The notes under the pieces were generated by a model that was not told where the DNA came from, made no database searches, and was given only the letters and a program-made list of their open reading frames with translations. A program made the translations under genes and the position numbers. 64,000 nucleotides of DNA, taken from IMG/VR virus record IMGVR_UViG_3300035698_018317, positions 161,285-225,284 of that record, one strand, 5' to 3'. Shown here in pieces: positions 1 through 64,000 of the stretch; position 1 is the first letter of the stretch, and the number at the start of each line of letters is the position of its first letter.

Positions 1-171
1 AAGGACTAATTTGGGTCGATTCACAATTTCTTTTTTTAACTTGTAATGTTCGTGTGCTGTTGTTACAATTCTCTCAATGTTAGCAAGAGCTACATCTTCA
101 AGGCGTAATTGCTCTATTTGAGCAGCAATTTCTACTCGCTTATTTTGAATGTATTTTATATCATCAATCAT
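1..171 (-). CDS. hypothetical protein, partial (runs off window start)
   Basis: Open frame read manually on the minus strand: MIDDIKYIQNKRVEIAAQIEQLRLEDVALANIERIV... Confidence 0.5.
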   Translation of the reverse strand, partial: MIDDIKYIQNKRVEIAAQIEQLRLEDVALANIERIVTTAHEHYKLKKEIVNRPKLVL

Positions 172-206
172 AAAAGCATTATAAGATAAATCGGGGAAAA
201 AATCAA

Positions 207-695
207 CTACTTTCCTGTGCTACCAAAACCACCTAAACCACGGTCGGTATCTGATAGTTCTCCAACTTCTTCGATTTCGCCATAAATGGTCTGTTCGATT
301 TTGAGTTGTCCTATTCTATCGCCTTTTTTGTAAATCTTAAGAGCTGGTACGAAACCGCTAGCGGAGAATGTTGCCCCATGTGCTCTTTTAATATATGAAT
401 ATATACACTTAAATCTAAATCTTATTGAATTTCTGTAAGAATTATCTATAAGTCCTTCGCCATTACAAAGAACTAAATCATATTTGCTCACACTAGACCG
501 AGCAGATATTTTGAGATGATACCCAATTGGCAATTCAACGGCAATGCCAGTATCATATTCTATATATCTTTTATCTTTAGACCATACGCCATCATCTATG
601 GCTACAACATCATAACCTGAATCGGTTGGAGTCCCTTGAGTGGGTATCTGTGCATCATCATGCGTTCTTTTTACTTTCATACTAATTTTATTCAT
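207..695 (-). CDS. dut: dUTP diphosphatase (trimeric dUTPase)
   Basis: Motifs SGYDV, ARSSV, GLIDNSYR, GDRIGQL and C-terminal RGLGGFGSTG. Confidence 0.93.
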   Translation of the reverse strand: MNKISMKVKRTHDDAQIPTQGTPTDSGYDVVAIDDGVWSKDKRYIEYDTGIAVELPIGYHLKISARSSVSKYDLVLCNGEGLIDNSYRNSIRFRFKCIYSYIKRAHGATFSASGFVPALKIYKKGDRIGQLKIEQTIYGEIEEVGELSDTDRGLGGFGSTGK

Positions 696-919
696 ATTTC
701 TTTTCCTGCTGAAAATGTAGCAATAACTCTATATGTTTCCAAATTAACGACTCTCATCATGCCATAAAAAATAGAATCTTTTGATAATATTTTAGCTTCT
801 ATCCTAGCAGATTCTTCGTCGTCAAAATCTGTGTGCCTTACATCTTCCCATTGACTGTCTTGATATCTATTTTGTAATGTAAATCTATTCATTATTTTAT
901 GCTTCATATAGCATTTCAT
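692..919 (-). CDS. hypothetical protein
   Basis: ORF tightly packed in the minus-strand operon, overlapping neighbours. Confidence 0.55.
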   Translation of the reverse strand: MKCYMKHKIMNRFTLQNRYQDSQWEDVRHTDFDDEESARIEAKILSKDSIFYGMMRVVNLETYRVIATFSAGKEI

Positions 920-1517
920 ATGTGACTAATTCTTTAGGGGGAACATATAAATTAAATTTACCATACTTTTCATTCCAATTCTTTTTCCACCATATATCAC
1001 ATTTTCCATCGGAGTACACCTTTTGGTTTCGTTTGTTTTTTATCCACTTTTTAGTAGTGAGTTCATCAAACTTTTCTGGCTTATCCCATTTTTCTTTTGT
1101 CCTATTCCAATTTGCTATAAGTCTGGTGCAAATACGACAAAGTTCTTTGCTCTCACATCTAGAAACAGATTGTAATTTATGATTCTTCGTGACTCCGACA
1201 TAGTAATATTCAGACATATGATTAAATAATGCCTTTATATCTCTTCCTTTTTTTGTCTTTTCGTGATTCCACCCATAAAACGGCTGGGCTATCACCACTG
1301 GGTAGTCGGGCCAGTTATATCTAATTTTAAACTGGATGGGGACATTCTTTTTATCGGCAAAATCTGCCCACAAATCTATCCCTGTTTTATCTTCGTCTAA
1401 CGTAACAGGTCTTACATCTTTAAAGTGTTTAATGTTAGTTAGAATTTCAATACATTCGTTCGTGTTTTTATCAGAAACATTCTTTCTGTTTACAAATGAC
1501 GTTTCGTTTACTGGCAT
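897..1517 (-). CDS. hypothetical protein, possible PD-(D/E)XK nuclease fold
   Basis: Operon position; DEDKTGIDLW...IQFKIR resembles a D...(Q/E)xK nuclease motif (weak). Confidence 0.55.
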   Translation of the reverse strand: MPVNETSFVNRKNVSDKNTNECIEILTNIKHFKDVRPVTLDEDKTGIDLWADFADKKNVPIQFKIRYNWPDYPVVIAQPFYGWNHEKTKKGRDIKALFNHMSEYYYVGVTKNHKLQSVSRCESKELCRICTRLIANWNRTKEKWDKPEKFDELTTKKWIKNKRNQKVYSDGKCDIWWKKNWNEKYGKFNLYVPPKELVTYEMLYEA

Positions 1518-1529
1518 AATTTCCTTTCA

Positions 1530-4178
1530 TTAGCCGCATTTACTCCACCCACATGAGCAGCCTATGCAACCTTCATTTCTCATTAAATCATTTCCGCCAC
1601 ATTCTGGGCATTTTCCATTTACTTTTGTACCATTCTTGATATACTTCTTCAAAGCACGAGATATCGCCTTTGAAAGACAGCATAAATCACCTTCTGATTT
1701 TTCCAACTGTTCTACAACATAGAGGATGTCTGCTCCATGACGAAGGGATGTAGAGATAAGACGGGTAAAGATGTCTTCTTCTGGCGTTGCATCTTTTGTC
1801 ACATCATCAATTGTGAAACCATCTTCTTCAAATCGTAATGAATAAACACCGCTTTTTGTTTTTGTAATAGTTCCAACTACGTTTTTCTTGGGGACAAAAC
1901 CGTTTTCCATTACAAATATTTCATATGGGTCTCCACCCAACAGCCCAACCATAACCAGATAATCAAAAGTTCTTACTTTATCCAACTTCTTAGTTACTTT
2001 GATATGGTGAATATCACACTGAAGTACATTAGGTCTTATCGGTGCTTTCGTTTTAGAAATTTGCCCTATATCAGCGGCATGAGGGCTAATTCCAAAATAT
2101 TGCTCAAGCTCCCCATGCTCCTTCTTGGTAAAGTTTTGGTCATGAATATTCAAACCTTCCGATATCAACTTGGTTGCAAGAGATTTAAAAGGAACATAAG
2201 AAATAATTCCATACATCTTCTTGTCAGGGAAGGCAGCTATACTTTTAACTTCTTTTTTATGTGCAGCGAGAATAAAATTATAAATATCACGCCACTTAGC
2301 ACTTTCTGGGAGCATGTATGTAACAGAGATAGAAGAGTCTATATGTTTCATTACTTGCTCCATCAAGTCTAATTTATCCATTGGTTTTACAACAGTAGAG
2401 CGATGGAACTTGATTCCTAATTTTTTCAAATTATTATCTATGAATTCAGCTACAGGCTTCCCATGTTTACCGTCCCATGTGTCCTTAATAGTATCGCTTG
2501 CGATGGGGATTTCTAAACCATGTTCTTTAAAGGCTTGTCTAACAACAGCAGGCACACAGAAATAGTATTCATAATGACCAGCAATACGTGTTCTCTTCCA
2601 GAAATAAATACCAAAAGCAGGTTCAATTCCATAAGACAAAACTAAATCTCTAAACATAAGAGATAATGTACCTGTTGGTGCAATGCTGGAACAATTGCAA
2701 TTTCGCATGGTTTTGAAATCCAAACCAAGCTTCATCATTCTTTTTACAAATGGTGAAGCTTCAAATTTTTCTTTCTTGAACAAACCGAAGCTTCCTTTTT
2801 CCTTGCCTAATTCTATTGAATACTTATAAAGATGATAATTATATCTCTTTGTGAATTCTGCAATGGCTTTATTACCTTCAGGTGTACCGTATTCAAGACC
2901 TTGTTTGAATAACCATCCTGCGATGTTGGTATATCCAGCCCCAATACGTCTCAATTTTTCTATAGCCATTTTCTGGAATGGGGTAGCATAAGTTCCAATA
3001 CGGGCTTCCATGGTGTTTACGTTATCAAGGAACCTCACTAGGGATTCGCCTACCTTTTGAAGTTGTGCCTCGTATTCTTCTGGAATAACAGAAAACGTTC
3101 CTACATTAGCTGATGATAGAACACAAAGTGCATCTCTAGAAAGATATTGCTCTGAGCAAGCATTTGTAGAAATTATCCTGCTGTCGTATTCGTCCTTGGG
3201 GTCATAAACATAATCTGAATTAGAATATTTTCTAGCAATGTCTATATTTTGTATCCCCGGTTCGGCGAATTTAGACATATTTTTCGCTATAAGCTCAAGA
3301 AGTTGTCTAGCTTTAACTGTCTTGATAATTTTTTCTTCTTTTCGATTTTTCCTAGCAAGATAGTAGTGCTTTTTCTTTTTCTCATCATATAAAGAATCTT
3401 TGTCCGTACTATGGACATCTAAGAAAACTTTTTGTCCCTTTCTAATTTCTGGGATGGTAAAGGTGAGATTCCAATCTTTGTCCTTTTCTACCGCCTTATA
3501 AAATGCTTCTGTACAATGAACAGATATATTAGCATTTTGCATATGCGTAGTGTCTTCCTTCATCTTGATGAATTCTTCAACATCAGGATGGTCGCAAGAA
3601 AGAGAGAAAAGCATAGCAGGCACACGACCGAATTGACCAACATAATAACCAATTGAATCTATAAATTTCATCCAATGAGTAGCACCAGAAGATGTGCTTG
3701 CGGAATTTTTCACAGATGTCCCTACAGGGCGTAGTCGAGAAAAATCAACACCTATTCCTTGACGGAATGCGGCGGCTTTAGCAACTGTATAAGCTGTATT
3801 TTTGATAATGCTTTCTAAATTGTCCCATTCTTCATCATCTCTACCGTTTCCTAAAGAGATAGTGGTGCAATTACATAAAGAAACATTTTTACCTGATGCT
3901 GCACCTTGCATAATACTTCCTGCTGGGTGCCACCAATCTTTGTAAATTTCATCAAACCATCGCTTAGACCAATATTTTTTAAGTGCTGCTGTTTCTTCAG
4001 CAGAGGCAACAAAATCACATACTCTTTTTATTGCTTGGACATAAGTTTCGCCTTCAAATAGAATGTATTTTTTATTAAACGCATCTATGGCGAATTGGTT
4101 ACTTTTGAAATATTCGTCGGTGGTTTGGTCTTTGACAGACTCATAAGTTATAACGGTATCAACGCTCTTTTCCATCAT
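1530..4178 (-). CDS. nrdJ: ribonucleoside reductase class II (adenosylcobalamin-dependent) with C-terminal TSCPD-like/Zn-ribbon region
   Basis: PAGSIM, SLCNC, GIGVDFSRLRP, TNACSE finger loop, RRIGAG, SIAPTGTLS, IDSSISVT; C-terminal CPECG...EGCIGCSCGWSKC; no NrdB/NrdG nearby. Confidence 0.88.
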   Translation of the reverse strand: MMEKSVDTVITYESVKDQTTDEYFKSNQFAIDAFNKKYILFEGETYVQAIKRVCDFVASAEETAALKKYWSKRWFDEIYKDWWHPAGSIMQGAASGKNVSLCNCTTISLGNGRDDEEWDNLESIIKNTAYTVAKAAAFRQGIGVDFSRLRPVGTSVKNSASTSSGATHWMKFIDSIGYYVGQFGRVPAMLFSLSCDHPDVEEFIKMKEDTTHMQNANISVHCTEAFYKAVEKDKDWNLTFTIPEIRKGQKVFLDVHSTDKDSLYDEKKKKHYYLARKNRKEEKIIKTVKARQLLELIAKNMSKFAEPGIQNIDIARKYSNSDYVYDPKDEYDSRIISTNACSEQYLSRDALCVLSSANVGTFSVIPEEYEAQLQKVGESLVRFLDNVNTMEARIGTYATPFQKMAIEKLRRIGAGYTNIAGWLFKQGLEYGTPEGNKAIAEFTKRYNYHLYKYSIELGKEKGSFGLFKKEKFEASPFVKRMMKLGLDFKTMRNCNCSSIAPTGTLSLMFRDLVLSYGIEPAFGIYFWKRTRIAGHYEYYFCVPAVVRQAFKEHGLEIPIASDTIKDTWDGKHGKPVAEFIDNNLKKLGIKFHRSTVVKPMDKLDLMEQVMKHIDSSISVTYMLPESAKWRDIYNFILAAHKKEVKSIAAFPDKKMYGIISYVPFKSLATKLISEGLNIHDQNFTKKEHGELEQYFGISPHAADIGQISKTKAPIRPNVLQCDIHHIKVTKKLDKVRTFDYLVMVGLLGGDPYEIFVMENGFVPKKNVVGTITKTKSGVYSLRFEEDGFTIDDVTKDATPEEDIFTRLISTSLRHGADILYVVEQLEKSEGDLCCLSKAISRALKKYIKNGTKVNGKCPECGGNDLMRNEGCIGCSCGWSKCG

Positions 4179-4286
4179 TGTGTTTTCTTTCTTTTCTACG
4201 CTCAGGTCTTGAACTACTTTTCAAATCAAATTATCTAACAATATTATTCCTAAAAATAATATCTAATTTAATATTAAGTTTGTTCA

Positions 4287-6275
4287 TCAAACTAAAGTTG
4301 TAAATTCGTTTTTTCTTTCCAAGTTAATAGAATCACAATCGCCTAACGCCTCTAATAAATCACGGTCATGTGTAGTCACAAACACCTTTTTGTTCTTCGA
4401 TAACTGCATAATCATGTTGTATACGTTCTCTACACCTAGTGGGTCTATGTTCGTTGTAACTTCATCTAAAAACAAAATAGATGAAGCTGCTCCAGAATCT
4501 ATTGTCATTATGTGAGCAAATGCTTGAGACACAGCAAGGTTAAGTCGCCTTCGTTCGCCACCTGATAAATTATGGTAAACAAATGATTCGCTTTTACTCG
4601 GAACTCTGCTAATTATCTCATTAAATTCATTATCAAATTCTAATTTGATTTTTCCATCAATAAGGAATTGAAGCCAATAAGTAATACGAGAATTTAATGC
4701 TGGAATTATTCCATCAATAATAAATTTTCTTATTCCGTTATCTCCGAAAGCATTGACCCAAAAATTATAATAAGGCAAGTCTTGTTCGGTTTTTTCTAGT
4801 TCAGTTTTCTTATCTTTACATTCATTTTCCTTGTCCTCTTTTTCTTTAATAGATAATAATTTTATCTCTTTGTAAGGAGAAAGTCCATCAATTTCTTTTT
4901 TCTTTACTATTGCTTGTTTCTTAAGGCTTTCAATGTCGTTATTAAGAATCTTATCGTCTGCATCTGCATCTGGTTTATTAACTTTAGACAAACGAGACAT
5001 GTTAAAAGTGATACTGGTAATTATCTTAGAGTTATTTAAAGATTTCTTTGAGGCTAATTCAACAGCCTCATTTAATTTTTTTGTTTTTAAATTTATTGTT
5101 TCTAGAAGGGCTGATTTTTCTTTGGCAATTAATTTTTGAGCTTCTAGTTTTTCTTTCTCTTTGTCAATGATTTTTTCAGATTCTATTGTGAGATGTTCAT
5201 AATTTTCTTTTTTAACAATTCCAAGACACGTTGGGCATTTCTTACCTTTTTTATTTTCATAATCAGATATGGTCTTCTCATTTTTTCTAATTGTAGATGA
5301 GAAATCTGCCATGTTAGATTGTGCCTTATTTAAAGCAGAATCCAATTCATATTTCTTGGCAAGCTCTTCATCTAATTGCCCTTGAACCGTTTCTTTTATC
5401 TTGTTTATTTGCTCAATCTCAGATTGACGCAGAGACATCTTTTCTTCTAATTCTTTCAACTCTTCTTGTGCTTCGTTGTACTTAATAAGAGCAGCCCCAG
5501 AATTACTATTTCTGAGAGATATAGTTTTAGTTTTAATAAGATTGATTAATTCAGCAAGTTCTTCTTCTTTATTGTTTTTCCATTCTTCTTCTTGTTGTTT
5601 TATTTTCTCAATACGAGTTTCGCATGAATTTAATTGGGAAAGAAAACTGGAATATTGTTCAGAAATTAGTTTTATTTTTTCTTTGTATTTGCTCTTTATT
5701 TTCTTGGCTTTATCTGAATACTCCCGATAAGAACCTAAAGATAACAAGTTATCAATAATTTGTCTTTTCGTTGGGGTATCGCTCTCTAGGAAACACCCAC
5801 TGTTGTTATCCCTGAATATAACAGTATTTACAAACGTTTCATACGAGAGGCCGATAATGTCTTGAATCGCTTTCTGGGTATCGGTCATGCTCCCACGAGT
5901 CTTTTCATTATTTTCATCCCATATATGGTCTTTACTTTCCCACAACTTAAGCTTGTTGGGCTTTCTACTTCGAACTATTCGATAGTTATCCCATATAATT
6001 TCTACTTCTAAATCCTTACATATTGTAAGATTTATTATCTTATCATTTGTAAGTTTTTTAATAGTTTTTCCATACAAAGCATAAACAAGTATTTCAGGTA
6101 TGCTTGACTTTCCAACTCCATTTGAAGATGCGTGTCCTTCATCATCTAAAATATCTTTATTCTTACCACGAACAAGAATTATATTCCCGTATGATTTTAA
6201 ATCAATTTCGATTCCCTCTGGGCCGAAACATAAGAAATTCTTTGCCCGAATATATTGAAAGTCTAAATTCTTCAT
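4287..6275 (-). CDS. sbcC: SbcC/Rad50-like (T4 gp46-like) recombination ATPase
   Basis: Walker A NGVGKSS, long coiled coil with Zn hook CPTC, signature LSGGE, Walker B LFLDE, H-loop VTTHD. Confidence 0.93.
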   Translation of the reverse strand: MKNLDFQYIRAKNFLCFGPEGIEIDLKSYGNIILVRGKNKDILDDEGHASSNGVGKSSIPEILVYALYGKTIKKLTNDKIINLTICKDLEVEIIWDNYRIVRSRKPNKLKLWESKDHIWDENNEKTRGSMTDTQKAIQDIIGLSYETFVNTVIFRDNNSGCFLESDTPTKRQIIDNLLSLGSYREYSDKAKKIKSKYKEKIKLISEQYSSFLSQLNSCETRIEKIKQQEEEWKNNKEEELAELINLIKTKTISLRNSNSGAALIKYNEAQEELKELEEKMSLRQSEIEQINKIKETVQGQLDEELAKKYELDSALNKAQSNMADFSSTIRKNEKTISDYENKKGKKCPTCLGIVKKENYEHLTIESEKIIDKEKEKLEAQKLIAKEKSALLETINLKTKKLNEAVELASKKSLNNSKIITSITFNMSRLSKVNKPDADADDKILNNDIESLKKQAIVKKKEIDGLSPYKEIKLLSIKEKEDKENECKDKKTELEKTEQDLPYYNFWVNAFGDNGIRKFIIDGIIPALNSRITYWLQFLIDGKIKLEFDNEFNEIISRVPSKSESFVYHNLSGGERRRLNLAVSQAFAHIMTIDSGAASSILFLDEVTTNIDPLGVENVYNMIMQLSKNKKVFVTTHDRDLLEALGDCDSINLERKNEFTTLV

Positions 6276-6688
6276 TAAAAAGCCTTATCGTGTTTATAGG
6301 GTCTGGTTTTATTGTAATTATGTTTGGCTAATATCGCCTCTGGAAGATTTAATTTCTTTTGAATTGAAAAATCCATAATTCGAATAACAGCATCAGCTAG
6401 TTCTGCTTCTAAGTTGGTAAATTCTGGAATCTTATCATCTGGGGGATTGCCATGTCTTATGGCCTCTAATGCTTCGCTTAATTCTGAATGCATAAGAGCT
6501 ATTTTTGTCCCGTCATCTGGGTCATCTTCCCAAAATCCATGGTCTATTGCGGTTTCATTAGTCAACTTGGCAACGTGGGAAAAACCCTGCATGAAGAATT
6601 GCAGTTGGCTTTTTTCCCGAATATCTGCGAGTTTCATTTCATCTTCAGGAGTATTGTGATGACCACAGCTACATTTTTTATTTTTCAT
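6275..6688 (-). CDS. MazG-like nucleotide pyrophosphohydrolase
   Basis: IALMHSELSEALEA...EAELADAVIRIMD...KHNYNKTRPYKH; start placed at MKNKK. Confidence 0.8.
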   Translation of the reverse strand: MKNKKCSCGHHNTPEDEMKLADIREKSQLQFFMQGFSHVAKLTNETAIDHGFWEDDPDDGTKIALMHSELSEALEAIRHGNPPDDKIPEFTNLEAELADAVIRIMDFSIQKKLNLPEAILAKHNYNKTRPYKHDKAF

Positions 6689-7748
6689 TTTTATCCTCGC
6701 ATATATTATGCCCAATTTTTAACAATTTTTCTTTATCGAGGCCATCAAGAGAGTCTGCCTCGTTTTTAACTTCGATATATTTTTCTAACATTTCTGATTC
6801 TTTGTAGAGAATAGCTTTAGCATTTATTACGAGGTCTTCTTCCTCTTCTTTGTCGGCTTGTTTAAACTCTAAAGTCCCTACACTATTTTTATTTAATATT
6901 TCACTTCTCAATTCAACGATATCAGAAGATGTTAAATCATCCATAATGACTTGAACAAAATTGCCATTTAAATCATATTTGTCTATGTCTTTCTGAGGAA
7001 TGATAAAGTGTTGGGGGCTAAAATCGTTTCTTACGTATTCTCTTTCTTGTGTTTCCAAGTCATATACAAGTAGCTCTTTATGAGTAAAAGCTTCTCCAAA
7101 ACTTAACTGAAGTGGGGAGCCAATATATTCAATATTTGGCTTGATAGTTTGTTTGGCATGATAATGACCAAGAAATACTTGGTCCCAATTTTTGAATATA
7201 TCCGGGGTCATTTTGTCCATGTATCCATCATGTTCGACAGAAACATTAGAATGAACGCCAGCCCTAACATTAAGTAATGCTCCATCTATAGCACAATGGC
7301 CACATAATATCTTATGTTTAGAGTCATTTTTAATTTCAGTGATATCTTCACCGGGATTAGATGTATAGGGAAGGAAGCTAATTGGATATTCACCTACTTG
7401 TAAGGTACAGGGACGGTTTATAACGACCGCATTAGGAAGGCTTTTAAGGGGATAGACACTACTCACATCCCATTTATTTAAATGCCATATATCATGATTG
7501 CCCAATAAAAAATAGACATGCACAGACCCATCCATATATTTTTCAAATATTTCGAAAGACTTTTGATAGGTGTATACGTCTATTTTTTGTTTTTCGTGAA
7601 ATAAATCACCAAGAAGCAAAATGTGTTTAATTTTCTTTTCTTTTGCTGTTTCAAATATCCAAGTAAGTGCATCTAAACAATTTTGAAGACGACTATAACT
7701 CTTTTTGTGTGGATATAGATGTAAGTCAGCAGATAACAATACTTTCAT
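6678..7748 (-). CDS. sbcD: SbcD/Mre11-like (T4 gp47-like) nuclease
   Basis: Metallophosphoesterase motifs DLH, GDLFH, GNHD, GH, GHYH, YIGSP; adjacent to SbcC-like gene. Confidence 0.92.
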   Translation of the reverse strand: MKVLLSADLHLYPHKKSYSRLQNCLDALTWIFETAKEKKIKHILLLGDLFHEKQKIDVYTYQKSFEIFEKYMDGSVHVYFLLGNHDIWHLNKWDVSSVYPLKSLPNAVVINRPCTLQVGEYPISFLPYTSNPGEDITEIKNDSKHKILCGHCAIDGALLNVRAGVHSNVSVEHDGYMDKMTPDIFKNWDQVFLGHYHAKQTIKPNIEYIGSPLQLSFGEAFTHKELLVYDLETQEREYVRNDFSPQHFIIPQKDIDKYDLNGNFVQVIMDDLTSSDIVELRSEILNKNSVGTLEFKQADKEEEEDLVINAKAILYKESEMLEKYIEVKNEADSLDGLDKEKLLKIGHNICEDKNEK

Positions 7749-7789
7749 AACAACCTCTATTGAGCGGATAACTCAATAGAGCCATCCGA

Positions 7790-8254
7790 CTACATCATTG
7801 GTGGGGGAGGGGCCGCAGCGGGGGGCATTCCCGGCTGTTGAGGCGGCTGTTGTTGTGGTTGAATTGGTGGTGGAGGTTGTTGTGGTTGTGGGGGTTGTTG
7901 TTGCTGTTGCATAGAATCTACCATATTTGGGTCGGCTTCGCCAGCTTTTTCTTCTGGATTTACAGGTTTCCCTGAAAGTATTTTTTCTATTACTTCCCAA
8001 ACGTTAGTAGCTTTGAATTCTGCGGCTGGTTCTGGTTGTCCCGGTTGTGGTTGACCACCCATCGGGTCCATGCCGCCCATTGGAGGAGCACCGCCACCCA
8101 TCGGGGGAGCACCACCACCCATTGGAGGAGCACCACCCATTGGAGGGGCACCACCCATTGGGTCCATTCCACCGCCGCCCATTGGAGGAGCACCGCCGCC
8201 CATTGGAGGAGCTTGCGGGTCTTGTTCTATGATAAAATCTTCGAAAGTTTTCAT
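7790..8254 (-). CDS. Pro/Gly/Met/Gln-rich low-complexity protein with CTS-like N-terminus (MKTFEDFIIE)
   Basis: GGAPPM repeats; N-terminal motif shared with about ten other genes; CTATATATA motif upstream. Confidence 0.75.
   Translation of the reverse strand: MKTFEDFIIEQDPQAPPMGGGAPPMGGGGMDPMGGAPPMGGAPPMGGGAPPMGGGAPPMGGMDPMGGQPQPGQPEPAAEFKATNVWEVIEKILSGKPVNPEEKAGEADPNMVDSMQQQQQPPQPQQPPPPIQPQQQPPQQPGMPPAAAPPPPMM
8040..8220. repeat. coding tandem repeats (GGAPPM/GGMDPM units, ~18-21 bp)
   Basis: Repeated ggagcacc(a/g)cc(a/g)cccat units inside the low-complexity ORF. Confidence 0.85.
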
Positions 8255-8398
8255 TACAATATATATAGTGATTCTAGTTCACAAAGAAAAACAAGTTTTT
8301 TCTTGTTTTTTCATTAAAAATATTCTATATTACTTACAGTGGTAGATACGCTACCGAAGATTGCAGCAAAAGGCTGCGTAGAAGAAGGAAAACAAAAT

Positions 8399-9328
8399 AT
8401 GTACGAAGAAAAAATTGCTAGTGCTATTGCGCTCATAGCGGAACACAACGAAGCCATTGGAAAAGATGACGATGGCAATCCAAATCCGGGGTATATAGAC
8501 CCCACAGATTTCACAACATGCTTAAAGGCATCAGGTGGAACTTCCGAAGAAAGACTTAAAGGGTTCTCTTATGAGGATATTTTAACCTGTCTTCCAAAAG
8601 TCAAAACACCATCTGGTATAGAGGCATTTCCTCGTGTTGTGGCTAAAGAAATTGCAAAAATATTTCGAGGTGGCGAAAAAGTTGAAAATCGTCCTATTAG
8701 TCGCAGAAGAACAGAACGTATGACTTTAAGGGAATTAGTCGAGAGTTTCGACCCAGAAGAACACACATCTGCAATTGCCAAAAGACTTTATGAAATTTCC
8801 AACGGGCAAGCTTTTATTGTATTTGAAAATGGTCGTGTTGTAGATGTAGACACCACCATGAAGCTACTGTTGGAAATTAAACAAGGTCATAAAGGAAGGG
8901 CAAACATAAAGGTAAATGACAAAATAAAAAGAGTCCATAAAATAGGACAATTACCTGATAATTATGCTGTTGAAAACCCATTATACCCACGCCGTCCATT
9001 GCGACCCGACGGAACTTGTGACCAAACAGGACGCTCATGGGAAGGAGTTACTTTAGAAATAATGCAACTTGTTAGACTTGCAATAACAACAGGAGAATTA
9101 AAAGTAAACTTAGAAATGGCCCATAATACATTGGATATGGCTATGGGTGAAGGTGCCGAAGAAAAGCTTAGAGATAGATATAGAGATGCTTCTGTTCTGT
9201 TCGATGAAAAACCAGATGATAGACCTAAATTGAAAATTTCATTAAACGGAAACTCTAAAGGAAATCCTTTAAAAGAAGGTCGCCCCGTAAGATGGAAAAA
9301 AGAAGGCAATGCGTATCGTTCACTATAA
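8399..9328 (+). CDS. hypothetical protein
   Basis: Long ORF; start placed at MYEEK after an AGAAGGA SD-like site. Confidence 0.75.
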   Translation: MYEEKIASAIALIAEHNEAIGKDDDGNPNPGYIDPTDFTTCLKASGGTSEERLKGFSYEDILTCLPKVKTPSGIEAFPRVVAKEIAKIFRGGEKVENRPISRRRTERMTLRELVESFDPEEHTSAIAKRLYEISNGQAFIVFENGRVVDVDTTMKLLLEIKQGHKGRANIKVNDKIKRVHKIGQLPDNYAVENPLYPRRPLRPDGTCDQTGRSWEGVTLEIMQLVRLAITTGELKVNLEMAHNTLDMAMGEGAEEKLRDRYRDASVLFDEKPDDRPKLKISLNGNSKGNPLKEGRPVRWKKEGNAYRSL

Positions 9329-9346
9329 AACAATAAAGGATAAAAA

Positions 9347-10141
9347 ATGTCAAAAGAAAAAAAGAAATTATATGTAGCAATTGTGTTGGATAAGTCTGGT
9401 TCTATGTGGAAAACAAGAGAAGCTGCCATTATAGGATACAATGAACAAGTTCAACAGTTAAAAATAAATGAAGATGATTTAGAAACAGAAGTTTGTTTGG
9501 TAACGTTTAATGGACAAGTTTTTGAACATCTATGGTGCGTCCCTACTGATGACTTGACAGAAATAGGTGATGATGATTATAAACCATTGGGTGCCACGGC
9601 TCTGCGAGATGCCATGGGATATACAATCAAAAAACTCATGGACACTACAGACTACGAAGATGAAAATAATGCCTATCTCGTTATTGCCATTTCCGATGGT
9701 GATACCATGAGTGATAAACATTACAGTGTTGGTGCTTTAAAAGAATTAATCGAAGGCTGTCAAGCAACGAAACAATGGACGTTCACCCACATGGGATGTA
9801 ATGAGAATTATCTGAAAGAAATGGCAAAAGAAACCGGAATTCCAGTGGCTAATTATGCTGCATGGGATAATACATCTCTTGATTCTACGAGGGGTGGAAT
9901 GAAGAGAGCGACCGCAAGAACACAACTATATCGTAAAAGCATCGCTGGAGGGCAATGTTGTTCATCAAACTTTATGTCAGATGTGGACAACCAAGTTGCT
10001 GATTTCACGAAAGTAGATGATATAGATTTAATCGCAAAGAATGTTGATGTTGCATCAATCCCAAAACCCTCAACGACAACTAAAGCTAGAACAGTTTTCT
10101 GCGAAGCTAAAGCTGTTGAGTGGCCCCAAGAAGATAATTAA
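9347..10141 (+). CDS. von Willebrand factor type A (vWA) domain protein
   Basis: MIDAS motif VLDKSGSM, VTFN, G.TALRDA, VIAISDG. Confidence 0.88.
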   Translation: MSKEKKKLYVAIVLDKSGSMWKTREAAIIGYNEQVQQLKINEDDLETEVCLVTFNGQVFEHLWCVPTDDLTEIGDDDYKPLGATALRDAMGYTIKKLMDTTDYEDENNAYLVIAISDGDTMSDKHYSVGALKELIEGCQATKQWTFTHMGCNENYLKEMAKETGIPVANYAAWDNTSLDSTRGGMKRATARTQLYRKSIAGGQCCSSNFMSDVDNQVADFTKVDDIDLIAKNVDVASIPKPSTTTKARTVFCEAKAVEWPQEDN

Positions 10142-10157
10142 GATGTATAGATAAAGA

Positions 10158-10361
10158 GTGGGTTACAATAATTACAAACAGACTGACCGCAGTAAGTGCG
10201 AAGGTTGTATGGTTCCGTGGGAAACTTATACGGGATTTGGGATGTGCGGAAATAGAAATGGCCAATGCCCTTCGGGGCTAAGCTATCTATCGAAAGAAGA
10301 TGAGGAATTGCGGCAAAAAGCCCTGTTTGAAAGTTACGCATATAAAAAAAATCCACTGTAA
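10158..10361 (+). CDS. small Cys-rich hypothetical protein
   Basis: ORF with CxxC...C...C. Confidence 0.55.
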   Translation: MGYNNYKQTDRSKCEGCMVPWETYTGFGMCGNRNGQCPSGLSYLSKEDEELRQKALFESYAYKKNPL

Positions 10362-10374
10362 TCCGATTTTTATG

Positions 10375-10403
10375 TTTACAAACTAGAACGGATGCACTAT
10401 TAT
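10375..10403 (+). promoter_or_regulatory. sigma70-type promoter of tRNA operon leader
   Basis: TTTACA (10375-80), 17-nt spacer, TATTAT (10398-10403). Confidence 0.75.
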
Positions 10404-10426
10404 ACGTTAGAAGTAGGAAAAGAAAC

Positions 10427-10513
10427 ATGAACACGAATACGTTTTATTTTAGTCTAAGCTTATTATCCTCATCGCTGCTCTTGAGCAACGATAAAGGAAC
10501 TGCTGTGGACTAA
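10427..10513 (+). CDS. putative attenuator leader peptide MNTNTFYFSLSLLSSSLLLSNDKGTAVD
   Basis: AGGA SD upstream; 15 consecutive codons encode only F/Y/S/L, the isotypes of the downstream tRNA array. Confidence 0.8.
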   Translation: MNTNTFYFSLSLLSSSLLLSNDKGTAVD

Positions 10514-10561
10514 GGTACAAAACACCTAGAGACGGGCAAAAGCCCCGAACCACAACGGTTC
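10497..10561 (+). promoter_or_regulatory. putative antiterminator helix
   Basis: GAACTGCTGTGG (10497-10508) pairs with CCACAACGGTTC (10550-10561) at 11 of 12 positions, mutually exclusive with the terminator stem. Confidence 0.65.
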
Positions 10562-10573
10562 GGGGCTTTTTTT
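10538..10573 (+). terminator. intrinsic terminator (attenuator) upstream of tRNA array
   Basis: AAAAGCCCCGAACC-ACAAC-GGTTCGGGGCTTTT followed by TTT. Confidence 0.9.
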
Positions 10574-10584
10574 GTTGTATTTTT

Positions 10585-10673
10585 GGAAAATAGGCAGATA
10601 TTGGCTTGCTGCGCTGGTTTGCTAAACCAGTTGGCCTGAAAGGGTCATGAGGGTTCGAATCCCTTGTTTTCCG
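10585..10673 (+). tRNA. trnS: tRNA-Ser(GCT)
   Basis: Acceptor GGAAAAT/GTTTTCC, anticodon arm CTGGT-TTGCTAA-ACCAG, long variable arm, TTCGAAT T-loop; CCA not encoded. Confidence 0.92.
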
Positions 10674-10676
10674 TTT

Positions 10677-10764
10677 GGAAAGTAGCCGAATATTGGTTTG
10701 TCGGGCTAGTTTCGAAAACTAGTTGGCCTTCGGGTCATAAGGGTTCGATTCCTCTTACTTTCCG
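10677..10764 (+). tRNA. trnS: tRNA-Ser(CGA)
   Basis: GGAAAGT/ACTTTCC, CTAGT-TTCGAAA-ACTAG, long variable arm. Confidence 0.92.
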
Positions 10765-10833
10765 TGGTGACGATTGCCAATGCAACGCTAGGTTGCATTA
10801 GTTTAAATAAATTTAAAAGTGAATATTGCCATC

Positions 10834-10905
10834 GGGCGGTTAACACTGTGGTCAGTGTGCTGGATTGAAGTCCCAGAAAAGTTGGTTCGATACCATCACC
10901 GCCCA
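10834..10905 (+). tRNA. atypical tRNA-Phe(GAA)-like
   Basis: GGGCGGT/ACCGCCC acceptor, D stem ACAC/GTGT, loop TTGAAGT with A31-C39 mismatch and a T-stem mismatch. Confidence 0.65.
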
Positions 10906-10923
10906 TTTTATGTACACTCCAAC

Positions 10924-10997
10924 GGTGGTTAGAGTGTGACGGTAGCACGGGTGAGCCTGAAACTCATCAAGAATGGGTTCGATTCCCATAACCACCA
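10924..10997 (+). tRNA. atypical tRNA, anticodon loop CCTGAAA (TGA in register; possibly Phe-derived)
   Basis: GGTGGTT/AACCACC, GTGAG/CTCAT anticodon stem, ATGGG-TTCGATT-CCCAT; C33 instead of U33; short variable loop, unlike Ser tRNAs. Confidence 0.6.
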
Positions 10998-11003
10998 TTA
11001 GTC

Positions 11004-11078
11004 GGAGCTTTGGTACTGGTCTGGTGACAGTGTGCGCCTGAAGAGCGTAAAAGTTCGGTTCGATTCCGAAAGGCTCCA
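11004..11078 (+). tRNA. trnF: tRNA-Phe(GAA) variant with G37
   Basis: GGAGCTT/AGGCTCC, TGCGC-CTGAAGA-GCGTA, TTCGG-TTCGATT-CCGAA. Confidence 0.75.
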
Positions 11079-11093
11079 TTTAGTTGTAAAAAC

Positions 11094-11166
11094 GCTGCGG
11101 TAGCTCAGTTGGTAGAGCACTAGACTGAAAATCTAGGTGTCGCTGGTTCGATTCCAGTCCGTAGCA
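11094..11166 (+). tRNA. trnF: tRNA-Phe(GAA), canonical
   Basis: GCTGCGG/CCGTAGC, GCTCAGTTGGTAGAGC D arm, CTAGA-CTGAAAA-TCTAG. Confidence 0.95.
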
Positions 11167-11168
11167 TT

Positions 11169-11316
11169 GGATATTCACATGGCGGAATATATTGTTTCAT
11201 TGACCCTTGTTCTTTATAGAAATGCAAATGGAACTACAAGGCACACGCAGCTTTCTTCGGGAAGTGTGACCTCCCAGCCGAGGTCTTGTCCGTTCAATTC
11301 GGACTGTGAATATCCT
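11169..11316 (+). ncRNA. 148-nt tRNA-like structured RNA
   Basis: 11-bp terminal stem GGATATTCACA/TGTGAATATCC stacked on T arm GTCCG-TTCAATT-CGGAC; internal helices CCTTGT/ACAAGG, CACAC/GTGTG with UUCG hairpin, ACCTC/GAGGT. Confidence 0.65.
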
Positions 11317-11320
11317 AAAC

Positions 11321-11402
11321 GGCAGTATTGAGCAATTGGCTGCTCCCCAGATTGTAAATCTGGCGTCGAAAGGCATTGAAGGTTCGAGTCCTTCTGCTGC
11401 CA
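11321..11402 (+). tRNA. trnY: tRNA-Tyr(GTA) copy 1
   Basis: GGCAGTA/TGCTGCC, CCAGA-TTGTAAA-TCTGG, long variable arm. Confidence 0.92.
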
Positions 11403-11405
11403 GTT

Positions 11406-11636
11406 ATGAGTAAGAAAGATGAAAATAAGCGTAGAGAATACCAAATGCAGAATTATTCCGTGTATTATTTTCCTATAACAGGAGAAGTAATGTGTTGCCC
11501 AAAAAAAAGAAGTGTATTTGGCGAGTTGCACGACCACCACTATTACATAAATTATTGTACTGATTGTGGGCAGCGAGTAAAACTTTTTGTTGCTAAAAGA
11601 AAACGTGTAGTTTGTGAACGTTGTAAAAAAGATTAG
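11406..11636 (+). CDS. small Zn-finger-like hypothetical protein within tRNA array
   Basis: ATG right after tRNA-Tyr; CTDC...CERC. Confidence 0.6.
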   Translation: MSKKDENKRREYQMQNYSVYYFPITGEVMCCPKKRSVFGELHDHHYYINYCTDCGQRVKLFVAKRKRVVCERCKKD

Positions 11637-11644
11637 TCTATTTC

Positions 11645-11726
11645 GGCAGTATTGAGCAATTGGCCGCTCAGCGGACTGTAAATCCGCCGCCTTCGGGCAT
11701 TGAAGGTTCGAGTCCTTCTGCTGCCA
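11645..11726 (+). tRNA. trnY: tRNA-Tyr(GTA) copy 2
   Basis: Same acceptor and T arms as copy 1, with GCGGA-CTGTAAA-TCCGC anticodon arm. Confidence 0.93.
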
Positions 11727-11732
11727 TTATTA

Positions 11733-11838
11733 GCCCCCGTGACGGAATTGGCAGACGTGCGAGTTTTAAGGGTTTAAGAACCCACTAAAAGAAACTCGTG
11801 TCCATACGGGCGTACAGGTTCGAGTCCTGTCGGGGGCA
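11733..11838 (+). tRNA. Leu-body tRNA with 22-nt insertion in anticodon arm (TAA if insertion is at 37/38)
   Basis: GCCCCCG/CGGGGGC, Leu-type D arm TGACGGAATTGGCAGACG, stem CGAGT/ACTCG enclosing 29 nt with an inner GGGTT/AACCC hairpin. Confidence 0.75.
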
Positions 11839-12060
11839 TTAAGATTCAAATTCTTTTTGAATCATCTCCATTACTTTGTTAAAATCTTTTTCACTAGTTG
11901 TTTTGGTTTGAACGTATTCGGCAGCTTTATCTATAGTGAGACCGCCTGTGCGAATGCTATTTACCATCTTACTAGCTAATTTATTTAAATTTAATTCACC
12001 ATAACCCCCAACAAGTGGTGGCATTAATCTTGATTCTAACCATGTGTTAAAAGTTTTCAT
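11839..12060 (-). CDS. small protein with CTS-like N-terminus (MKTFNTWLES), antisense within tRNA array
   Basis: Fills the gap between two tRNA genes exactly; shared N-terminal motif; ATAGATA upstream. Confidence 0.65.
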   Translation of the reverse strand: MKTFNTWLESRLMPPLVGGYGELNLNKLASKMVNSIRTGGLTIDKAAEYVQTKTTSEKDFNKVMEMIQKEFES

Positions 12061-12073
12061 AATGTATCTATTC

Positions 12074-12158
12074 GCCCTAGTGACGGAATTGGCAGACGTG
12101 CTGGCCTTAAAAGCCGGTGTCAATATATGGCGTGCAGGTTCGAGTCCTGTCTAGGGTA
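12074..12158 (+). tRNA. trnL: tRNA-Leu(TAA)
   Basis: GCCCTAG/CTAGGGT, CTGGC-CTTAAAA-GCCGG, long variable arm. Confidence 0.92.
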
Positions 12159-12160
12159 TT

Positions 12161-12233
12161 TTCTGGGGACGTGGTGTGCAGAATGAAGTTAGGACTACAC
12201 AAGGCTTATAGGTTCGAGTCCTATCACGGAACA
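12161..12233 (+). pseudogene. degenerate tRNA-like element
   Basis: Intact T arm ATAGG-TTCGAGT-CCTAT and imperfect acceptor TTCTGGG/CACGGAA; no recognisable D or anticodon arm. Confidence 0.45.
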
Positions 12234-12238
12234 TCTCT

Positions 12239-12326
12239 GGAAAGCAGCCGAATATTGGTTTGTCGGGCTAGTTTTGAAAACTAGTTGGCCTCCGGGTCAT
12301 AAGGGTTCGATTCCTCTTGCTTTCCT
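12239..12326 (+). tRNA. trnS: tRNA-Ser(TGA)
   Basis: GGAAAGC/GCTTTCC, CTAGT-TTTGAAA-ACTAG. Confidence 0.9.
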
Positions 12327-12329
12327 TTT

Positions 12330-12418
12330 GGATGGGAGCCGAATATTGGTTTGTCGGGCTAGTTTGGAAAACTAGTTGGCCTGAAAGGGTCATTAGGGTC
12401 CAATTCCCTACTCATCCG
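12330..12418 (+). tRNA. trnS: tRNA-Ser(GGA)
   Basis: GGATGGG/CTCATCC, CTAGT-TTGGAAA-ACTAG; T-loop variant TCCAATT. Confidence 0.85.
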
Positions 12419-12476
12419 TTCGAATAAAAATATAAAAATTATTCGAACCTTTACTATTATATAGTGGAGGTAAAAA

Positions 12477-13037
12477 ATGAAAGAAAATATTCTTAGATTA
12501 AGAAAAGAAGGAAAATCATATGGAGAAATACAAAAAGAGCTAGGTTGTTCTAAAAGCACAATCTCATATCACTGTGGAGAAGGGCAGAGGGAAAAACAGG
12601 TTGAGAGGCAAAGGCAATTCAGAAAAAACAATGTAATTACTAGAAGAATTGGTTCGTTTACACAAAACAGACCTAAAAAAAAGAACAAACAACCTAAATT
12701 TGAAAGAAGCGTAACTCAAAAAACACAAGAAAAAAGTTATGATTTCCAACGCAAACAAAAATGTTCTAAATTTAATTTCAAAGATGTATTAGAGCATTAT
12801 GGAGAACAAACAACATGTTACTTATCTGGAAGACTTATTGATTTATCAGAACCTAGAACTTATCATTTTGACCATATAATTCCGGTTTCAAAAGGAGGAG
12901 ATTGTAGTTTTGAAAACTTAGGAATTGTTCGTAAAGAAGCAAATAGGGCTAAAAGTGACCTATTAGTAGAAGAATTTATTGAGCTTTGTAAAGACATTCT
13001 CGAATACAATGGTTATACAGTAATTAAAAACGATTAA
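12477..13037 (+). CDS. HNH homing endonuclease with N-terminal HTH
   Basis: LRKEGKSYGEIQKELGCSKSTISYH HTH; CYLSG...HFDHIIPVSKGG...ENLG...N..K. Confidence 0.85.
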   Translation: MKENILRLRKEGKSYGEIQKELGCSKSTISYHCGEGQREKQVERQRQFRKNNVITRRIGSFTQNRPKKKNKQPKFERSVTQKTQEKSYDFQRKQKCSKFNFKDVLEHYGEQTTCYLSGRLIDLSEPRTYHFDHIIPVSKGGDCSFENLGIVRKEANRAKSDLLVEEFIELCKDILEYNGYTVIKND

Positions 13038-13065
13038 TTATCAAACTAAAACAATATATAATGTT

Positions 13066-14052
13066 ATGGGTGCTCAAACTACAGAGGGAACAGGATTTGG
13101 TTCTGCTGAAGGTCCAATTAGAGGACTAGGCGATGTAACCAAGATTCTAAAAAAGAATGCTGATGGGTCAGCATTCTCAAGTGAAGATAGCGTCATTAGA
13201 GAAACTAGTGGCGGTGATGCTGTAGATATACCTATAGACCCAATAGATGGCTTAGATGCTGAAAATGTTCAAGAAGCTTTAGAAGAACTCCAAGAAGAAG
13301 TTGAGGCTGGTGGGATTCCACCATTAGCGGAAAACATCACTGTTATACCAGTTGGAGATTTAACATCAACAAATGTACAAGATGCGTTAGAAGAACATCA
13401 GGATGACATAGATAATATCGAATCAGATGTTGCTATAAATGCATTTGATATTTTTACTAATGCCACAAATATTGATGGAAAAATAGATAAGATTTCTGCT
13501 CCGGTTACTGGGAATTTCCCATTAATTACGGCGACTGGTGAGGTGTCTAATTCTACGGTGGGTCCAGATGATTATTATACTCAGGGAGAAATAGACGCTT
13601 TAGAATACAGTCACTCTAGCTTATTAGACCTTCAAGGTGGAAGTGCTTCAGAAAGATACCATTTAACAAATGCACAACATACCAATTTAACTGATGGCGA
13701 CCCCACATTTGATACGATTGTTTTAAATGATATTATCCTTAATGACAGCCAAGCCACAACAAAAGAATATGTAGATTCTATAGTAGCTGGTTCTGGTGCT
13801 TGGTTAGACCCTGTAATTGACTTCAGTACAGAAGCAGCAGCCACAGAAACTACTGGCTTTCGCTATATTGCCTCTGCGGATGGTTCGACTTGGACAAAAG
13901 ATAATATTTATGAATATAATGGTGCATCGTGGGATGAAACAGTAATAGCTTCAGGAAATACTACTTTTGTAGAAGATTTAGGATTAGTCTACTTATTCAC
14001 TGGAACTAGTTGGGTTGATACTGGTGGAGTGTTCCAAATCATAATGACTTAG
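13066..14052 (+). CDS. virion fibre/structural protein, N-terminal part (frameshifted into next ORF)
   Basis: Acidic, Gly/Thr-rich; TNVQDALEE and LQGG..ERYHLT motifs; reading continues in the -1 frame past 14040. Confidence 0.7.
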   Translation: MGAQTTEGTGFGSAEGPIRGLGDVTKILKKNADGSAFSSEDSVIRETSGGDAVDIPIDPIDGLDAENVQEALEELQEEVEAGGIPPLAENITVIPVGDLTSTNVQDALEEHQDDIDNIESDVAINAFDIFTNATNIDGKIDKISAPVTGNFPLITATGEVSNSTVGPDDYYTQGEIDALEYSHSSLLDLQGGSASERYHLTNAQHTNLTDGDPTFDTIVLNDIILNDSQATTKEYVDSIVAGSGAWLDPVIDFSTEAAATETTGFRYIASADGSTWTKDNIYEYNGASWDETVIASGNTTFVEDLGLVYLFTGTSWVDTGGVFQIIMT

Positions 14053-16511
14053 ATGGTCTTCAAGGAGGTTCTGGAGACGATACAGAACAGTATCACTTAA
14101 CACAAGCAGCACATGACATAGCAGAAACATTCAATGTAAGTACTCCATCTAATTTTGATAAATTAGTATACGATAGCGGGTCAAGCGAATGGGTGAATGA
14201 TAATCCAGACGAAATTTATCATAAATCTTCTGATGAAATATTGACAGAAACTCATGGTATTTTCTTTGTAAATGCCTCTGGAGGGGATGTCACACTGACT
14301 ATAGCTGACAGTGCTCTAAATAATAACAATTCTGGAATAATGAGATTTTATAAGTCATCGAATGATGAATTTGAAGTCATTATTGTAACTTCTGGTGGGC
14401 AAAACATTGGCACTGATACATCCCAAACCATTTGGAAAATTGATGAAGGATTTTCTTGCATTAGTGATTATAATGGAGGTGTAAATTCTGGATGGAGGAT
14501 TGTTCAAGATAGCAGAACATTCACAGGTCAAGTTTCTAAAATTTTCCAAGTAGCTACTCAAGGAGCCGAATACACATCTGTAGTCGATGCTATTGCTGAT
14601 ATTAACCTTATTGGGGATGCATCTGCTACTATTAAGTATGTTATTGATGTGGCACCCGGAATCTATACAGAAGACCCATTTGTTGTGCCTGATTATGTTT
14701 CTATAATGGGTAAAAACGATGAAGCTACATTTATAAAAACAAATGATAATACTGTAACGTTTATTGAATTAGGTCATAATTCTGTTCTTTACAACCTTAG
14801 AGTAGATGGTGACTCACCTGTTACAAATGCGGTAGTTAGCGTATATTGTACTGATGAATCTGAATTGGTTAGAGTTGTTTTTCAAAACTCAGGAACATGT
14901 GTAAAAACAGTAAGTGGATTTACAACTGTTGAGTCTTGTAAGTTTAAGGATAGTTGTAATATAGGAATTGAGGTCACTGGTGGTATTGTAGGGTCAACGA
15001 GCCTATTTTCAGAAGTTTCAGATATATTCCTCTATGCAAATGGCGGCCTTCTTGTTGCCAACAACATGTTTAGTTCCAATGCCACAACCCATTTATACGC
15101 AAATAATGGTGGAACTTTACAACCAAATTTAATTAATTGTGAATTTGGAACAAATGTGTTGAGAACTGGAACAACTGGTGTAAACACAATTACAGGCTCT
15201 AATATTCATGGCGAAAGCTCTCAAACATGGCATGTTTTGCAAGAAGCCGCATCTGGAGAGATGCATCTAACTGCAAATTTATTGTTAGCGACGAAAATTT
15301 CTATGGTAAGTCCTGAAAATATCACTATTGATTTCAATAGTGAGTTAGAAGGAGATGAAGGCCATGTGTTTTATGAAGAGCTTCAAGTAGGGGCACCAGA
15401 AAAAGGCAGAGAATCTGTATTTGGTGAGGGAGATAGTTACACTCGTGGAATGTTGGTATATACCGAAACGGCAGGCGGTGTATTTGTCGATGAATCTGAA
15501 GCCGCAGCGAGTGCTTCTGGCTCAACTTTTGAATTCACGGGTGTTGCTGCCGACAACGCAATCTATGTTTCTTCAGATTTGCAAGACGTAACAGACTACA
15601 AACAATTTTTAGGAATTAAAGCTAGTATTATTGTTGCAGCAACAGGAACGGGAGAAATAGTAACCGAATATTGGGATGGTTCAAGTTGGACGGAATTTAA
15701 TAATATGTCAGCGGAAGCTGATGTCCCTTACACTCAACATGCAAATAACATATTTGAGCGTACAGGTTCAGAGCAAATTAGATTTCAAGATATATCTTTA
15801 TCTTCGGCAACATGGACAAAAAATGACCCATTAACACTTGGCGACCCCAATCAGGGAACTAATAGATTTTGGGTTAGGTTCAGAATAGATTCACTGCTAA
15901 TTACAGCTCCAATATTTCAGCAATTCAAAGTCCATAGCAATAGAACCGAAATTAATGCTGATGGATTTGTTGAATATATGGGAGGGGCAAGAAAAAGAAT
16001 CAGCATTGAAGGAATTAATTTAGGAAACACATTTGAAATTGATGGGTTTGCTCCTAAAGACAATACTGTTGATTTCGGTCCCACAATCAATCTTAAAGTT
16101 AAGAAAAATAAATTTGAAGATACCAAACTAGACGGTTTTGGACAAGCGATTGCAGTGCCAGATGGTTTGGATACTTCTATGCCATTAAGATATGTAGTTC
16201 GATGGTCGCTAAATTCCGATGAACCGTCTGGTGATGTTGCATTGGATTTTGTATACGGACAAGCACAAGTAGGCACGATATTAGATGGCACTAATACAGA
16301 AGTTATAATCACCGACATTACCACTACTGTAGCAAATACAGCCGATGAAATTTATGAGACTGTATACTCATTCTCTATCACAAGCTCGCTGCCTGAAGAC
16401 GGATTATTTATAGTTCTTAAAAGAGATGCAGATGGAGGTGCTACTGGAGATACTTATGGTGGTGATGTATATATTGTAAATACTGAGTTGCTTGGGTATT
16501 TTTGGCATTAA
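14031..16511 (+). CDS. virion fibre/structural protein, C-terminal part (beta-helix-like)
   Basis: Frame open from 14019 to 16511; begins VPNHNDLDGLQGGSGDDTEQYHLT, a repeat of the upstream motif; ORF track starts it at 14193. Confidence 0.7.
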   Translation, partial: VPNHNDLDGLQGGSGDDTEQYHLTQAAHDIAETFNVSTPSNFDKLVYDSGSSEWVNDNPDEIYHKSSDEILTETHGIFFVNASGGDVTLTIADSALNNNNSGIMRFYKSSNDEFEVIIVTSGGQNIGTDTSQTIWKIDEGFSCISDYNGGVNSGWRIVQDSRTFTGQVSKIFQVATQGAEYTSVVDAIADINLIGDASATIKYVIDVAPGIYTEDPFVVPDYVSIMGKNDEATFIKTNDNTVTFIELGHNSVLYNLRVDGDSPVTNAVVSVYCTDESELVRVVFQNSGTCVKTVSGFTTVESCKFKDSCNIGIEVTGGIVGSTSLFSEVSDIFLYANGGLLVANNMFSSNATTHLYANNGGTLQPNLINCEFGTNVLRTGTTGVNTITGSNIHGESSQTWHVLQEAASGEMHLTANLLLATKISMVSPENITIDFNSELEGDEGHVFYEELQVGAPEKGRESVFGEGDSYTRGMLVYTETAGGVFVDESEAAASASGSTFEFTGVAADNAIYVSSDLQDVTDYKQFLGIKASIIVAATGTGEIVTEYWDGSSWTEFNNMSAEADVPYTQHANNIFERTGSEQIRFQDISLSSATWTKNDPLTLGDPNQGTNRFWVRFRIDSLLITAPIFQQFKVHSNRTEINADGFVEYMGGARKRISIEGINLGNTFEIDGFAPKDNTVDFGPTINLKVKKNKFEDTKLDGFGQAIAVPDGLDTSMPLRYVVRWSLNSDEPSGDVALDFVYGQAQVGTILDGTNTEVIITDITTTVANTADEIYETVYSFSITSSLPEDGLFIVLKRDADGGATGDTYGGDVYIVNTELLGYFWH

Positions 16512-16534
16512 AATTATTTTACTATATTAAATAC

Positions 16535-17080
16535 ATGAAATACAAGTGTTCAATATATAAAGAAGAGCCGGAACACTGCCGAGATTACCCATGGAACGAG
16601 GCAAATGACCTTTTTCCTAGTTGTATTTTCTACAATGCAGAAACAGACACAATAATTACAGAAGAAACAGTCTTGGAAACAAAAACAAAAGAAGAGCTTC
16701 AAGAATACTGCATTAGTTGTGGAAAATGTTGTTTTTATTGGGAAGATGGTAAACCAGTAATTCCTTGTTCGGCATTAGAAATCACAGAAGATGTAATAAG
16801 TGAGGAAGTGATAAGAGCCGAAATAAAGTCACAAAACTTGTCAGATGGGTCATTTATACAATGGAAATATGCAGATACAAAAATGTTAGTCGGTTATTTT
16901 GATGGCTTGCATTCTTTTCGTGCGACGTTTAACCCAGCCACTTTAGAGTGGGATGCGATGCGACGAATTACGGCTGACTTTGCAAAAATGAGTGGACATA
17001 AGATTCTTGCAGAAGCGATGGTTGCATGTGAGGTTGAAGCTTATCATAGGCAAAAAAGACGCTGTTTTATAATGAGCTAG
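16535..17080 (+). CDS. YkgJ-like cysteine-cluster protein (motif order permuted)
   Basis: KCSIYKEEPEHCRDYPW followed later by CISCGKCC...PCSAL. Confidence 0.6.
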   Translation: MKYKCSIYKEEPEHCRDYPWNEANDLFPSCIFYNAETDTIITEETVLETKTKEELQEYCISCGKCCFYWEDGKPVIPCSALEITEDVISEEVIRAEIKSQNLSDGSFIQWKYADTKMLVGYFDGLHSFRATFNPATLEWDAMRRITADFAKMSGHKILAEAMVACEVEAYHRQKRRCFIMS

Positions 17081-17624
17081 TTATCTCATCGACCATATGG
17101 CCTAGTTTTTCAACTGACATTTTAAGTGATTCATTTCGGAAAGCATTTGTCATGTTTGGGAAATCTTGGACACTTTCTTCCATGGCAAGTGTCAACATAA
17201 TTACAGCATCATAAGTGGCAATCGCAATGCTTCGAATTGGCTCTTCTTTTGTTTCTATGTTAGATTTTTTTTGTATTGCCGTGTCTCTTAGCTTCTTGGA
17301 TGTCTGCCTGATACTTTCAACAGATTTTTCTTTATAAGGATGGTTTTCCCAAACTCGTGTTGTGTATAGTTCTTTAGAGTATTCTCGGATTACCTTTCGA
17401 ATAATACCCATCTCTTCAGATATGTGCCCTAATTCGTATCGCAAACCATTATCACCTAATGCTTTTCCAAGAGACCCTAAAATACAATGAGCAGCTTCAG
17501 CAAAACTCTGAGCACCTATTTCGTATTCTGTATTTGACTCATAACCACCTGCGTCGGGTAAGCCGCCATATGCTTGCGTGGCGATAGGACATGCTTCTTG
17601 AATTAACCAATTTTTGAAGTTCAT
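17067..17624 (-). CDS. hypothetical protein with CTS-like N-terminus (MNFKNWLIQE)
   Basis: Shared N-terminal motif; TATATATA upstream. Confidence 0.7.
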   Translation of the reverse strand: MNFKNWLIQEACPIATQAYGGLPDAGGYESNTEYEIGAQSFAEAAHCILGSLGKALGDNGLRYELGHISEEMGIIRKVIREYSKELYTTRVWENHPYKEKSVESIRQTSKKLRDTAIQKKSNIETKEEPIRSIAIATYDAVIMLTLAMEESVQDFPNMTNAFRNESLKMSVEKLGHMVDEITSSL

Positions 17625-17657
17625 AAAATTATATATACAGTTTGTGCTCAAAAACAA

Positions 17658-17681
17658 GCGAGAGTGGTGGAATTGGCAGAC
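17658..17681 (+). pseudogene. 5' fragment of a tRNA-Leu gene
   Basis: GCGAGAGTGGTGGAATTGGCAGAC (acceptor 5' strand plus D arm) ends abruptly before the HNH gene; no 3' half found. Confidence 0.55.
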
Positions 17682-17725
17682 AATATTTTATAAAAAAAAT
17701 TACACCACGCTAACTATTATATTAT

Positions 17726-18235
17726 ATGCCAATATGTAAAAAATGTAATAAAGAATTTCCAAGTAGGATAGGTAATAAAACTTATCATAAAAGAAGTTAT
17801 TGTTTAAAATGTTCTCCTCCGGGTTCCGGTATGGGGTATGAAATAAGAAAGGCCACTAGAAAAAAAGAAAAAGTAAAAGGAAAAAAAGAATGCCCTATTT
17901 GCGGGAAATTTTCGACTTGGACTAAAAATAATGTTTGTTCAACATGTCGGATGATGTGGCAGAGATGGAAAACAAAAAAAAGAGCGGTAGATATGAAAGG
18001 CGGCAAATGCTGCAAGTGTGGAGAAACAGATATGCGGGTTTTAACCTTCCACCATCTTAATGTGGAGGACAAAGAATATAATATTTCCAATTTCTACTCA
18101 AGAATTTGTTGGGAGAAAATAGTTTTAGAAATAGAAAAATGTGATTTAATGTGTTTTAATTGTCATGTGAGATTACATTCCGAAATCAATAGAGCCAAGT
18201 ATTCTTGCATAGAACAATACTATGCTATGACCTAA
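17726..18235 (+). CDS. HNH homing endonuclease with Zn-finger domains
   Basis: CKKC, CLKC, CPIC, GGKCCKCG...TFHH...KCDLMCFNCHVRLH. Confidence 0.82.
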   Translation: MPICKKCNKEFPSRIGNKTYHKRSYCLKCSPPGSGMGYEIRKATRKKEKVKGKKECPICGKFSTWTKNNVCSTCRMMWQRWKTKKRAVDMKGGKCCKCGETDMRVLTFHHLNVEDKEYNISNFYSRICWEKIVLEIEKCDLMCFNCHVRLHSEINRAKYSCIEQYYAMT

Positions 18236-18301
18236 TCTATCTTCACTTTCTCTCAGAAAAAGACTTTCATTTTTGGGTTTATGCCCTATAATGACAGTTC
18301 A

Positions 18302-18407
18302 GGCTGAATGACGGAATTGGCAGACGTGCGAGCTTTTAGGGTTTGAAAACCCATTAAAAGGTGCTCGTGTCCTTCGGGGCGTGTGGGTTCGAATCCCTCT
18401 TTGGCCA
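18302..18407 (+). tRNA. second Leu-body tRNA with 22-nt anticodon-arm insertion (TTA if insertion is at 37/38)
   Basis: GGCTGAA/TTTGGCC, same D arm, stem CGAGC/GCTCG enclosing 29 nt with an inner GGGTT/AACCC hairpin; 106 nt like the first copy. Confidence 0.72.
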
Positions 18408-18421
18408 GTAAGGAAATTGTT

Positions 18422-18880
18422 ATGTGGCGTGAAGAATACGACGAATACGATGATGATGGCTATCCTTATTATTATCATGATGGCCTTGGTTGTCGTTGTT
18501 ATAAATATGACAGACCTCCTTATAATAAAAATTATAACGTGCCGTCTCATATTCATATAATGAACAAGAATGAGGCGAAAGTAATGCGTCGTCTCAAAAA
18601 TGAAACTGGTTTATCTGAAGAGGGTATTCGAAAGATTAAGAAATATCGAATTATGCTTTCTGAAGCTCAAAAAGAAGGGCAAAAAGCCAAACGGACAAGG
18701 GTGCAAAAAGCTAGAGATGAAGTAATGAAATGCGTTTGTCGTAAGCTTAAATTAGCCAAAGAACATCCTGTTACACAGAAAGCATATCGTGAAGAATGGG
18801 AACGGCGGCGAAAGGAATATGATAATCGTCCTTGTTGTAATAGTAGTATTTATCTAGAATCACCAAAGGATGATAGATAA
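18422..18880 (+). CDS. hypothetical protein
   Basis: ATG after a GTAAGGA SD, between tRNA genes. Confidence 0.65.
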   Translation: MWREEYDEYDDDGYPYYYHDGLGCRCYKYDRPPYNKNYNVPSHIHIMNKNEAKVMRRLKNETGLSEEGIRKIKKYRIMLSEAQKEGQKAKRTRVQKARDEVMKCVCRKLKLAKEHPVTQKAYREEWERRRKEYDNRPCCNSSIYLESPKDDR

Positions 18881-18885
18881 AATCC

Positions 18886-18969
18886 AGCCTCGTGACGGAA
18901 TTGGCAGACGTTCGGGACTTAAAATCCCGTGCCCTTCGGGGCGTGTGGGTTCGAGTCCCACCGAGGCTA
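18886..18969 (+). tRNA. trnL: tRNA-Leu(TAA)
   Basis: AGCCTCG/CGAGGCT, CGGGA-CTTAAAA-TCCCG. Confidence 0.93.
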
Positions 18970-18983
18970 TTTAGAAATAATCA

Positions 18984-19067
18984 GGCCGAGTGACGGAACT
19001 GGCAGACGTGCGGGGTTCAAATTCCCGTGTCCGAAAGGGCGTGTGGGTTCGAGTCCCACCTCGGCCA
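18984..19067 (+). tRNA. trnL: tRNA-Leu(CAA)
   Basis: GGCCGAG/CTCGGCC, CGGGG-TTCAAAT-TCCCG. Confidence 0.92.
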
Positions 19068-19084
19068 GTATAAAGGTGATTAAA

Positions 19085-19363
19085 ATGACCTTACGAAGTG
19101 GAATAAAAATTATACATCCTTCTATAAACGCTCCTGAGTTAGAAGAGACAACTTGTATCAAGTGTGGGGAAAATTTTCTTTCAGAAGACCGACGAAGAAT
19201 TAGATATTGTTCAAAATGCAGAAAGATTGTTAATTCTCCGTCACACAAATTAGGTATAGCATCAGAACATATAGATTATCGTAAAATTTTTAACCATCTG
19301 GAACCTCGCCAGATACGACAAATGAAAATAAAAAGTCGTACAATTAGGCAATATCACTCATAG
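19085..19363 (+). CDS. small Zn-ribbon hypothetical protein
   Basis: CIKC...CSKC; SD AAAGGTGA upstream. Confidence 0.6.
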   Translation: MTLRSGIKIIHPSINAPELEETTCIKCGENFLSEDRRRIRYCSKCRKIVNSPSHKLGIASEHIDYRKIFNHLEPRQIRQMKIKSRTIRQYHS

Positions 19364-19757
19364 ACTTATGTTTGAAAAGGAATCTATGCACATGTCTCAT
19401 GAACTCTGGAAGTGTTGCTACTTTATCTACACGCAATGCTTCTGGAGTGAATGGTTGTGGTTTTCCCGGCATATCAGAAGAACGTCTGATAAACCCTGTA
19501 ATCACAGAAGGAACTCCCTTATTGTTAGGTCTAATTACTACCACAACAATATTACCATTAGACCCATCTAAAGGGTCTGTTTGAGCATATTCTGGTAATT
19601 CTGCCACTTGGAGTGCCCATGAATTTTTATCATCATAAACATCTTTTGCGACATCTGCTAGTTGTTCAACTTGTTTGAGAATATCGGGCCAACGGGCTAA
19701 TCGACTTCTTAATTGTTCAAGTGCGTGTTGTTTGACGTAACCTTTAAAAGTCTCCAT
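19344..19757 (-). CDS. hypothetical protein (METFKGY N-terminus)
   Basis: Strong SD AAGGAGG and ATAAATA motif upstream. Confidence 0.7.
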   Translation of the reverse strand: METFKGYVKQHALEQLRSRLARWPDILKQVEQLADVAKDVYDDKNSWALQVAELPEYAQTDPLDGSNGNIVVVVIRPNNKGVPSVITGFIRRSSDMPGKPQPFTPEALRVDKVATLPEFMRHVHRFLFKHKSMSDIA

Positions 19758-19925
19758 GGTCCTCCTTTAATTTATTTATTCATTATAACTAATTATTTTA
19801 TAAAAGCAAGTATGGTTTTTGTTAGGCGAATATACAGTTCTTGGGATTAAACTAATGGAATTTTCTAGTAAACCCCTTGAATTGTTGGTGGAGTAAAGTA
19901 GAATAGGTGCAGAGAAACCAGTATT

Positions 19926-21935
19926 TTGAAAAGACACACCAAGGAAATTAGTATGATTACGTGGAGAGATTTGCTTAAATTTTCAGAGACTCTTGATGAG
20001 ACAGAGAAGAAAAAAGAGATTTTGATTTCAAATCCATCAAGAAAGCTGCATTATGTTTCGTACACTTGTGATGTCCAGACAGAGACAGGTGCGTTCTCAG
20101 TAGGCACTAAATACATTAGGGCTGGGGCGAAACCAGCAGCTAGAATAAACTCTTTGTATCCCACTTGGGAAAAAATGGACGTGTTTATAGGTGAGCTTAA
20201 AGAGGAAGATTTAGACGAGCCAGTTCTTATTTCTAGTCCTAAGTCGGAACTACATGAGGCCACCTTGTGTAAGAAATCCACCAAAGGAACTGTTTTCATA
20301 CAGGCAGGTAAGAAGATATACACATATTGGTCTTCACACTTCGAAGAACATAAAATATGTTTGTGTCGTGGTTTTAAGAATATATTTGAATACAAATTCT
20401 TAGAATTCAAGTCTCCAGTAGGGTTGATTACAAAAGACAAGAAATGGGTTCTTGAAAAGATTTGGCATGAATGGGAGAGTACCACCGCTGGCCCTTACAC
20501 AGAATTAATGAAACAGAAGATAAAAAATCATCTTCAAAAAGCTACAGAGAGCGAAATACAGAAGTTAATGGAAGCAGACGGGACTACTGAAGAGTTTGAG
20601 AAGAAGTTTGAAGAGCCAAAAGAAGATGAATATTCATATTGGTATGAATTACATAGAAAATCTAGCCCTGTATCTTTTAGTTCAAAAGTACATTTGTATC
20701 GAGGTATAAACTGTATAGAAGAAGAATGTCTTTTAGATATGTCAACAGGCATATGGACAATTGAGGCAAATTGGTTGCCAAAGAAAAAGGTGCTTCCTCT
20801 TCCTAAGACTATTTTCCAAATTTCTTCCGGTGACGTTGATGGCCTTTTCGCCTTGATAGGAACCAAAAACTTGTTTGATTGGGATATAACCCCTAAAACA
20901 AGTAAAAAATATTGGTACATACATATTTGTCATCCTAAAGCTGAAGAAATATATTTGTGCCGAGGTGAAAAAAGTCCAGAAGAATTTATCGTAATGAAAA
21001 AGTGGTCATTGAATGCGAGTATGTGGTATAAGCTAGAAGATTGGTCAAAATGGCCAACCGACTCAAAAAGACCGTTCTGGGGCAAAGTAGAAAAAAACCT
21101 CATAGAAGTTTCTCAAGAGCAGATGTGTGAGATTTTGTTTTGCGTAGGCAAAACTGTATTAGTGGGCACTGATAAAATCAAAATAGAAGACATGTTAAGC
21201 GATAAAAAATTAGTGCCGCCCGAATACAAATATTGGTATCTTCATATTAAGAATGAAGATAAAAAAACAGAGGCAATATATGTGTATCGTGGTTTAAAAA
21301 AGCTAGAAACATTTAAGAAGATTAGTTTACTAGGTGATACATGGAAACTACAAAACTTCAATTGGACTCATGTAATGCCATGGGGTTCAAAAAGGCCAAT
21401 GGACCCCTCAGACGTGACTAAAAATGTTATAGAAATTGACAAAATAGAAGCAGAAAAATTGTTGTCTATTGATAGCAAACCAAAAACGTTTGACTGCAAT
21501 ACACATGTTACTCGTTATCAGGTATGGAATAAAAAAAAAGATGACCTGAATGGTAAAGGATACAAGTATCAAAATGCGAAAGGCGACGATACAAAGGACG
21601 ATGATAAAAATTACAAGTATTGTTGTTGGGCAGAACAAACCACCAATGGGTTGATGATTGATAGGCGTATATGTTTGAAGCGTAGTTTTGGTGACGAAAG
21701 CTCTTACAAAATAATGACGATAAATCAGAGGGGTGTTTTATCAACATGGAAATGCAGTGGAGCTTGGAGAGATTGCATGGGGTTTAGTTTGGCTCACCTT
21801 GTTGGCAAAGATGTAATATCTAAGCAAATCTCTAAATATTACGCAAACCAAATTTTGAATTTGGTTGGCAAAACAAACTTGTATTGTGTTAGGAATGTAG
21901 TTAATTGGGAAAAAGATGCTGAAATAATATGCTGA
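19926..21935 (+). CDS. hypothetical repeat-module protein
   Basis: Recurring YWY.(L/I)H...(I/V)YLxRG motif. Confidence 0.75.
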   Translation: MKRHTKEISMITWRDLLKFSETLDETEKKKEILISNPSRKLHYVSYTCDVQTETGAFSVGTKYIRAGAKPAARINSLYPTWEKMDVFIGELKEEDLDEPVLISSPKSELHEATLCKKSTKGTVFIQAGKKIYTYWSSHFEEHKICLCRGFKNIFEYKFLEFKSPVGLITKDKKWVLEKIWHEWESTTAGPYTELMKQKIKNHLQKATESEIQKLMEADGTTEEFEKKFEEPKEDEYSYWYELHRKSSPVSFSSKVHLYRGINCIEEECLLDMSTGIWTIEANWLPKKKVLPLPKTIFQISSGDVDGLFALIGTKNLFDWDITPKTSKKYWYIHICHPKAEEIYLCRGEKSPEEFIVMKKWSLNASMWYKLEDWSKWPTDSKRPFWGKVEKNLIEVSQEQMCEILFCVGKTVLVGTDKIKIEDMLSDKKLVPPEYKYWYLHIKNEDKKTEAIYVYRGLKKLETFKKISLLGDTWKLQNFNWTHVMPWGSKRPMDPSDVTKNVIEIDKIEAEKLLSIDSKPKTFDCNTHVTRYQVWNKKKDDLNGKGYKYQNAKGDDTKDDDKNYKYCCWAEQTTNGLMIDRRICLKRSFGDESSYKIMTINQRGVLSTWKCSGAWRDCMGFSLAHLVGKDVISKQISKYYANQILNLVGKTNLYCVRNVVNWEKDAEIIC

Positions 21936-21989
21936 AATAATACTGGCAATATTCTCTCTTTTTAGTTAGTATGTACATGAGGAAGAGAT

Positions 21990-22643
21990 ATGTATTTTAT
22001 AGGTGACATTCACGGTGCTTTTAATTGGTACTTAGCTAAAGGAATCAAAGCTGCTAGTAGCTCTATTCAGCTTGGCGACTTTGGTTGGGGATTTCCTCCA
22101 GAAAAAAATAAGCGAGGGAAAGTTCTAGCCGAATCTTTAATGAGTAAAGATTTAGAGTCTATCCCCGCTATGCCGCAACATAAATTTTTATGTGGTAATC
22201 ACGATGATAGGAAGTTTGTCGCAAATCATCCCAACTACATAGGAGATTGTGGGTATGATAAAAATTCAGAAATATTCTATATTAGTGGTGCTTTTTCAAT
22301 TGATTTTGAGTGGAGAACGATTGGTATAGATATGTGGGAGTATGAAGAGCTTGATTATAAAGTCCTTCTTGAAATGATTGAAATGTTTGCAGACATCAAG
22401 CCCCGAATTGTGGTCTCTCATAGTTGTCCTGCTGCTGCTCAATTTGCTATGTTCCCACATACCACAAAAAGGCACTGGCATCCTCGAACTCAATTTGCCA
22501 TGGATGAAGCTTTTGATAAATGGCAACCAGAGCGATGGTATTTCGGACATTACCACTTCAGTAAACATGTCGATATTGGTAAAACGAGGTTTCAGTGTGT
22601 TGGAATCAATCAAAGAGTAGAGTTAAAAGGTGTAGATTGGTAA
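21990..22643 (+). CDS. calcineurin-like metallophosphoesterase
   Basis: GDIHG, LGDFG, GNHD, SHSCP, FGHYH. Confidence 0.88.
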   Translation: MYFIGDIHGAFNWYLAKGIKAASSSIQLGDFGWGFPPEKNKRGKVLAESLMSKDLESIPAMPQHKFLCGNHDDRKFVANHPNYIGDCGYDKNSEIFYISGAFSIDFEWRTIGIDMWEYEELDYKVLLEMIEMFADIKPRIVVSHSCPAAAQFAMFPHTTKRHWHPRTQFAMDEAFDKWQPERWYFGHYHFSKHVDIGKTRFQCVGINQRVELKGVDW

Positions 22644-22659
22644 TAAATTAATTGCTTAG

Positions 22660-22690
22660 AAAAAGGTGTCACAATTTGTGGCACCTTTTT
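22660..22690 (+). terminator. intrinsic terminator
   Basis: AAAAAGGTGTCAC-AATTT-GTGGCACCTTTTT. Confidence 0.75.
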
Positions 22691-22705
22691 CTATATTATA
22701 GTAAC

Positions 22706-24040
22706 ATGTTTATTCCAGATAAATTTCACTTCATATACCTTAATGAAGGAGCGGGAGCAAAACCGTTTAGTCTAGTTCATTATGTTTCTATTAAATCAGC
22801 AATAGAGGTCAACAATCCTGATTCTGTAACCTTATATTATTCTAAAGAGCCTGATTCTTTCTGGTGGGATAAAATCAAAGGTCAAGTAAATTTAGAAAAA
22901 GTAGTACCGCCTAATAGTGTTTTTGGTAGACCAATAACTCATGTGGCTCACAAAGCTGATGTATTAAGACTTGAAAAACTAATTAAGCATGGGGGGATTT
23001 ATTTAGATATAGATATAGTTTGTTTAAAACCATTTAAAGATTTATTGAATAACAAAGTAGTTCTTGGTAGAGAAAAAAAGCAACAGATTTGTAATGGCGT
23101 CATTATGGCCAAAAAAAACTCCGCATTTCTTAAGGAATGGTATCAACTTTACAGGAGTTTTGATGACACACAATGGTCAACACATTCAGGTTATCTTTCA
23201 ACTCGATTAGCTCAATTCAACCCCTCAGTACGGTTAGAACCACCAGAGTCATTCTTTATTCCAAGTTATCGTAGACTTCCTGCCTTATTCAAAAGAAATC
23301 AAAACTTTCCACAAGCATACTGTTATCATCTATGGGAAAAATTGTCTTGGAATTTCATAAAACAATTAACAGTCTCAAAGATTAGAAAAGAAGATACAAC
23401 ATTTAATGTGGTGGCAAGAAAATATTTATCTGATATAGTAATTCCACCATCGGAGGATAAGTCTAAGCATAAACATAAAGTAATATGGAGAAAATATCCT
23501 ATATTTATACATACGCCGAAAACAGCAGGCACTTCTATGGCGAAGATTTTGAAGAATAATAAGATTCGTCATTTCTGGCACAAGCCTGCTAAAGAATTAT
23601 TAAGAGGCAATCCTTTTTCTTTCGCATTCGTAAGAAATCCTTACGATAGATTTGTAAGTGCTTATCAATTTGTAAAAGATGGAATAGTTGACCCTGTACA
23701 GAATAAAAGTGTTTTTAAAATCATAAAGAAATGTGGTGATTTTGAAACGTTCTGTATGGATTTTAAAAATTATCCAGTTTGTACAAACCATGTAATTTTT
23801 GAACCACAATACAAATTCCTATGTGATAAAGAAAAAATTATAGTTGATTTTATAGGCCGATATGAGAATCTACATGAAGATTGGTTTAAGTTGCTTAAAA
23901 AGCTTAAAATAAAAGATACTCCACTTCCTATGTTAAGAAAGAGTAAAAGAACCTCAGATTATATGTCGTACTATACAGAAGATGCCAAACAAGCTATAGG
24001 TGAATATTATAAAAAGGATTTCGAAATATTTGGATATTAA
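22706..24040 (+). CDS. DXD glycosyltransferase (GT32-like) fused to sulfotransferase family 2 domain
   Basis: ADVLRL..L...GGIYLDID; C-terminal IFIHTPKTAGTS, FVRNPYDRFVSAY, DFIGRYENL. Confidence 0.85.
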   Translation: MFIPDKFHFIYLNEGAGAKPFSLVHYVSIKSAIEVNNPDSVTLYYSKEPDSFWWDKIKGQVNLEKVVPPNSVFGRPITHVAHKADVLRLEKLIKHGGIYLDIDIVCLKPFKDLLNNKVVLGREKKQQICNGVIMAKKNSAFLKEWYQLYRSFDDTQWSTHSGYLSTRLAQFNPSVRLEPPESFFIPSYRRLPALFKRNQNFPQAYCYHLWEKLSWNFIKQLTVSKIRKEDTTFNVVARKYLSDIVIPPSEDKSKHKHKVIWRKYPIFIHTPKTAGTSMAKILKNNKIRHFWHKPAKELLRGNPFSFAFVRNPYDRFVSAYQFVKDGIVDPVQNKSVFKIIKKCGDFETFCMDFKNYPVCTNHVIFEPQYKFLCDKEKIIVDFIGRYENLHEDWFKLLKKLKIKDTPLPMLRKSKRTSDYMSYYTEDAKQAIGEYYKKDFEIFGY

Positions 24041-24701
24041 AATAATACATCTTCTTTCGTATCCTAAAGAGGAAAGAGAAATTAATTCTATTTCCTCAAT
24101 AAGTAAATTGGATATTCCTTATACTCAACACGTAAACACTGTGTTCACAGGTAAACCTCCTGAGAGTAAATGGCCGTGTGAAAATTCCATAAGGGAGACA
24201 TCATACGGATGTTACGATTCTCATAAAAAAGCTCTTGGTGAATTTAATACAGATTATCTTTTAGTCTGTGAGTGTGATTGTATTATCTCAATTCCTCCTA
24301 GCCAATTTCTTGAAATATTACCATTTTATATCAAAGATATGGAAGAGAATAATATTGCTTGTTTAGGGATTGGCTCTTTTTGTAATACGATAAAAAAAGA
24401 AACTAAAGAATTGTATATTTGTGAGAAAATGGCCTGTACTCAATGTTTGCTATACTCGTCTGAATATAAAGAAATGATAAACCAAGATGAAGATTGGCAA
24501 CCATATGACAGTTGGTTGAGTCGAATTTTAGGAGAAAAAGGAAAATTAGCTGTTGTAAAACAACGTACAACGCATCAACATATTGGTCGTTCATTGATAG
24601 ATGGATTAGATAAAAGAATGGCGAAAAGAGTAGATTCTAATGGCACAGAAGATATATTTACCATATGGTCAGATGGCATGATATACAATGCTACTTTTTA
24701 A
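24000..24701 (+). CDS. glycosyltransferase (GT25-like)
   Basis: YGCYDSH..AL, LVCECDC, D.WL; alternative TTG start at 24030. Confidence 0.6.
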   Translation: MNIIKRISKYLDIKIIHLLSYPKEEREINSISSISKLDIPYTQHVNTVFTGKPPESKWPCENSIRETSYGCYDSHKKALGEFNTDYLLVCECDCIISIPPSQFLEILPFYIKDMEENNIACLGIGSFCNTIKKETKELYICEKMACTQCLLYSSEYKEMINQDEDWQPYDSWLSRILGEKGKLAVVKQRTTHQHIGRSLIDGLDKRMAKRVDSNGTEDIFTIWSDGMIYNATF

Positions 24702-24708
24702 GTTTCAT

Positions 24709-25854
24709 TTATTGTATTGTAATGGGCAGTTTTTTTGATTGGTAAAAAGGAATGGGAGGTGTTCTACGGTATTCAAACCTATTCTGTTGGCTTTTTCTTA
24801 CACACATATCAAATAACTCCAAGTCGATATCTTGTAAGACAGCACAATATTTTTTTGTTCCCTTTGGGCATTTATCTAAAGGAAGTGGAGAAACGATACC
24901 ACATGGCTTATGTTGACAAAATCCACTACCAAACATGAAGGTGGGAATTTTATATTTATGAGCGATATATTTAGGAGGAAGAGTGGACATAATACCTACA
25001 GAAGGAATTCTAAATGCTTCTCCAAGATGTACTCCAGCAGAATCAGGAGACACAATAAATTCTGCATTAAACGCTAAAGAGAATACGTCTATTGCTTCTG
25101 TTTTTCCAGAAAGATTTTTTACCCCTTCTATTTCTTCCAGTCTATCTAAACAATTATAACGTCCGTAAACATAAACCTTTACACCATATTGTTTTAATAT
25201 ATGTTTAATTAATTTTATGTTTGTTTTAGGAGGAAGATTTTTGCAATTCCCACTTGAATGCCACTGTAGTAGGACATATTTATCGTTTTTATCTATACCA
25301 AGTCTTTCGTAATAATCTTTATTTGGATATAATATTTCTTCATTTGTGAAAGCCCCAAAATCAGGAAGACCTTCATATTCCATACCCACAGTATTATACA
25401 GACGTTGTATAATACTTTGATTATCTACCCATGACCTATCCGCTCTGTCTTTTTCCGTCCAAAAAAACATAGCAGGTATTTTGTGTGTAAATGTGTCAAA
25501 TTCTTCTTTTGTGATATATGGTTCTCTAAGATTTATACTTGAAGGAAGAAAATTAGAATAGAATTTATTTATAGGAGGAGTAGAACACACATCTAATCTA
25601 CATCTCATTCTACTTTTAATCCTATATATATCTCTTAAATAAGTGATAAGCCAGATTGAATCACCCATGCCAAGAGTGGCATCGCCTTGCATCATATACA
25701 CAGCCGATTCTTCTGGGCTTATACGGTTTCCGCTGTATACTTCGATATCATAATCAGGAGCTACTTCACTAACTGCGTTTTGGGGTAATGAGCGAGGCTT
25801 ACCCCAAGTTACGTATTTTTTTTTGTCTTGTTTTCTTGTCCATGTCCAAAACAT
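24709..25854 (-). CDS. glycosyltransferase family 9 (heptosyltransferase-like)
   Basis: LGMGDSIW...; IVSPDSAGVHLGEAFRIPSVGIM. Confidence 0.82.
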   Translation of the reverse strand: MFWTWTRKQDKKKYVTWGKPRSLPQNAVSEVAPDYDIEVYSGNRISPEESAVYMMQGDATLGMGDSIWLITYLRDIYRIKSRMRCRLDVCSTPPINKFYSNFLPSSINLREPYITKEEFDTFTHKIPAMFFWTEKDRADRSWVDNQSIIQRLYNTVGMEYEGLPDFGAFTNEEILYPNKDYYERLGIDKNDKYVLLQWHSSGNCKNLPPKTNIKLIKHILKQYGVKVYVYGRYNCLDRLEEIEGVKNLSGKTEAIDVFSLAFNAEFIVSPDSAGVHLGEAFRIPSVGIMSTLPPKYIAHKYKIPTFMFGSGFCQHKPCGIVSPLPLDKCPKGTKKYCAVLQDIDLELFDMCVRKSQQNRFEYRRTPPIPFYQSKKLPITIQ

Positions 25855-25857
25855 AAA

Positions 25858-26862
25858 TTACTTTGCTTTCTTTTTAGAAGTTTTCTTTTTGGGAGTTTTC
25901 TTTTTATTTTCTAAGACATTATCGCTTATACACTTCTCTTTTGCAACAGATTCCTCTATACTATTAGAAAGTTCATCAATAATTTCGTTCTCAATTTCAT
26001 TTTCATCAGGTCGTGTTGGTGCATCCGCTGTGAAAGAACGTGCAGTAAATGAAATTTCTGGATAGTAAGCTTCGTAATACCATTTATTTCGATTCACAAT
26101 GGAGGTTATAATGCGTGGAGAAAGTTTTCTGAGTTCTGGCTTCTCCAATTTAGATTTGATTTTATGCATGTACTTCATACGATAGAATGAGTCGGCTTCT
26201 GGAATCGTTGTTTGTTCAATGTTATCAAAGTCTATCTTTTGAGTTTTAACTCCTATCCATGTGAACAACTCATCCATAGTTTTTTGCGGGTCGCTTAGGA
26301 AATCTTCATATCTCCAAAAATATATGTTTCGCATTATATCAGGAATATCACCAAGATTATAAATGGCCTTTAATGGACCACCTATAACTCCATTATCATC
26401 AAACATTGCCCCAGCCCTCTTATCTACTATATGCTGTTCACAATGGTCTGGGAAATCTAGAAGAAGTGTTTCTTTATGTCTTTTTTCTATACTAGAAAAT
26501 ACACCTCTTAAATCTCTGAGACATACTATCATTTTAAAATTAGGATAAAGGTGTTGTAATGTGGGAGCACTATGACACCATCCTCTATTTTTATCTATAG
26601 TAATAGGAGTATTTGTATCTGAAGACCATTCTCCCATAAACGCTTTAAGAGACCGCTTTAGACGTTTGTAGACAACTTCAAAATTAGAATCTAATTGGGT
26701 TAAAAGAAAAGGGTCATCACTCCAAATTCTTCTTAGTTGATTAATTAATCCACATAAAGGAGAAGATGGAGTAGATGAAATTTCCGAATGTTTATCCAGT
26801 AAATTGCAAAGTAGTGTTGAGCCGCTTCGTGGAAGGCCCGATAAATATATTATTTCTTTCAT
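25858..26862 (-). CDS. sulfotransferase (family 3-like)
   Basis: 5'-PSB motif GLPRSGSTLL; 3'-PB CLRDLRGVFSS; WRYEDF. Confidence 0.85.
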   Translation of the reverse strand: MKEIIYLSGLPRSGSTLLCNLLDKHSEISSTPSSPLCGLINQLRRIWSDDPFLLTQLDSNFEVVYKRLKRSLKAFMGEWSSDTNTPITIDKNRGWCHSAPTLQHLYPNFKMIVCLRDLRGVFSSIEKRHKETLLLDFPDHCEQHIVDKRAGAMFDDNGVIGGPLKAIYNLGDIPDIMRNIYFWRYEDFLSDPQKTMDELFTWIGVKTQKIDFDNIEQTTIPEADSFYRMKYMHKIKSKLEKPELRKLSPRIITSIVNRNKWYYEAYYPEISFTARSFTADAPTRPDENEIENEIIDELSNSIEESVAKEKCISDNVLENKKKTPKKKTSKKKAK

Positions 26863-26905
26863 AAAAAAAACCTCATTGTAATTTAGTTACTAATGAGGTT
26901 TTTTT
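26863..26905. terminator. bidirectional terminator-like hairpin
   Basis: A8-CCTCATT...AATGAGG-T7. Confidence 0.7.
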
Positions 26906-26920
26906 ATTATCTTTTTATTT

Positions 26921-27922
26921 TTAAGAGACACTCATTACGATTCCATTGACTACTGTGATGGAGGTAACCGCTCCGTTGAAATAACCATACCCACTTGTGC
27001 CAGACGCCGCAAAGAAGGTCGCAGCTACAGTTCCATTGTTAGTAGCATCGACGGTTCCTCCATAGGATTGCATAATCATATTTCCTTGTGCCGCTATACT
27101 TCCAGCAGACGTACCATAAGCCATGAAAACGGTGCCCGCCCCGACATCGCAATTACCGTATTGTGAATAAAAACCGCCAGCAGTAAAATCACTGTTACAT
27201 GAACCATAGGACATAGTCATACTACCATTAGCAGTAAAATCACCGGATGATGAACCTTGGCCCATATAAACCGAGCTTGCATATGCATAACCCGCATACA
27301 TCGAGCCGCAAGTGAACACGTTATTGCATGAACCATCGCTCATATACACAGTGCCAGAGTTACAATATATATTGTTGGTAGCATAGATGTCGGCCCCAGT
27401 TATCGCACCGTAAGCCGAAAAACTGGTCCCCGCTGCGTTAGCGTAAATTGTGCCTTCAGTATACATAATTCCATCAGCACGAACATCTTGGCATTGTAAC
27501 GTACCTAACCCAGCACCAACCCCGTATTCGCCAAGTTGTAAGGAATTAGACGAGTTGTTTACACCTTGACCAATTTGCCAACAGTTAGCTTGAGCAGCAG
27601 TCGCACCATCACCAAAAGCAAAAGAATTAGCCCCCACTGCTGTTGTGTTACCTCCTAGAGCAAAAGAAGCGTTCCCTAATGCTGTAGCTGAGCTTCCTTG
27701 AGCAAAAGACGGTCCCCCTGATGCTGTAGTTGAGCTTCCTTGAGCAAAAGAACTTGGCCCTGATGCTGTAACGCTGCTTCCTTGAGCAAAAGAGCCAATG
27801 ACTCCCGAAGCAGTAACAGCACTTCCTTGAGCGAAGGACTGAGTATCGGCACTGTTTTCACTTGCAATTTTGTCTAACGTAACAAAATCAATATTATTTT
27901 CTACATACGCATTATCAGGCAT
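26921..27922 (-). CDS. adhesin/fibre-like protein with YadA-head-like repeats
   Basis: Repeated SFAQGSS.TASG units followed by a Gly/Ser/Tyr-rich beta repeat; TAAATA upstream. Confidence 0.75.
   Translation of the reverse strand: MPDNAYVENNIDFVTLDKIASENSADTQSFAQGSAVTASGVIGSFAQGSSVTASGPSSFAQGSSTTASGGPSFAQGSSATALGNASFALGGNTTAVGANSFAFGDGATAAQANCWQIGQGVNNSSNSLQLGEYGVGAGLGTLQCQDVRADGIMYTEGTIYANAAGTSFSAYGAITGADIYATNNIYCNSGTVYMSDGSCNNVFTCGSMYAGYAYASSVYMGQGSSSGDFTANGSMTMSYGSCNSDFTAGGFYSQYGNCDVGAGTVFMAYGTSAGSIAAQGNMIMQSYGGTVDATNNGTVAATFFAASGTSGYGYFNGAVTSITVVNGIVMSVS
27650..27850. repeat. ~42-bp coding tandem repeats (SFAQGS units)
   Basis: cttccttgagc(a/g)aa repeated four times. Confidence 0.75.
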
Positions 27923-28064
27923 ATTTCCCTCACTTATTTATTTAACTAACTACTGAGAGTATGTATGCCGCCAAGAGGAAAATCTTTATAAGAGTATATT
28001 AGAAAACCTCATGATAATTGCTTATCATGAGGTTTTCTAGTTGTTGTTGTTGTTTTTTTTTTAT

Positions 28065-28352
28065 TTATTCAACTTCTTCCATAGGCAGCACAACTGCTTC
28101 TGTAGCTGTTGCTTCTATGAAAGCAACGGCTCTAAGATATAAAGCCTGCATTTCTGCTGCTGCTGGTGTTCCCAAAGCTGCTATTAGCTCAGGTTTGCCA
28201 TAGGTAGAAACAGTAGTTCTTACCTGTTGCAGATAATTTTGCATATTTCGTACCATCCTATTTGACGCTTTAATGAGACGATTTGCTCCTACAACACCAG
28301 CTTCTTCGGTGCCTATTTCAAAATCTAATAAAACATTTCCTTGGTCTGCCAT
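28065..28352 (-). CDS. hypothetical protein
   Basis: SD AGGAGA upstream. Confidence 0.7.
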   Translation of the reverse strand: MADQGNVLLDFEIGTEEAGVVGANRLIKASNRMVRNMQNYLQQVRTTVSTYGKPELIAALGTPAAAEMQALYLRAVAFIEATATEAVVLPMEEVE

Positions 28353-28632
28353 AATTTTCTCTCCTATATTATTCGCTTAAAATAATAACTACTTTATATA
28401 TGGATTATCATTATTTTTTTTTAAATCTTCTTTTATTATATGTAAATTGAGTTGTATTTAAGAAGATATTGGTGTATATAAAGATAACAGTCAAGATGCT
28501 CAGCCGTGTAATAAATAAAGCGTTTTCTTTTAGAAGACCAAAAGAGGCCCAACACGAACGGGCATGGGTGACTGAAAATTAAAACGGGCCTCTTATGCAG
28601 CAGATGAGTTAAATCCTTATCTGCTGCACTTT

Positions 28633-29631
28633 TTAAGCTACTTGGGTTTTTTCTGGGTTTCCAAAAAACCCAATATCCCAATAAATAGCATGAAGAATAT
28701 CTAGAAGGGTGAAATCTTTAAAGCAATCAATAAATACTTTAGAGTTTTTAGCGAATTTAATAGAGAATTGATGATTTACAATAATGGGGATATGAACTAA
28801 TTCATTCATAGGTGTCATTGTAACACTGTGTTGTTCTGTGTTGGGTATTTCCGTCGAGGAGACCTCTCCTACACCGAAAAATTTACTTAAGATATAGAAT
28901 TTTTTATTATCAAGTTCTCCCTGTGAACTTACTTGTAGATATTCGATATCAGTAGAAAGTTTTTTAGGTCTTATTTTGGCTGCTTTATGAAAAGCTGAAA
29001 TATCGCAAGATGAATATTTACTCATGAAATCTTTTAGTATTTCATTACTGTTGACAAATCTGAAGATATCTCCCAGAGTGGTGCCTCCAATAATTTTACA
29101 TTTGGACATCAGGCACTTAATCACATCGTCAGATGGAACCATATGGTATTTTTCATCTATAAAACCATTTCTTGTAAGATAGCCACAAGAAAAATCAGAT
29201 TTAGCGTCGGCAAACAAAATATCAATAATTTCAAGGAGGGTCCATCTCATAGAAGCAGGAAGTGGAGTTTTATCTTTGTTTTTTATTTTTATTTCATTTT
29301 TTAATATAAGTGGTTTATCTGTTAGGTCTTTTGAAGTGGAGGAAGCGGGGCTTATATTAAGATTGTCATGTTTTAAAGTTATATTTCTTGAAATAAGAAT
29401 AGGTGGTAAAATAAACAGATGGTGTGGGTAGCAGGCTTCTACAAAACACTTAAGAGAATCATTTTTTGAAATGATTCTCAATAAGTCTTCCCATGTTACC
29501 CCACTGTCAATCGTACAAGATGCACGAAGATAGGGCCACACATCTTCTATTTTTGTTCGTAAAAAGCTATTAGTTCCTTGAATCGGTTTCTTACAACGAA
29601 TATCTGTCTTTGTTATTTCAATGTGATTCAT
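28633..29631 (-). CDS. hypothetical protein with internal domain duplication
   Basis: VTWEDLLRIISKNDSLKCF vs TTLGDIFRFVNSNEILKDF; WTLLEII vs FTLLDIL. Confidence 0.7.
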   Translation of the reverse strand: MNHIEITKTDIRCKKPIQGTNSFLRTKIEDVWPYLRASCTIDSGVTWEDLLRIISKNDSLKCFVEACYPHHLFILPPILISRNITLKHDNLNISPASSTSKDLTDKPLILKNEIKIKNKDKTPLPASMRWTLLEIIDILFADAKSDFSCGYLTRNGFIDEKYHMVPSDDVIKCLMSKCKIIGGTTLGDIFRFVNSNEILKDFMSKYSSCDISAFHKAAKIRPKKLSTDIEYLQVSSQGELDNKKFYILSKFFGVGEVSSTEIPNTEQHSVTMTPMNELVHIPIIVNHQFSIKFAKNSKVFIDCFKDFTLLDILHAIYWDIGFFGNPEKTQVA

Positions 29632-29858
29632 AGTATTCCAGTAAGCGGGATTCTGTTTTATGACTGCATTTATCTCACCTTACGGTGGCGGCTCATGCCG
29701 CTGCCACTACCCGACCATTATAGTGCTGCTCACCCACTAGGTCTGTACGTGTTGCATTCTCGGTGGTGCAAATGGACATAAGCCCTCCCACCTTAAGCAG
29801 AAATGTCCTGACTTTCCTCTGTTTTAAAAATCAAAACAGCGCAGTCTCAGAACACTAT
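29630..29858 (-). ncRNA. rnpB: RNase P RNA (compact, reduced specificity domain)
   Basis: Minus strand: P1 ATAGTGTTCT/GGAATACTAT, P2 GACTGC/GCAGTC, P3 CTGTTTT/AAAACAG, CR-I GAGGAAAGTC, GGGTAG, P18 CACC-GTAA-GGTG, CR-IV AGATAAAT, CR-V AACAGAATCCCGCTTA. Confidence 0.88.
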
Positions 29859-29861
29859 AAA

Positions 29862-30299
29862 TCACATTCTAATTTCTTTAACAATATCAGTAACTATTTT
29901 GCCATCAGCTTTTTTGCCAGTACTTTTTAGAGCCTTCATAGCAAGTCCTGTTGCTTGACCATCTGAGCGGCAATCTTTTATATCTGTCATATGTGGATAA
30001 AGAAAGTGTATTATTTCTTCTTTTTCCATCATAGCTGGAAGGAAGGTAGTGAGAATTTCATTTTCTCTTTTTATAGCGTCTAGTTTCTCTTGAGCATGAG
30101 TATGTTCGATATTAGCTTCATTTAAAACGATTATTTTCCGAATAATTCTTTGTTCGTCTTCTTCGGAAATCCCATTTTTAGCCCTACTCTGAGCCGCCTG
30201 TATTTCACTGGCTGCATATTTCAGGACATCCCTAGCAAACGTATCTCCCGACTTCATTGCTTGGGTAATTTGTTCTCGTATTGTATTAGATAAACTCAT
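29862..30299 (-). CDS. GatB/YqeY domain protein
   Basis: AMKSGD..ARDVL...I..A...E..IL..FLP.MM...G.AMK...GKADGK.V..IVK. Confidence 0.82.
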   Translation of the reverse strand: MSLSNTIREQITQAMKSGDTFARDVLKYAASEIQAAQSRAKNGISEEDEQRIIRKIIVLNEANIEHTHAQEKLDAIKRENEILTTFLPAMMEKEEIIHFLYPHMTDIKDCRSDGQATGLAMKALKSTGKKADGKIVTDIVKEIRM

Positions 30300-31015
30300 G
30301 CCTTCTTCCTCGGTCTTTTTGGTTTTTTATGTTTTTTCTTAATGACCTTCTTCAAGGTTTTTCGTCTTGCGGGGTTACTTGGGATTGGTGGCCCTTTTTC
30401 GGGGTCAAAAGAATATCCCATCGAACTCGGTTTCTTTTTCTTAATCTTAACTATAGGTTTGTCCTCACGAACAGTACCCGCTGGATACCACGGCGGTGAT
30501 TCATCAAGCGACATTTCAGTGGAGACATATAAATTTTTTGAGTTTTTTGAGTGTTGTTTTGCGTATGCACTAATGCCAACATTGACACCACTTCCTGCCG
30601 TATCAATACTGCCAACCGAAACGCCGCCATGTGTTTTCAACTCTGATACTTCAGGTTCTTTCTTCTTTTTCTTAGATTCGCTATTTTTGTTGACCCATCC
30701 ATCTTCTGTGAAGTCTAACGTGCCGTTTTTGAAACCTTCAAGCTCTTTTTTGTTTAAATTTCTTCCACAGCAACATGTAGTCAGTTCTTCTTTTGGTAAT
30801 CCACATTGAGTACAAACCGTTTCTATTTCTTTAGAACAAACTCGACAATGTTCTTTACCACAAGAGCATTTAAGAAAATTATGCTCACGATTATTCCTTC
30901 CTAATGGTGATTTATACTTCCATCTACCGGGGGCAGAGTTATAGCTATATTGCGGTTCAACACCTTCACTTACTGCTGGTGCGGCACTTATTCTTCCTGT
31001 TTGTATCTTAGCCAT
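30296..31015 (-). CDS. hypothetical basic protein with Cys cluster
   Basis: CSC..HC..C...C..C...CCC; Lys-rich tail. Confidence 0.65.
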   Translation of the reverse strand: MAKIQTGRISAAPAVSEGVEPQYSYNSAPGRWKYKSPLGRNNREHNFLKCSCGKEHCRVCSKEIETVCTQCGLPKEELTTCCCGRNLNKKELEGFKNGTLDFTEDGWVNKNSESKKKKKEPEVSELKTHGGVSVGSIDTAGSGVNVGISAYAKQHSKNSKNLYVSTEMSLDESPPWYPAGTVREDKPIVKIKKKKPSSMGYSFDPEKGPPIPSNPARRKTLKKVIKKKHKKPKRPRKKA

Positions 31016-31070
31016 GTGTGATAGTATACCTGTTTCTAGGGGAAATTTCTTGGGAAAACCTACAGTTTTC

Positions 31071-31541
31071 TCAATTTTTTTTCGAGAGAACTGATTTCAT
31101 TCCAGTTCGATTTTTGAATTCGGATATTTTTTCCCAGAGTTTAGGAATCCCTAAAACTTGAATATAGGTAAATTCCGGCATTCCGCTTCTCTGAGCGATA
31201 AATCCTATTGTGGGGTCCATAACATAAACCTTACCTTTAAGATTCAACTCTACCCACGCATGAAATCTTTTAGATTTGTTATGGGTTATACCAAAAACAA
31301 CATTCGCATTATACCCATTTTGACGTAATAAATAAAGCAAAAGTAGAGAAATGTCTTCACAATCTCCTTTTTTTATTCTCAATGTCTTTTCTGGGGCTTG
31401 CCATTCGTCTTTTTTAAAGTCTTCTTTTTCATATTTAATCTCCGTACATTCTTGGAATATATTCAAGACAGACCTAGGCGGCGTATATAAAAATGTTAAG
31501 AAAAGAGTCGCTAAAAGACTAATTATTATGAATCTCCCCAT
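31071..31541 (-). CDS. transglutaminase-like cysteine protease with N-terminal signal/TM segment
   Basis: GDCED, FHAWV, VMDPT catalytic triad pattern. Confidence 0.8.
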   Translation of the reverse strand: MGRFIIISLLATLFLTFLYTPPRSVLNIFQECTEIKYEKEDFKKDEWQAPEKTLRIKKGDCEDISLLLLYLLRQNGYNANVVFGITHNKSKRFHAWVELNLKGKVYVMDPTIGFIAQRSGMPEFTYIQVLGIPKLWEKISEFKNRTGMKSVLSKKN

Positions 31542-31589
31542 ACAAATATATACTTGCTATTTTACAGTAAATAATTTATAATATACGAC

Positions 31590-31865
31590 ATGGTAGTACA
31601 TTGCAAAAAAAGTAAATATGATGTGTATATTGGTCGGCCTTCAAAGTGGGGCAATCCATTTAATATTGGTGAAGACGGCACAAGAGATGAAGTTTGTGAT
31701 AAGTTTGAGGAATGGTTTCTCAAACAACCAGAATTAGTTGAAGAATGTAAAAAAGAATTACGTGGAAAAACTCTCGGTTGTTGGTGTGCCCCATTGCGAT
31801 GCCATGGAGATTTTCTTTCTAAAATAGCTAATGATGATTCAGAAAATAAACAATTTAGTATATAA
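31590..31865 (+). CDS. DUF4326-like protein
   Basis: YIGRPSKWGNPF...LRGKTLGCWCAP..CHGD. Confidence 0.88.
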   Translation: MVVHCKKSKYDVYIGRPSKWGNPFNIGEDGTRDEVCDKFEEWFLKQPELVEECKKELRGKTLGCWCAPLRCHGDFLSKIANDDSENKQFSI

Positions 31866-31871
31866 TAACTT

Positions 31872-33308
31872 GTGAAAAAAGCTTTTATAAAAACTCAAAA
31901 CACCTATTCATGGTTAACCACTAATAGTGATGAAGTAAGTACTGTCCTTTGGAAAGCATTACGATTCAGAGCTAAGAACTATTTCCATAGTAGATTGTAC
32001 AAACAAAGAATCTGGGATGGCTACACTGAATTCTATAAGAAAATTAGTGGTAGATTTCTTACAGGTTTACTTCCAGAAGTAAAAGCAGCGTTAAGATATT
32101 TGAATGTTTCATATCAAATTTCAGATGAGCGAAACACCATATCTCTATTACACAATGAAATAGATAAAAACTTTTTAAGTAATTTTGAGAAGGGTGGACG
32201 CCCCATTGAGCTTGAAGATTACCAAGTAGATTATACCAATCAAATTCTTAAACATAAACGTGGAATCATATTAGCACCAACTGCTAGTGGAAAGACTCTG
32301 GTGATGATGTGTATTCTTAAGTGCCTTAATGAAAAAACTCCTGCTTTGGTTTTGACCAATAGAAAAGGTCTCGCTCAACAAAACTATGAAGAAATGCAAG
32401 AGCTTGGAATCAAACGGGCTGGTGTATTACATTCAGACTGTAAAGAGCCAAATATTATTACGTGTGCCACATGGCAATCATTACACAGATTAGAGAAGTT
32501 ACTTCCTCATATACGAGTTGTTATTGTAGATGAAATCCATGAGATGATGTCAGATGGTCCTAAAAAGTTTTACAATAAGCTCAAAGGAACATGTGTGAGA
32601 GTAGCTGTTAGTGCAACTCCGTTTAAATTCGGTGGAAAAGATAAACCACAAAAATATTCCGTAAAGGGCTATTTTGGTCCCATTATGAAAACTAAATCAG
32701 CCTCGGCTGAAAAGGGCGTCTTAACTACAAAGAAATTGCAAGAACACGGAAGGCTATCAAAAACAAAATGCACCTTCTTCCCAGTTACAGAACCTCAATT
32801 GCCATATGCGATTTATTTGGATGCGGTTGAAAAGGGCATTTCCCAGAATTTATCTTTCAATAATATGGTCGCTAAACTTGCAAAAAGTTTAAAAGGAAGA
32901 ACTCTTGTAATAGTTGAGCGATTGGCCCATGGCGATTTGTTACATAATCTTCTACCTAATTCCTTATGGGTTCAAGGAAAAGATGATTTAAAAACCAGAA
33001 AGATAGTTGTTGATAGATTGCAAGAATTTCAAAATGATGTTGTTGCAATTGCTACTCAAGGAATCTTTAACACTGGTCTTAATGTTAAAGCTCACAATCT
33101 TATTAATGCCGCAGGTGGTCAGGCTGAACACGTTATTATCCAACGCTTTGGTAGAGGGTTGAGAACTGCTGACGATAAGGACTATTTAGACTATTATGAT
33201 TTTGTTTTTAAAATTAATGATTACTTAGAAGAACACAGTAAAAACAGGATTAAAATTCTCAAGAAGGAAGGTCACGAAATAAACATAAAAGATTCGTTTA
33301 TGCTCTAA
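31872..33308 (+). CDS. uvsW: superfamily 2 DNA helicase (T4 UvsW-like)
   Basis: APTASGKT, IVDEIH, SATP, QRFGRGLR, DYYD. Confidence 0.85.
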   Translation: MKKAFIKTQNTYSWLTTNSDEVSTVLWKALRFRAKNYFHSRLYKQRIWDGYTEFYKKISGRFLTGLLPEVKAALRYLNVSYQISDERNTISLLHNEIDKNFLSNFEKGGRPIELEDYQVDYTNQILKHKRGIILAPTASGKTLVMMCILKCLNEKTPALVLTNRKGLAQQNYEEMQELGIKRAGVLHSDCKEPNIITCATWQSLHRLEKLLPHIRVVIVDEIHEMMSDGPKKFYNKLKGTCVRVAVSATPFKFGGKDKPQKYSVKGYFGPIMKTKSASAEKGVLTTKKLQEHGRLSKTKCTFFPVTEPQLPYAIYLDAVEKGISQNLSFNNMVAKLAKSLKGRTLVIVERLAHGDLLHNLLPNSLWVQGKDDLKTRKIVVDRLQEFQNDVVAIATQGIFNTGLNVKAHNLINAAGGQAEHVIIQRFGRGLRTADDKDYLDYYDFVFKINDYLEEHSKNRIKILKKEGHEINIKDSFML

Positions 33309-33344
33309 GGCACCATTTCTAAGTTTCCATGCCTAAATACTGTA

Positions 33345-34538
33345 ATGGCGGTTGAATTCAAAATATGGTTAGAGAATAGTGACGTTGTTTCTTTTCTAGA
33401 AGGAATCAAGCGTTCTGTGTTAAGTTCTCTTAAAGCAGAAGATGGTAAAGTATCATTTAGTTTTCCTTCTTTTGAGTCACAACCATTAACTCTCGCTGCC
33501 CATCGTAAATTAAAAGGAAACATTCTTTCTGAAGGATACGGGCAACAAGGCAAATATGGCAAAGGAACTTTAGCTTTTAAAGCTGTTCAAAATCAAGTAT
33601 TTCCAGATTTAAATCAACAACAAGCTGATGTGTTCCAAAAAAGAATGCAACGTGGTCCCAAGGAAGTTGGAAAAGAAATGGGCCTTATGTTTGAGTTAGA
33701 AGTTTATTTATACTTACTCGAAGTAGCTAACCTCCAACCTAGAGGGGAAAGAGGTCCGGGTTGGGTAAGAACACAAAATATAGTTCAATACGAAACAATA
33801 AAAAAGAAAACAAGTAAAACTCTTGCTGACCAACTTGTGATGCTAGTAAGGTATCACGCTAAAGAATTAGCCACAAGTATGCTTAAACGCACACAACAGA
33901 TGCTTAAGGATTGTAAGGTAAGTTATATTGTGTTTAGTGGCGGTGAGTTCTTTAAAACACATGGAACGCATAGACAAACTGCTGATATGGTTTTAGGATG
34001 CAGTGAAAAAAGTGTGGGTCACTCTCTCAAATTCACAAGTGAAACAATGCCAACAATCGCTAATCTGTGGAATAAACAATCTTTCATTATGTTTGGTGGA
34101 AAAAAGATAGCCACGTTTTCAGACGAATTAGGGAAATATGAAGAAGGCAGTAAAGAAGAATCAAAATTTGTATTAGATAATCTGGAAGAATTAATTAAGG
34201 ATTTAGTTAATAAACCAGTTAAGTTAAATTATGTAATTAACAAACTTCTTCTTGGTGCCGAGGAAACAGGAGAAATTTCCAATACTGTTCCTGCATTTAG
34301 AAATTATATTAAAGGAAGAGGTGAAGCTGGTTTCGCCCCTGCAATTAGAAAAAACTTTAGAGTTTCTTATCAAGATGGTAACAAAATTCTCATTAAGCCA
34401 AATTCTGAAATTGGAGTAAGAAGAACAAAAAGTTATATAAACATATACATAACAGCACCCGACTCAAACACTCCTACCATAATCAAAGTTGAAGCAAAAA
34501 GAGGGCAAATTATAGTAAAAATGAGCGGGTTGATTTAA
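33345..34538 (+). CDS. putative restriction-endonuclease-like protein with CTS-like N-terminus (MAVEFKIWLE)
   Basis: G.MFELEV...TADMVL...HSLK resembles the PD-(D/E)XK core; CTAAATA upstream. Confidence 0.55.
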   Translation: MAVEFKIWLENSDVVSFLEGIKRSVLSSLKAEDGKVSFSFPSFESQPLTLAAHRKLKGNILSEGYGQQGKYGKGTLAFKAVQNQVFPDLNQQQADVFQKRMQRGPKEVGKEMGLMFELEVYLYLLEVANLQPRGERGPGWVRTQNIVQYETIKKKTSKTLADQLVMLVRYHAKELATSMLKRTQQMLKDCKVSYIVFSGGEFFKTHGTHRQTADMVLGCSEKSVGHSLKFTSETMPTIANLWNKQSFIMFGGKKIATFSDELGKYEEGSKEESKFVLDNLEELIKDLVNKPVKLNYVINKLLLGAEETGEISNTVPAFRNYIKGRGEAGFAPAIRKNFRVSYQDGNKILIKPNSEIGVRRTKSYINIYITAPDSNTPTIIKVEAKRGQIIVKMSGLI

Positions 34539-34552
34539 ACCCGCTCATTTTT
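34517..34552. terminator. bidirectional terminator between convergent genes
   Basis: AAAAATGAGCGGGTT-GATTT-AAACCCGCTCATTTTT. Confidence 0.85.
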
Positions 34553-35231
34553 ACTTTTTCCTTTCCAAAATCTCTTCTGGAGTAAGATTAGGTTGCCATT
34601 GTCTGATTTTTTTTCTGAGAACTGACAGAGGGACACCATGTTCGTTGCCACTAACTCCATACTTATCAGCCATACCTTGATGATGCCCAGCTAAGAACCT
34701 TGCAAAATCTTCTAATTGTGTTCCATATTGTCCTTTATCAGACAACATATGAGCATGGTCTTGCCACCAAGGAGAAGTTGGTTCTTGTATGTAAGTCACA
34801 TATCCAGCTTTTTGAGCAGCAATAACGTAATTTTCCATTTCCCATGCTTGGACATTAGTGTTGTCAATAATGATAGGATGGACATTTTCAGATAGAGCCT
34901 TTTTAAATCTCCTGAAGTTCCAATCATGAGCGGCCCGTAATTTATCTCCACTCCAATTTTCTCTATAAGTTTCTGGCTCTAATTCTGCATAGTATGCTTC
35001 GTCAATTTCTTCACCACGTTCAAGTTTATCTTGTTTTTCTTTGATAATCTCTAATATGAAAAAATCATCCGAGCCAAAGATATGACTTGCAGGGTCTAAA
35101 TTTTCTCCGTATTGTTTTAAAACTTCTTTAGCGGTATAACTTTTACCACTTCCTGAAATACCTCTCATGATAACACAGGTTTTTTGTTCTTTACGGTCTA
35201 CGTAATTTACGAATCTCATTCCATCACTCAT
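34551..35231 (-). CDS. P-loop kinase (AAA_33 / N4BP2-type polynucleotide kinase-like)
   Basis: MRGISGSGKS, IIIDNTN, WE..NY, QEP..PW. Confidence 0.78.
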   Translation of the reverse strand: MSDGMRFVNYVDRKEQKTCVIMRGISGSGKSYTAKEVLKQYGENLDPASHIFGSDDFFILEIIKEKQDKLERGEEIDEAYYAELEPETYRENWSGDKLRAAHDWNFRRFKKALSENVHPIIIDNTNVQAWEMENYVIAAQKAGYVTYIQEPTSPWWQDHAHMLSDKGQYGTQLEDFARFLAGHHQGMADKYGVSGNEHGVPLSVLRKKIRQWQPNLTPEEILERKK

Positions 35232-35899
35232 TTGTATACCACCTTTGAAAACCATATAGGTTCTTCATCCACAATCCAAGTCATTCCGCAATTTTTCATG
35301 CCGCTAATGAATGCACTGCTATGTTTTGCTACTTCTTCTGAAAAATCTTCATTGTTAGATTCTAATATTTTACTAGCTTTTTCACATTCTTTCTTTATTT
35401 CCTCACGGGTATTTCCGATTGCAAGTTTAGAAAACATTACAGACGGAGCACCGTGTGTGACTAATACGTATTTATCATGTCCAGATTTTTTTAGGTCCAG
35501 AAGTAGTTCAAGAGAACGGTCTATCCAAACATCAATAGACTCTGGATTAAATTTTCTACTGTCATCGTCTAACCAATCATTAGGCCAACCAATATTCTGA
35601 AAAAGTAAAGACCTATTTGGAATATCAATTATTTCAGGGTTATGAAATCTATACTCACCCAATCTGTCATCTACATGAAATTCAGTCTCCAATATTTCAG
35701 ACAAAACAGATGCGGTCTGTAGAGTTCTATTATAGGGGCTAACAAGCCCTTTGTAATCCTCAAATTTAAAATTTTCGTACAACCAAGTAGCTGTTCTACA
35801 AACTTGAGTCATCCCTGCATCTGTCAAGGTGCTATCTAAGTTATAAGTAACCCCCATATTACGACGACTTTCTGCATGTCTAATTATCAATAATTCCAT
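35228..35899 (-). CDS. histidine phosphatase family protein
   Basis: IIRHAES, SPYNRTLQTA, LGE, LVTHG. Confidence 0.88.
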   Translation of the reverse strand: MELLIIRHAESRRNMGVTYNLDSTLTDAGMTQVCRTATWLYENFKFEDYKGLVSPYNRTLQTASVLSEILETEFHVDDRLGEYRFHNPEIIDIPNRSLLFQNIGWPNDWLDDDSRKFNPESIDVWIDRSLELLLDLKKSGHDKYVLVTHGAPSVMFSKLAIGNTREEIKKECEKASKILESNNEDFSEEVAKHSSAFISGMKNCGMTWIVDEEPIWFSKVVYK

Positions 35900-35939
35900 A
35901 CTGTTATTTTACAATAAAAGGCAATAAATTTCCAATGAT

Positions 35940-36752
35940 TTATACGAAACGTAAAGGTAATGGTAGTTTTTTCCCATATGGCATAAAAATGGCATCTATT
36001 ACATGGGTGGGTGATAATGTTTTAATTAAACTATTAAAATCTATTTCGGTCCAAACACATCCGCCTTTAAATGTACGAGCATAATAAATGACTTCATAAC
36101 CAAATGACATGATTTGATATAAAGTTCTTTTGATGTTTTCACCCGTATTGGTGCGACATGCATTACAATTTAATTCGATAAATAGAATTGGGCATTCATC
36201 AAAAATTTTCATACCACCTCTTAAGACGAATTTTTCCACACCTTCTACATCCATTTTTACAACATCTATATGAGGAAGTTTTAGGTTGTCTAGCTTTTTT
36301 ACTTCGATATCGGTTTTTATAGCATCAGATTCATGATGATTAACAGTAGTAAAATGGCTTTGTCCGGGGTGTGAGGGAAGATGACAAAATACTCTAGTTT
36401 CATCTTGGTCCCACAAACCTATGTTGTGACAAGTGATGTTATCACATTTATTTAATTCAATAGTTTTCAATAAATGTTTAAAGTTTTCTTTACTGGGTTC
36501 GATTGCAATAACTTCTTTGGCTAATTTAGATGCGAATACACTGTGTATTCCAACATTAGCTCCGATATCTAAAAACACATCATCTGAACTAAGAATTTTT
36601 TCTAAAGCACCTTGGACATGAGGTTCCCACTGCTGGTGCATGTCTAATGCTTGTTCTATATAACCGTCATTTTCGTCAAATCCTGAGATAGAAAGACAAT
36701 CCACACCCATTCTTTCTCTTAATTTTTTTGGGATTTGTAGTTTCCTAATCAT
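35940..36752 (-). CDS. FkbM family methyltransferase
   Basis: FLDIGANVGIHS, IEP, KMDVEGVE..VLRG. Confidence 0.9.
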   Translation of the reverse strand: MIRKLQIPKKLRERMGVDCLSISGFDENDGYIEQALDMHQQWEPHVQGALEKILSSDDVFLDIGANVGIHSVFASKLAKEVIAIEPSKENFKHLLKTIELNKCDNITCHNIGLWDQDETRVFCHLPSHPGQSHFTTVNHHESDAIKTDIEVKKLDNLKLPHIDVVKMDVEGVEKFVLRGGMKIFDECPILFIELNCNACRTNTGENIKRTLYQIMSFGYEVIYYARTFKGGCVWTEIDFNSLIKTLSPTHVIDAIFMPYGKKLPLPLRFV

Positions 36753-36820
36753 GTAAATAAAAGAGTAAATTTAAGAAAAAACAACTATTTTTTAACCCAT
36801 TTTATGATATAATACATGTT

Positions 36821-37243
36821 ATGAAAGTATTATCATTAATATTAACTATTTTAAGTCTTTGTTCAGTATTAAATGCTGATGTGGTTTCAAACACCCATTT
36901 TCGACCTAGAAAAGAATATGTTGTTCCATGGCAAGCAGACGGAAATACAGAGATAAATTATAATTTAGATTCACCACTCCATGTGCAAATTTCACCCACA
37001 CACACATACAAGAGATTCGATTTGATATCTATTTTGCCAGATGAATATTATGGCATATCAGAATTATATACTTTGAGTTTTTATGAAGATATGGATTTAG
37101 GGATAGAAAATGGGTTAAGTGCCAATTGGTATAGAATAAGATTTAAAGCGTATTATACTGAAAGCCCGGAATATGAGAATATTCCAGAACCATCTACTTT
37201 GATTCTGCTTTCCGTTTTAGGTTTTATTTTTATTAAAATATAA
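36821..37243 (+). CDS. secreted PEP-CTERM sorting domain protein
   Basis: N-terminal signal peptide; C-terminal IPEPSTLILLSVLGFIFIKI. Confidence 0.8.
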   Translation: MKVLSLILTILSLCSVLNADVVSNTHFRPRKEYVVPWQADGNTEINYNLDSPLHVQISPTHTYKRFDLISILPDEYYGISELYTLSFYEDMDLGIENGLSANWYRIRFKAYYTESPEYENIPEPSTLILLSVLGFIFIKI

Positions 37244-37266
37244 GGGAAGACAATAAATATGTTGAC

Positions 37267-37662
37267 ATGAAAACATTTACAAAATTTATATTAGAACAAG
37301 ACGAGCAAATTGCTATTGATGAATTCCCGTTTGAACTGGAAGATATTATATCTTGTGAAACACAGCATTTAGGCCCATGTACTACTCCAGAAGCAATTGC
37401 CCATATAAAACTGGCACAAAAGACAGCTAAAATTTTAGGAGTTGTCAAAGCTTTTGGATACGGTAGTGATTTTAAAAAATCTACTCCTGATGATTTCATT
37501 TATGAGGTGACAGTGGAATATATGGAAAAGGCTCTTGACGAAATTCCAAATTCAAGATTAATACAAAGACCATATTTTGCCAATCCGGGTGAGCGTACTT
37601 ATAAAAACAGAATGTTAATTGGTGTTAATCAAGAAGGTAAATCCTCAGTGTTTATGAATTAA
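37267..37662 (+). CDS. hypothetical protein with CTS-like N-terminus (MKTFTKFILE)
   Basis: Shared motif; ATAAATA at 37253-59. Confidence 0.72.
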   Translation: MKTFTKFILEQDEQIAIDEFPFELEDIISCETQHLGPCTTPEAIAHIKLAQKTAKILGVVKAFGYGSDFKKSTPDDFIYEVTVEYMEKALDEIPNSRLIQRPYFANPGERTYKNRMLIGVNQEGKSSVFMN

Positions 37663-38012
37663 ACTTTGCTTCTGCCAATTATTTCTACTTGAGAGGGATT
37701 AAAGACAAAACCATCGAAGTGGTCCCCTCTAGGAAGAATCGCTCCATCATAACCTTGTTGTTCAAGTTGGTCGAGTACAAGTTGATTATATTCTTTCCAA
37801 CCAGCAGGATTTTGTAAATTAACTTTTAGTTCAAGAATATATCCTGACCCTTGTGCCCCTGCTTCTCCAGATTCAATAGATGTTTTATCAGATGTAAACC
37901 AAATTAAACCTTGAGTTGCTTTTTTTAAATTAAATGTCTTAAACCTTTTATCTGTACCGTGATATACGGTCTGTGTGATGACAGATGATTCAAGGTATTG
38001 TTTGAACTCCAT
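37659..38012 (-). CDS. ADP-ribosyltransferase-like protein with CTS-like N-terminus (MEFKQYLE)
   Basis: VYHGT..F..F...G.IWFTSD...V.L.NP...L...GYDG...VF.P.Q ART-type pattern. Confidence 0.7.
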   Translation of the reverse strand: MEFKQYLESSVITQTVYHGTDKRFKTFNLKKATQGLIWFTSDKTSIESGEAGAQGSGYILELKVNLQNPAGWKEYNQLVLDQLEQQGYDGAILPRGDHFDGFVFNPSQVEIIGRSKV

Positions 38013-38014
38013 GT

Positions 38015-38290
38015 TTAAATACCATTAATTCCACTTAAAGCATCGGCTAATTCTTTAATCTCAATGCCGTTCTTAATTCTATCGTGTATCTCTGGGTCAG
38101 CAGCAGAATTCACTGGTCCCCATTGAAGTAAATCCCCTATTAATTCAGGCGTAAATTCATTTGTATTCATAGATAGAAGTTGCTCATCATCGTCAATTCC
38201 CGTCTTTGATTTCAAAAATTCTAGCAGCCCAGTCTGTATTGCAGCCTGCTCTGAATTACCCTGTTCTAACCATGTCTTAAATTTCATCAT
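38015..38290 (-). CDS. small protein with CTS-like N-terminus (MMKFKTWLE)
   Basis: Shared motif; CTAAATA upstream. Confidence 0.7.
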   Translation of the reverse strand: MMKFKTWLEQGNSEQAAIQTGLLEFLKSKTGIDDDEQLLSMNTNEFTPELIGDLLQWGPVNSAADPEIHDRIKNGIEIKELADALSGINGI

Positions 38291-38298
38291 AACAATTC

Positions 38299-38317
38299 TA
38301 TTTAGTGAGCCTAAATA
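38299..38317. promoter_or_regulatory. back-to-back putative late promoters
   Basis: TATTTAG-TGAGC-CTAAATA inverted pair, each a few nt upstream of a divergent ATG. Confidence 0.6.
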
Positions 38318-38322
38318 AGATA

Positions 38323-39105
38323 ATGAATAAAAGTTTTAAATCTTGGATATTCAATGAGAAAGCTGATATATTTGGTTTTGATAAGAAAATAGAACCAATC
38401 AAATGGAAAAAGCTTCAAGACCCCTCTGACAACTTACGAGTAGACGAGGTTCTCAAAGAAATCACAAAAAGTGATTTAGGAATAAAGTGTGGTCGTCAAC
38501 TATGGTCTAACATTGTTGAATGGGGTTATTTTACAGGTGCTATCAAAGTAGAATCTCATCCTGCTTCCTTTTCTTTAGAAGTAAAAAGAAAAGTTGAAGA
38601 TTTAGAAGGTAAAACTGTATGGGTCACTAAGCGAGTTGTGTCTATTCTTGAAACTAAAAAAGGACAAGAAGCAGAAATAGCAAGCGGGATGATAGATGAA
38701 TGCCGAAAAATTGATGAAGAAATGGTTGATATGCCATCAAGAGATTTCACCAAAATTGAAAATCTAGTATCAAAGATATCCTATCATATGAGGCTTAAAG
38801 CCCAAGAAAAGTTCATCTTCAAAGGTGTAAAGAAGATGAAAGAAAATAGTTATATAACAAATTGGCAAATGGCTGGAATGGGTGTAGAAGCACCATCCCA
38901 AAGAAGAGTAGAACAATTCACATTAAATACGACATATTATCCTGAAAGGGGTGTGATTCGATGTTGGGCCTCTGATATAGGTTCAGAATCAGGTGGTGAC
39001 TTTGCGTGGAAAATACGACCAAGTGAATGGGATTTATATTTTGTTCCAACACAGTCTATTGATGAAATTGTTAAAGCAAATGTAGTAATGTTCGAGATGT
39101 ATTAA
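38323..39105 (+). CDS. hypothetical protein with CTS-like N-terminus (MNKSFKSWIFNE)
   Basis: Long ORF; shared motif. Confidence 0.72.
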   Translation: MNKSFKSWIFNEKADIFGFDKKIEPIKWKKLQDPSDNLRVDEVLKEITKSDLGIKCGRQLWSNIVEWGYFTGAIKVESHPASFSLEVKRKVEDLEGKTVWVTKRVVSILETKKGQEAEIASGMIDECRKIDEEMVDMPSRDFTKIENLVSKISYHMRLKAQEKFIFKGVKKMKENSYITNWQMAGMGVEAPSQRRVEQFTLNTTYYPERGVIRCWASDIGSESGGDFAWKIRPSEWDLYFVPTQSIDEIVKANVVMFEMY

Positions 39106-39116
39106 GAGAGGAAACT

Positions 39117-39326
39117 ATGGCAACAGCTAAAAAAGCAGCACATGATATGGTAAAAGCATTAACTACTGTTTTTAAAAAGTATCCTCTTGCAACTAGAAAA
39201 AGAGCTTGGCATGGGTTAATGACAGATAAAGGTCATAAGACAATGGAAGATTTACTACTTCATCCTAATAAACCATTAAATAGAATAAAATCATTCTCAT
39301 TCAAAGAATGGGTAGAAAATAATTAG
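39117..39326 (+). CDS. small hypothetical protein (FKEWVE motif at C-terminus)
   Basis: SD GAGGA upstream. Confidence 0.65.
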   Translation: MATAKKAAHDMVKALTTVFKKYPLATRKRAWHGLMTDKGHKTMEDLLLHPNKPLNRIKSFSFKEWVENN

Positions 39327-39829
39327 CCACCCCAACCACGGGTTGAACCCCTCCGAATTTTGTGGCCAAAGCCTGCAAATTCTTTATCAAGTTCGTGTAA
39401 TCTTTTTAAATATGCTTTTTCTTCTTTTAATGCCAATGTCATTTCTACAATGCAATCCGCAATATTACGCCGAGATTGCATGAGATTTTTTAAAGTCATA
39501 AATACAGCCATGTCTGTCCGTGGTGATATTACTAGTTTTGCAGAGGAACGATGCATAACCACCCTAATTTTACTCCCATTAGGTATTTTTGTTTTCAAAT
39601 TCTTCAAACGTGGACGTAATGATGCAATGGCTGATGACAACCATTTTTTGATTTTGCACAAGTCAGATAATTTGAAAGTTAAATCAGGTGCCTCAAACCT
39701 AACTATAGCCCGACACTTCCCACGACCAAGGCTGGCGGTTAGGCGTTGATTCTTCAAATCAGTAATATCTAAATAATAATTTGCATCAATATTAGAATGC
39801 CGGTCATTATAAGTAGGGTAATTCTTCAT
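39323..39829 (-). CDS. hypothetical protein
   Basis: ORF in operon. Confidence 0.6.
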   Translation of the reverse strand: MKNYPTYNDRHSNIDANYYLDITDLKNQRLTASLGRGKCRAIVRFEAPDLTFKLSDLCKIKKWLSSAIASLRPRLKNLKTKIPNGSKIRVVMHRSSAKLVISPRTDMAVFMTLKNLMQSRRNIADCIVEMTLALKEEKAYLKRLHELDKEFAGFGHKIRRGSTRGWGG

Positions 39830-39831
39830 TC

Positions 39832-41070
39832 TTAAACCTGCTTCAACATTTTTTCAATTTCTTCTTTATGGTCACCATATCTTTTTCGCCTATTGGAAAA
39901 TTCATTAACCCAACCCGAAAATTGTTTGGGGTATCGACGCAATCGACCTGTCCAACTATCTCTCTGAGGGGATGTTTTACCATTCCATTTAGTTTTGCCT
40001 TGTAAAAATAATTTGACTGCAAGTGAGGTTGGTTTGAAATATTTAGATTCAGTTAATGCTTTTGTGTATGAGCCAGATTTATTTGGGTTATACATCAAAG
40101 AAGCACGTAGCATAGCGGTAAAAAACGATTTCCGCATCTGTGTGCTATGCCAGAATCGAGATACTTTAATCCACATCACACCCTTGCGATTAGTTGGACC
40201 GCATTCAGAGAATTTTGTGAATTCCAATCTTCTTTCTATACGTCTAATAAATGCTGCGACATGTTTTCCTTGAGATTTTTTGTGACAAAATACAATGGAT
40301 GTCCATTTACGCCCATCCATTTTTTCCCTACAATAGGACCAATATTCCGTTTTATATTTGTGTTTCGAGGACTTCTTTTTGATAGGAATAAGCGGAGCAT
40401 AATTACCTGTTTCTGCATTGTTAAAAGAACGAAAAGATATATCCAATTTTTCCCCAAAAATAGGTATTCTTATTCTTTTTTCAGCGGACTCTGGTAATAA
40501 TCTTTTATTTATTTTAACTTTGCCAGCTTGAGAAAATACATTTACCCAACCCCCACTACTCCCTCGATAGTATGTATTACCTTCCAAAAATCGGCTTAAC
40601 GCCGTAGCGGTTTCCCTAAAATAACTTTGCGACTTTATCGCTGCATTAAAACTACCTTTATATGATTTCCCGGCTCGGAGGAAAATAGTAAAAATAGAAC
40701 GTCTCATTGCTGACCGAAGCCACCATTTAGATGGAGCTATTATCAAACCATTTGAATTCCCAGAAATACTATGAAAAACAGTTCTTTCTTTTAGTCCTAA
40801 TTTATCTTCTAATTTTTTGATGAAGGCAGCTATTTTGAAGCGAGTCTCTGAATCTGCATCATAGCTAATTAACCCAGAGCCAGTCCTTGCTTGTCGGCCC
40901 CATGCTGTTGCGAAGGTCTCTCTACAATTATGGGTATTTGACACTATGTATCGGTTTGTATTTTTTTCCGGTTTTTTAGAAACAACACCAAATTCTCCAC
41001 CTCGGTTCCATTCGCAAAATCTAACTTTCATCGGCTTGCCATCAAGTCGTTTACTTATACTCATAATCAA
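39832..41070 (-). CDS. hypothetical protein with tandem domain duplication
   Basis: Two copies of CRE...AAFI..(L/I)E..L...S..W...MR.S.FT..LRA...YF..T..A...FL.G.T...GWVN.FS. Confidence 0.75.
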   Translation of the reverse strand: MIMSISKRLDGKPMKVRFCEWNRGGEFGVVSKKPEKNTNRYIVSNTHNCRETFATAWGRQARTGSGLISYDADSETRFKIAAFIKKLEDKLGLKERTVFHSISGNSNGLIIAPSKWWLRSAMRRSIFTIFLRAGKSYKGSFNAAIKSQSYFRETATALSRFLEGNTYYRGSSGGWVNVFSQAGKVKINKRLLPESAEKRIRIPIFGEKLDISFRSFNNAETGNYAPLIPIKKKSSKHKYKTEYWSYCREKMDGRKWTSIVFCHKKSQGKHVAAFIRRIERRLEFTKFSECGPTNRKGVMWIKVSRFWHSTQMRKSFFTAMLRASLMYNPNKSGSYTKALTESKYFKPTSLAVKLFLQGKTKWNGKTSPQRDSWTGRLRRYPKQFSGWVNEFSNRRKRYGDHKEEIEKMLKQV

Positions 41071-41749
41071 ATTCTTTCAAAAACAAATTATTCACTTCAT
41101 CCGTTATAGAAGACTTGTAAATATCAAGGTCGAACATAAAATACTCTTCGAAGCCCTTTTTGTCAATAGCGCTAGCTATAAAGGGAGATAACAAAACATA
41201 GTAAGGTGTTATCTTACCTAAAGTTAGCCATTTAACTACCAAATATTCTTGCACTGCCGCTTGAATTTGTTCGAAACTAGGATGTCCCTCAAATTTATCG
41301 AACAAAAACTTCTTTGTACGCTTAAGTGCAGATTGAATTTGGATAAATGACGACTTTCCTCCGTCAGATTCAATTTTTTGCTGTTTCTTAACTTTATCGT
41401 ACTTCCGTTGCCATAACTTCCATCTACGCCACGCCTTATCTCCGGTCAAACATGCTGGAGTTATTAGGGCATGTACATCTCCATCGCTAATATTCGTTAA
41501 AACATGTATTTGTGCGGTCACATACAGCCTATAATCCTTGTAGTCTATCAACCCACGAGTTTCTTTAATGAGCTTGTAACAATAGCGGAATAAGAGAGAT
41601 TTACGAGGGTCGCCAGTTTGTTTGGATTTCGTGTATTGATATTTAGGAATTTCCTTTTCACACACTGAATCCCACATAATACAGAGTTTGTACGCAGAAA
41701 TCTCGTCTTGGTTCATTTTGTATTTGACTATTTGTTCCGCTGGCGACAT
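41051..41749 (-). CDS. hypothetical protein
   Basis: ORF in operon. Confidence 0.7.
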   Translation of the reverse strand: MSPAEQIVKYKMNQDEISAYKLCIMWDSVCEKEIPKYQYTKSKQTGDPRKSLLFRYCYKLIKETRGLIDYKDYRLYVTAQIHVLTNISDGDVHALITPACLTGDKAWRRWKLWQRKYDKVKKQQKIESDGGKSSFIQIQSALKRTKKFLFDKFEGHPSFEQIQAAVQEYLVVKWLTLGKITPYYVLLSPFIASAIDKKGFEEYFMFDLDIYKSSITDEVNNLFLKEFDYEYK

Positions 41750-41770
41750 TTGAACATGATACCATAAAGT

Positions 41771-42292
41771 CTAGTGTAAACCTAGCTTTTTCATTGTTAA
41801 CTCGGCGACAAGCTCTTTAGCTTCTACCATTGTTCGGATTATTCGTGTTGGAAGTCTATGTTGGATAGGGACTTCACCTTCTCGTAGAATATTGATAATC
41901 ATCAATGGTACGTTACTATCGAATATTACAAGGTCAAGAGTATCAAAACCAGAATAAATTTCACCTCTAATATCAGAAATCGGTTTTAAAGAAGAGTGGA
42001 GGAATGATTGGATTTCGAATTTAGAATCTTGTTCAGGGTATTTTATAGAAAACTCACCGGACAGCTTTGGTGGTTGATATAAGACATCATCAGAAACTAC
42101 AGGTATTGAGTTCCTTTCGGCTAGCGCTAGAAGTTTGGAATCTATCGTAGTGCCAACTAATTTCTTTTTCCATTTTTTGTATGGAGGCCAACCAACGCCT
42201 ATGAGCATTAATGTGTTTCTACTGTATCCACCAGATGGTGTTCTTAGACTCTCAAGAATTGCTTGAGTGAGAGTTATTTGTGGCATTTTCAA
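41771..42292 (-). CDS. hypothetical protein
   Basis: ORF with SD AGAGG upstream. Confidence 0.65.
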   Translation of the reverse strand: MKMPQITLTQAILESLRTPSGGYSRNTLMLIGVGWPPYKKWKKKLVGTTIDSKLLALAERNSIPVVSDDVLYQPPKLSGEFSIKYPEQDSKFEIQSFLHSSLKPISDIRGEIYSGFDTLDLVIFDSNVPLMIINILREGEVPIQHRLPTRIIRTMVEAKELVAELTMKKLGLH

Positions 42293-42657
42293 TTCCTCTA
42301 GTATTTACTTATATCTACTTAGTACTTATTAATTTGAGTATGATTAAATCCCCGGAGACTCCCCTTGTATCCTCGCTTTAAACGAAGAAATAACAAGAGG
42401 GGAATCTTCGGAATAAGTTTCTCTTTATCCCTTTTTACTCGATGTTTATTTTTTTTAGACGAATAAACTATACAAGTGGCCTTGTATCTCCCACGTCTAT
42501 ACCACAAAATGTTATGCAATGTGTCGGGGAGTCAATCTTATCCCATTGCTTTGTGATTTAGTTGTTAGTAATGATTAGTGGGAGTTAGTAGGTATGTTCT
42601 GGAGTCTTTCATCTTTTGCATACCCAGTTAGTTAATTAGTTAATTAGTGTTAGAGAA

Positions 42658-42745
42658 GTTATATCAAAAACAGTAGAGTATTTCAAGCGCTTTTTTTTGC
42701 GCTTTCTTAATTTACTTGAAAATTAATTTCTTAGCGTTATTATAA
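42658..42745. promoter_or_regulatory. divergent sigma70-type promoters with central inverted repeat
   Basis: Leftward TTGAAA (42681-86)-17-TATAAC (42658-63); rightward TTGAAA near 42716 with TATAAG-like -10; AAGCGC-T8-GCGCTT between them. Confidence 0.55.
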
Positions 42746-42749
42746 GTTC

Positions 42750-43388
42750 ATGGAAATTGAAAGAAAAGGCAGAATCATCTATGTTTCCTGTGATTCAAGG
42801 TATGAAGTTACTTCTACATTTATGAGATTACAAGAGTTTCATGAGTCTCCTTCTAAAAAGATACGAGGTAAATATTTTACTTTAGAACAATTCATGGATG
42901 AGTATGCGAACATGATGGGCAATTTTACTTATTGTTCTGATTGGTCTGGTTTTAATGTACCCGGAAAAGTATATTATAAATTTATAAATATGTTTTCTTC
43001 GGATTTGCTTAAAAAAGAAGAAAAGATGATGGACCTTATAGAAAAGGCCACATTTGGCCTTGATGACACAGAAGATGATTTTTATATAATAGGTACATGG
43101 GATGATGAAGATATCATTCATGAAGAAGCACATGCGTTTTTTGCTCTTTCTCCGGTATACCGTAAAACAATGGAGAAATTGGTGAATGATTATAAAAGAA
43201 AAAATGAAGTAGGAAAGTGGATACGGGATATGGGATATGACAAAAGTGTTGTTGTAGACGAAACACAGGCATACTTAGCGACATCAGATGATGAATACCT
43301 TTTAGAATCTGGTTTTAAGAAGAGTTGGTGTGTACCCAAAGCATTTTCTAATTATTTTAATGAATTTAAGGAACAATATGAAACCTAG
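42750..43388 (+). CDS. hypothetical protein with HExxH motif
   Basis: IIHEEAHAFF. Confidence 0.65.
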   Translation: MEIERKGRIIYVSCDSRYEVTSTFMRLQEFHESPSKKIRGKYFTLEQFMDEYANMMGNFTYCSDWSGFNVPGKVYYKFINMFSSDLLKKEEKMMDLIEKATFGLDDTEDDFYIIGTWDDEDIIHEEAHAFFALSPVYRKTMEKLVNDYKRKNEVGKWIRDMGYDKSVVVDETQAYLATSDDEYLLESGFKKSWCVPKAFSNYFNEFKEQYET

Positions 43389-43869
43389 AGTTAAAATTTA
43401 TACAGATGGCTCATGTCCCATTCCAAATGGTCCCGGTGGATGGGCTTATATCATGCGAATCACTGGGTCCGAAGGGTTTGAGAAAAAGAAGGCTGGAGGG
43501 GAACGCAGCACTACAAATAACAGAATGGAATTAATGGGGCCAATAAAAGCCTTAGAAGACTTGTCTTTTGTGGGGAAATCGCTTAATATCATTCTAACAT
43601 CTGACAGCCAGTATGTGACTAAGGGTATATCTGAGTGGTTGCCTAAATGGGTGCGTGCTGGTTGGAAGAAGAGAAACTTCAAAACTAAAGAAGTAGAAGA
43701 CGTTGCTAATAAGGATTTATGGAAAAGATTGTATGCTCTGATATCGAAACATGATATTGAAACATGTTGGGTTAGAGGTCACAATGGTCATACAGAGAAC
43801 GAAGAATGTGACGTTATGGCTGGAAATGAGACAAAGAGAGTTATAGCTGAAATCAGAAGCGAAAAATAG
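43378..43869 (+). CDS. rnhA: ribonuclease HI
   Basis: YTDGSC, GGWA, TNNRMEL, SDSQYV, N.DLW, WVRGHNGH.ENE.CD. Confidence 0.95.
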   Translation: MKPRVKIYTDGSCPIPNGPGGWAYIMRITGSEGFEKKKAGGERSTTNNRMELMGPIKALEDLSFVGKSLNIILTSDSQYVTKGISEWLPKWVRAGWKKRNFKTKEVEDVANKDLWKRLYALISKHDIETCWVRGHNGHTENEECDVMAGNETKRVIAEIRSEK

Positions 43870-43879
43870 GTTTTTCAAG

Positions 43880-44524
43880 ATGGGCAAAAACAAGCACAAA
43901 AAGAAAAAGAAAAATAAACCAGTTATCATAGTCACTTATCCAAATACAGTGGCACAGTGCATTGATGACAAGTTGAAATTTCGCAAAGATACTATTAATG
44001 CTATTAATGAGTTTAGAACCTTTCGTCCTTGGAAGGGGACTTTGTGGCAGAGAAAGAATAAGATTGTATATTTACATCTTCATTTGTGTGAAATATATGG
44101 CAACGAGGTTGGTATAACATTTAATCCTTCATTAAAGTCGAGCGTGTACATTCCCGATGAAAACATAATTGTACTAAGGGATTGTTCTGTGGTTACATTT
44201 TTACACGAGTTTGCTCATTCTTTAGGGAAGGATGAAAACGATGCTTGTCGTTGGAGTTTAAATCTGTTCAAAAGATGTTTCCCTAAAGCTTTTGCAAACA
44301 ATAAACAAATGGGGCATATGTTGGTTAGAAAGAAAAATAAACCAAAAAAGGCTCGGAAGGGCACGGTTGTTGACACCACTATCCAAACTACCCCCAAAAC
44401 TACTCAGATTTTTGAAAACATTAAAAAAACCCAAGTTTTTGAAGACATTAAAAACTCTGAACTTTTTGGAGATGTGGTAGAGGCCGCTAAAGCTCTCGTT
44501 AGAAAAGCTAAAGCTCTTAAATAG
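43880..44524 (+). CDS. hypothetical protein with HExxH motif
   Basis: TFLHEFAHSL. Confidence 0.6.
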   Translation: MGKNKHKKKKKNKPVIIVTYPNTVAQCIDDKLKFRKDTINAINEFRTFRPWKGTLWQRKNKIVYLHLHLCEIYGNEVGITFNPSLKSSVYIPDENIIVLRDCSVVTFLHEFAHSLGKDENDACRWSLNLFKRCFPKAFANNKQMGHMLVRKKNKPKKARKGTVVDTTIQTTPKTTQIFENIKKTQVFEDIKNSELFGDVVEAAKALVRKAKALK

Positions 44525-44584
44525 ATTTATTTTCAATTTTTACAAGGGGTTGTTTCTTCATCTTGATTTTGTTATAATTTTTGT

Positions 44585-45892
44585 ATGTTCGAATTTGAAT
44601 CCGCTTTAAATAAAATTTGGGGCCAAACGCTCTTTGCTGAGTTCCAACCAGATGTCGGAGATTTCACAGGTGATAAACCTACATATCTCAATATACATTC
44701 GGATACTCTTAATTTGCGGATTCCATTTCCATCTGACCCTAAAAGGCTTAAGAAGCGTCGAGCACAAATCTTAACTTATATTTCTGGCAAAGATAAGCCA
44801 AATGTAATTATTGGGTGGAATCTTAAAGAATTATTCAGTTACATACTGGGAAAAACAACAGTCCCGCTTCAACTCAATTCTAAAATATATGATTTAAAGA
44901 TTCTGGAATGGTATTTGGGAATTGAAAAGAGTGTTCCAACATCCTTAAAAGAAGCACAAAATAGACTTGCTAAAGTAGTACAACATTCTTCTTGGGAAAA
45001 GCTTCAAAAAGTGTACGAAGGTATATATATACCTTTGATAACACGAGTCGTCCCGGCTATGGAGACTATCGGTGTTAACCACCGGGGACTCAAAAAACGG
45101 CTTCATAGTCATTATGAAATAAACGGCCAAGTCAATGGCCGAATGAAATGTTCAAAAATTCTTCAAGATGGTTTCAATCCACATTCAATAGGTCTTGAAG
45201 ATAGACGAGCGTTACGAGCGGTAGGTTTTGACCGAACGTTTATGTATTTGGATTATAAGCACATGGAGGTTTCAGTTCTCCAATGGTTGAGTGGCGATGA
45301 TGTTTTGGGAAATATATTAGATTCGGGGAAAGATATTTATGAGGCAGTATGGACTATTCTTACAACATTAGAAAGCACACCTAAGTTTCGTGAAAAATGT
45401 AAAGGATTGTTTCTTCCCGTAGTTTATGGACAAGGTGTTGCTTCTGTGGCTAAAGCTAGTCAAATACCAGAAGAAACAGCAAGAAGATTGGTGAGCAGAA
45501 TCTATAATCGTTTACCAATGGCAATGAATTGGGTTCAAGGACAACAAAATTTATTAATAGACGGAATAGGAACTGATGTACACGGAAGATGTAGAGAATT
45601 TGACCAAGCGTATAAGGTGCGGAATTTTATTGTCCAATCCCCCGCAGCATTGTTATGTTTGCACAAGCTGGTCGAACTGTATGACGCAATGAAAGGATTG
45701 GCACAGGTTGCCTTTCATATTCATGATGGTTATGTTTTATATGTGCCGAAAGAAGATAGCATGAAAGTAGCAAAACGAGCTAAAGAAGTTTTGGAATCAG
45801 AGGACAGCTTTTTCCAAGGTCTGAGGTTAAAGGTTTCATGCAAAATAGGTGATAATTTAGACGAATTAAAAGAAATGAGGATAGATGAATGA
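44585..45892 (+). CDS. compact family A DNA polymerase
   Basis: GRM, motif A LDYKHMEV, motif B R..CK...LPVVYGQG, NFIVQSPAA, motif C IHDG. Confidence 0.85.
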   Translation: MFEFESALNKIWGQTLFAEFQPDVGDFTGDKPTYLNIHSDTLNLRIPFPSDPKRLKKRRAQILTYISGKDKPNVIIGWNLKELFSYILGKTTVPLQLNSKIYDLKILEWYLGIEKSVPTSLKEAQNRLAKVVQHSSWEKLQKVYEGIYIPLITRVVPAMETIGVNHRGLKKRLHSHYEINGQVNGRMKCSKILQDGFNPHSIGLEDRRALRAVGFDRTFMYLDYKHMEVSVLQWLSGDDVLGNILDSGKDIYEAVWTILTTLESTPKFREKCKGLFLPVVYGQGVASVAKASQIPEETARRLVSRIYNRLPMAMNWVQGQQNLLIDGIGTDVHGRCREFDQAYKVRNFIVQSPAALLCLHKLVELYDAMKGLAQVAFHIHDGYVLYVPKEDSMKVAKRAKEVLESEDSFFQGLRLKVSCKIGDNLDELKEMRIDE

Positions 45893-46448
45893 AATATGTA
45901 AATCCTTCCCAATAGGAGAAGAAGAGTATGCGTCGTTGCACAAAAAGTTCGGTGATTTGAATCATTATATTGCTTGGCAACTCTATAAAAAGAATAGCAG
46001 GAATAATCACACGGATGAACAGGAGGACATCGCTCAGGAATTAACAATAGCGTTAATCAGAGCGGGTTCATATTACAAAAGACAAATTTATATTGAGACA
46101 TCCCTTGATTTATGTGCCAAATTTGTAAAAGATAAATTTTTGAATTTAATTGTTTTAGAATTAAAAAATCTTTGGGACAATAAGACACGTCATGGTGCCA
46201 GTCGTCAGAAATTTGGCCCATATCAAGAAAAGATTCTGAATAAAATTCTCAGGAAGGTGGTCCCACAGAATAAAAGACCATCTAAAAAAGCTCCCTTGGA
46301 GATTGATGGGAAATTTACCACATATTGTAAAGCAATTACGTGGAATGCTCAAAAATCTATGGGGAAAAAGATAACAAGGGAAAAAGGGATTAGAGCCTCC
46401 ATGGTTTCTCTCTCAGAGTTTGATTATTTAGGTTCTTCAAAATTGTAA
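45885..46448 (+). CDS. sigma-factor region 2-like protein
   Basis: DEQEDIAQELTIALIRA...GKFTTYCKAITWN; no region 4 HTH. Confidence 0.5.
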   Translation: MNEICKSFPIGEEEYASLHKKFGDLNHYIAWQLYKKNSRNNHTDEQEDIAQELTIALIRAGSYYKRQIYIETSLDLCAKFVKDKFLNLIVLELKNLWDNKTRHGASRQKFGPYQEKILNKILRKVVPQNKRPSKKAPLEIDGKFTTYCKAITWNAQKSMGKKITREKGIRASMVSLSEFDYLGSSKL

Positions 46449-46483
46449 TTGATTATTTAATTATAATAAGGTAAAATAATAGC

Positions 46484-48079
46484 ATGACAAACGAATTCCC
46501 GATAGATTTAACAAAAGAAGAGGCTGAAGAATTAGCCAAGCTGGTCCCCGTAGGTGCAGCAGATGAAGCTAATTCTTATAAATGGGATGAAGATTTCCAG
46601 AGAGAATTATTAGGTCTTCTTTTACATGACCGATATTTCTTATTGGAAAGTTTAGCAATTATAAAACCTAATTATTTTGTGAATGAAACTCATCGTCATA
46701 TTTGCGACATTCTTTTTAAGCATTTCGACAAGTATAAAACGCTTCCTAGTAGAGTTCAAATGACGAATGAGCTTAGTGTGTTACTTGAAGGAAAGGCTGA
46801 TGAGGTTAAAGTCCTTCATATTGGGGAATATAATGAAATTATTTTAGATTATCTTCCCGGCATGGAGTCGAGAGATTACTATCGAGATAAGATTGTTAAT
46901 TTCGCAAAAACTCAATCTTTAAAACAGGCGTTCCATCAATGTTTACAAGCTATCAAAGAAGACCCTGAATCGGAAAAGACATGGGAGATTGTTCATGAAG
47001 TTCTTAGAGATGCGTTAACAGTTGAACATAATTTTGACCTTGGTTTAGATTATTTCCAAACGATAGAAGCACGTTACGAAAGAATGAATAATGAAATAGA
47101 AATAGGCGACCGATTTACGTCTGGTTTCCATGCTATAGATACAGCTTTAGCTGGCGAAGGTTTGAAGCGTGGAGAAATTGGTTCTTGGGTAGGATTAAGT
47201 GGAACTGGCAAATCTTTGGCTTTAAAAGTGGCTTCGATTGCCAACATCACTAATGGTAAAAAGGTATTATATATTTCGCTCGAAATAGACCAAGACGGAG
47301 TAGCAGAAAGGTTTGATGCCGAATTCGCCAGTATGATGGAAAATCCCGATGTGTTGGAAGCAGATAAGATTACGATAAAAAATCTGCTTGAGAAAAAACA
47401 GCTTGTTTTTGATTTTATTAAAGAATACAAAGATGAAAATGTTTGTAAAGACGACCAATTATTGGTTATTAAGCAGTTCCCCGGTGGCCAGATGGATATG
47501 GCTGCGTTTCGTGCATATCACTCACAATTAGCATTGCGTGGTTTCCATCCTGATTTAGTCGTGATTGATTACATTGGGGAAATGAAAGATTATGCTGGAA
47601 TACCCACTCATGAATCTCGATATAGAATGACAAGAGATTTAAGAGGATTTGCTGTAGAACAAAATGTTTTAGTTTTAACAGCAATGCAGCCGAATCGTTC
47701 TGCCAAGGAAGTTATCAGAAGTGGAGAATTAATTGATGATGAAAATCTTGGTGATTCTTATGCACAAATAAAACCACTTGATGCTATGTGGACTATAAAC
47801 CAATTGCAGGAAGAAAAAGATTGTGGTCTTGCTCGAATATATGTGGCCAAACATAGGTCGGGAAAGAGTAGGTTCTCTTTCCATGTTACGTTTAATTATG
47901 AAACATTAGCAATTAGACAAATTAGTTATGAGCAGTATTCTGAGACGTTGAAGGAATATCGTAATACCAAAGAAAAAACTACAACAGATACGATGAAAGA
48001 TGTAATTAAAGACCGTGAAGTAAGAGGCATTATAGATGGAAATCAGAGGGAAGCTAACTTTAGAATGGAAAGAGGATAA
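46484..48079 (+). CDS. replicative DnaB-like helicase (T4 gp41-like)
   Basis: GLSGTGKS, YISLE, VVIDY, TAMQ.NR, LGDS, AKHR.G. Confidence 0.9.
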   Translation: MTNEFPIDLTKEEAEELAKLVPVGAADEANSYKWDEDFQRELLGLLLHDRYFLLESLAIIKPNYFVNETHRHICDILFKHFDKYKTLPSRVQMTNELSVLLEGKADEVKVLHIGEYNEIILDYLPGMESRDYYRDKIVNFAKTQSLKQAFHQCLQAIKEDPESEKTWEIVHEVLRDALTVEHNFDLGLDYFQTIEARYERMNNEIEIGDRFTSGFHAIDTALAGEGLKRGEIGSWVGLSGTGKSLALKVASIANITNGKKVLYISLEIDQDGVAERFDAEFASMMENPDVLEADKITIKNLLEKKQLVFDFIKEYKDENVCKDDQLLVIKQFPGGQMDMAAFRAYHSQLALRGFHPDLVVIDYIGEMKDYAGIPTHESRYRMTRDLRGFAVEQNVLVLTAMQPNRSAKEVIRSGELIDDENLGDSYAQIKPLDAMWTINQLQEEKDCGLARIYVAKHRSGKSRFSFHVTFNYETLAIRQISYEQYSETLKEYRNTKEKTTTDTMKDVIKDREVRGIIDGNQREANFRMERG

Positions 48080-48081
48080 AC

Positions 48082-48597
48082 ATGGCAACATTAGATGAAA
48101 TTTTAGACGGAGTAAGAACAATAAAAGTAGCTGGTCAGGATATAGTTATAGACCCTAAGAAGCTTACGTTTTCAGAAGTAACTCTTACCAAATATACAGA
48201 AGAAGAAGGTGTGTGGTATAACTATTTCGGCCAACGGCTTGCAGACGCAGATGCAGAATGGCAGCTTTTTTCCTCTAAGCATGACAATCTGAGTGCGGAA
48301 AAATTTGTTCAATTTAAATCAGAAGGTGGTTCAGATAAATATAATGAAGCACGAGTAAAAAGTGATTGTGACGTACAAGCTGCCAAGGAAAGCGAAATCG
48401 CTGCTCGACATAAAGTAAAGGTGTTACAAGGTCATTTGCGTGCATGGGATAAATGCCATGAAAACGCACAGAGTAGAGGGCATATGCTTCGAAAAGAAAT
48501 TGACAAGTTGAATCGTGATACCTTTGCGAAGCATCAGATGGATGGTGGTATGGAAGAAGAAGTAGATAAGATTATAGCTTCTTCAAAAGATGATTAA
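48082..48597 (+). CDS. putative UvsY-like recombination mediator
   Basis: Helical protein of matching size downstream of the helicase; weak similarity recalled, not tested. Confidence 0.4.
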   Translation: MATLDEILDGVRTIKVAGQDIVIDPKKLTFSEVTLTKYTEEEGVWYNYFGQRLADADAEWQLFSSKHDNLSAEKFVQFKSEGGSDKYNEARVKSDCDVQAAKESEIAARHKVKVLQGHLRAWDKCHENAQSRGHMLRKEIDKLNRDTFAKHQMDGGMEEEVDKIIASSKDD

Positions 48598-48625
48598 AAA
48601 TTATAATATGAAGGGTATATAATAT

Positions 48626-48797
48626 GCCTTAGTTAGTTTCGTCTTCAGCTTTGACAAGGAGGGCGAATGTACTTGTTCGTGTGGATAGTACATCGTTTTG
48701 TCGGGGCAGTGAGGAGCCAACACGAGAACTGATGCCTCTGCGTAGAGTCACAGTTCAGCAGAATCACAAAGAGATAAACAAAATCTCAGGCTAAGGT
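48626..48797 (+). ncRNA. candidate structured ncRNA
   Basis: TATAAT just upstream; closing stem GCCTTAG/CTAAGGT; inner helices ATGTACT/AGTACAT, GAACTG/CAGTTC, CTCT/AGAG, GAGAT/ATCTC; terminator follows. Confidence 0.55.
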
Positions 48798-48839
48798 AGG
48801 GGGTTCAAAAGATTGTTTCTTTTGGGTTCCCTTTTTTTT
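48798..48839 (+). terminator. intrinsic terminator
   Basis: AGGGGGTTCAAAAGA/TCTTTTGGGTTCCCT hairpin followed by a T run. Confidence 0.7.
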
Positions 48840-49421
48840 ATGGATATACAATCTCTACAACTCGATTTAAAAATAAGTGCTAGAGCGTTGCTTGCTAGTT
48901 TTCGTTTTCTTACAGAAGAGTCTAGACTGACCGGAGCTTATCAAGACCCTTTATATTTCCCTTTTTATTATTATTTAGGACAAAAGGTAGATGCCAAGAA
49001 CTTAATTGAATGGAATTTCAATTTGGGGCTTTATGGCGGTTGTTTTTTAAAAGGAAATGATACAGTTGAGAATATGTTTTCTTTTCATGAGAAGACAGAA
49101 GAATTTTATTCTTCACGGATAGGGATTTCCAATATAAAGAATCATTATCATAAGAATTTTGAAATTTGTGAAGGAACTATTGATGAAGCTCAAGAACGGT
49201 TGGCTCAAGATTCTTGGGATGTTGCTATTGTAAATGGTGAGGTTTCTCGTAAAGAGCAAATATCGAGATTAGAGATTTTGTGGGAACACATAAAGTTAGA
49301 TGGACTAATAGTAGTTGATTATATAAGTTCTAATTGTGGGTTCGAAGATTTTTGTCATATAAAGAATCGTGTACCTGTAATTTTCGATACAAGATATGGA
49401 ATTGGAATAATTCAAAAATAA
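48840..49421 (+). CDS. class I SAM methyltransferase-like (Methyltransf_24-like, degenerate)
   Basis: WDVAIVNG...LWEHIKLDGLIVVD..RYGIGIIQK pattern. Confidence 0.5.
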   Translation: MDIQSLQLDLKISARALLASFRFLTEESRLTGAYQDPLYFPFYYYLGQKVDAKNLIEWNFNLGLYGGCFLKGNDTVENMFSFHEKTEEFYSSRIGISNIKNHYHKNFEICEGTIDEAQERLAQDSWDVAIVNGEVSRKEQISRLEILWEHIKLDGLIVVDYISSNCGFEDFCHIKNRVPVIFDTRYGIGIIQK

Positions 49422-49460
49422 AAACTTGTTTTTATACTAAGTTATTTTGAGGTAAATAAA

Positions 49461-50222
49461 ATGGGATATGAAGTAAAATACCAATATCACACCAAAGATG
49501 AAAATGGTGAATACGATACAGACAATACTGAAGAAGGAAGTATCAAAGTAGGTTCTCCTTATGAGGATTTACCTTTAGATAATTTGGCCGGGAAGGTTAT
49601 GTCTCTTCTCGCTCGAAGAAACATCTTAGTGACAGAAATAGAGACTTTCGAATATACAAAGAAAAAAATAAGTTTTTCGGAAGAGGAAAGCGGAATTAAG
49701 ATTAAGAATAAAAAGTTTAAGTTTGATGATGGACCGCCTGTTCAATGTTTTGATGAGAGTAGTGCGAAAGACCAGATTCAAGCCCTTATTTCTGCACATC
49801 CAGAGTTACTAGAAGGGGCTGCACAAGCCCCTACAGCAGCCACCACAACCCCTCCAGCAGTCCCGGCTGAGAAAGCGGTCACAGTACCTCATAAATCTCC
49901 TGAACAGATTATGCGACGTGAATATTTCTGGCCAGATGATGAGAGATGGGTAGACTTTGCCAGAAAATCTACTCCAAATATGTCATTTACTTTAAAAAAG
50001 GCATATCCGATATATGCTGAAAAAAATGAGTCTGGAACTCGAAATATTTTATATAAAATTAGGGATGACAATGGTAGTTTGATGTGGTGTGTTGATAAAT
50101 TGTTTTCTATGTCAGTACCGCAAGGAGATTTAACAGGAAAGACAGACACCGGAGGATTATCTGATGCAGGATTAATTTGGTCTGGAACTCAACAGGATAA
50201 TATCCCAGCTTTAAGAAAGTAA
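49461..50222 (+). CDS. hypothetical protein
   Basis: Long ORF with SD GAGG. Confidence 0.7.
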   Translation: MGYEVKYQYHTKDENGEYDTDNTEEGSIKVGSPYEDLPLDNLAGKVMSLLARRNILVTEIETFEYTKKKISFSEEESGIKIKNKKFKFDDGPPVQCFDESSAKDQIQALISAHPELLEGAAQAPTAATTTPPAVPAEKAVTVPHKSPEQIMRREYFWPDDERWVDFARKSTPNMSFTLKKAYPIYAEKNESGTRNILYKIRDDNGSLMWCVDKLFSMSVPQGDLTGKTDTGGLSDAGLIWSGTQQDNIPALRK

Positions 50223-50226
50223 TAAA

Positions 50227-50643
50227 ATGAATAAACAAAGAAAAAAAGATAAAAAGAAGAAAGAAAGAACAAAGAAGGATAAGGCTTCATTTCTTCGAAA
50301 GAGGACTAAAGACCGTGCCGAAAAAAGAAAGGAACGGGATATAGAGAAGAGGGTAAGAGATGCCTCGCCTAAAAGGGAACCATTCCGTAATCCTTTAACA
50401 CCGGAAAAACAAGCAGAGCATGATGAAAAAGTCAAAGCTAAGTTACAACACAATCTTGAAGTCCTTCAAGCTCTTGAAGATGAGTATGATATAGAACAAG
50501 CTAAAAGAGAAGTACTAAACAAAGAACTTGAAGATGAAGGAAATATGACCGTACAAGAGAAGATGAAAGCAATAAATGATAAAAGTATTGCTGAAGGTCA
50601 AAAAGCTGAAGCAGAAGTTATTGCTGAAGAAGTTGAAGCATAG
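50227..50643 (+). CDS. hypothetical charged coiled-coil protein
   Basis: ORF followed by terminator hairpin at 50660-50694. Confidence 0.65.
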   Translation: MNKQRKKDKKKKERTKKDKASFLRKRTKDRAEKRKERDIEKRVRDASPKREPFRNPLTPEKQAEHDEKVKAKLQHNLEVLQALEDEYDIEQAKREVLNKELEDEGNMTVQEKMKAINDKSIAEGQKAEAEVIAEEVEA

Positions 50644-50750
50644 AATAATTTTATTTTTCAAAAAGAGCTATTTAAAAAATATAGCTCTTTTTTTAATTAA
50701 TTTTTATTTTTCGCTAAACTAACTTGCATGTTGGAACGATTATAGATATA

Positions 50751-50826
50751 GTAAACAAACGTAAAACGTAAACAACGTAAAACGTAAAACCATTAACCAT
50801 TAACTTATTAACAGGAGAAAACAAAA
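50751..50826 (+). promoter_or_regulatory. repetitive A-rich leader of SSB gene
   Basis: AACGTAA x4 and (C/T)ATTAAC x3 before SD AGGAGA; promoter TTGCAT-17-TATAGT upstream. Confidence 0.55.
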
Positions 50827-51807
50827 ATGGGACTAAATTTAGCAGAAATGCAGAGTGAAAAAGAGAGATTGGCACAAGGAAACAAGAGCGAATTTCTAGA
50901 GAATTTCGTAAGAATGCCGGATGGCAATGGGCATTTGACACTTCGCCTACTTCCCCCGGCTGAAGACGGGATGTTTGAGAAAGAAGTTAATCCTTTCGTT
51001 GTAAGAACAAGAATCCACCGTGTAAACAATAAGAGTATGCACTGTCCAAAAGAACTGGATAAGGATAACGGTAGACGTTGGGTTGGCGAATGCCCAATTT
51101 GCAACTATTACCATTGGCTTTGGAATGAGTCAAAGAAGAAAGACCCAACCGAGGCAGAGGCAATGCAGGCAAAAGCTCGGGAAATTAAACCTATCGAGCG
51201 TTATTACTACAACGTATTAGTACGTTCGCAGTTTAATGAAGATAAACAGGCAGTAGAGAAAAATGTTGGCCCTAAGATTTTCAGTTGTGGTAAGACTCTT
51301 TACGGAATGATTGTGCGTGCAATTTGCGGCGACAAAGAGCTTGAAGAGAAGCCTCTGGGCGACGTTACGGATGTAAAGGGTGGTCGTGACTTTAAGTTGA
51401 TGAAGACGATGCGACAATCAGGACAGAATAGTTATCCAAATTATAGTGACTCTAAATTCCTTGATGAATCTCCATTAGGAGAGGGCGAGGATGTCACAAA
51501 ATGGTTGACTGGACTTCATGATTTATCAACTCTTCGTGTTATTAAGTCGGAAGAAGAATTGAAGCATGAACTTAAGGTTCATTTGGGTGTTGCAAAGGAT
51601 GTTAACGATGGTGGTTTTGACCCTTCTGAGTTCCAGAAAGGCGGCACAGACGCCGTTGCAGAAGAAACCCCCTCAGTATCGGAAGCAAAGGCAGAAGAGG
51701 CTCCAGCAGCCACTCCTGACGCTCCTGAAGCACCTGCTACCCCTGTAGTTGAAGAAGATGATGCATTAGACGGAGATGATTTCATTAACAAATTGAAATC
51801 AATGTAA
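50827..51807 (+). CDS. single-stranded DNA-binding protein (T4 gp32-like)
   Basis: LRLLPP, HCP...CPIC Zn site, RYYYNV, G.DFKL, YPNY.DS.F, acidic C-terminal tail. Confidence 0.85.
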   Translation: MGLNLAEMQSEKERLAQGNKSEFLENFVRMPDGNGHLTLRLLPPAEDGMFEKEVNPFVVRTRIHRVNNKSMHCPKELDKDNGRRWVGECPICNYYHWLWNESKKKDPTEAEAMQAKAREIKPIERYYYNVLVRSQFNEDKQAVEKNVGPKIFSCGKTLYGMIVRAICGDKELEEKPLGDVTDVKGGRDFKLMKTMRQSGQNSYPNYSDSKFLDESPLGEGEDVTKWLTGLHDLSTLRVIKSEEELKHELKVHLGVAKDVNDGGFDPSEFQKGGTDAVAEETPSVSEAKAEEAPAATPDAPEAPATPVVEEDDALDGDDFINKLKSM

Positions 51808-51821
51808 AAGGTCCGGTTGGT

Positions 51822-51859
51822 AAAGGGGCCATGGGTATTTCCCCATGGCCCCTTTTTTT
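51822..51859 (+). terminator. intrinsic terminator
   Basis: AAAGGGGCCATGGG...CCCATGGCCCCTTT followed by a T run. Confidence 0.85.
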
Positions 51860-51877
51860 AAGAAATAAGGATAAATT

Positions 51878-53077
51878 ATGGCGAAGAAGAAAAAAGAAGA
51901 AGTAAAGTCAGATTTTTTTGCTGATTTAGCAGAACATACAGGCGGTCGTATTTTGAAAGGCTTGGGCGATAGTCGATATTTTGTGGATAGTGGTAACTTA
52001 GCTTTGAATTATATAAATTCAGGGAAATTTATGGGTGGTGGTTGGCCAACCGGGATTATAGAAATTTTTGGGCCTCCCGCATCTGCAAAGAGTTTATTTG
52101 CCTATTCAGCGTTAGGAGCTTGTCAAAGAATGGGAGGAATAGCTATTCTCTTGGACTGTGAACGTGCAGCGAATGAAAAGTTTGCTGTTAGTGCTGGTCA
52201 TGTAAATGAAAATGAATTGATTATTCAGACACCAATTTCTATTGAAGAAGTAGAAAGAAAGATTATCAGCATGACGAAGCTCATTAGGGAAAAAAAGGGT
52301 GAAGACATTCCGATATTTTTTGCATGGGATTCAATTGGAGTAGCTTCTTGTGAACGAGAAGTGAAAGAGACACATCTTCCTGAAGAATATACACAAAAGC
52401 AGTTCAAGGATATTGTTGGTGGAAAAGAACAACCCGGAGAACGTGCGAAAGCGGCTGGTCGTATGTTAAGAAAAGTTAATCCGTTCCTTGATGAGCATAA
52501 TGCTACTTTGTTTGTTATCAATCAAACTAGGATGGCAATAGGTGCATATGGTGACCCTGAAGTTACGGCTGGTGGTGGTAAATCACTTCCTTTCTATGCC
52601 AACTGTCGTGTTCGAACTTGGCCCAGAAAACAGATTGAAGATGCAAAAAGAAAAATACCAATTGGAGTTAATATAAACTTAAGAAATAAAAAGAGTCGTT
52701 CATTTGTTCCATTCTTGGGAACAACTAATGTCCAACTATATTTTGCAAGCGGAATTAATCCTGTTGGTGGTCTTCTAGAGGTTTTAGTCGGTGCAGGCCG
52801 AGTAGAAGGAAAAGGAACCTATATAGTAAATGAGCCTTGGGCTGGAGGAGAGGAAATTAAATTTAAAGCATCAAAAGAAAGAAATGATGTGCCAATAGAA
52901 TTAATTTTAGAATGCCCAGCTTTGATAGACGCTACATCTAAAAAAGAAGTAGAAGATTATTTAAGAGTTTATTCAGAGGCATACAATTTATCTATATCAG
53001 ACCTAGTTGAAACAGATATAGAAGGTTCTGATGATTATGAAGATGATACTGATGATACTGATGTATTAGAGATATAA
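51878..53077 (+). CDS. recA: RecA/UvsX recombinase
   Basis: EIFGPPASAKS, LDCE, WDS, VINQ.R, T.GG..L.FYA. Confidence 0.88.
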   Translation: MAKKKKEEVKSDFFADLAEHTGGRILKGLGDSRYFVDSGNLALNYINSGKFMGGGWPTGIIEIFGPPASAKSLFAYSALGACQRMGGIAILLDCERAANEKFAVSAGHVNENELIIQTPISIEEVERKIISMTKLIREKKGEDIPIFFAWDSIGVASCEREVKETHLPEEYTQKQFKDIVGGKEQPGERAKAAGRMLRKVNPFLDEHNATLFVINQTRMAIGAYGDPEVTAGGGKSLPFYANCRVRTWPRKQIEDAKRKIPIGVNINLRNKKSRSFVPFLGTTNVQLYFASGINPVGGLLEVLVGAGRVEGKGTYIVNEPWAGGEEIKFKASKERNDVPIELILECPALIDATSKKEVEDYLRVYSEAYNLSISDLVETDIEGSDDYEDDTDDTDVLEI

Positions 53078-53088
53078 TCTCCACTACG

Positions 53089-53130
53089 AAAAATAACCCA
53101 ACTAGTTTTAGCTAGTTGGGTTATTTTTTT
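53089..53130. terminator. bidirectional terminator
   Basis: AAAAATAACCCAACTAG...CTAGTTGGGTTATTTTT between convergent genes. Confidence 0.85.
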
Positions 53131-53142
53131 TATTGTTTTTAT

Positions 53143-53781
53143 TTAGTAGGGATTGTCGCTGAACGGCGTGCGGCGGCTTCGATATTCATCAGGACGTTGC
53201 TTGTCCTTGTGACTATTGAGTTTACGACCGAGCTTCTTTTTTTCTCTTAAAGATTCCATCACGGATAATGGTCTCTTTTTTGGTTTATTAACTATCGACC
53301 AGCATCCCGGCGTAGTTTTAACTACGTTATAACCTTTGGTTGTGAGTTCTTTTCTTACCGCTAGTATATGGCTTTTATAGGTTGCGAGACCAAAGCCATA
53401 TGTTTTAAAATTGTAAGCGACATCATTTGCAGAAACCTGTTTTTGGCCAAGGAACTGTTCTCTAACGTAGTTCCTAATGGTTGCTGCTTTCCGTGCTTTA
53501 CTATTTACGGCGGTTTCGGGTTTAGCCTTACGGTTACTCTTTTTAATTTTTGTTTCGATTACCGTATAAGCAACATCAGCCTTATAATCTTGGTTCGTTA
53601 AAGCCTTCGCCAGATTAACAAGGTCAAGCAGTGGTGGCAAGTTCGCTTCGTCTATTGTTACCACATAGATACCAGCGTTAAGCTTGTTTGCGTATTCTAT
53701 AAGCTGTCGGTAATGTTTCATCAGCGTAAAATACTTGTGTCCATCGGCGTCTTCAATCATCATGCATTTTTTCGTTTTCAA
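53143..53781 (-). CDS. hypothetical basic protein
   Basis: ORF, TTG start after AAGGAG. Confidence 0.65.
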   Translation of the reverse strand: MKTKKCMMIEDADGHKYFTLMKHYRQLIEYANKLNAGIYVVTIDEANLPPLLDLVNLAKALTNQDYKADVAYTVIETKIKKSNRKAKPETAVNSKARKAATIRNYVREQFLGQKQVSANDVAYNFKTYGFGLATYKSHILAVRKELTTKGYNVVKTTPGCWSIVNKPKKRPLSVMESLREKKKLGRKLNSHKDKQRPDEYRSRRTPFSDNPY

Positions 53782-53856
53782 GTTAAGCTCCTTATTCTGT
53801 ATTGCATTCTACAGATTTTCGGGTAGAATAAAAGCTCAAAGTTAGGAAATACAAAA

Positions 53857-54891
53857 ATGGATTCACAAGAAGTATTAACGTTTGATTCGTGTCGCAGGTT
53901 TGGTGCGGAGATTGAAATCTGTTCCTTTGACCATCGTGACTTCAAAAACAACCCCTTAGAGGGTAACGAAATGCCTCAAGGCATTGAAGAAGTGGCCCAT
54001 ACCTTGATGGAGGGCTTAAATGCCCAAGTCATTGTCAATAAATGGCACCATACGCATAATAATGAATCGTGGGTGGTTAAACCTGATTCATCTGCGGGTA
54101 TTGAGGTTTGCTCTCCAGTCATTAAAGGGTGGCGAGGCATCAGGGATGTATGTACTGCTGTCGAGTTGATGAAAACAAATCCTGAAGTGGCTGTAGATGG
54201 AAAATGTGGTTTTCATATTCATGTTGAAGTGGAAGATTTTGACACCAGACTTTTAGGCAAAGCTCTTGCTTGGTGGGTAAAATGTGAATCTGTGTTTATG
54301 GATTCTGTTCCATCTTGCAGGAAAAGAAATAAATATTGCGAACAAGTGGGATTGAGTCCAGTATTCCAACATGACACAAGAATTGATGGAGAGTGGCTTG
54401 TTAATTTACTGGGTGAGATGAAGTATTATACAATTAATACTTATCACCTATGTAAAGGTAAAAGAAAGACTATTGAGTTCCGAATCATCGAAGGCAAAGG
54501 TTGTCTTGATTCATATCTTATAAAAAATTGGATGAGGTTACTCATTCATTTTGTAGAGATGGCTAAAAAAGCACCGTGGCCTAAGAGATATAAAGAAGAC
54601 AATCCTTGGACTGGATATTTGTGGTTAGATTTTCGTGATGTGATGAAATTTCTAGGATTTGACGGGCCGTTGTCTAAAGGGTTGGAAGAAACAAGAAACT
54701 GGTTTATAGCTAGAATACAGAAAAATATACGTGAGAATTTATCTGGTTGTTTGTCTGAATCTGCCCGAGGCATTTGTGCCCAACAGGTTGAAGAATTCAT
54801 AGCTCAACACGGACTTGGTGATGACCTTTCAAATTGGTTGGTGCCGGAGAATTTGGAAGAGGCGTTATATTCAAAAGAAACAGCTTTATAA
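53857..54891 (+). CDS. putative amidoligase (COOH-NH2 ligase type 2)
   Basis: FGAEIE, W.VKPDSS, EVCSPV, CGFHIHV, TIEFR. Confidence 0.82.
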   Translation: MDSQEVLTFDSCRRFGAEIEICSFDHRDFKNNPLEGNEMPQGIEEVAHTLMEGLNAQVIVNKWHHTHNNESWVVKPDSSAGIEVCSPVIKGWRGIRDVCTAVELMKTNPEVAVDGKCGFHIHVEVEDFDTRLLGKALAWWVKCESVFMDSVPSCRKRNKYCEQVGLSPVFQHDTRIDGEWLVNLLGEMKYYTINTYHLCKGKRKTIEFRIIEGKGCLDSYLIKNWMRLLIHFVEMAKKAPWPKRYKEDNPWTGYLWLDFRDVMKFLGFDGPLSKGLEETRNWFIARIQKNIRENLSGCLSESARGICAQQVEEFIAQHGLGDDLSNWLVPENLEEALYSKETAL

Positions 54892-54919
54892 AGGGCGTTC
54901 GTAATCGTATATAATTATT

Positions 54920-55375
54920 GTGACAGAGTATAAAGAATTAAGTACTGCAATAGCACACATAAGGAATGTAGGGGAACAATTAGTCCCGTATAATTTTCCT
55001 CAAGCAGACCCTCAACTTGAAGATGAGATGGGTGTGTTAAAAACACGGGAATTATGTGTAGATGGATATCATGTCATCATACACTTCAGTAAAGCTTTTC
55101 ATAATGAATATTATTTGGAAACGTTACAAATATTAGGGAAGAAGGTTCCTTTTCTTCCTTTCAACTTAGTTGTTAAATTAGCTAAAAAGTTTCTGGGGTC
55201 TCACCATTTGTCTTTATCCGAGTTATTAAGGGATAATAGGAAAATTTATTGCTGGACCATATGCGTAGATGCGGAAGGTCACCCACTTCCTTCGGTTCAT
55301 GAAGAGGCAAAACTCCTTGAATTTGAGGGATTTGAATACGCCTACGTAGACGCTCAATTTATAAATTTTTATTAA
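54920..55375 (+). CDS. hypothetical protein
   Basis: ORF in operon. Confidence 0.6.
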   Translation: MTEYKELSTAIAHIRNVGEQLVPYNFPQADPQLEDEMGVLKTRELCVDGYHVIIHFSKAFHNEYYLETLQILGKKVPFLPFNLVVKLAKKFLGSHHLSLSELLRDNRKIYCWTICVDAEGHPLPSVHEEAKLLEFEGFEYAYVDAQFINFY

Positions 55376-55446
55376 TATTTTTTATCTGTTTTAACTGATT
55401 ATTTGACGTAGATATCTTTAGTTCAACCTATCATTAGGAGGAAATT

Positions 55447-55746
55447 ATGGATAAGGCTACGAAGATACAACAGCTTTTAATCGCCCATCTGCTGAAAGAA
55501 GGACAAATATCTCTATTACTGCCGGGAGGAATGTCTGTAGAAGTGGGGATGCTTCAAGAGGGAAAACATGGACCGCAAATTGCCGACGATTATTGCTGGG
55601 TTACAGCTAATCAAAACGATAATTCAGTAAATATAGACTCATATAATAATTTATATTTGCAATATCCTGAAGTAAGTGGTAAAATGCTTATTGAAGATAA
55701 GTTTGAAAAAGAAGGTAAATCAATAACGGTCCTACAAGCTTGTTAA
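55447..55746 (+). CDS. hypothetical protein
   Basis: Strong SD AGGAGG. Confidence 0.7.
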   Translation: MDKATKIQQLLIAHLLKEGQISLLLPGGMSVEVGMLQEGKHGPQIADDYCWVTANQNDNSVNIDSYNNLYLQYPEVSGKMLIEDKFEKEGKSITVLQAC

Positions 55747-56015
55747 ATTTCTTTAGTTTGTAGGTGAATAATTTCTGAATTAGATAGCATAAATTCGCTA
55801 GTTATGTTACTATTATCTATAGAATATTCAGCCCATATTATAAACCCTTTGGATATGAGTTCAAACCTTGTCATCTTAAGATTATGTATTGTTCCTTGTA
55901 TATCAAGGTGTTTATGAGAATACTCAGCACAAAGAGAAAGTAATTCACGATAGTTCGTGAACTGAGTCCAAGAAGTTAATAATAAGTTTTCAATTTTATC
56001 TAGGTTAAGTATCAA
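55743..56015 (-). CDS. hypothetical protein
   Basis: ORF convergent with previous gene. Confidence 0.5.
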   Translation of the reverse strand: MILNLDKIENLLLTSWTQFTNYRELLSLCAEYSHKHLDIQGTIHNLKMTRFELISKGFIIWAEYSIDNSNITSEFMLSNSEIIHLQTKEI

Positions 56016-56027
56016 GAGGATTTACCT

Positions 56028-56273
56028 ATGAATGATTCGAATTTAAGAGAGTATACAAAAACTTTATCTGATACGGATGTTTCTTTTTTATACATTCGTT
56101 TTCAACAGCGTTTAGGCGGTGACACAGAAGAAATTTGTCAAGTTTTAGCTAGAAGTAGAGAAGTAGATAGATGGTTAACTTCAGCAAAAAATCATGATGA
56201 ATGGGATGTGATGTTTGAACAGGTGGCACGAATAATTTCAGAATCACACAAAAGCAGGAAATTAGACCGTTAG
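56028..56273 (+). CDS. hypothetical protein
   Basis: SD GAGGA. Confidence 0.65.
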   Translation: MNDSNLREYTKTLSDTDVSFLYIRFQQRLGGDTEEICQVLARSREVDRWLTSAKNHDEWDVMFEQVARIISESHKSRKLDR

Positions 56274-57379
56274 ACGAAGATGTTATTTGGTGAGCTTATT
56301 AAGTTCACATCTTCAAGTTTTTCTTCATTGGCTAGATTTTCAAGCGTGAAGTCGGACGCCTTATAAATTCCATCTTTTACAACGAGAGCAAATCCACTGG
56401 GTTTGCTCTCGTTTGTTTTTCTAGTATTTAATACGTATTCGTAAGTGAGAACCGGACATGGTATTGGCTCTAGGTTGATAAGTAATAAAGCAATCCATTT
56501 GTCTTTGTATTGAAAAATATGTTTGTCTTTTTTGAATACTATAGGATTTTTAGTGCTTGTAAATATAAAATGGTCTATATCGTTACTTTCCCAGTTTATT
56601 AAGTTTTCATTTCTTTGGATGGTGTCTTTTGGGTCGATGACACTTACATCTGCTTTGGCTTTAAATACATCATTCCCTATTTTAATAGGAATATAATGAT
56701 TTTCTATTGGTAAAGAAAGAGCAAGCATATGTTCTTCTGGTTCTGGAGGTGGCCCATTTTCACAGCATTGGCCTGTCAAAGAAACAGCATCTAAAAAACA
56801 TCCTTGGTCCGAGGGATTCGTAGGTTTAATTGTTACCATAACTGTAGATGCATTTGGCGTAAATACTATTTCTTTAGTCTTCCATGAGCCAGTTATAGAG
56901 TCGGTTATATAAGTTGTCAATGTTCCAGTAGTTGTATTGGTAATTTCGACTTCAAAATCTTCATAATCTGTTGGGCTTTGATGTTCGTTTCTAGCTTGAT
57001 AAGCGAAGCTTAAAGTATGTTGTGTGCCACCATCGGAGATGGTAACAGTCTGGGTGACACCCCAACCTTCGGATGCTTGGGCTTGTAGTTCTACGAAGTA
57101 AGTGCCTTCATAAGCAGGAGTGCTCATGCCTGCTCCATTCCAAAACTCTATGTTCCAATTACCAGTTGGAGTGGTTGACTCTATCGCACAATCCCAACCA
57201 TCAACACTTCCTTGGTCTACCCATTCAAAATTCCCAGTTATTGACCCTTGTTCAAAACCCCCGTTTATTAACAATTCCCCACAGTCGCAGCATTCACATA
57301 GCATGGTCCAGCATGGGTCTTGAAGTAAACATGCTTTGATATCGTCTGCAATTCCTTGTCCATCGGTAATAAGTGGCAT
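56270..57379 (-). CDS. virion protein with galactose-binding-like (DUF642-like) jelly-roll domain
   Basis: LLINGGFE...W...VELQ...QTVT...LSFAY.AR; ATAAATA upstream. Confidence 0.65.
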   Translation of the reverse strand: MPLITDGQGIADDIKACLLQDPCWTMLCECCDCGELLINGGFEQGSITGNFEWVDQGSVDGWDCAIESTTPTGNWNIEFWNGAGMSTPAYEGTYFVELQAQASEGWGVTQTVTISDGGTQHTLSFAYQARNEHQSPTDYEDFEVEITNTTTGTLTTYITDSITGSWKTKEIVFTPNASTVMVTIKPTNPSDQGCFLDAVSLTGQCCENGPPPEPEEHMLALSLPIENHYIPIKIGNDVFKAKADVSVIDPKDTIQRNENLINWESNDIDHFIFTSTKNPIVFKKDKHIFQYKDKWIALLLINLEPIPCPVLTYEYVLNTRKTNESKPSGFALVVKDGIYKASDFTLENLANEEKLEDVNLISSPNNIFV

Positions 57380-57386
57380 ACCTTAT

Positions 57387-57737
57387 TTATGCCTGATTAC
57401 TCTCATCTCCAAAAAAACCATCTGGGTATTCTATTTTAACGCTTCCGTCCCCTTTTGTTTTTTTACCTTTTTCATCTTCTACCCACCATTTTACTTGCTG
57501 AACTTCAGGTTTAAATGATTCATTTTTTCCTTCTTCATTCATGGCGGTAAATTGGTCTTCAAAGAAACAGGTATCGTTTTTGTCTACGGGGATATGAATT
57601 TTTTCTCCATCGTGTAGAACAATAACCCCACATAGATTTTCTTTTGGATTAAATAATCTGCACTTCCCACATAGAGGTTTTACTTTTTCTTTATCTTTAC
57701 TGAAGATTTCTTTTATTTTTATTATTTTCTTTTGCAT
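57387..57737 (-). CDS. hypothetical protein
   Basis: CGKC...C...C cluster. Confidence 0.6.
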   Translation of the reverse strand: MQKKIIKIKEIFSKDKEKVKPLCGKCRLFNPKENLCGVIVLHDGEKIHIPVDKNDTCFFEDQFTAMNEEGKNESFKPEVQQVKWWVEDEKGKKTKGDGSVKIEYPDGFFGDESNQA

Positions 57738-57807
57738 TTTTTTATAGAAACATGATTTAATTTATGTTAAACTAATTGAGTAATATATAAAAGATTTTAG
57801 GAGAAAT

Positions 57808-58251
57808 ATGAAACTTAAACAATCAGGTGGTGAAGAACAATTTAAAACAGGTGCGGTCAGAGATGTGGCCGATGACAAACCAAGACCTGATTTGATATCC
57901 CCGTTTGCCGAAGAACGGTTGGGGGTGTGGATGAGATTAGGTGCTGTCCGATACGCTGAGAGGAATTGGGAACAAGGGATGCCTATGTCTCGTACTCTTG
58001 CCTCTTTAAATAGGCATTTAATGTGGTACAAACAAGGAAAGAAGGATGAAGACCATCTTTCGGCAATTATGTTTAATGCCATGGCTTTGATTCACCATGA
58101 AGAGATGATAAAAAGAGGGGTGTTGCCCAAAGAGTTAGGAGATTTGCAAACATATTCTATTGAAAGTCAAAATGATAATGAAGCAAAAAAGATTTCGCCC
58201 TCTAAAAAGAAAGCCAACAAGAAAACGCACAATAAGACGAAGAAAGGATAA
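57808..58251 (+). CDS. dATP/dGTP diphosphohydrolase-like (DUF5664)
   Basis: TGAVRD..DKPR.DLI...GA.RY..RNWE.GM...SL.RHL...EDHL.A..FN. Confidence 0.82.
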   Translation: MKLKQSGGEEQFKTGAVRDVADDKPRPDLISPFAEERLGVWMRLGAVRYAERNWEQGMPMSRTLASLNRHLMWYKQGKKDEDHLSAIMFNAMALIHHEEMIKRGVLPKELGDLQTYSIESQNDNEAKKISPSKKKANKKTHNKTKKG

Positions 58252-58252
58252 T

Positions 58253-58741
58253 ATGAGAAGTAGCTGGAAAGAATTATTGAAGGTAGCATATGAGGAAGCT
58301 GTTAACAGTCCAGACCCATCAACTCAAAATGCGGCTTTGTTGGTGAATGATGGGGCTGTTGTTTTAAAGGCGGTTAACGAGTTCCCAATTGGCGTGGAGT
58401 ACACAGAGGAAAGATGGGAAAGACCTTTAAAATATAAAATTATTGAACACGCAGAAAGAAATGTAATTTATAAGGCCGCAAGACAAGGAATCGCTACTGA
58501 TGGGTTAACAATGGTTTCTCCATGGTCGTGTTGTTCCGATTGTGCCCGTGCGATTATCCAAGCTGGAATAAAATGTTTAGTTAGACATAAAGATGCGGGT
58601 GATAGGTCGCCGGAATTTTGGGCAGAGGAAATAGCTATTGCGGACCAAATGCTCAAGGAAGCTGGTTTGGAAGTATTAGATTATCATGGTAAAATAGGTG
58701 CGCCGGAAGTACGTCATTCTGGTCAGATTTGGAGTCCATAA
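58253..58741 (+). CDS. dCMP deaminase
   Basis: S.DPSTQ..A, HAERN, PW.CC.DCARAIIQAGI. Confidence 0.88.
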   Translation: MRSSWKELLKVAYEEAVNSPDPSTQNAALLVNDGAVVLKAVNEFPIGVEYTEERWERPLKYKIIEHAERNVIYKAARQGIATDGLTMVSPWSCCSDCARAIIQAGIKCLVRHKDAGDRSPEFWAEEIAIADQMLKEAGLEVLDYHGKIGAPEVRHSGQIWSP

Positions 58742-58742
58742 T

Positions 58743-58925
58743 ATGCCAACATATTCATATCGTTGCAAAGCCTGTAAGAAAGATTTTGATATTTTTCATT
58801 CGATGAAAGATAAACCAAAAAAGAAATGTCCTAAATGCGGCAAGATGAAATTGGCTCGTGTTATCACAGCGCCGCCAGCCGTTATCTTTAAAGGACAAGG
58901 ATGGACACCTAAATATCATGATTAA
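58743..58925 (+). CDS. FmdB-family zinc-ribbon protein
   Basis: MPTYSYRCKAC...F...H.M...CPKCG...IFKGQGW. Confidence 0.88.
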   Translation: MPTYSYRCKACKKDFDIFHSMKDKPKKKCPKCGKMKLARVITAPPAVIFKGQGWTPKYHD

Positions 58926-59334
58926 AGGATGGAACACAGCTATCGTTCGTAAAAAGCCTAGTTTGCCTATGCAATGGCTTGATAATAATGGTTATTTAAA
59001 AGGTAGACAATTAGATTATGGATGTGGCCGTGGGTTTGATGCGGAGTACTATGAGATAGACCGATATGACCCACACTGGTTCCCAGACAGTCCTGTTGGG
59101 CTTTACGACACTATTACATGTAATTATGTTTTAAATGTGGTCACGAAAAAAAAAGAAAGAGCCATTATAGAACATATAAAAACCTTACTTACTGGGACAG
59201 CATTTTTTACTGTTCGTCGTGATATAAAGAAGAGTCAAAAAGGAAGAGGGGTAATTCAGAGGTTAGTGAAATTAGATTTACCTTTGGTATATGAAAAAAA
59301 AGGAGCGTTTGCTATCTATTCTTTTGATTCCTGA
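58918..59334 (+). CDS. class I SAM-dependent methyltransferase
   Basis: LDYGCGRGFD, YDP, YDTITCNYVLNV. Confidence 0.82.
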   Translation: MIKGWNTAIVRKKPSLPMQWLDNNGYLKGRQLDYGCGRGFDAEYYEIDRYDPHWFPDSPVGLYDTITCNYVLNVVTKKKERAIIEHIKTLLTGTAFFTVRRDIKKSQKGRGVIQRLVKLDLPLVYEKKGAFAIYSFDS

Positions 59335-59980
59335 CTTTTTTCTTAAGTAGGTCGATTCCTTTTTCGGTTATGACAACAAATTTCCACCCTCTATGCTTAC
59401 AAGCTTTGTTAGCTGCACGCCATTTATTTTGGTTCACTTCTAAGAAAGTTTGGTTGGCTGGTTTGATTTCCCAAACTTCAGTCTTGCCATCTATAAATTT
59501 CACAATTAAATCTGGAATATATTTGTGTTCTTTTCCTTTGTGTAAATAGGCAATTTTGAAAGGTTCGACACTAAAAGCATTGACTTCAACATCTACATCT
59601 AAACATTCATAAATTGTTTGTTCATATCCTGAACGATAATGAAGAGGTTTTTTCATTTTTTGGGATTGAAAATATCCTTCTCTAAATTTTGGTTTACGAG
59701 TTTTTTTCTTTTTCTTTGGTGCTATATCACGCCACACAATAGATTTCATCATCCCTGTTTTAGGAATGTTTTCGCTAGGGTGTTTAACTTTGAAATGTGC
59801 CCTCATATCTCTTACAGGGGCACCACAACGGCTTAACGGACATATAAGGTAGTCTCTACCCTCTTCATGTTCTTCAAAGATATGTTCTTTGAATTCTTTA
59901 AATGTTTCAAATTTCACACCACACACGAAGCATTGGTATTTGCGTTTATCTTTATTTGGAATGTCGAATGGGAGGGCCAT
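59312..59980 (-). CDS. TnsA-like / T4 gp4-like head completion nuclease with C2H2 fingers
   Basis: YRSGYE, EPF.I.Y, YIPDL, WEIKP, KW.AA...C...GWKF..ITE. Confidence 0.8.
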   Translation of the reverse strand: MALPFDIPNKDKRKYQCFVCGVKFETFKEFKEHIFEEHEEGRDYLICPLSRCGAPVRDMRAHFKVKHPSENIPKTGMMKSIVWRDIAPKKKKKTRKPKFREGYFQSQKMKKPLHYRSGYEQTIYECLDVDVEVNAFSVEPFKIAYLHKGKEHKYIPDLIVKFIDGKTEVWEIKPANQTFLEVNQNKWRAANKACKHRGWKFVVITEKGIDLLKKKVRNQKNR

Positions 59981-60327
59981 TACATATCTTTAAATGCATC
60001 TTCTCTAGAAATAGGTTTTATTTTTTCTAAATTAGATTGAGAAAATATCTTTTGTTCTTTATGGTTTTTTGATAATTTTTTAATATTAACGCCAACGAAT
60101 GTGGATTGTTTAGCCCATGCAATATCTTCATCTTCAGGTGATTTCATTCGTGCAAAAGCTAATCTGGTATCTTCTGTGCCACCGTATGGCTCTCCATCGA
60201 AGGTAAAGAAGAAAGAAATATTCTCTTCATCGGCCAACTTTTCTAATTCGTCTTTTTCAACGTTCTCGTCCCATATATCCAATAGTTCACGGAAGGATGA
60301 GAAATATGGTGATGTTTTCTTACTCAT
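59980..60327 (-). CDS. hypothetical protein
   Basis: ORF; GTATATA upstream. Confidence 0.6.
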   Translation of the reverse strand: MSKKTSPYFSSFRELLDIWDENVEKDELEKLADEENISFFFTFDGEPYGGTEDTRLAFARMKSPEDEDIAWAKQSTFVGVNIKKLSKNHKEQKIFSQSNLEKIKPISREDAFKDM

Positions 60328-60356
60328 ACAGGTATATACTATGGAAAAGGGATTAT

Positions 60357-60782
60357 ATGCAATTATCGTTTAAAAAATTTATAGAATTAGAGAAAGTTGA
60401 ACCAGATTTTCTGGGTAAAACCGCAGATGAATTGGCTATAGACCCTAAGAGTTTTAAAGCGGCACCACAATGGCTCGGAGCAGCACAGTTTGGTAGTTAT
60501 TACTATAATGGGATGACATATACCATTAAAAACTTCCTTCCTGAAGACCCACAATCTGAGGATGAAATAACTGGCGCTGTGTTAACAGCGATGCCAGCGG
60601 TAGATACTCAACGTGCGTATTATGCAGATAAAAAAGGTCGTACTATTCGTTCTCCGAATAATGACCCAGAAGAAGGTAGAGAAGTCACTGTAGATAGAAA
60701 AACCTTAAACGACATGATGACACAAGGGATGAACCAGCCACAACAACAGCAAGCGGGTGGTATGCCCGGAGGAATGATGTAA
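60357..60782 (+). CDS. hypothetical protein with CTS-like N-terminus (MQLSFKKFIELE) and Q/G/M tail
   Basis: Shared motif; ends QPQQQQAGGMPGGMM. Confidence 0.68.
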   Translation: MQLSFKKFIELEKVEPDFLGKTADELAIDPKSFKAAPQWLGAAQFGSYYYNGMTYTIKNFLPEDPQSEDEITGAVLTAMPAVDTQRAYYADKKGRTIRSPNNDPEEGREVTVDRKTLNDMMTQGMNQPQQQQAGGMPGGMM

Positions 60783-60973
60783 TGGAAACACCTAAAGAAA
60801 ATACATTTACAAGTTTTAAGCAATTTATAAAATTGCAGGAAGTAGGAACTAGTACAGGCGATGTAGCAGCTTTTAAGAGGATGACCATACCGGGACAGAT
60901 TAAGAGACAATTTCCTCCTTGGGGAGATGAAGACCCATTCTTCAAGAAGAAAAAAAAGAAATTGCTTGGATAG
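60782..60973 (+). CDS. small protein with FKQFIKLQE motif
   Basis: Translationally coupled to previous gene; shared motif. Confidence 0.6.
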   Translation: METPKENTFTSFKQFIKLQEVGTSTGDVAAFKRMTIPGQIKRQFPPWGDEDPFFKKKKKKLLG

Positions 60974-61175
60974 TTGAATAAAATAAACTATTATAAGAGC
61001 AGTGTTCGGACAACAGCACCAACACTAAACTTGGCATACCCGTGCCAGCGGTTAGGAAGCCGACCTTTTGTTGCAATAGTGTTTTACAAGTGAAATAGAG
61101 AATTAGATATAATAATGGAAATTTGAAGTTGATGCTGAATAAGTTGTTGCAGCAAAGATGAAATTCCAAAAAAAT

Positions 61176-61210
61176 AAAAAACCCACTTAAATAATTTTAA
61201 GTGGGTTTTT
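61176..61210. terminator. terminator-like hairpin
   Basis: AAAAACCCACTTAA...TTAAGTGGGTTTTT. Confidence 0.7.
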
Positions 61211-61248
61211 GTTTTGTAATTGAATTTGATTTAAGATATAATCTTTTT

Positions 61249-62145
61249 ATGAAATCAATACACATTGTAGAAGATACATTACCTGTTGCATGGGAAAAGG
61301 CTGTTTTAGCTTGTTGGGAAGAGGGTGAGAATTTTCCTACTGAATATGATAAAGAAAGTGACCCAAATAGCCGGGACGTTACCGCACTTATCCATGTCAA
61401 AAACCCAATGGCAGAACCTAGAATTCATCGTGCGTTTCCCGGTGGTCTACATGATTTAGAAAAATATCGTTCAGAAGTTATGTACGGAGTCCACAACCAT
61501 TGGATAGACCCTAAAGCTGGTAAATGGGAATACACATATCATGAAAGATTGTTTGAATACGATGTGGCAGAAGTTGTAACAACAACTCCGAAGAGTGGTA
61601 TTACCTATCCGTTTACACATATATGTACGCAGTATGACCAAATACAAAAATGTATTGAAATGATTAAGGCTTGTCCCTTCACCAGACGTGCTCAGGCCGT
61701 GACATGGAAAGTGTGGGAAGATTTAGGCATTTCCGACCCAACTTGTTTACAGAGAATTTGGGTTCGCTGTCAAGATGGTAAAATGCATATGAATGTTCAT
61801 ATGAGAAGCAACGATGCATTCAAAGCGGCTTTCATGAATATGCACGCCTTCACAGAATTACAGGCATATATGGCAGCAGAAGCCGGATATGAAATGGGGG
61901 AGTATATTCACATAGCAGATTCGTTCCACATCTACGGAAGTTATTTCGAAGATTTCAAAGGGTTCTTAAATATTGTTGACAAGCGAGAGCCTGAAGATAG
62001 AGTTTTCACAACCGAAGAAGCTAACTTTTTCTTTATTGATGGGTGTAATGAACTTTTAGCAGAAGAAGATATGCCAGAAAAGAAAAAAGAAATAGTTAGA
62101 GAAAGAAAAGCATATTTGGAAATGGGACTGGATGATGACAAATAA
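61249..62145 (+). CDS. thyA: thymidylate synthase (ThyA family, archaeal-like form)
   Basis: YTY.ERL, TRRAQ, PTCLQ, MRSND..KA..MN, H.ADSFHIY. Confidence 0.82.
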   Translation: MKSIHIVEDTLPVAWEKAVLACWEEGENFPTEYDKESDPNSRDVTALIHVKNPMAEPRIHRAFPGGLHDLEKYRSEVMYGVHNHWIDPKAGKWEYTYHERLFEYDVAEVVTTTPKSGITYPFTHICTQYDQIQKCIEMIKACPFTRRAQAVTWKVWEDLGISDPTCLQRIWVRCQDGKMHMNVHMRSNDAFKAAFMNMHAFTELQAYMAAEAGYEMGEYIHIADSFHIYGSYFEDFKGFLNIVDKREPEDRVFTTEEANFFFIDGCNELLAEEDMPEKKKEIVRERKAYLEMGLDDDK

Positions 62146-62398
62146 AAAAGAAATAGAAGTTTCAGAACAAAATCTACGTGATGTTTTAAAAATAAAAGAA
62201 ATGAGCAAAATACCAACACAGACACTTTGTGAAATTTTAGGAACGGTAGAGCGGTCAAAAAAAAGTTTAATAGAACGTATAATAGCAGGCTCATGGTTTA
62301 AAAAACGGGCTAAAAAACGGACTGAAAAATTGGTTAATGATTTAGATATTCTTATTCTTCGAAAAAATGGAGTTAATTTCCGAGTTCATTTAGGATAA
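62132..62398 (+). CDS. hypothetical protein
   Basis: ORF in operon. Confidence 0.55.
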   Translation: MMTNKKEIEVSEQNLRDVLKIKEMSKIPTQTLCEILGTVERSKKSLIERIIAGSWFKKRAKKRTEKLVNDLDILILRKNGVNFRVHLG

Positions 62399-62408
62399 AG
62401 GCACAAAT

Positions 62409-63245
62409 ATGAAAGCATTAGAAAACGTCTGGGATTTGGTTGGTAAATTTACTAAGAACCCAAAATATGTAGAAATTAGTAATTTGGCAATTGAATCTTG
62501 GATTGACAAGTTAAAGGAAGTAAAATTAGAAGATGAGGTTCGTCCTCCAAAAGTGACTAACGATGCTGAGTTATTGGAATACGAACTTATAGCTGGTGCA
62601 GTTAATTATTGCTATTGGTACGGGTCTCCAAAAGTAAGGCCGTGTGGAGCTAACGCATGGGCTATGTATAGTGTTTTAAATGAAGTGTATGACCCAAGAA
62701 GTTGTGATGTTATACCAGACTTTATTTCAGCTTTATCTTTAAATCGGTTCCCTCTTATGAATGAACGCTCATCTCATTTGATGGAGTTAGTTAATACTGA
62801 TTACAAAGCGATGGCAATGGAACTATACCGATGCAGAGATAATTTGGAGAGTTGTTTAGAAAAAATTCTTGTCTATCCGGGTTATGCAAATGATATGTTT
62901 TTGAAACGAGCATCTTTGTTTTTTATGCAAGTTGCAAGACAATCTGATATGTTTGAATCACAAATAAATATGTTGCCAGTTCCCGCTGATTATCAAGTTC
63001 CTAAGATGTTAGAACACATGGGAATATTGCAATATAGTGCCGAATTGAAAAAGACTATAGATGAAGGGATACTAATTCCTTCTGGTTCTCTTATGGAGTG
63101 TGAGATTCGAGCGTCTATGATTGCTGCGTGTCATACACTTTGTGTGAAATCTAAACAGAATTCAAGCGTTGTAGACTATTGGCTGTGGCTGAACAGGAAA
63201 TCATGTGATAATAATTTCCATTTGACGATTACTACTGATTACTAG
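62409..63245 (+). CDS. queuosine salvage protein (DUF2419/QNG1-like)
   Basis: AVNYCYW, KRA.L, ADYQVP..L...GILQYS..L...I..G..I..GS..E.EIRA, D..LW. Confidence 0.8.
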   Translation: MKALENVWDLVGKFTKNPKYVEISNLAIESWIDKLKEVKLEDEVRPPKVTNDAELLEYELIAGAVNYCYWYGSPKVRPCGANAWAMYSVLNEVYDPRSCDVIPDFISALSLNRFPLMNERSSHLMELVNTDYKAMAMELYRCRDNLESCLEKILVYPGYANDMFLKRASLFFMQVARQSDMFESQINMLPVPADYQVPKMLEHMGILQYSAELKKTIDEGILIPSGSLMECEIRASMIAACHTLCVKSKQNSSVVDYWLWLNRKSCDNNFHLTITTDY

Positions 63246-63291
63246 GAATATATTAGTATAGATATTGAGACTTAGTTAGCATACATAGTAT

Positions 63292-64000
63292 ATGAAATTA
63301 AAACTATCAGAAAAACAACATGAAGAGATAATTAAAAAATATTTAGATGGCGTGGCATCAAAGGCATTAGCCGTAGAGTATAACGTCAGTCAATCAACAA
63401 TAAATAGAGTTATTTTAAAAAGATTAGGGAGACAAGTTTATAGGCTTTCTAATAGCGATAAAAATGACATTATTGAAAAATTTAAACTTATATGTATCGG
63501 TGAATTAGCTAAAGAATATAATGTTCATGAGAACACTATACGTCGTATATTGTTTAATGCTGGTGTTAGAGAAAAGAAATATGAATTTACTACTAATGGT
63601 GGGTTTTCAGAGAAACAAAAAAAAGAAATGATTCGATTATATACAAAAGAAAATAGAGGGAAAGATTATATAGCCGGATTATTTAATTGTTCTGACTATA
63701 CAATAAAATATTGGTTTGAGAAATGGGGAGTTAAAACTATCTCAAGGTCATCTATTTCGAAGAAAATACGTGAAATTTATGGTTCCACAAATGGTTTTAC
63801 AGGAAAGAAACATACAAACATAAGTAAGTCAAAAATACGTGAATCATTAAAAAAATCTTGGAAAACTGGAAATAGAAAACCAACAATAGGAAAATCTAGG
63901 ACATATACGACTATTGTTGGAAAAGTATTAGGAAAGTATGAAGTTGCTTTTTTGCAAAAATTTTATGAAAATGGAGAGTCTCTTCCGCAACCTTGTCGAA
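63292..64000 (+). CDS. putative homing endonuclease with HTH repeats and NUMOD3 motif, partial
   Basis: Three HTH-like repeats (LA.EYNV...TI.R); F.GKKHT..SK.KI NUMOD3; runs off the window end. Confidence 0.7.
   Translation, partial: MKLKLSEKQHEEIIKKYLDGVASKALAVEYNVSQSTINRVILKRLGRQVYRLSNSDKNDIIEKFKLICIGELAKEYNVHENTIRRILFNAGVREKKYEFTTNGGFSEKQKKEMIRLYTKENRGKDYIAGLFNCSDYTIKYWFEKWGVKTISRSSISKKIREIYGSTNGFTGKKHTNISKSKIRESLKKSWKTGNRKPTIGKSRTYTTIVGKVLGKYEVAFLQKFYENGESLPQPCR

Follow-up and report, generated by a model that had tools for sequence, protein, structure and literature searches.

Does a jumbo phage carry its own RNase P RNA, and could one of only 229 nt still work as a ribozyme? RNase P RNA is seen as a housekeeping ribozyme common to all cells. 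Its C-domain holds the active site and the RnpA binding surface, and its S-domain binds the T stem-loop. The question is raised by a 229-nt interval between two protein genes in the window, the 64-kb stretch of DNA analysed here, which is part of the 225-kb contig IMGVR_UViG_3300035698_018317. The window is phage DNA, encoding RNR, SbcC, DnaB, DNA polymerase, UvsX and SSB; its protein matches are all distant, the best being DnaB, with 38% identity to the uncultured 595-kb phage LR756511. Covariance-model alignment, covariation in 20 homologues, conservation above the flanking genes in sister phages and the presence of many homologues inside phage tRNA arrays support identification of the RNA as a phage-borne, compact, type A-derived RNase P RNA without CR-II/CR-III and P10-P14.

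A permissive Infernal scan of positions 29300-30200 gives a match to the bacterial type A model RF00010 (RNaseP_bact_a), covering model positions 1-367 and window positions 29626-29858 on the minus strand (62.9 bits, E 1.2e-18). Homology to the model is shown, with a score under the curated cutoff. The gathering threshold of RF00010 is 100 bits, and for this reason the RNA was missed by a scan of the whole window at Rfam gathering thresholds, which returned tRNAs only and no RNase P RNA match. The low score is explained by the replacement of about 140 S-domain consensus positions (P7 interior to P14) by 38 nt. Within the RNase P clan the highest score goes to bacterial type A, and not to type T, with an overlapping lower-scoring clan match suppressed. 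The fold beats those of all 200 shuffles (z = -3.0), and G+C is 46%, compared with about 35-36% in the surroundings. The C-domain is of type A, with P6 and P15-P17 present, and CR-I (GAGGAAAGUC), CR-IV (AGAUAAAUG) and CR-V (ACAGAAUCCCGCUUA) keep their order and are invariant or nearly so in 20 homologues. CR-II/CR-III are absent, and the RF00010 criterion of P8-P14 plus CR-II/CR-III, the T-loop binding site, is not met, as P7 and one hairpin are found instead.

The original prediction, made from sequence alone, had placed the type A catalytic-domain hallmarks in order on the minus strand, and every motif that it listed is found at the coordinates it gave (the blocks GAGGAAAGUC, GGGUAG, CACC-GUAA-GGUG, AGAUAAAUG and AACAGAAUCCCGCUUA). 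Also upheld are the bulged U and single A-C mismatch in P4, the length of about 229 nt with no CR-II/CR-III or P12-P14, and the lack of slack between the YqeY stop codon and an ATG that overlaps P1 (a 3-nt gap and a two-base overlap, with YqeY confirmed by Pfam). The claim of a single P18 with a GTAA tetraloop held only in part: two hairpins are present at the P18 site, and GUAA is not conserved in sister phages (AUAAA in L234). The P6 pseudoknot, P15-P16-P17, the P7 stem and one small hairpin had been missed. The suggested similarity to archaeal type T RNAs holds as an analogy only and not as a relationship, the loss of the S-domain being a resemblance in form.

Features of the RNA and its surroundings, in window coordinates; alignment remarks refer to the 20-sequence alignment described in the text.
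Feature	Position	Strand	Remarks
tRNA array: Ser, Phe, Tyr, Leu and atypical tRNA-like genes	10584..12419	plus	presumed substrates
Second tRNA cluster: Leu genes, one with an anticodon-loop insert	18302..19067	plus	presumed substrates
332-aa gene (orf332), function unknown	28633..29631	minus	start MNHIEITK conserved in relatives
Compact RNase P RNA gene, 229 nt	29630..29858	minus	P1 5' end to P1 3' end
P1	AUAGUGUUCUG 29858-29848 pairs with CUGGAAUACUAU 29641-29630	minus	11 bp including 3 G-U; double changes at all 11 pairs
P2	GACUGC 29841..29846 pairs with GCAGUC 29662-29667	minus	6/6 pairs covary, 95.8% of cells paired
P3 hairpin, 7 bp	29819..29839	minus	6/7 pairs covary; two C-G/G-C to A-U double changes in L234
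CR-I GAGGAAAGUCAGGAC, including P4 5' strand and bulged U	29805..29819	minus	invariant
P6 pseudoknot, 5' strand CUGCU+UA	29794..29800, pairs with L17 loop (UG)AGCAG 29726-29732	minus	94% paired
S-domain remnant	29761..29793	minus	P7 stem GGUGG/CCACC around GAG, one 4-bp hairpin, UUUGCA
J5/15 CAA, P15, P16, P17, L15 loop with GGU	29705..29754	minus	GCAA and GGU invariant
Two hairpins at P18 site: GCGGC-AUGA-GCCGC, CACC-GUAA-GGUG	29676..29701	minus	recur with unrelated stem sequences in 7 relatives
CR-IV AGAUAAAUG, P2 3' strand, J2/4, CR-V ACAGAAUCCCGCUUA (P4 3' strand)	29642..29675	minus	motif inspection, RF00010 alignment, 20-sequence alignment
YqeY-domain gene	29862..30299	minus	Pfam PF09424, 52.4 bits, cutoff 27

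In the window RNA, P4 is formed by AAG(U)CAGGA with UCCCGCUU, giving 8 pairs, the bulged U and one A.C opposition. P5 is CAUU/AAUG, P15 is CAC/GUG, P16 is GACC/GGUC, and L15 reads GGGUA. The relatives that carry both P18-site hairpins are L121, L068, L090, L077, L058, L095 and L064; the loops are not conserved, and a GNRA-receptor contact is therefore unlikely.

Homologues were retrieved by a pattern consisting of CR-I, a gap and CR-V. The covariation alignment (A2) comprised the window RNA and its 19 most similar homologues, and the 73 pairs tested were those proposed from the window sequence. Across the 20 sequences, 88.3% of pair cells are standard, compared with 33-43% after the partners are shifted 1-3 columns, and 56 of the 73 pairs change on both sides. 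The covariation score of 0.48 was not reached by any of 500 shuffles, and the shifted controls score no higher than 0.12. The structure is thereby shown, with P2, P6, P16 and P4 94-100% paired. P4 has 99.4% of its cells paired, and two of its pairs covary between A-U and G-C; the A.C of the window is its sole non-pair, where 14 sequences have A-U and 5 have G-C. P16 is 100% paired with covariation at 4/4 pairs, and P15, P17 and P7 also covary. The complementary sequences of P6 differ wholly in other subfamilies (GAGCAAU/AUUGCUC, GAAUGA/UCAUUC, AAAUGG/CCAUUU, GAAGC/GCUUC and AGAGU/ACUCU), as seen in L015, L031, L003, L008 and L023. Residues involved in catalysis and substrate binding are invariant in the alignment (CR-I, GCAA of J5/15, GGU of L15, and AG..AAU of CR-IV), while the invariance of CR-V was built in by the search pattern. 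A junction motif, GGGAG...ACCAC, is found again in several subfamilies.

Sister contigs L234-L239, from several samples, share with the window the order DEAD-box helicase, DUF4326, transglutaminase-like protein, basic protein, YqeY, 229-nt gap and orf332. The RNA fills the gap in these contigs (RF00010 scores of 58.8-61.7 bits), and 7 sister contigs all show the same spacing from the two genes (3 nt and -2 nt). Nucleotide identity of the RNA to the window is 91.3% in L234 and 88.7% in L239, compared with 81-83% for YqeY, 70-72% for orf332 and 54-57% for the basic protein in the same two contigs. Pairing is kept by 7 of the 8 substitutions in paired columns of L234, including the two double changes in P3, and in L239 a P6 pair is changed from C-G to U-A. 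Purifying selection on the RNA in the window phage lineage is shown. The A.C opposition of P4 is retained in 6 of 7 sister sequences (it is A-U in L239), so it is a tolerated state and no sequencing error.

The RNA is missing from a relative, L034, in which YqeY is 77% identical at the protein level. At its locus, L034 has AGAGGAAAGU and GAAAUACUAU within a short stretch, and an HNH endonuclease gene comes next. This stretch reads as a deletion scar; the RNA gene is therefore ancestral at the locus and can be lost, so there are at least some settings in which it is not required. In L160 and L166, GC-rich phages that are more distant, a slightly larger RNase P-like RNA is again followed by an orf332 homologue.

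A strict form of the pattern, with a CR-I to CR-V distance of 135-165 nt, returned about 110 distinct sequences, the window RNA among them, from viral contigs (including IMGVR_UViG_3300035698_018317), 86 metagenome stretches and 27 genome contigs. The genome contigs are mostly MAGs (Gemmataceae, Patescibacteria and Elusimicrobia), and two are isolates. The RNA of the isolate Pseudomonas sp. (L148) scores above the Rfam threshold and falls outside the phage class. Within the phage class, all members tested are below the threshold (28-83 bits) with full model coverage. The compact members keep P6 and have an S-domain cut to P7 plus one or two hairpins, an architecture to which the window RNA conforms, and in 78 of 106 compact homologues there is no room for P18. 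GenBank phages (50,697 records) contain no DNA similar to the locus or the RNA, and no annotated relative. Full-length RNase P RNAs of phage contigs match only unannotated metagenomic 'Bacteriophage sp.' or mislabelled bacterial records in GenBank. The window RNA thus appears to be part of a broad, apparently unannotated class, and no published family was found for compact RNase P-like RNAs of phages and tRNA arrays.

The wider family is shown to be associated with tRNA arrays. tRNA genes are present at about 60% of the loci, nearly all of them on the strand of the RNA, and longer-gap patterns returned 25 and 60 further viral contigs, several of them 300-500 kb long and most with the RNA inside tRNA arrays. 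Among 180 distinct RNAs, a tRNA ends just before P1 in 48 and a tRNA starts 10-30 nt past GCUUA in 45; in L031 the order is tRNA-RNA-tRNA with overlaps of 1-2 nt. The subfamily of the window RNA, a minority one, retains the two P18-site hairpins and is located between protein genes, and, like its closest relatives, the window RNA lies outside any same-strand tRNA array. Protein genes also flank the RNA in L090, L160 and L166; those of L090 (Dam methylase, RNase H, DnaJ and GIY-YIG endonuclease) have none in common with the window. GOLLD RNA and tmRNA are present in some of the same arrays.

In the window, the YqeY stop codon (29864-29862) is 3 nt before P1, and the orf332 ATG (29631-29629) overlaps the final two bases of the P1 3' strand. 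This start is considered genuine because MN[HR]IEITK is conserved in relatives, and since it lies inside P1, excision of the RNA and translation of orf332 would conflict on one transcript. Promoter-like sites around the RNA are not above shuffled expectation, and a terminator scan of the same region found five terminator-like sites, none flanking the RNA on its own strand.

Neither neighbour is supported as a partner of the RNA. GatB has a tRNA-binding tail domain, which gave rise to the idea that YqeY is a trans-acting stand-in for the missing S-domain. However, tblastn finds YqeY beside the RNA only in the window phage clade, within which the adjacency is conserved, and at no other locus, and L034 retains YqeY without the RNA. 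A role of orf332 as cofactor has no link in its favour beyond synteny. The orf332 family is small, with only eight homologues in 5.8 billion clusters; in L240 a homologue follows an RlaP gene with no RNA there. Its AlphaFold model is confident (pLDDT 85, pTM 0.86), with no PDB fold match at E <= 0.001; its only matches are uncharacterised viral proteins, and there is none in Pfam or PHROG.

The window has at least 15 tRNA or tRNA-like genes, among them tRNA-Phe at 11094-11166 and a Ser-Ser tandem at 10584-10764. Unlike many of its homologues, the RNA is separated from the two tRNA clusters by 10-18 kb and is encoded on the other strand. CCA is encoded by none of the 11 ARAGORN tRNAs of the window; in other arrays the count is ambiguous owing to ARAGORN end-calling. 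RnpA was not found in the visible 64 kb of the 225-kb phage (Pfam on about 55 ORFs plus an RNR-motif scan), nor in about 1.6 Mb of homologue flanks, which were covered by the motif scan only.

The reading that is likely to be correct is that the 229-nt RNA is a working S-domain-less RNase P ribozyme of a jumbo phage, using host RnpA to mature phage tRNAs. Its expression, catalysis, RnpA partner and substrates are inferred. The RNA folds into a complete type A catalytic domain (P1-P5, the P4 pseudoknot with bulged U, the P6 pseudoknot, P15-P17, J5/15, J18/2 and J2/4), in which GGU of L15 would bind the tRNA 3' end, and the specificity domain, normally the T-loop reader, is shrunk to the P7 stem and one hairpin. 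Transcription would probably occur within the minus-strand run YqeY-RNA-orf332. Host RnpA is the probable partner, the RnpA binding surface lying wholly in the catalytic domain, and the holoenzyme would strip 5' leaders from the densely packed pre-tRNAs of the phage, with substrates positioned via acceptor stem, -1 nucleotide, 3' end and leader and not via the T-loop.

This reading is favoured because the phage RNAs keep what deletion experiments show to be necessary (P6) and tend to drop what is not (P18 and the S-domain). Against it are the RF00010 score below the curated threshold, the failure to detect RnpA in the visible 64 kb, the distance of 10-18 kb to tRNA clusters on the other strand, the A.C opposition in P4, the loss of the RNA in the related L034, the burial of the orf332 start codon in P1, and the retention of the CCA-binding GGU although the tRNA genes of the window encode no CCA. 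The original prediction was that the phage has its own ribozyme for tRNA 5' maturation, possibly serving atypical tRNAs. The identity of the RNA is supported, its activity and its need for host RnpA remain inferences, and the service to atypical tRNAs has circumstantial support only: odd tRNA-like genes are present, with T-arms that look canonical.

Other explanations for the locus can be put forward. The RNA may be an RnpA sponge or decoy, itself non-cleaving, whose catalytic domain titrates host RnpA off the host RNase P and so throttles host tRNA maturation. The entire RnpA-binding region is kept while the substrate-measuring S-domain is gone, no phage RnpA was found in the visible window, and camelpox virus provides a precedent of an RNase P-like RNA without detectable activity (PMC3001073). 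However, positions that bind substrate and not protein are invariant (L15 GGU, the J5/15 A and the P4 bulged U), homologues lie inside tRNA arrays whose products also need RNase P, and the phage's own tRNAs would be blocked too, making a decoy unlikely. We also doubt that the RNA is an active ribozyme with mainly non-tRNA substrates, that is, phage mRNAs or structured RNAs, including its own polycistronic transcript, once it is free of T-loop recognition. The position of the RNA between two protein genes, at 3 nt and -2 nt and with a start codon within P1, speaks for this alternative; the same arrangement is invariant in 7 sister contigs, the L090, L160 and L166 RNAs are likewise flanked by protein genes, and removal of the S-domain relaxes substrate requirements (PMC5839562). 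Yet no candidate substrate has been identified, and the strongest association across the family is with same-strand tRNAs.

The remaining alternative, that the RNA is a non-functional relic (a fragment of host rnpB in decay, the remnant of an attachment site, or a chimeric assembly), is contradicted by the pattern of conservation and is the least probable of the three. The sub-threshold score, the missing S-domain, the A.C in P4 and the loss of the RNA in L034 could be read in its favour. However, at least 7 independent contigs, obtained from different samples, have the same RNA in the same phage synteny, which also contradicts the chimeric assembly of host DNA that the original prediction had named among its refutations. 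In addition, the RNA is conserved above the flanking coding DNA, with compensatory substitutions; both ends of the molecule are present and the reduction is internal, unlike in attachment-site duplications; and there is no similar DNA in the 50,697 GenBank phage records.

If the working-ribozyme reading is true, a catalytic RNA for tRNA 5' maturation joins the translation functions carried by phages, and nature itself provides a test at this locus of what portion of the ribozyme is required in vivo and of how substrates are chosen without T-loop recognition. It may also help to explain the processing of very dense tRNA arrays with 0-2 nt spacers. A bolder reading, which the present evidence leaves evenly balanced between right and wrong, is that bacterial-type RNase P ribozymes form a widespread class, so far undescribed, in phages and on mobile islands of tRNA arrays. 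Their sizes would run from about 210 nt to full length, and the smallest would lack the S-domain, and usually P18, but keep P6, the same minimal set as that defined by deletion experiments. Array-embedded copies, abutting tRNAs on both sides, would be freed by tRNA processing, including their own cleavage at the downstream tRNA, and tRNA maturation would be independent of the host RNA subunit. The Rfam gathering threshold conceals the compact class from routine annotation. These questions are directly testable, as one compact member is found in the cultivable Achromobacter anxifer LMG 26857 (L145), where the RNA occupies 6076-6299 within an array that has at least 32 tRNAs.

No description of a phage-encoded RNase P RNA was found in the open-access literature searched, and a survey of huge phages does not mention RNase P; an account in a subscription journal is not excluded. 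Other supernumerary or viral RNase P-like RNAs have been reported, and they are the closest precedents. Camelpox virus has an RNase P-like RNA that shows no pre-tRNA processing activity in vitro (PMC3001073); it is virus-encoded like the window RNA, but the virus is eukaryotic and the RNA has no link to viral tRNA genes. Extra rnpB-like copies with an altered S-domain are found in Mycobacterium austroafricanum and M. sp. YC-RL4 (PMC9569102). These resemble the phage RNA in being supernumerary, apparently horizontally acquired, altered in the specificity domain and conserved in core residues. However, they are a side observation in bacterial chromosomes and are not described as compact, phage-borne or array-embedded.

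The closest likeness in the catalytic domain is to bacterial type A RNase P RNA (RF00010; E. coli M1 RNA), with which the phage RNA shares the whole domain: P1-P5, the P4 pseudoknot, P6, P15-P17, the L15 GGU and CR-I/IV/V. It differs in its length of 229 nt, compared with about 350-400, in the absence of P8-P14 and CR-II/CR-III, in having two small hairpins rather than a P18 docking on P8, in being encoded between protein genes, and in scoring below the curated threshold. To our knowledge, no natural S-domain-less RNase P RNAs have been known other than those of archaeal type T (Thermoproteaceae; RF02357; PMC3579882), which demonstrate that natural loss of the S-domain is compatible with function (PMC3579882). 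Type T RNAs and the phage RNA both have a conserved C-domain, a degenerate S-domain and a predicted P6, and P18 is absent from type T as it is from most of the compact phage relatives. Type T RNAs, however, are archaeal type A-like, with a 3-bp P2, a shortened P15, a 2-nt P5/P15 linker and archaeal proteins (PMC3579882), whereas the phage RNA is of bacterial type, with a 6-bp P2 and a 3-nt CAA linker, and does not meet the type T criterion for the C-domain. Given these differences, the reduction of the S-domain is convergent and not inherited. The same architecture has been made by deletion in the laboratory: the E. coli C-domain alone (Eco CP RPR) cleaves substrates with and without C5, about 120-fold more slowly than the full RNA (PMC5839562), and it needs a P6-like pairing, while P18 is irrelevant once the S-domain is gone (PMC5839562). 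Unlike this laboratory construct, the phage RNA is a product of natural selection, and it still has the P7 stem, a single hairpin and the conserved junction motif.

The tRNAs of the window are dominated by types with a long variable arm (5 Ser, 2 Tyr and 3 Leu), and within two Ser-Ser pairs the genes are separated by a spacer of just 2 nt. None of the 11 tRNAs called by ARAGORN has an encoded CCA. Three tandem genes resembling tRNA-Phe(GAA) are degenerate and lie directly upstream of a canonical tRNA-Phe. The anticodon stem is mismatched in one of the three, and C occupies position 33 in one; two were not called by ARAGORN, and the other was labelled 'Ser(tga)'.

Two further genes, each of 106 nt, are tRNA-Leu-like and match the Rfam tRNA model (41.8 and 37.2 bits), with no call for either by ARAGORN. 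In both, the anticodon loop is interrupted by an insert of about 22 nt that forms a hairpin, GGGUUUAAGAACCC in one versus GGGUUUGAAAACCC in the other. A group I intron is ruled out by size, as about 22 nt is too small. The inserts may be small introns, or the genes may encode tRNAs that are deliberately disabled or act as decoys; each remains only a possibility.

Features of the window and of related contigs (coordinates of L-numbered contigs are their own).
Feature	Location	Strand	Evidence
tRNA set	window 10584-12419 and 18886-19067	+	
Degenerate tRNA-Phe(GAA)-like genes in tandem (3)	window 10834-11078	+	
Canonical tRNA-Phe	window 11094-11166		
tRNA-Leu-like genes with insert (2)	window 11733-11838, 18302-18407	+	Rfam tRNA model matches
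HNH/HTH gene	window 12477-13037		
Gene cluster beside RNA operon	window 22652-27922		
332-aa two-repeat protein gene	window 28633-29631	-	AlphaFold model
Small ORF	window 37659-38012	-	ART-PolyVal, 39.4 bits
HNH endonuclease gene	L034 3501-4091		
GOLLD RNAs and one tmRNA	L015 2438-2853 and 6827-7195, L023 5642-6103		GOLLD, 199.7 and 178.9 bits
Achromobacter compact RNA	L145 6076-6299		82.7 bits
Pseudomonas RNase P RNA	L148 1169-1417		187 bits

In L034, a related phage without the RNase P RNA, an HNH endonuclease gene is found at the place held by the RNA in the window, and another HNH/HTH gene immediately follows the tRNA array of the window. The gain and loss of these RNA genes may be driven by homing endonucleases.

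The 332-aa protein encoded downstream of the RNA has only 8 known homologues. AlphaFold models it with confidence (pLDDT 85, pTM 0.86), and a PDB fold search with the model gave no match. Shorter homologues follow the RNase P-like RNA in the more distant phages L160 and L166, and an RlaP nucleotidyltransferase gene in contig L240. In the cluster beside the RNA operon, two genes encode sulfotransferases, one a family-9 glycosyltransferase and one a protein whose repeats resemble those of the YadA head, which suggests functions in glycan or surface modification. Elsewhere, a small ORF matches ART-PolyVal, the ADP-ribosyltransferase domain of polyvalent proteins.

In contigs L015 and L023, GOLLD RNAs and a tmRNA share phage tRNA arrays with compact RNase P-like RNAs. 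Compact RNase P-like RNAs recur in Gemmataceae MAGs (L124, L127, L130, L138, L141 and L142), often within tRNA arrays. In Achromobacter anxifer LMG 26857, a bacterium that can be cultured, a compact RNA of 224 nt is embedded in a tRNA array with at least 32 genes in 8 kb, and the nearest tRNAs lie 12 and 15 nt from the two ends of the RNA. Patescibacteria MAGs (L123, L135 and L137) also have compact RNAs, with no tRNAs nearby, and here the compact RNA could possibly be the sole RNase P RNA of the cell. In Pseudomonas sp. NPDC096917, an RNase P RNA of 249 nt scores above threshold, and its 3' sequence is identical to that in metagenome contig L078; the typical pseudomonad RNase P RNA gene is about 100 nt longer.
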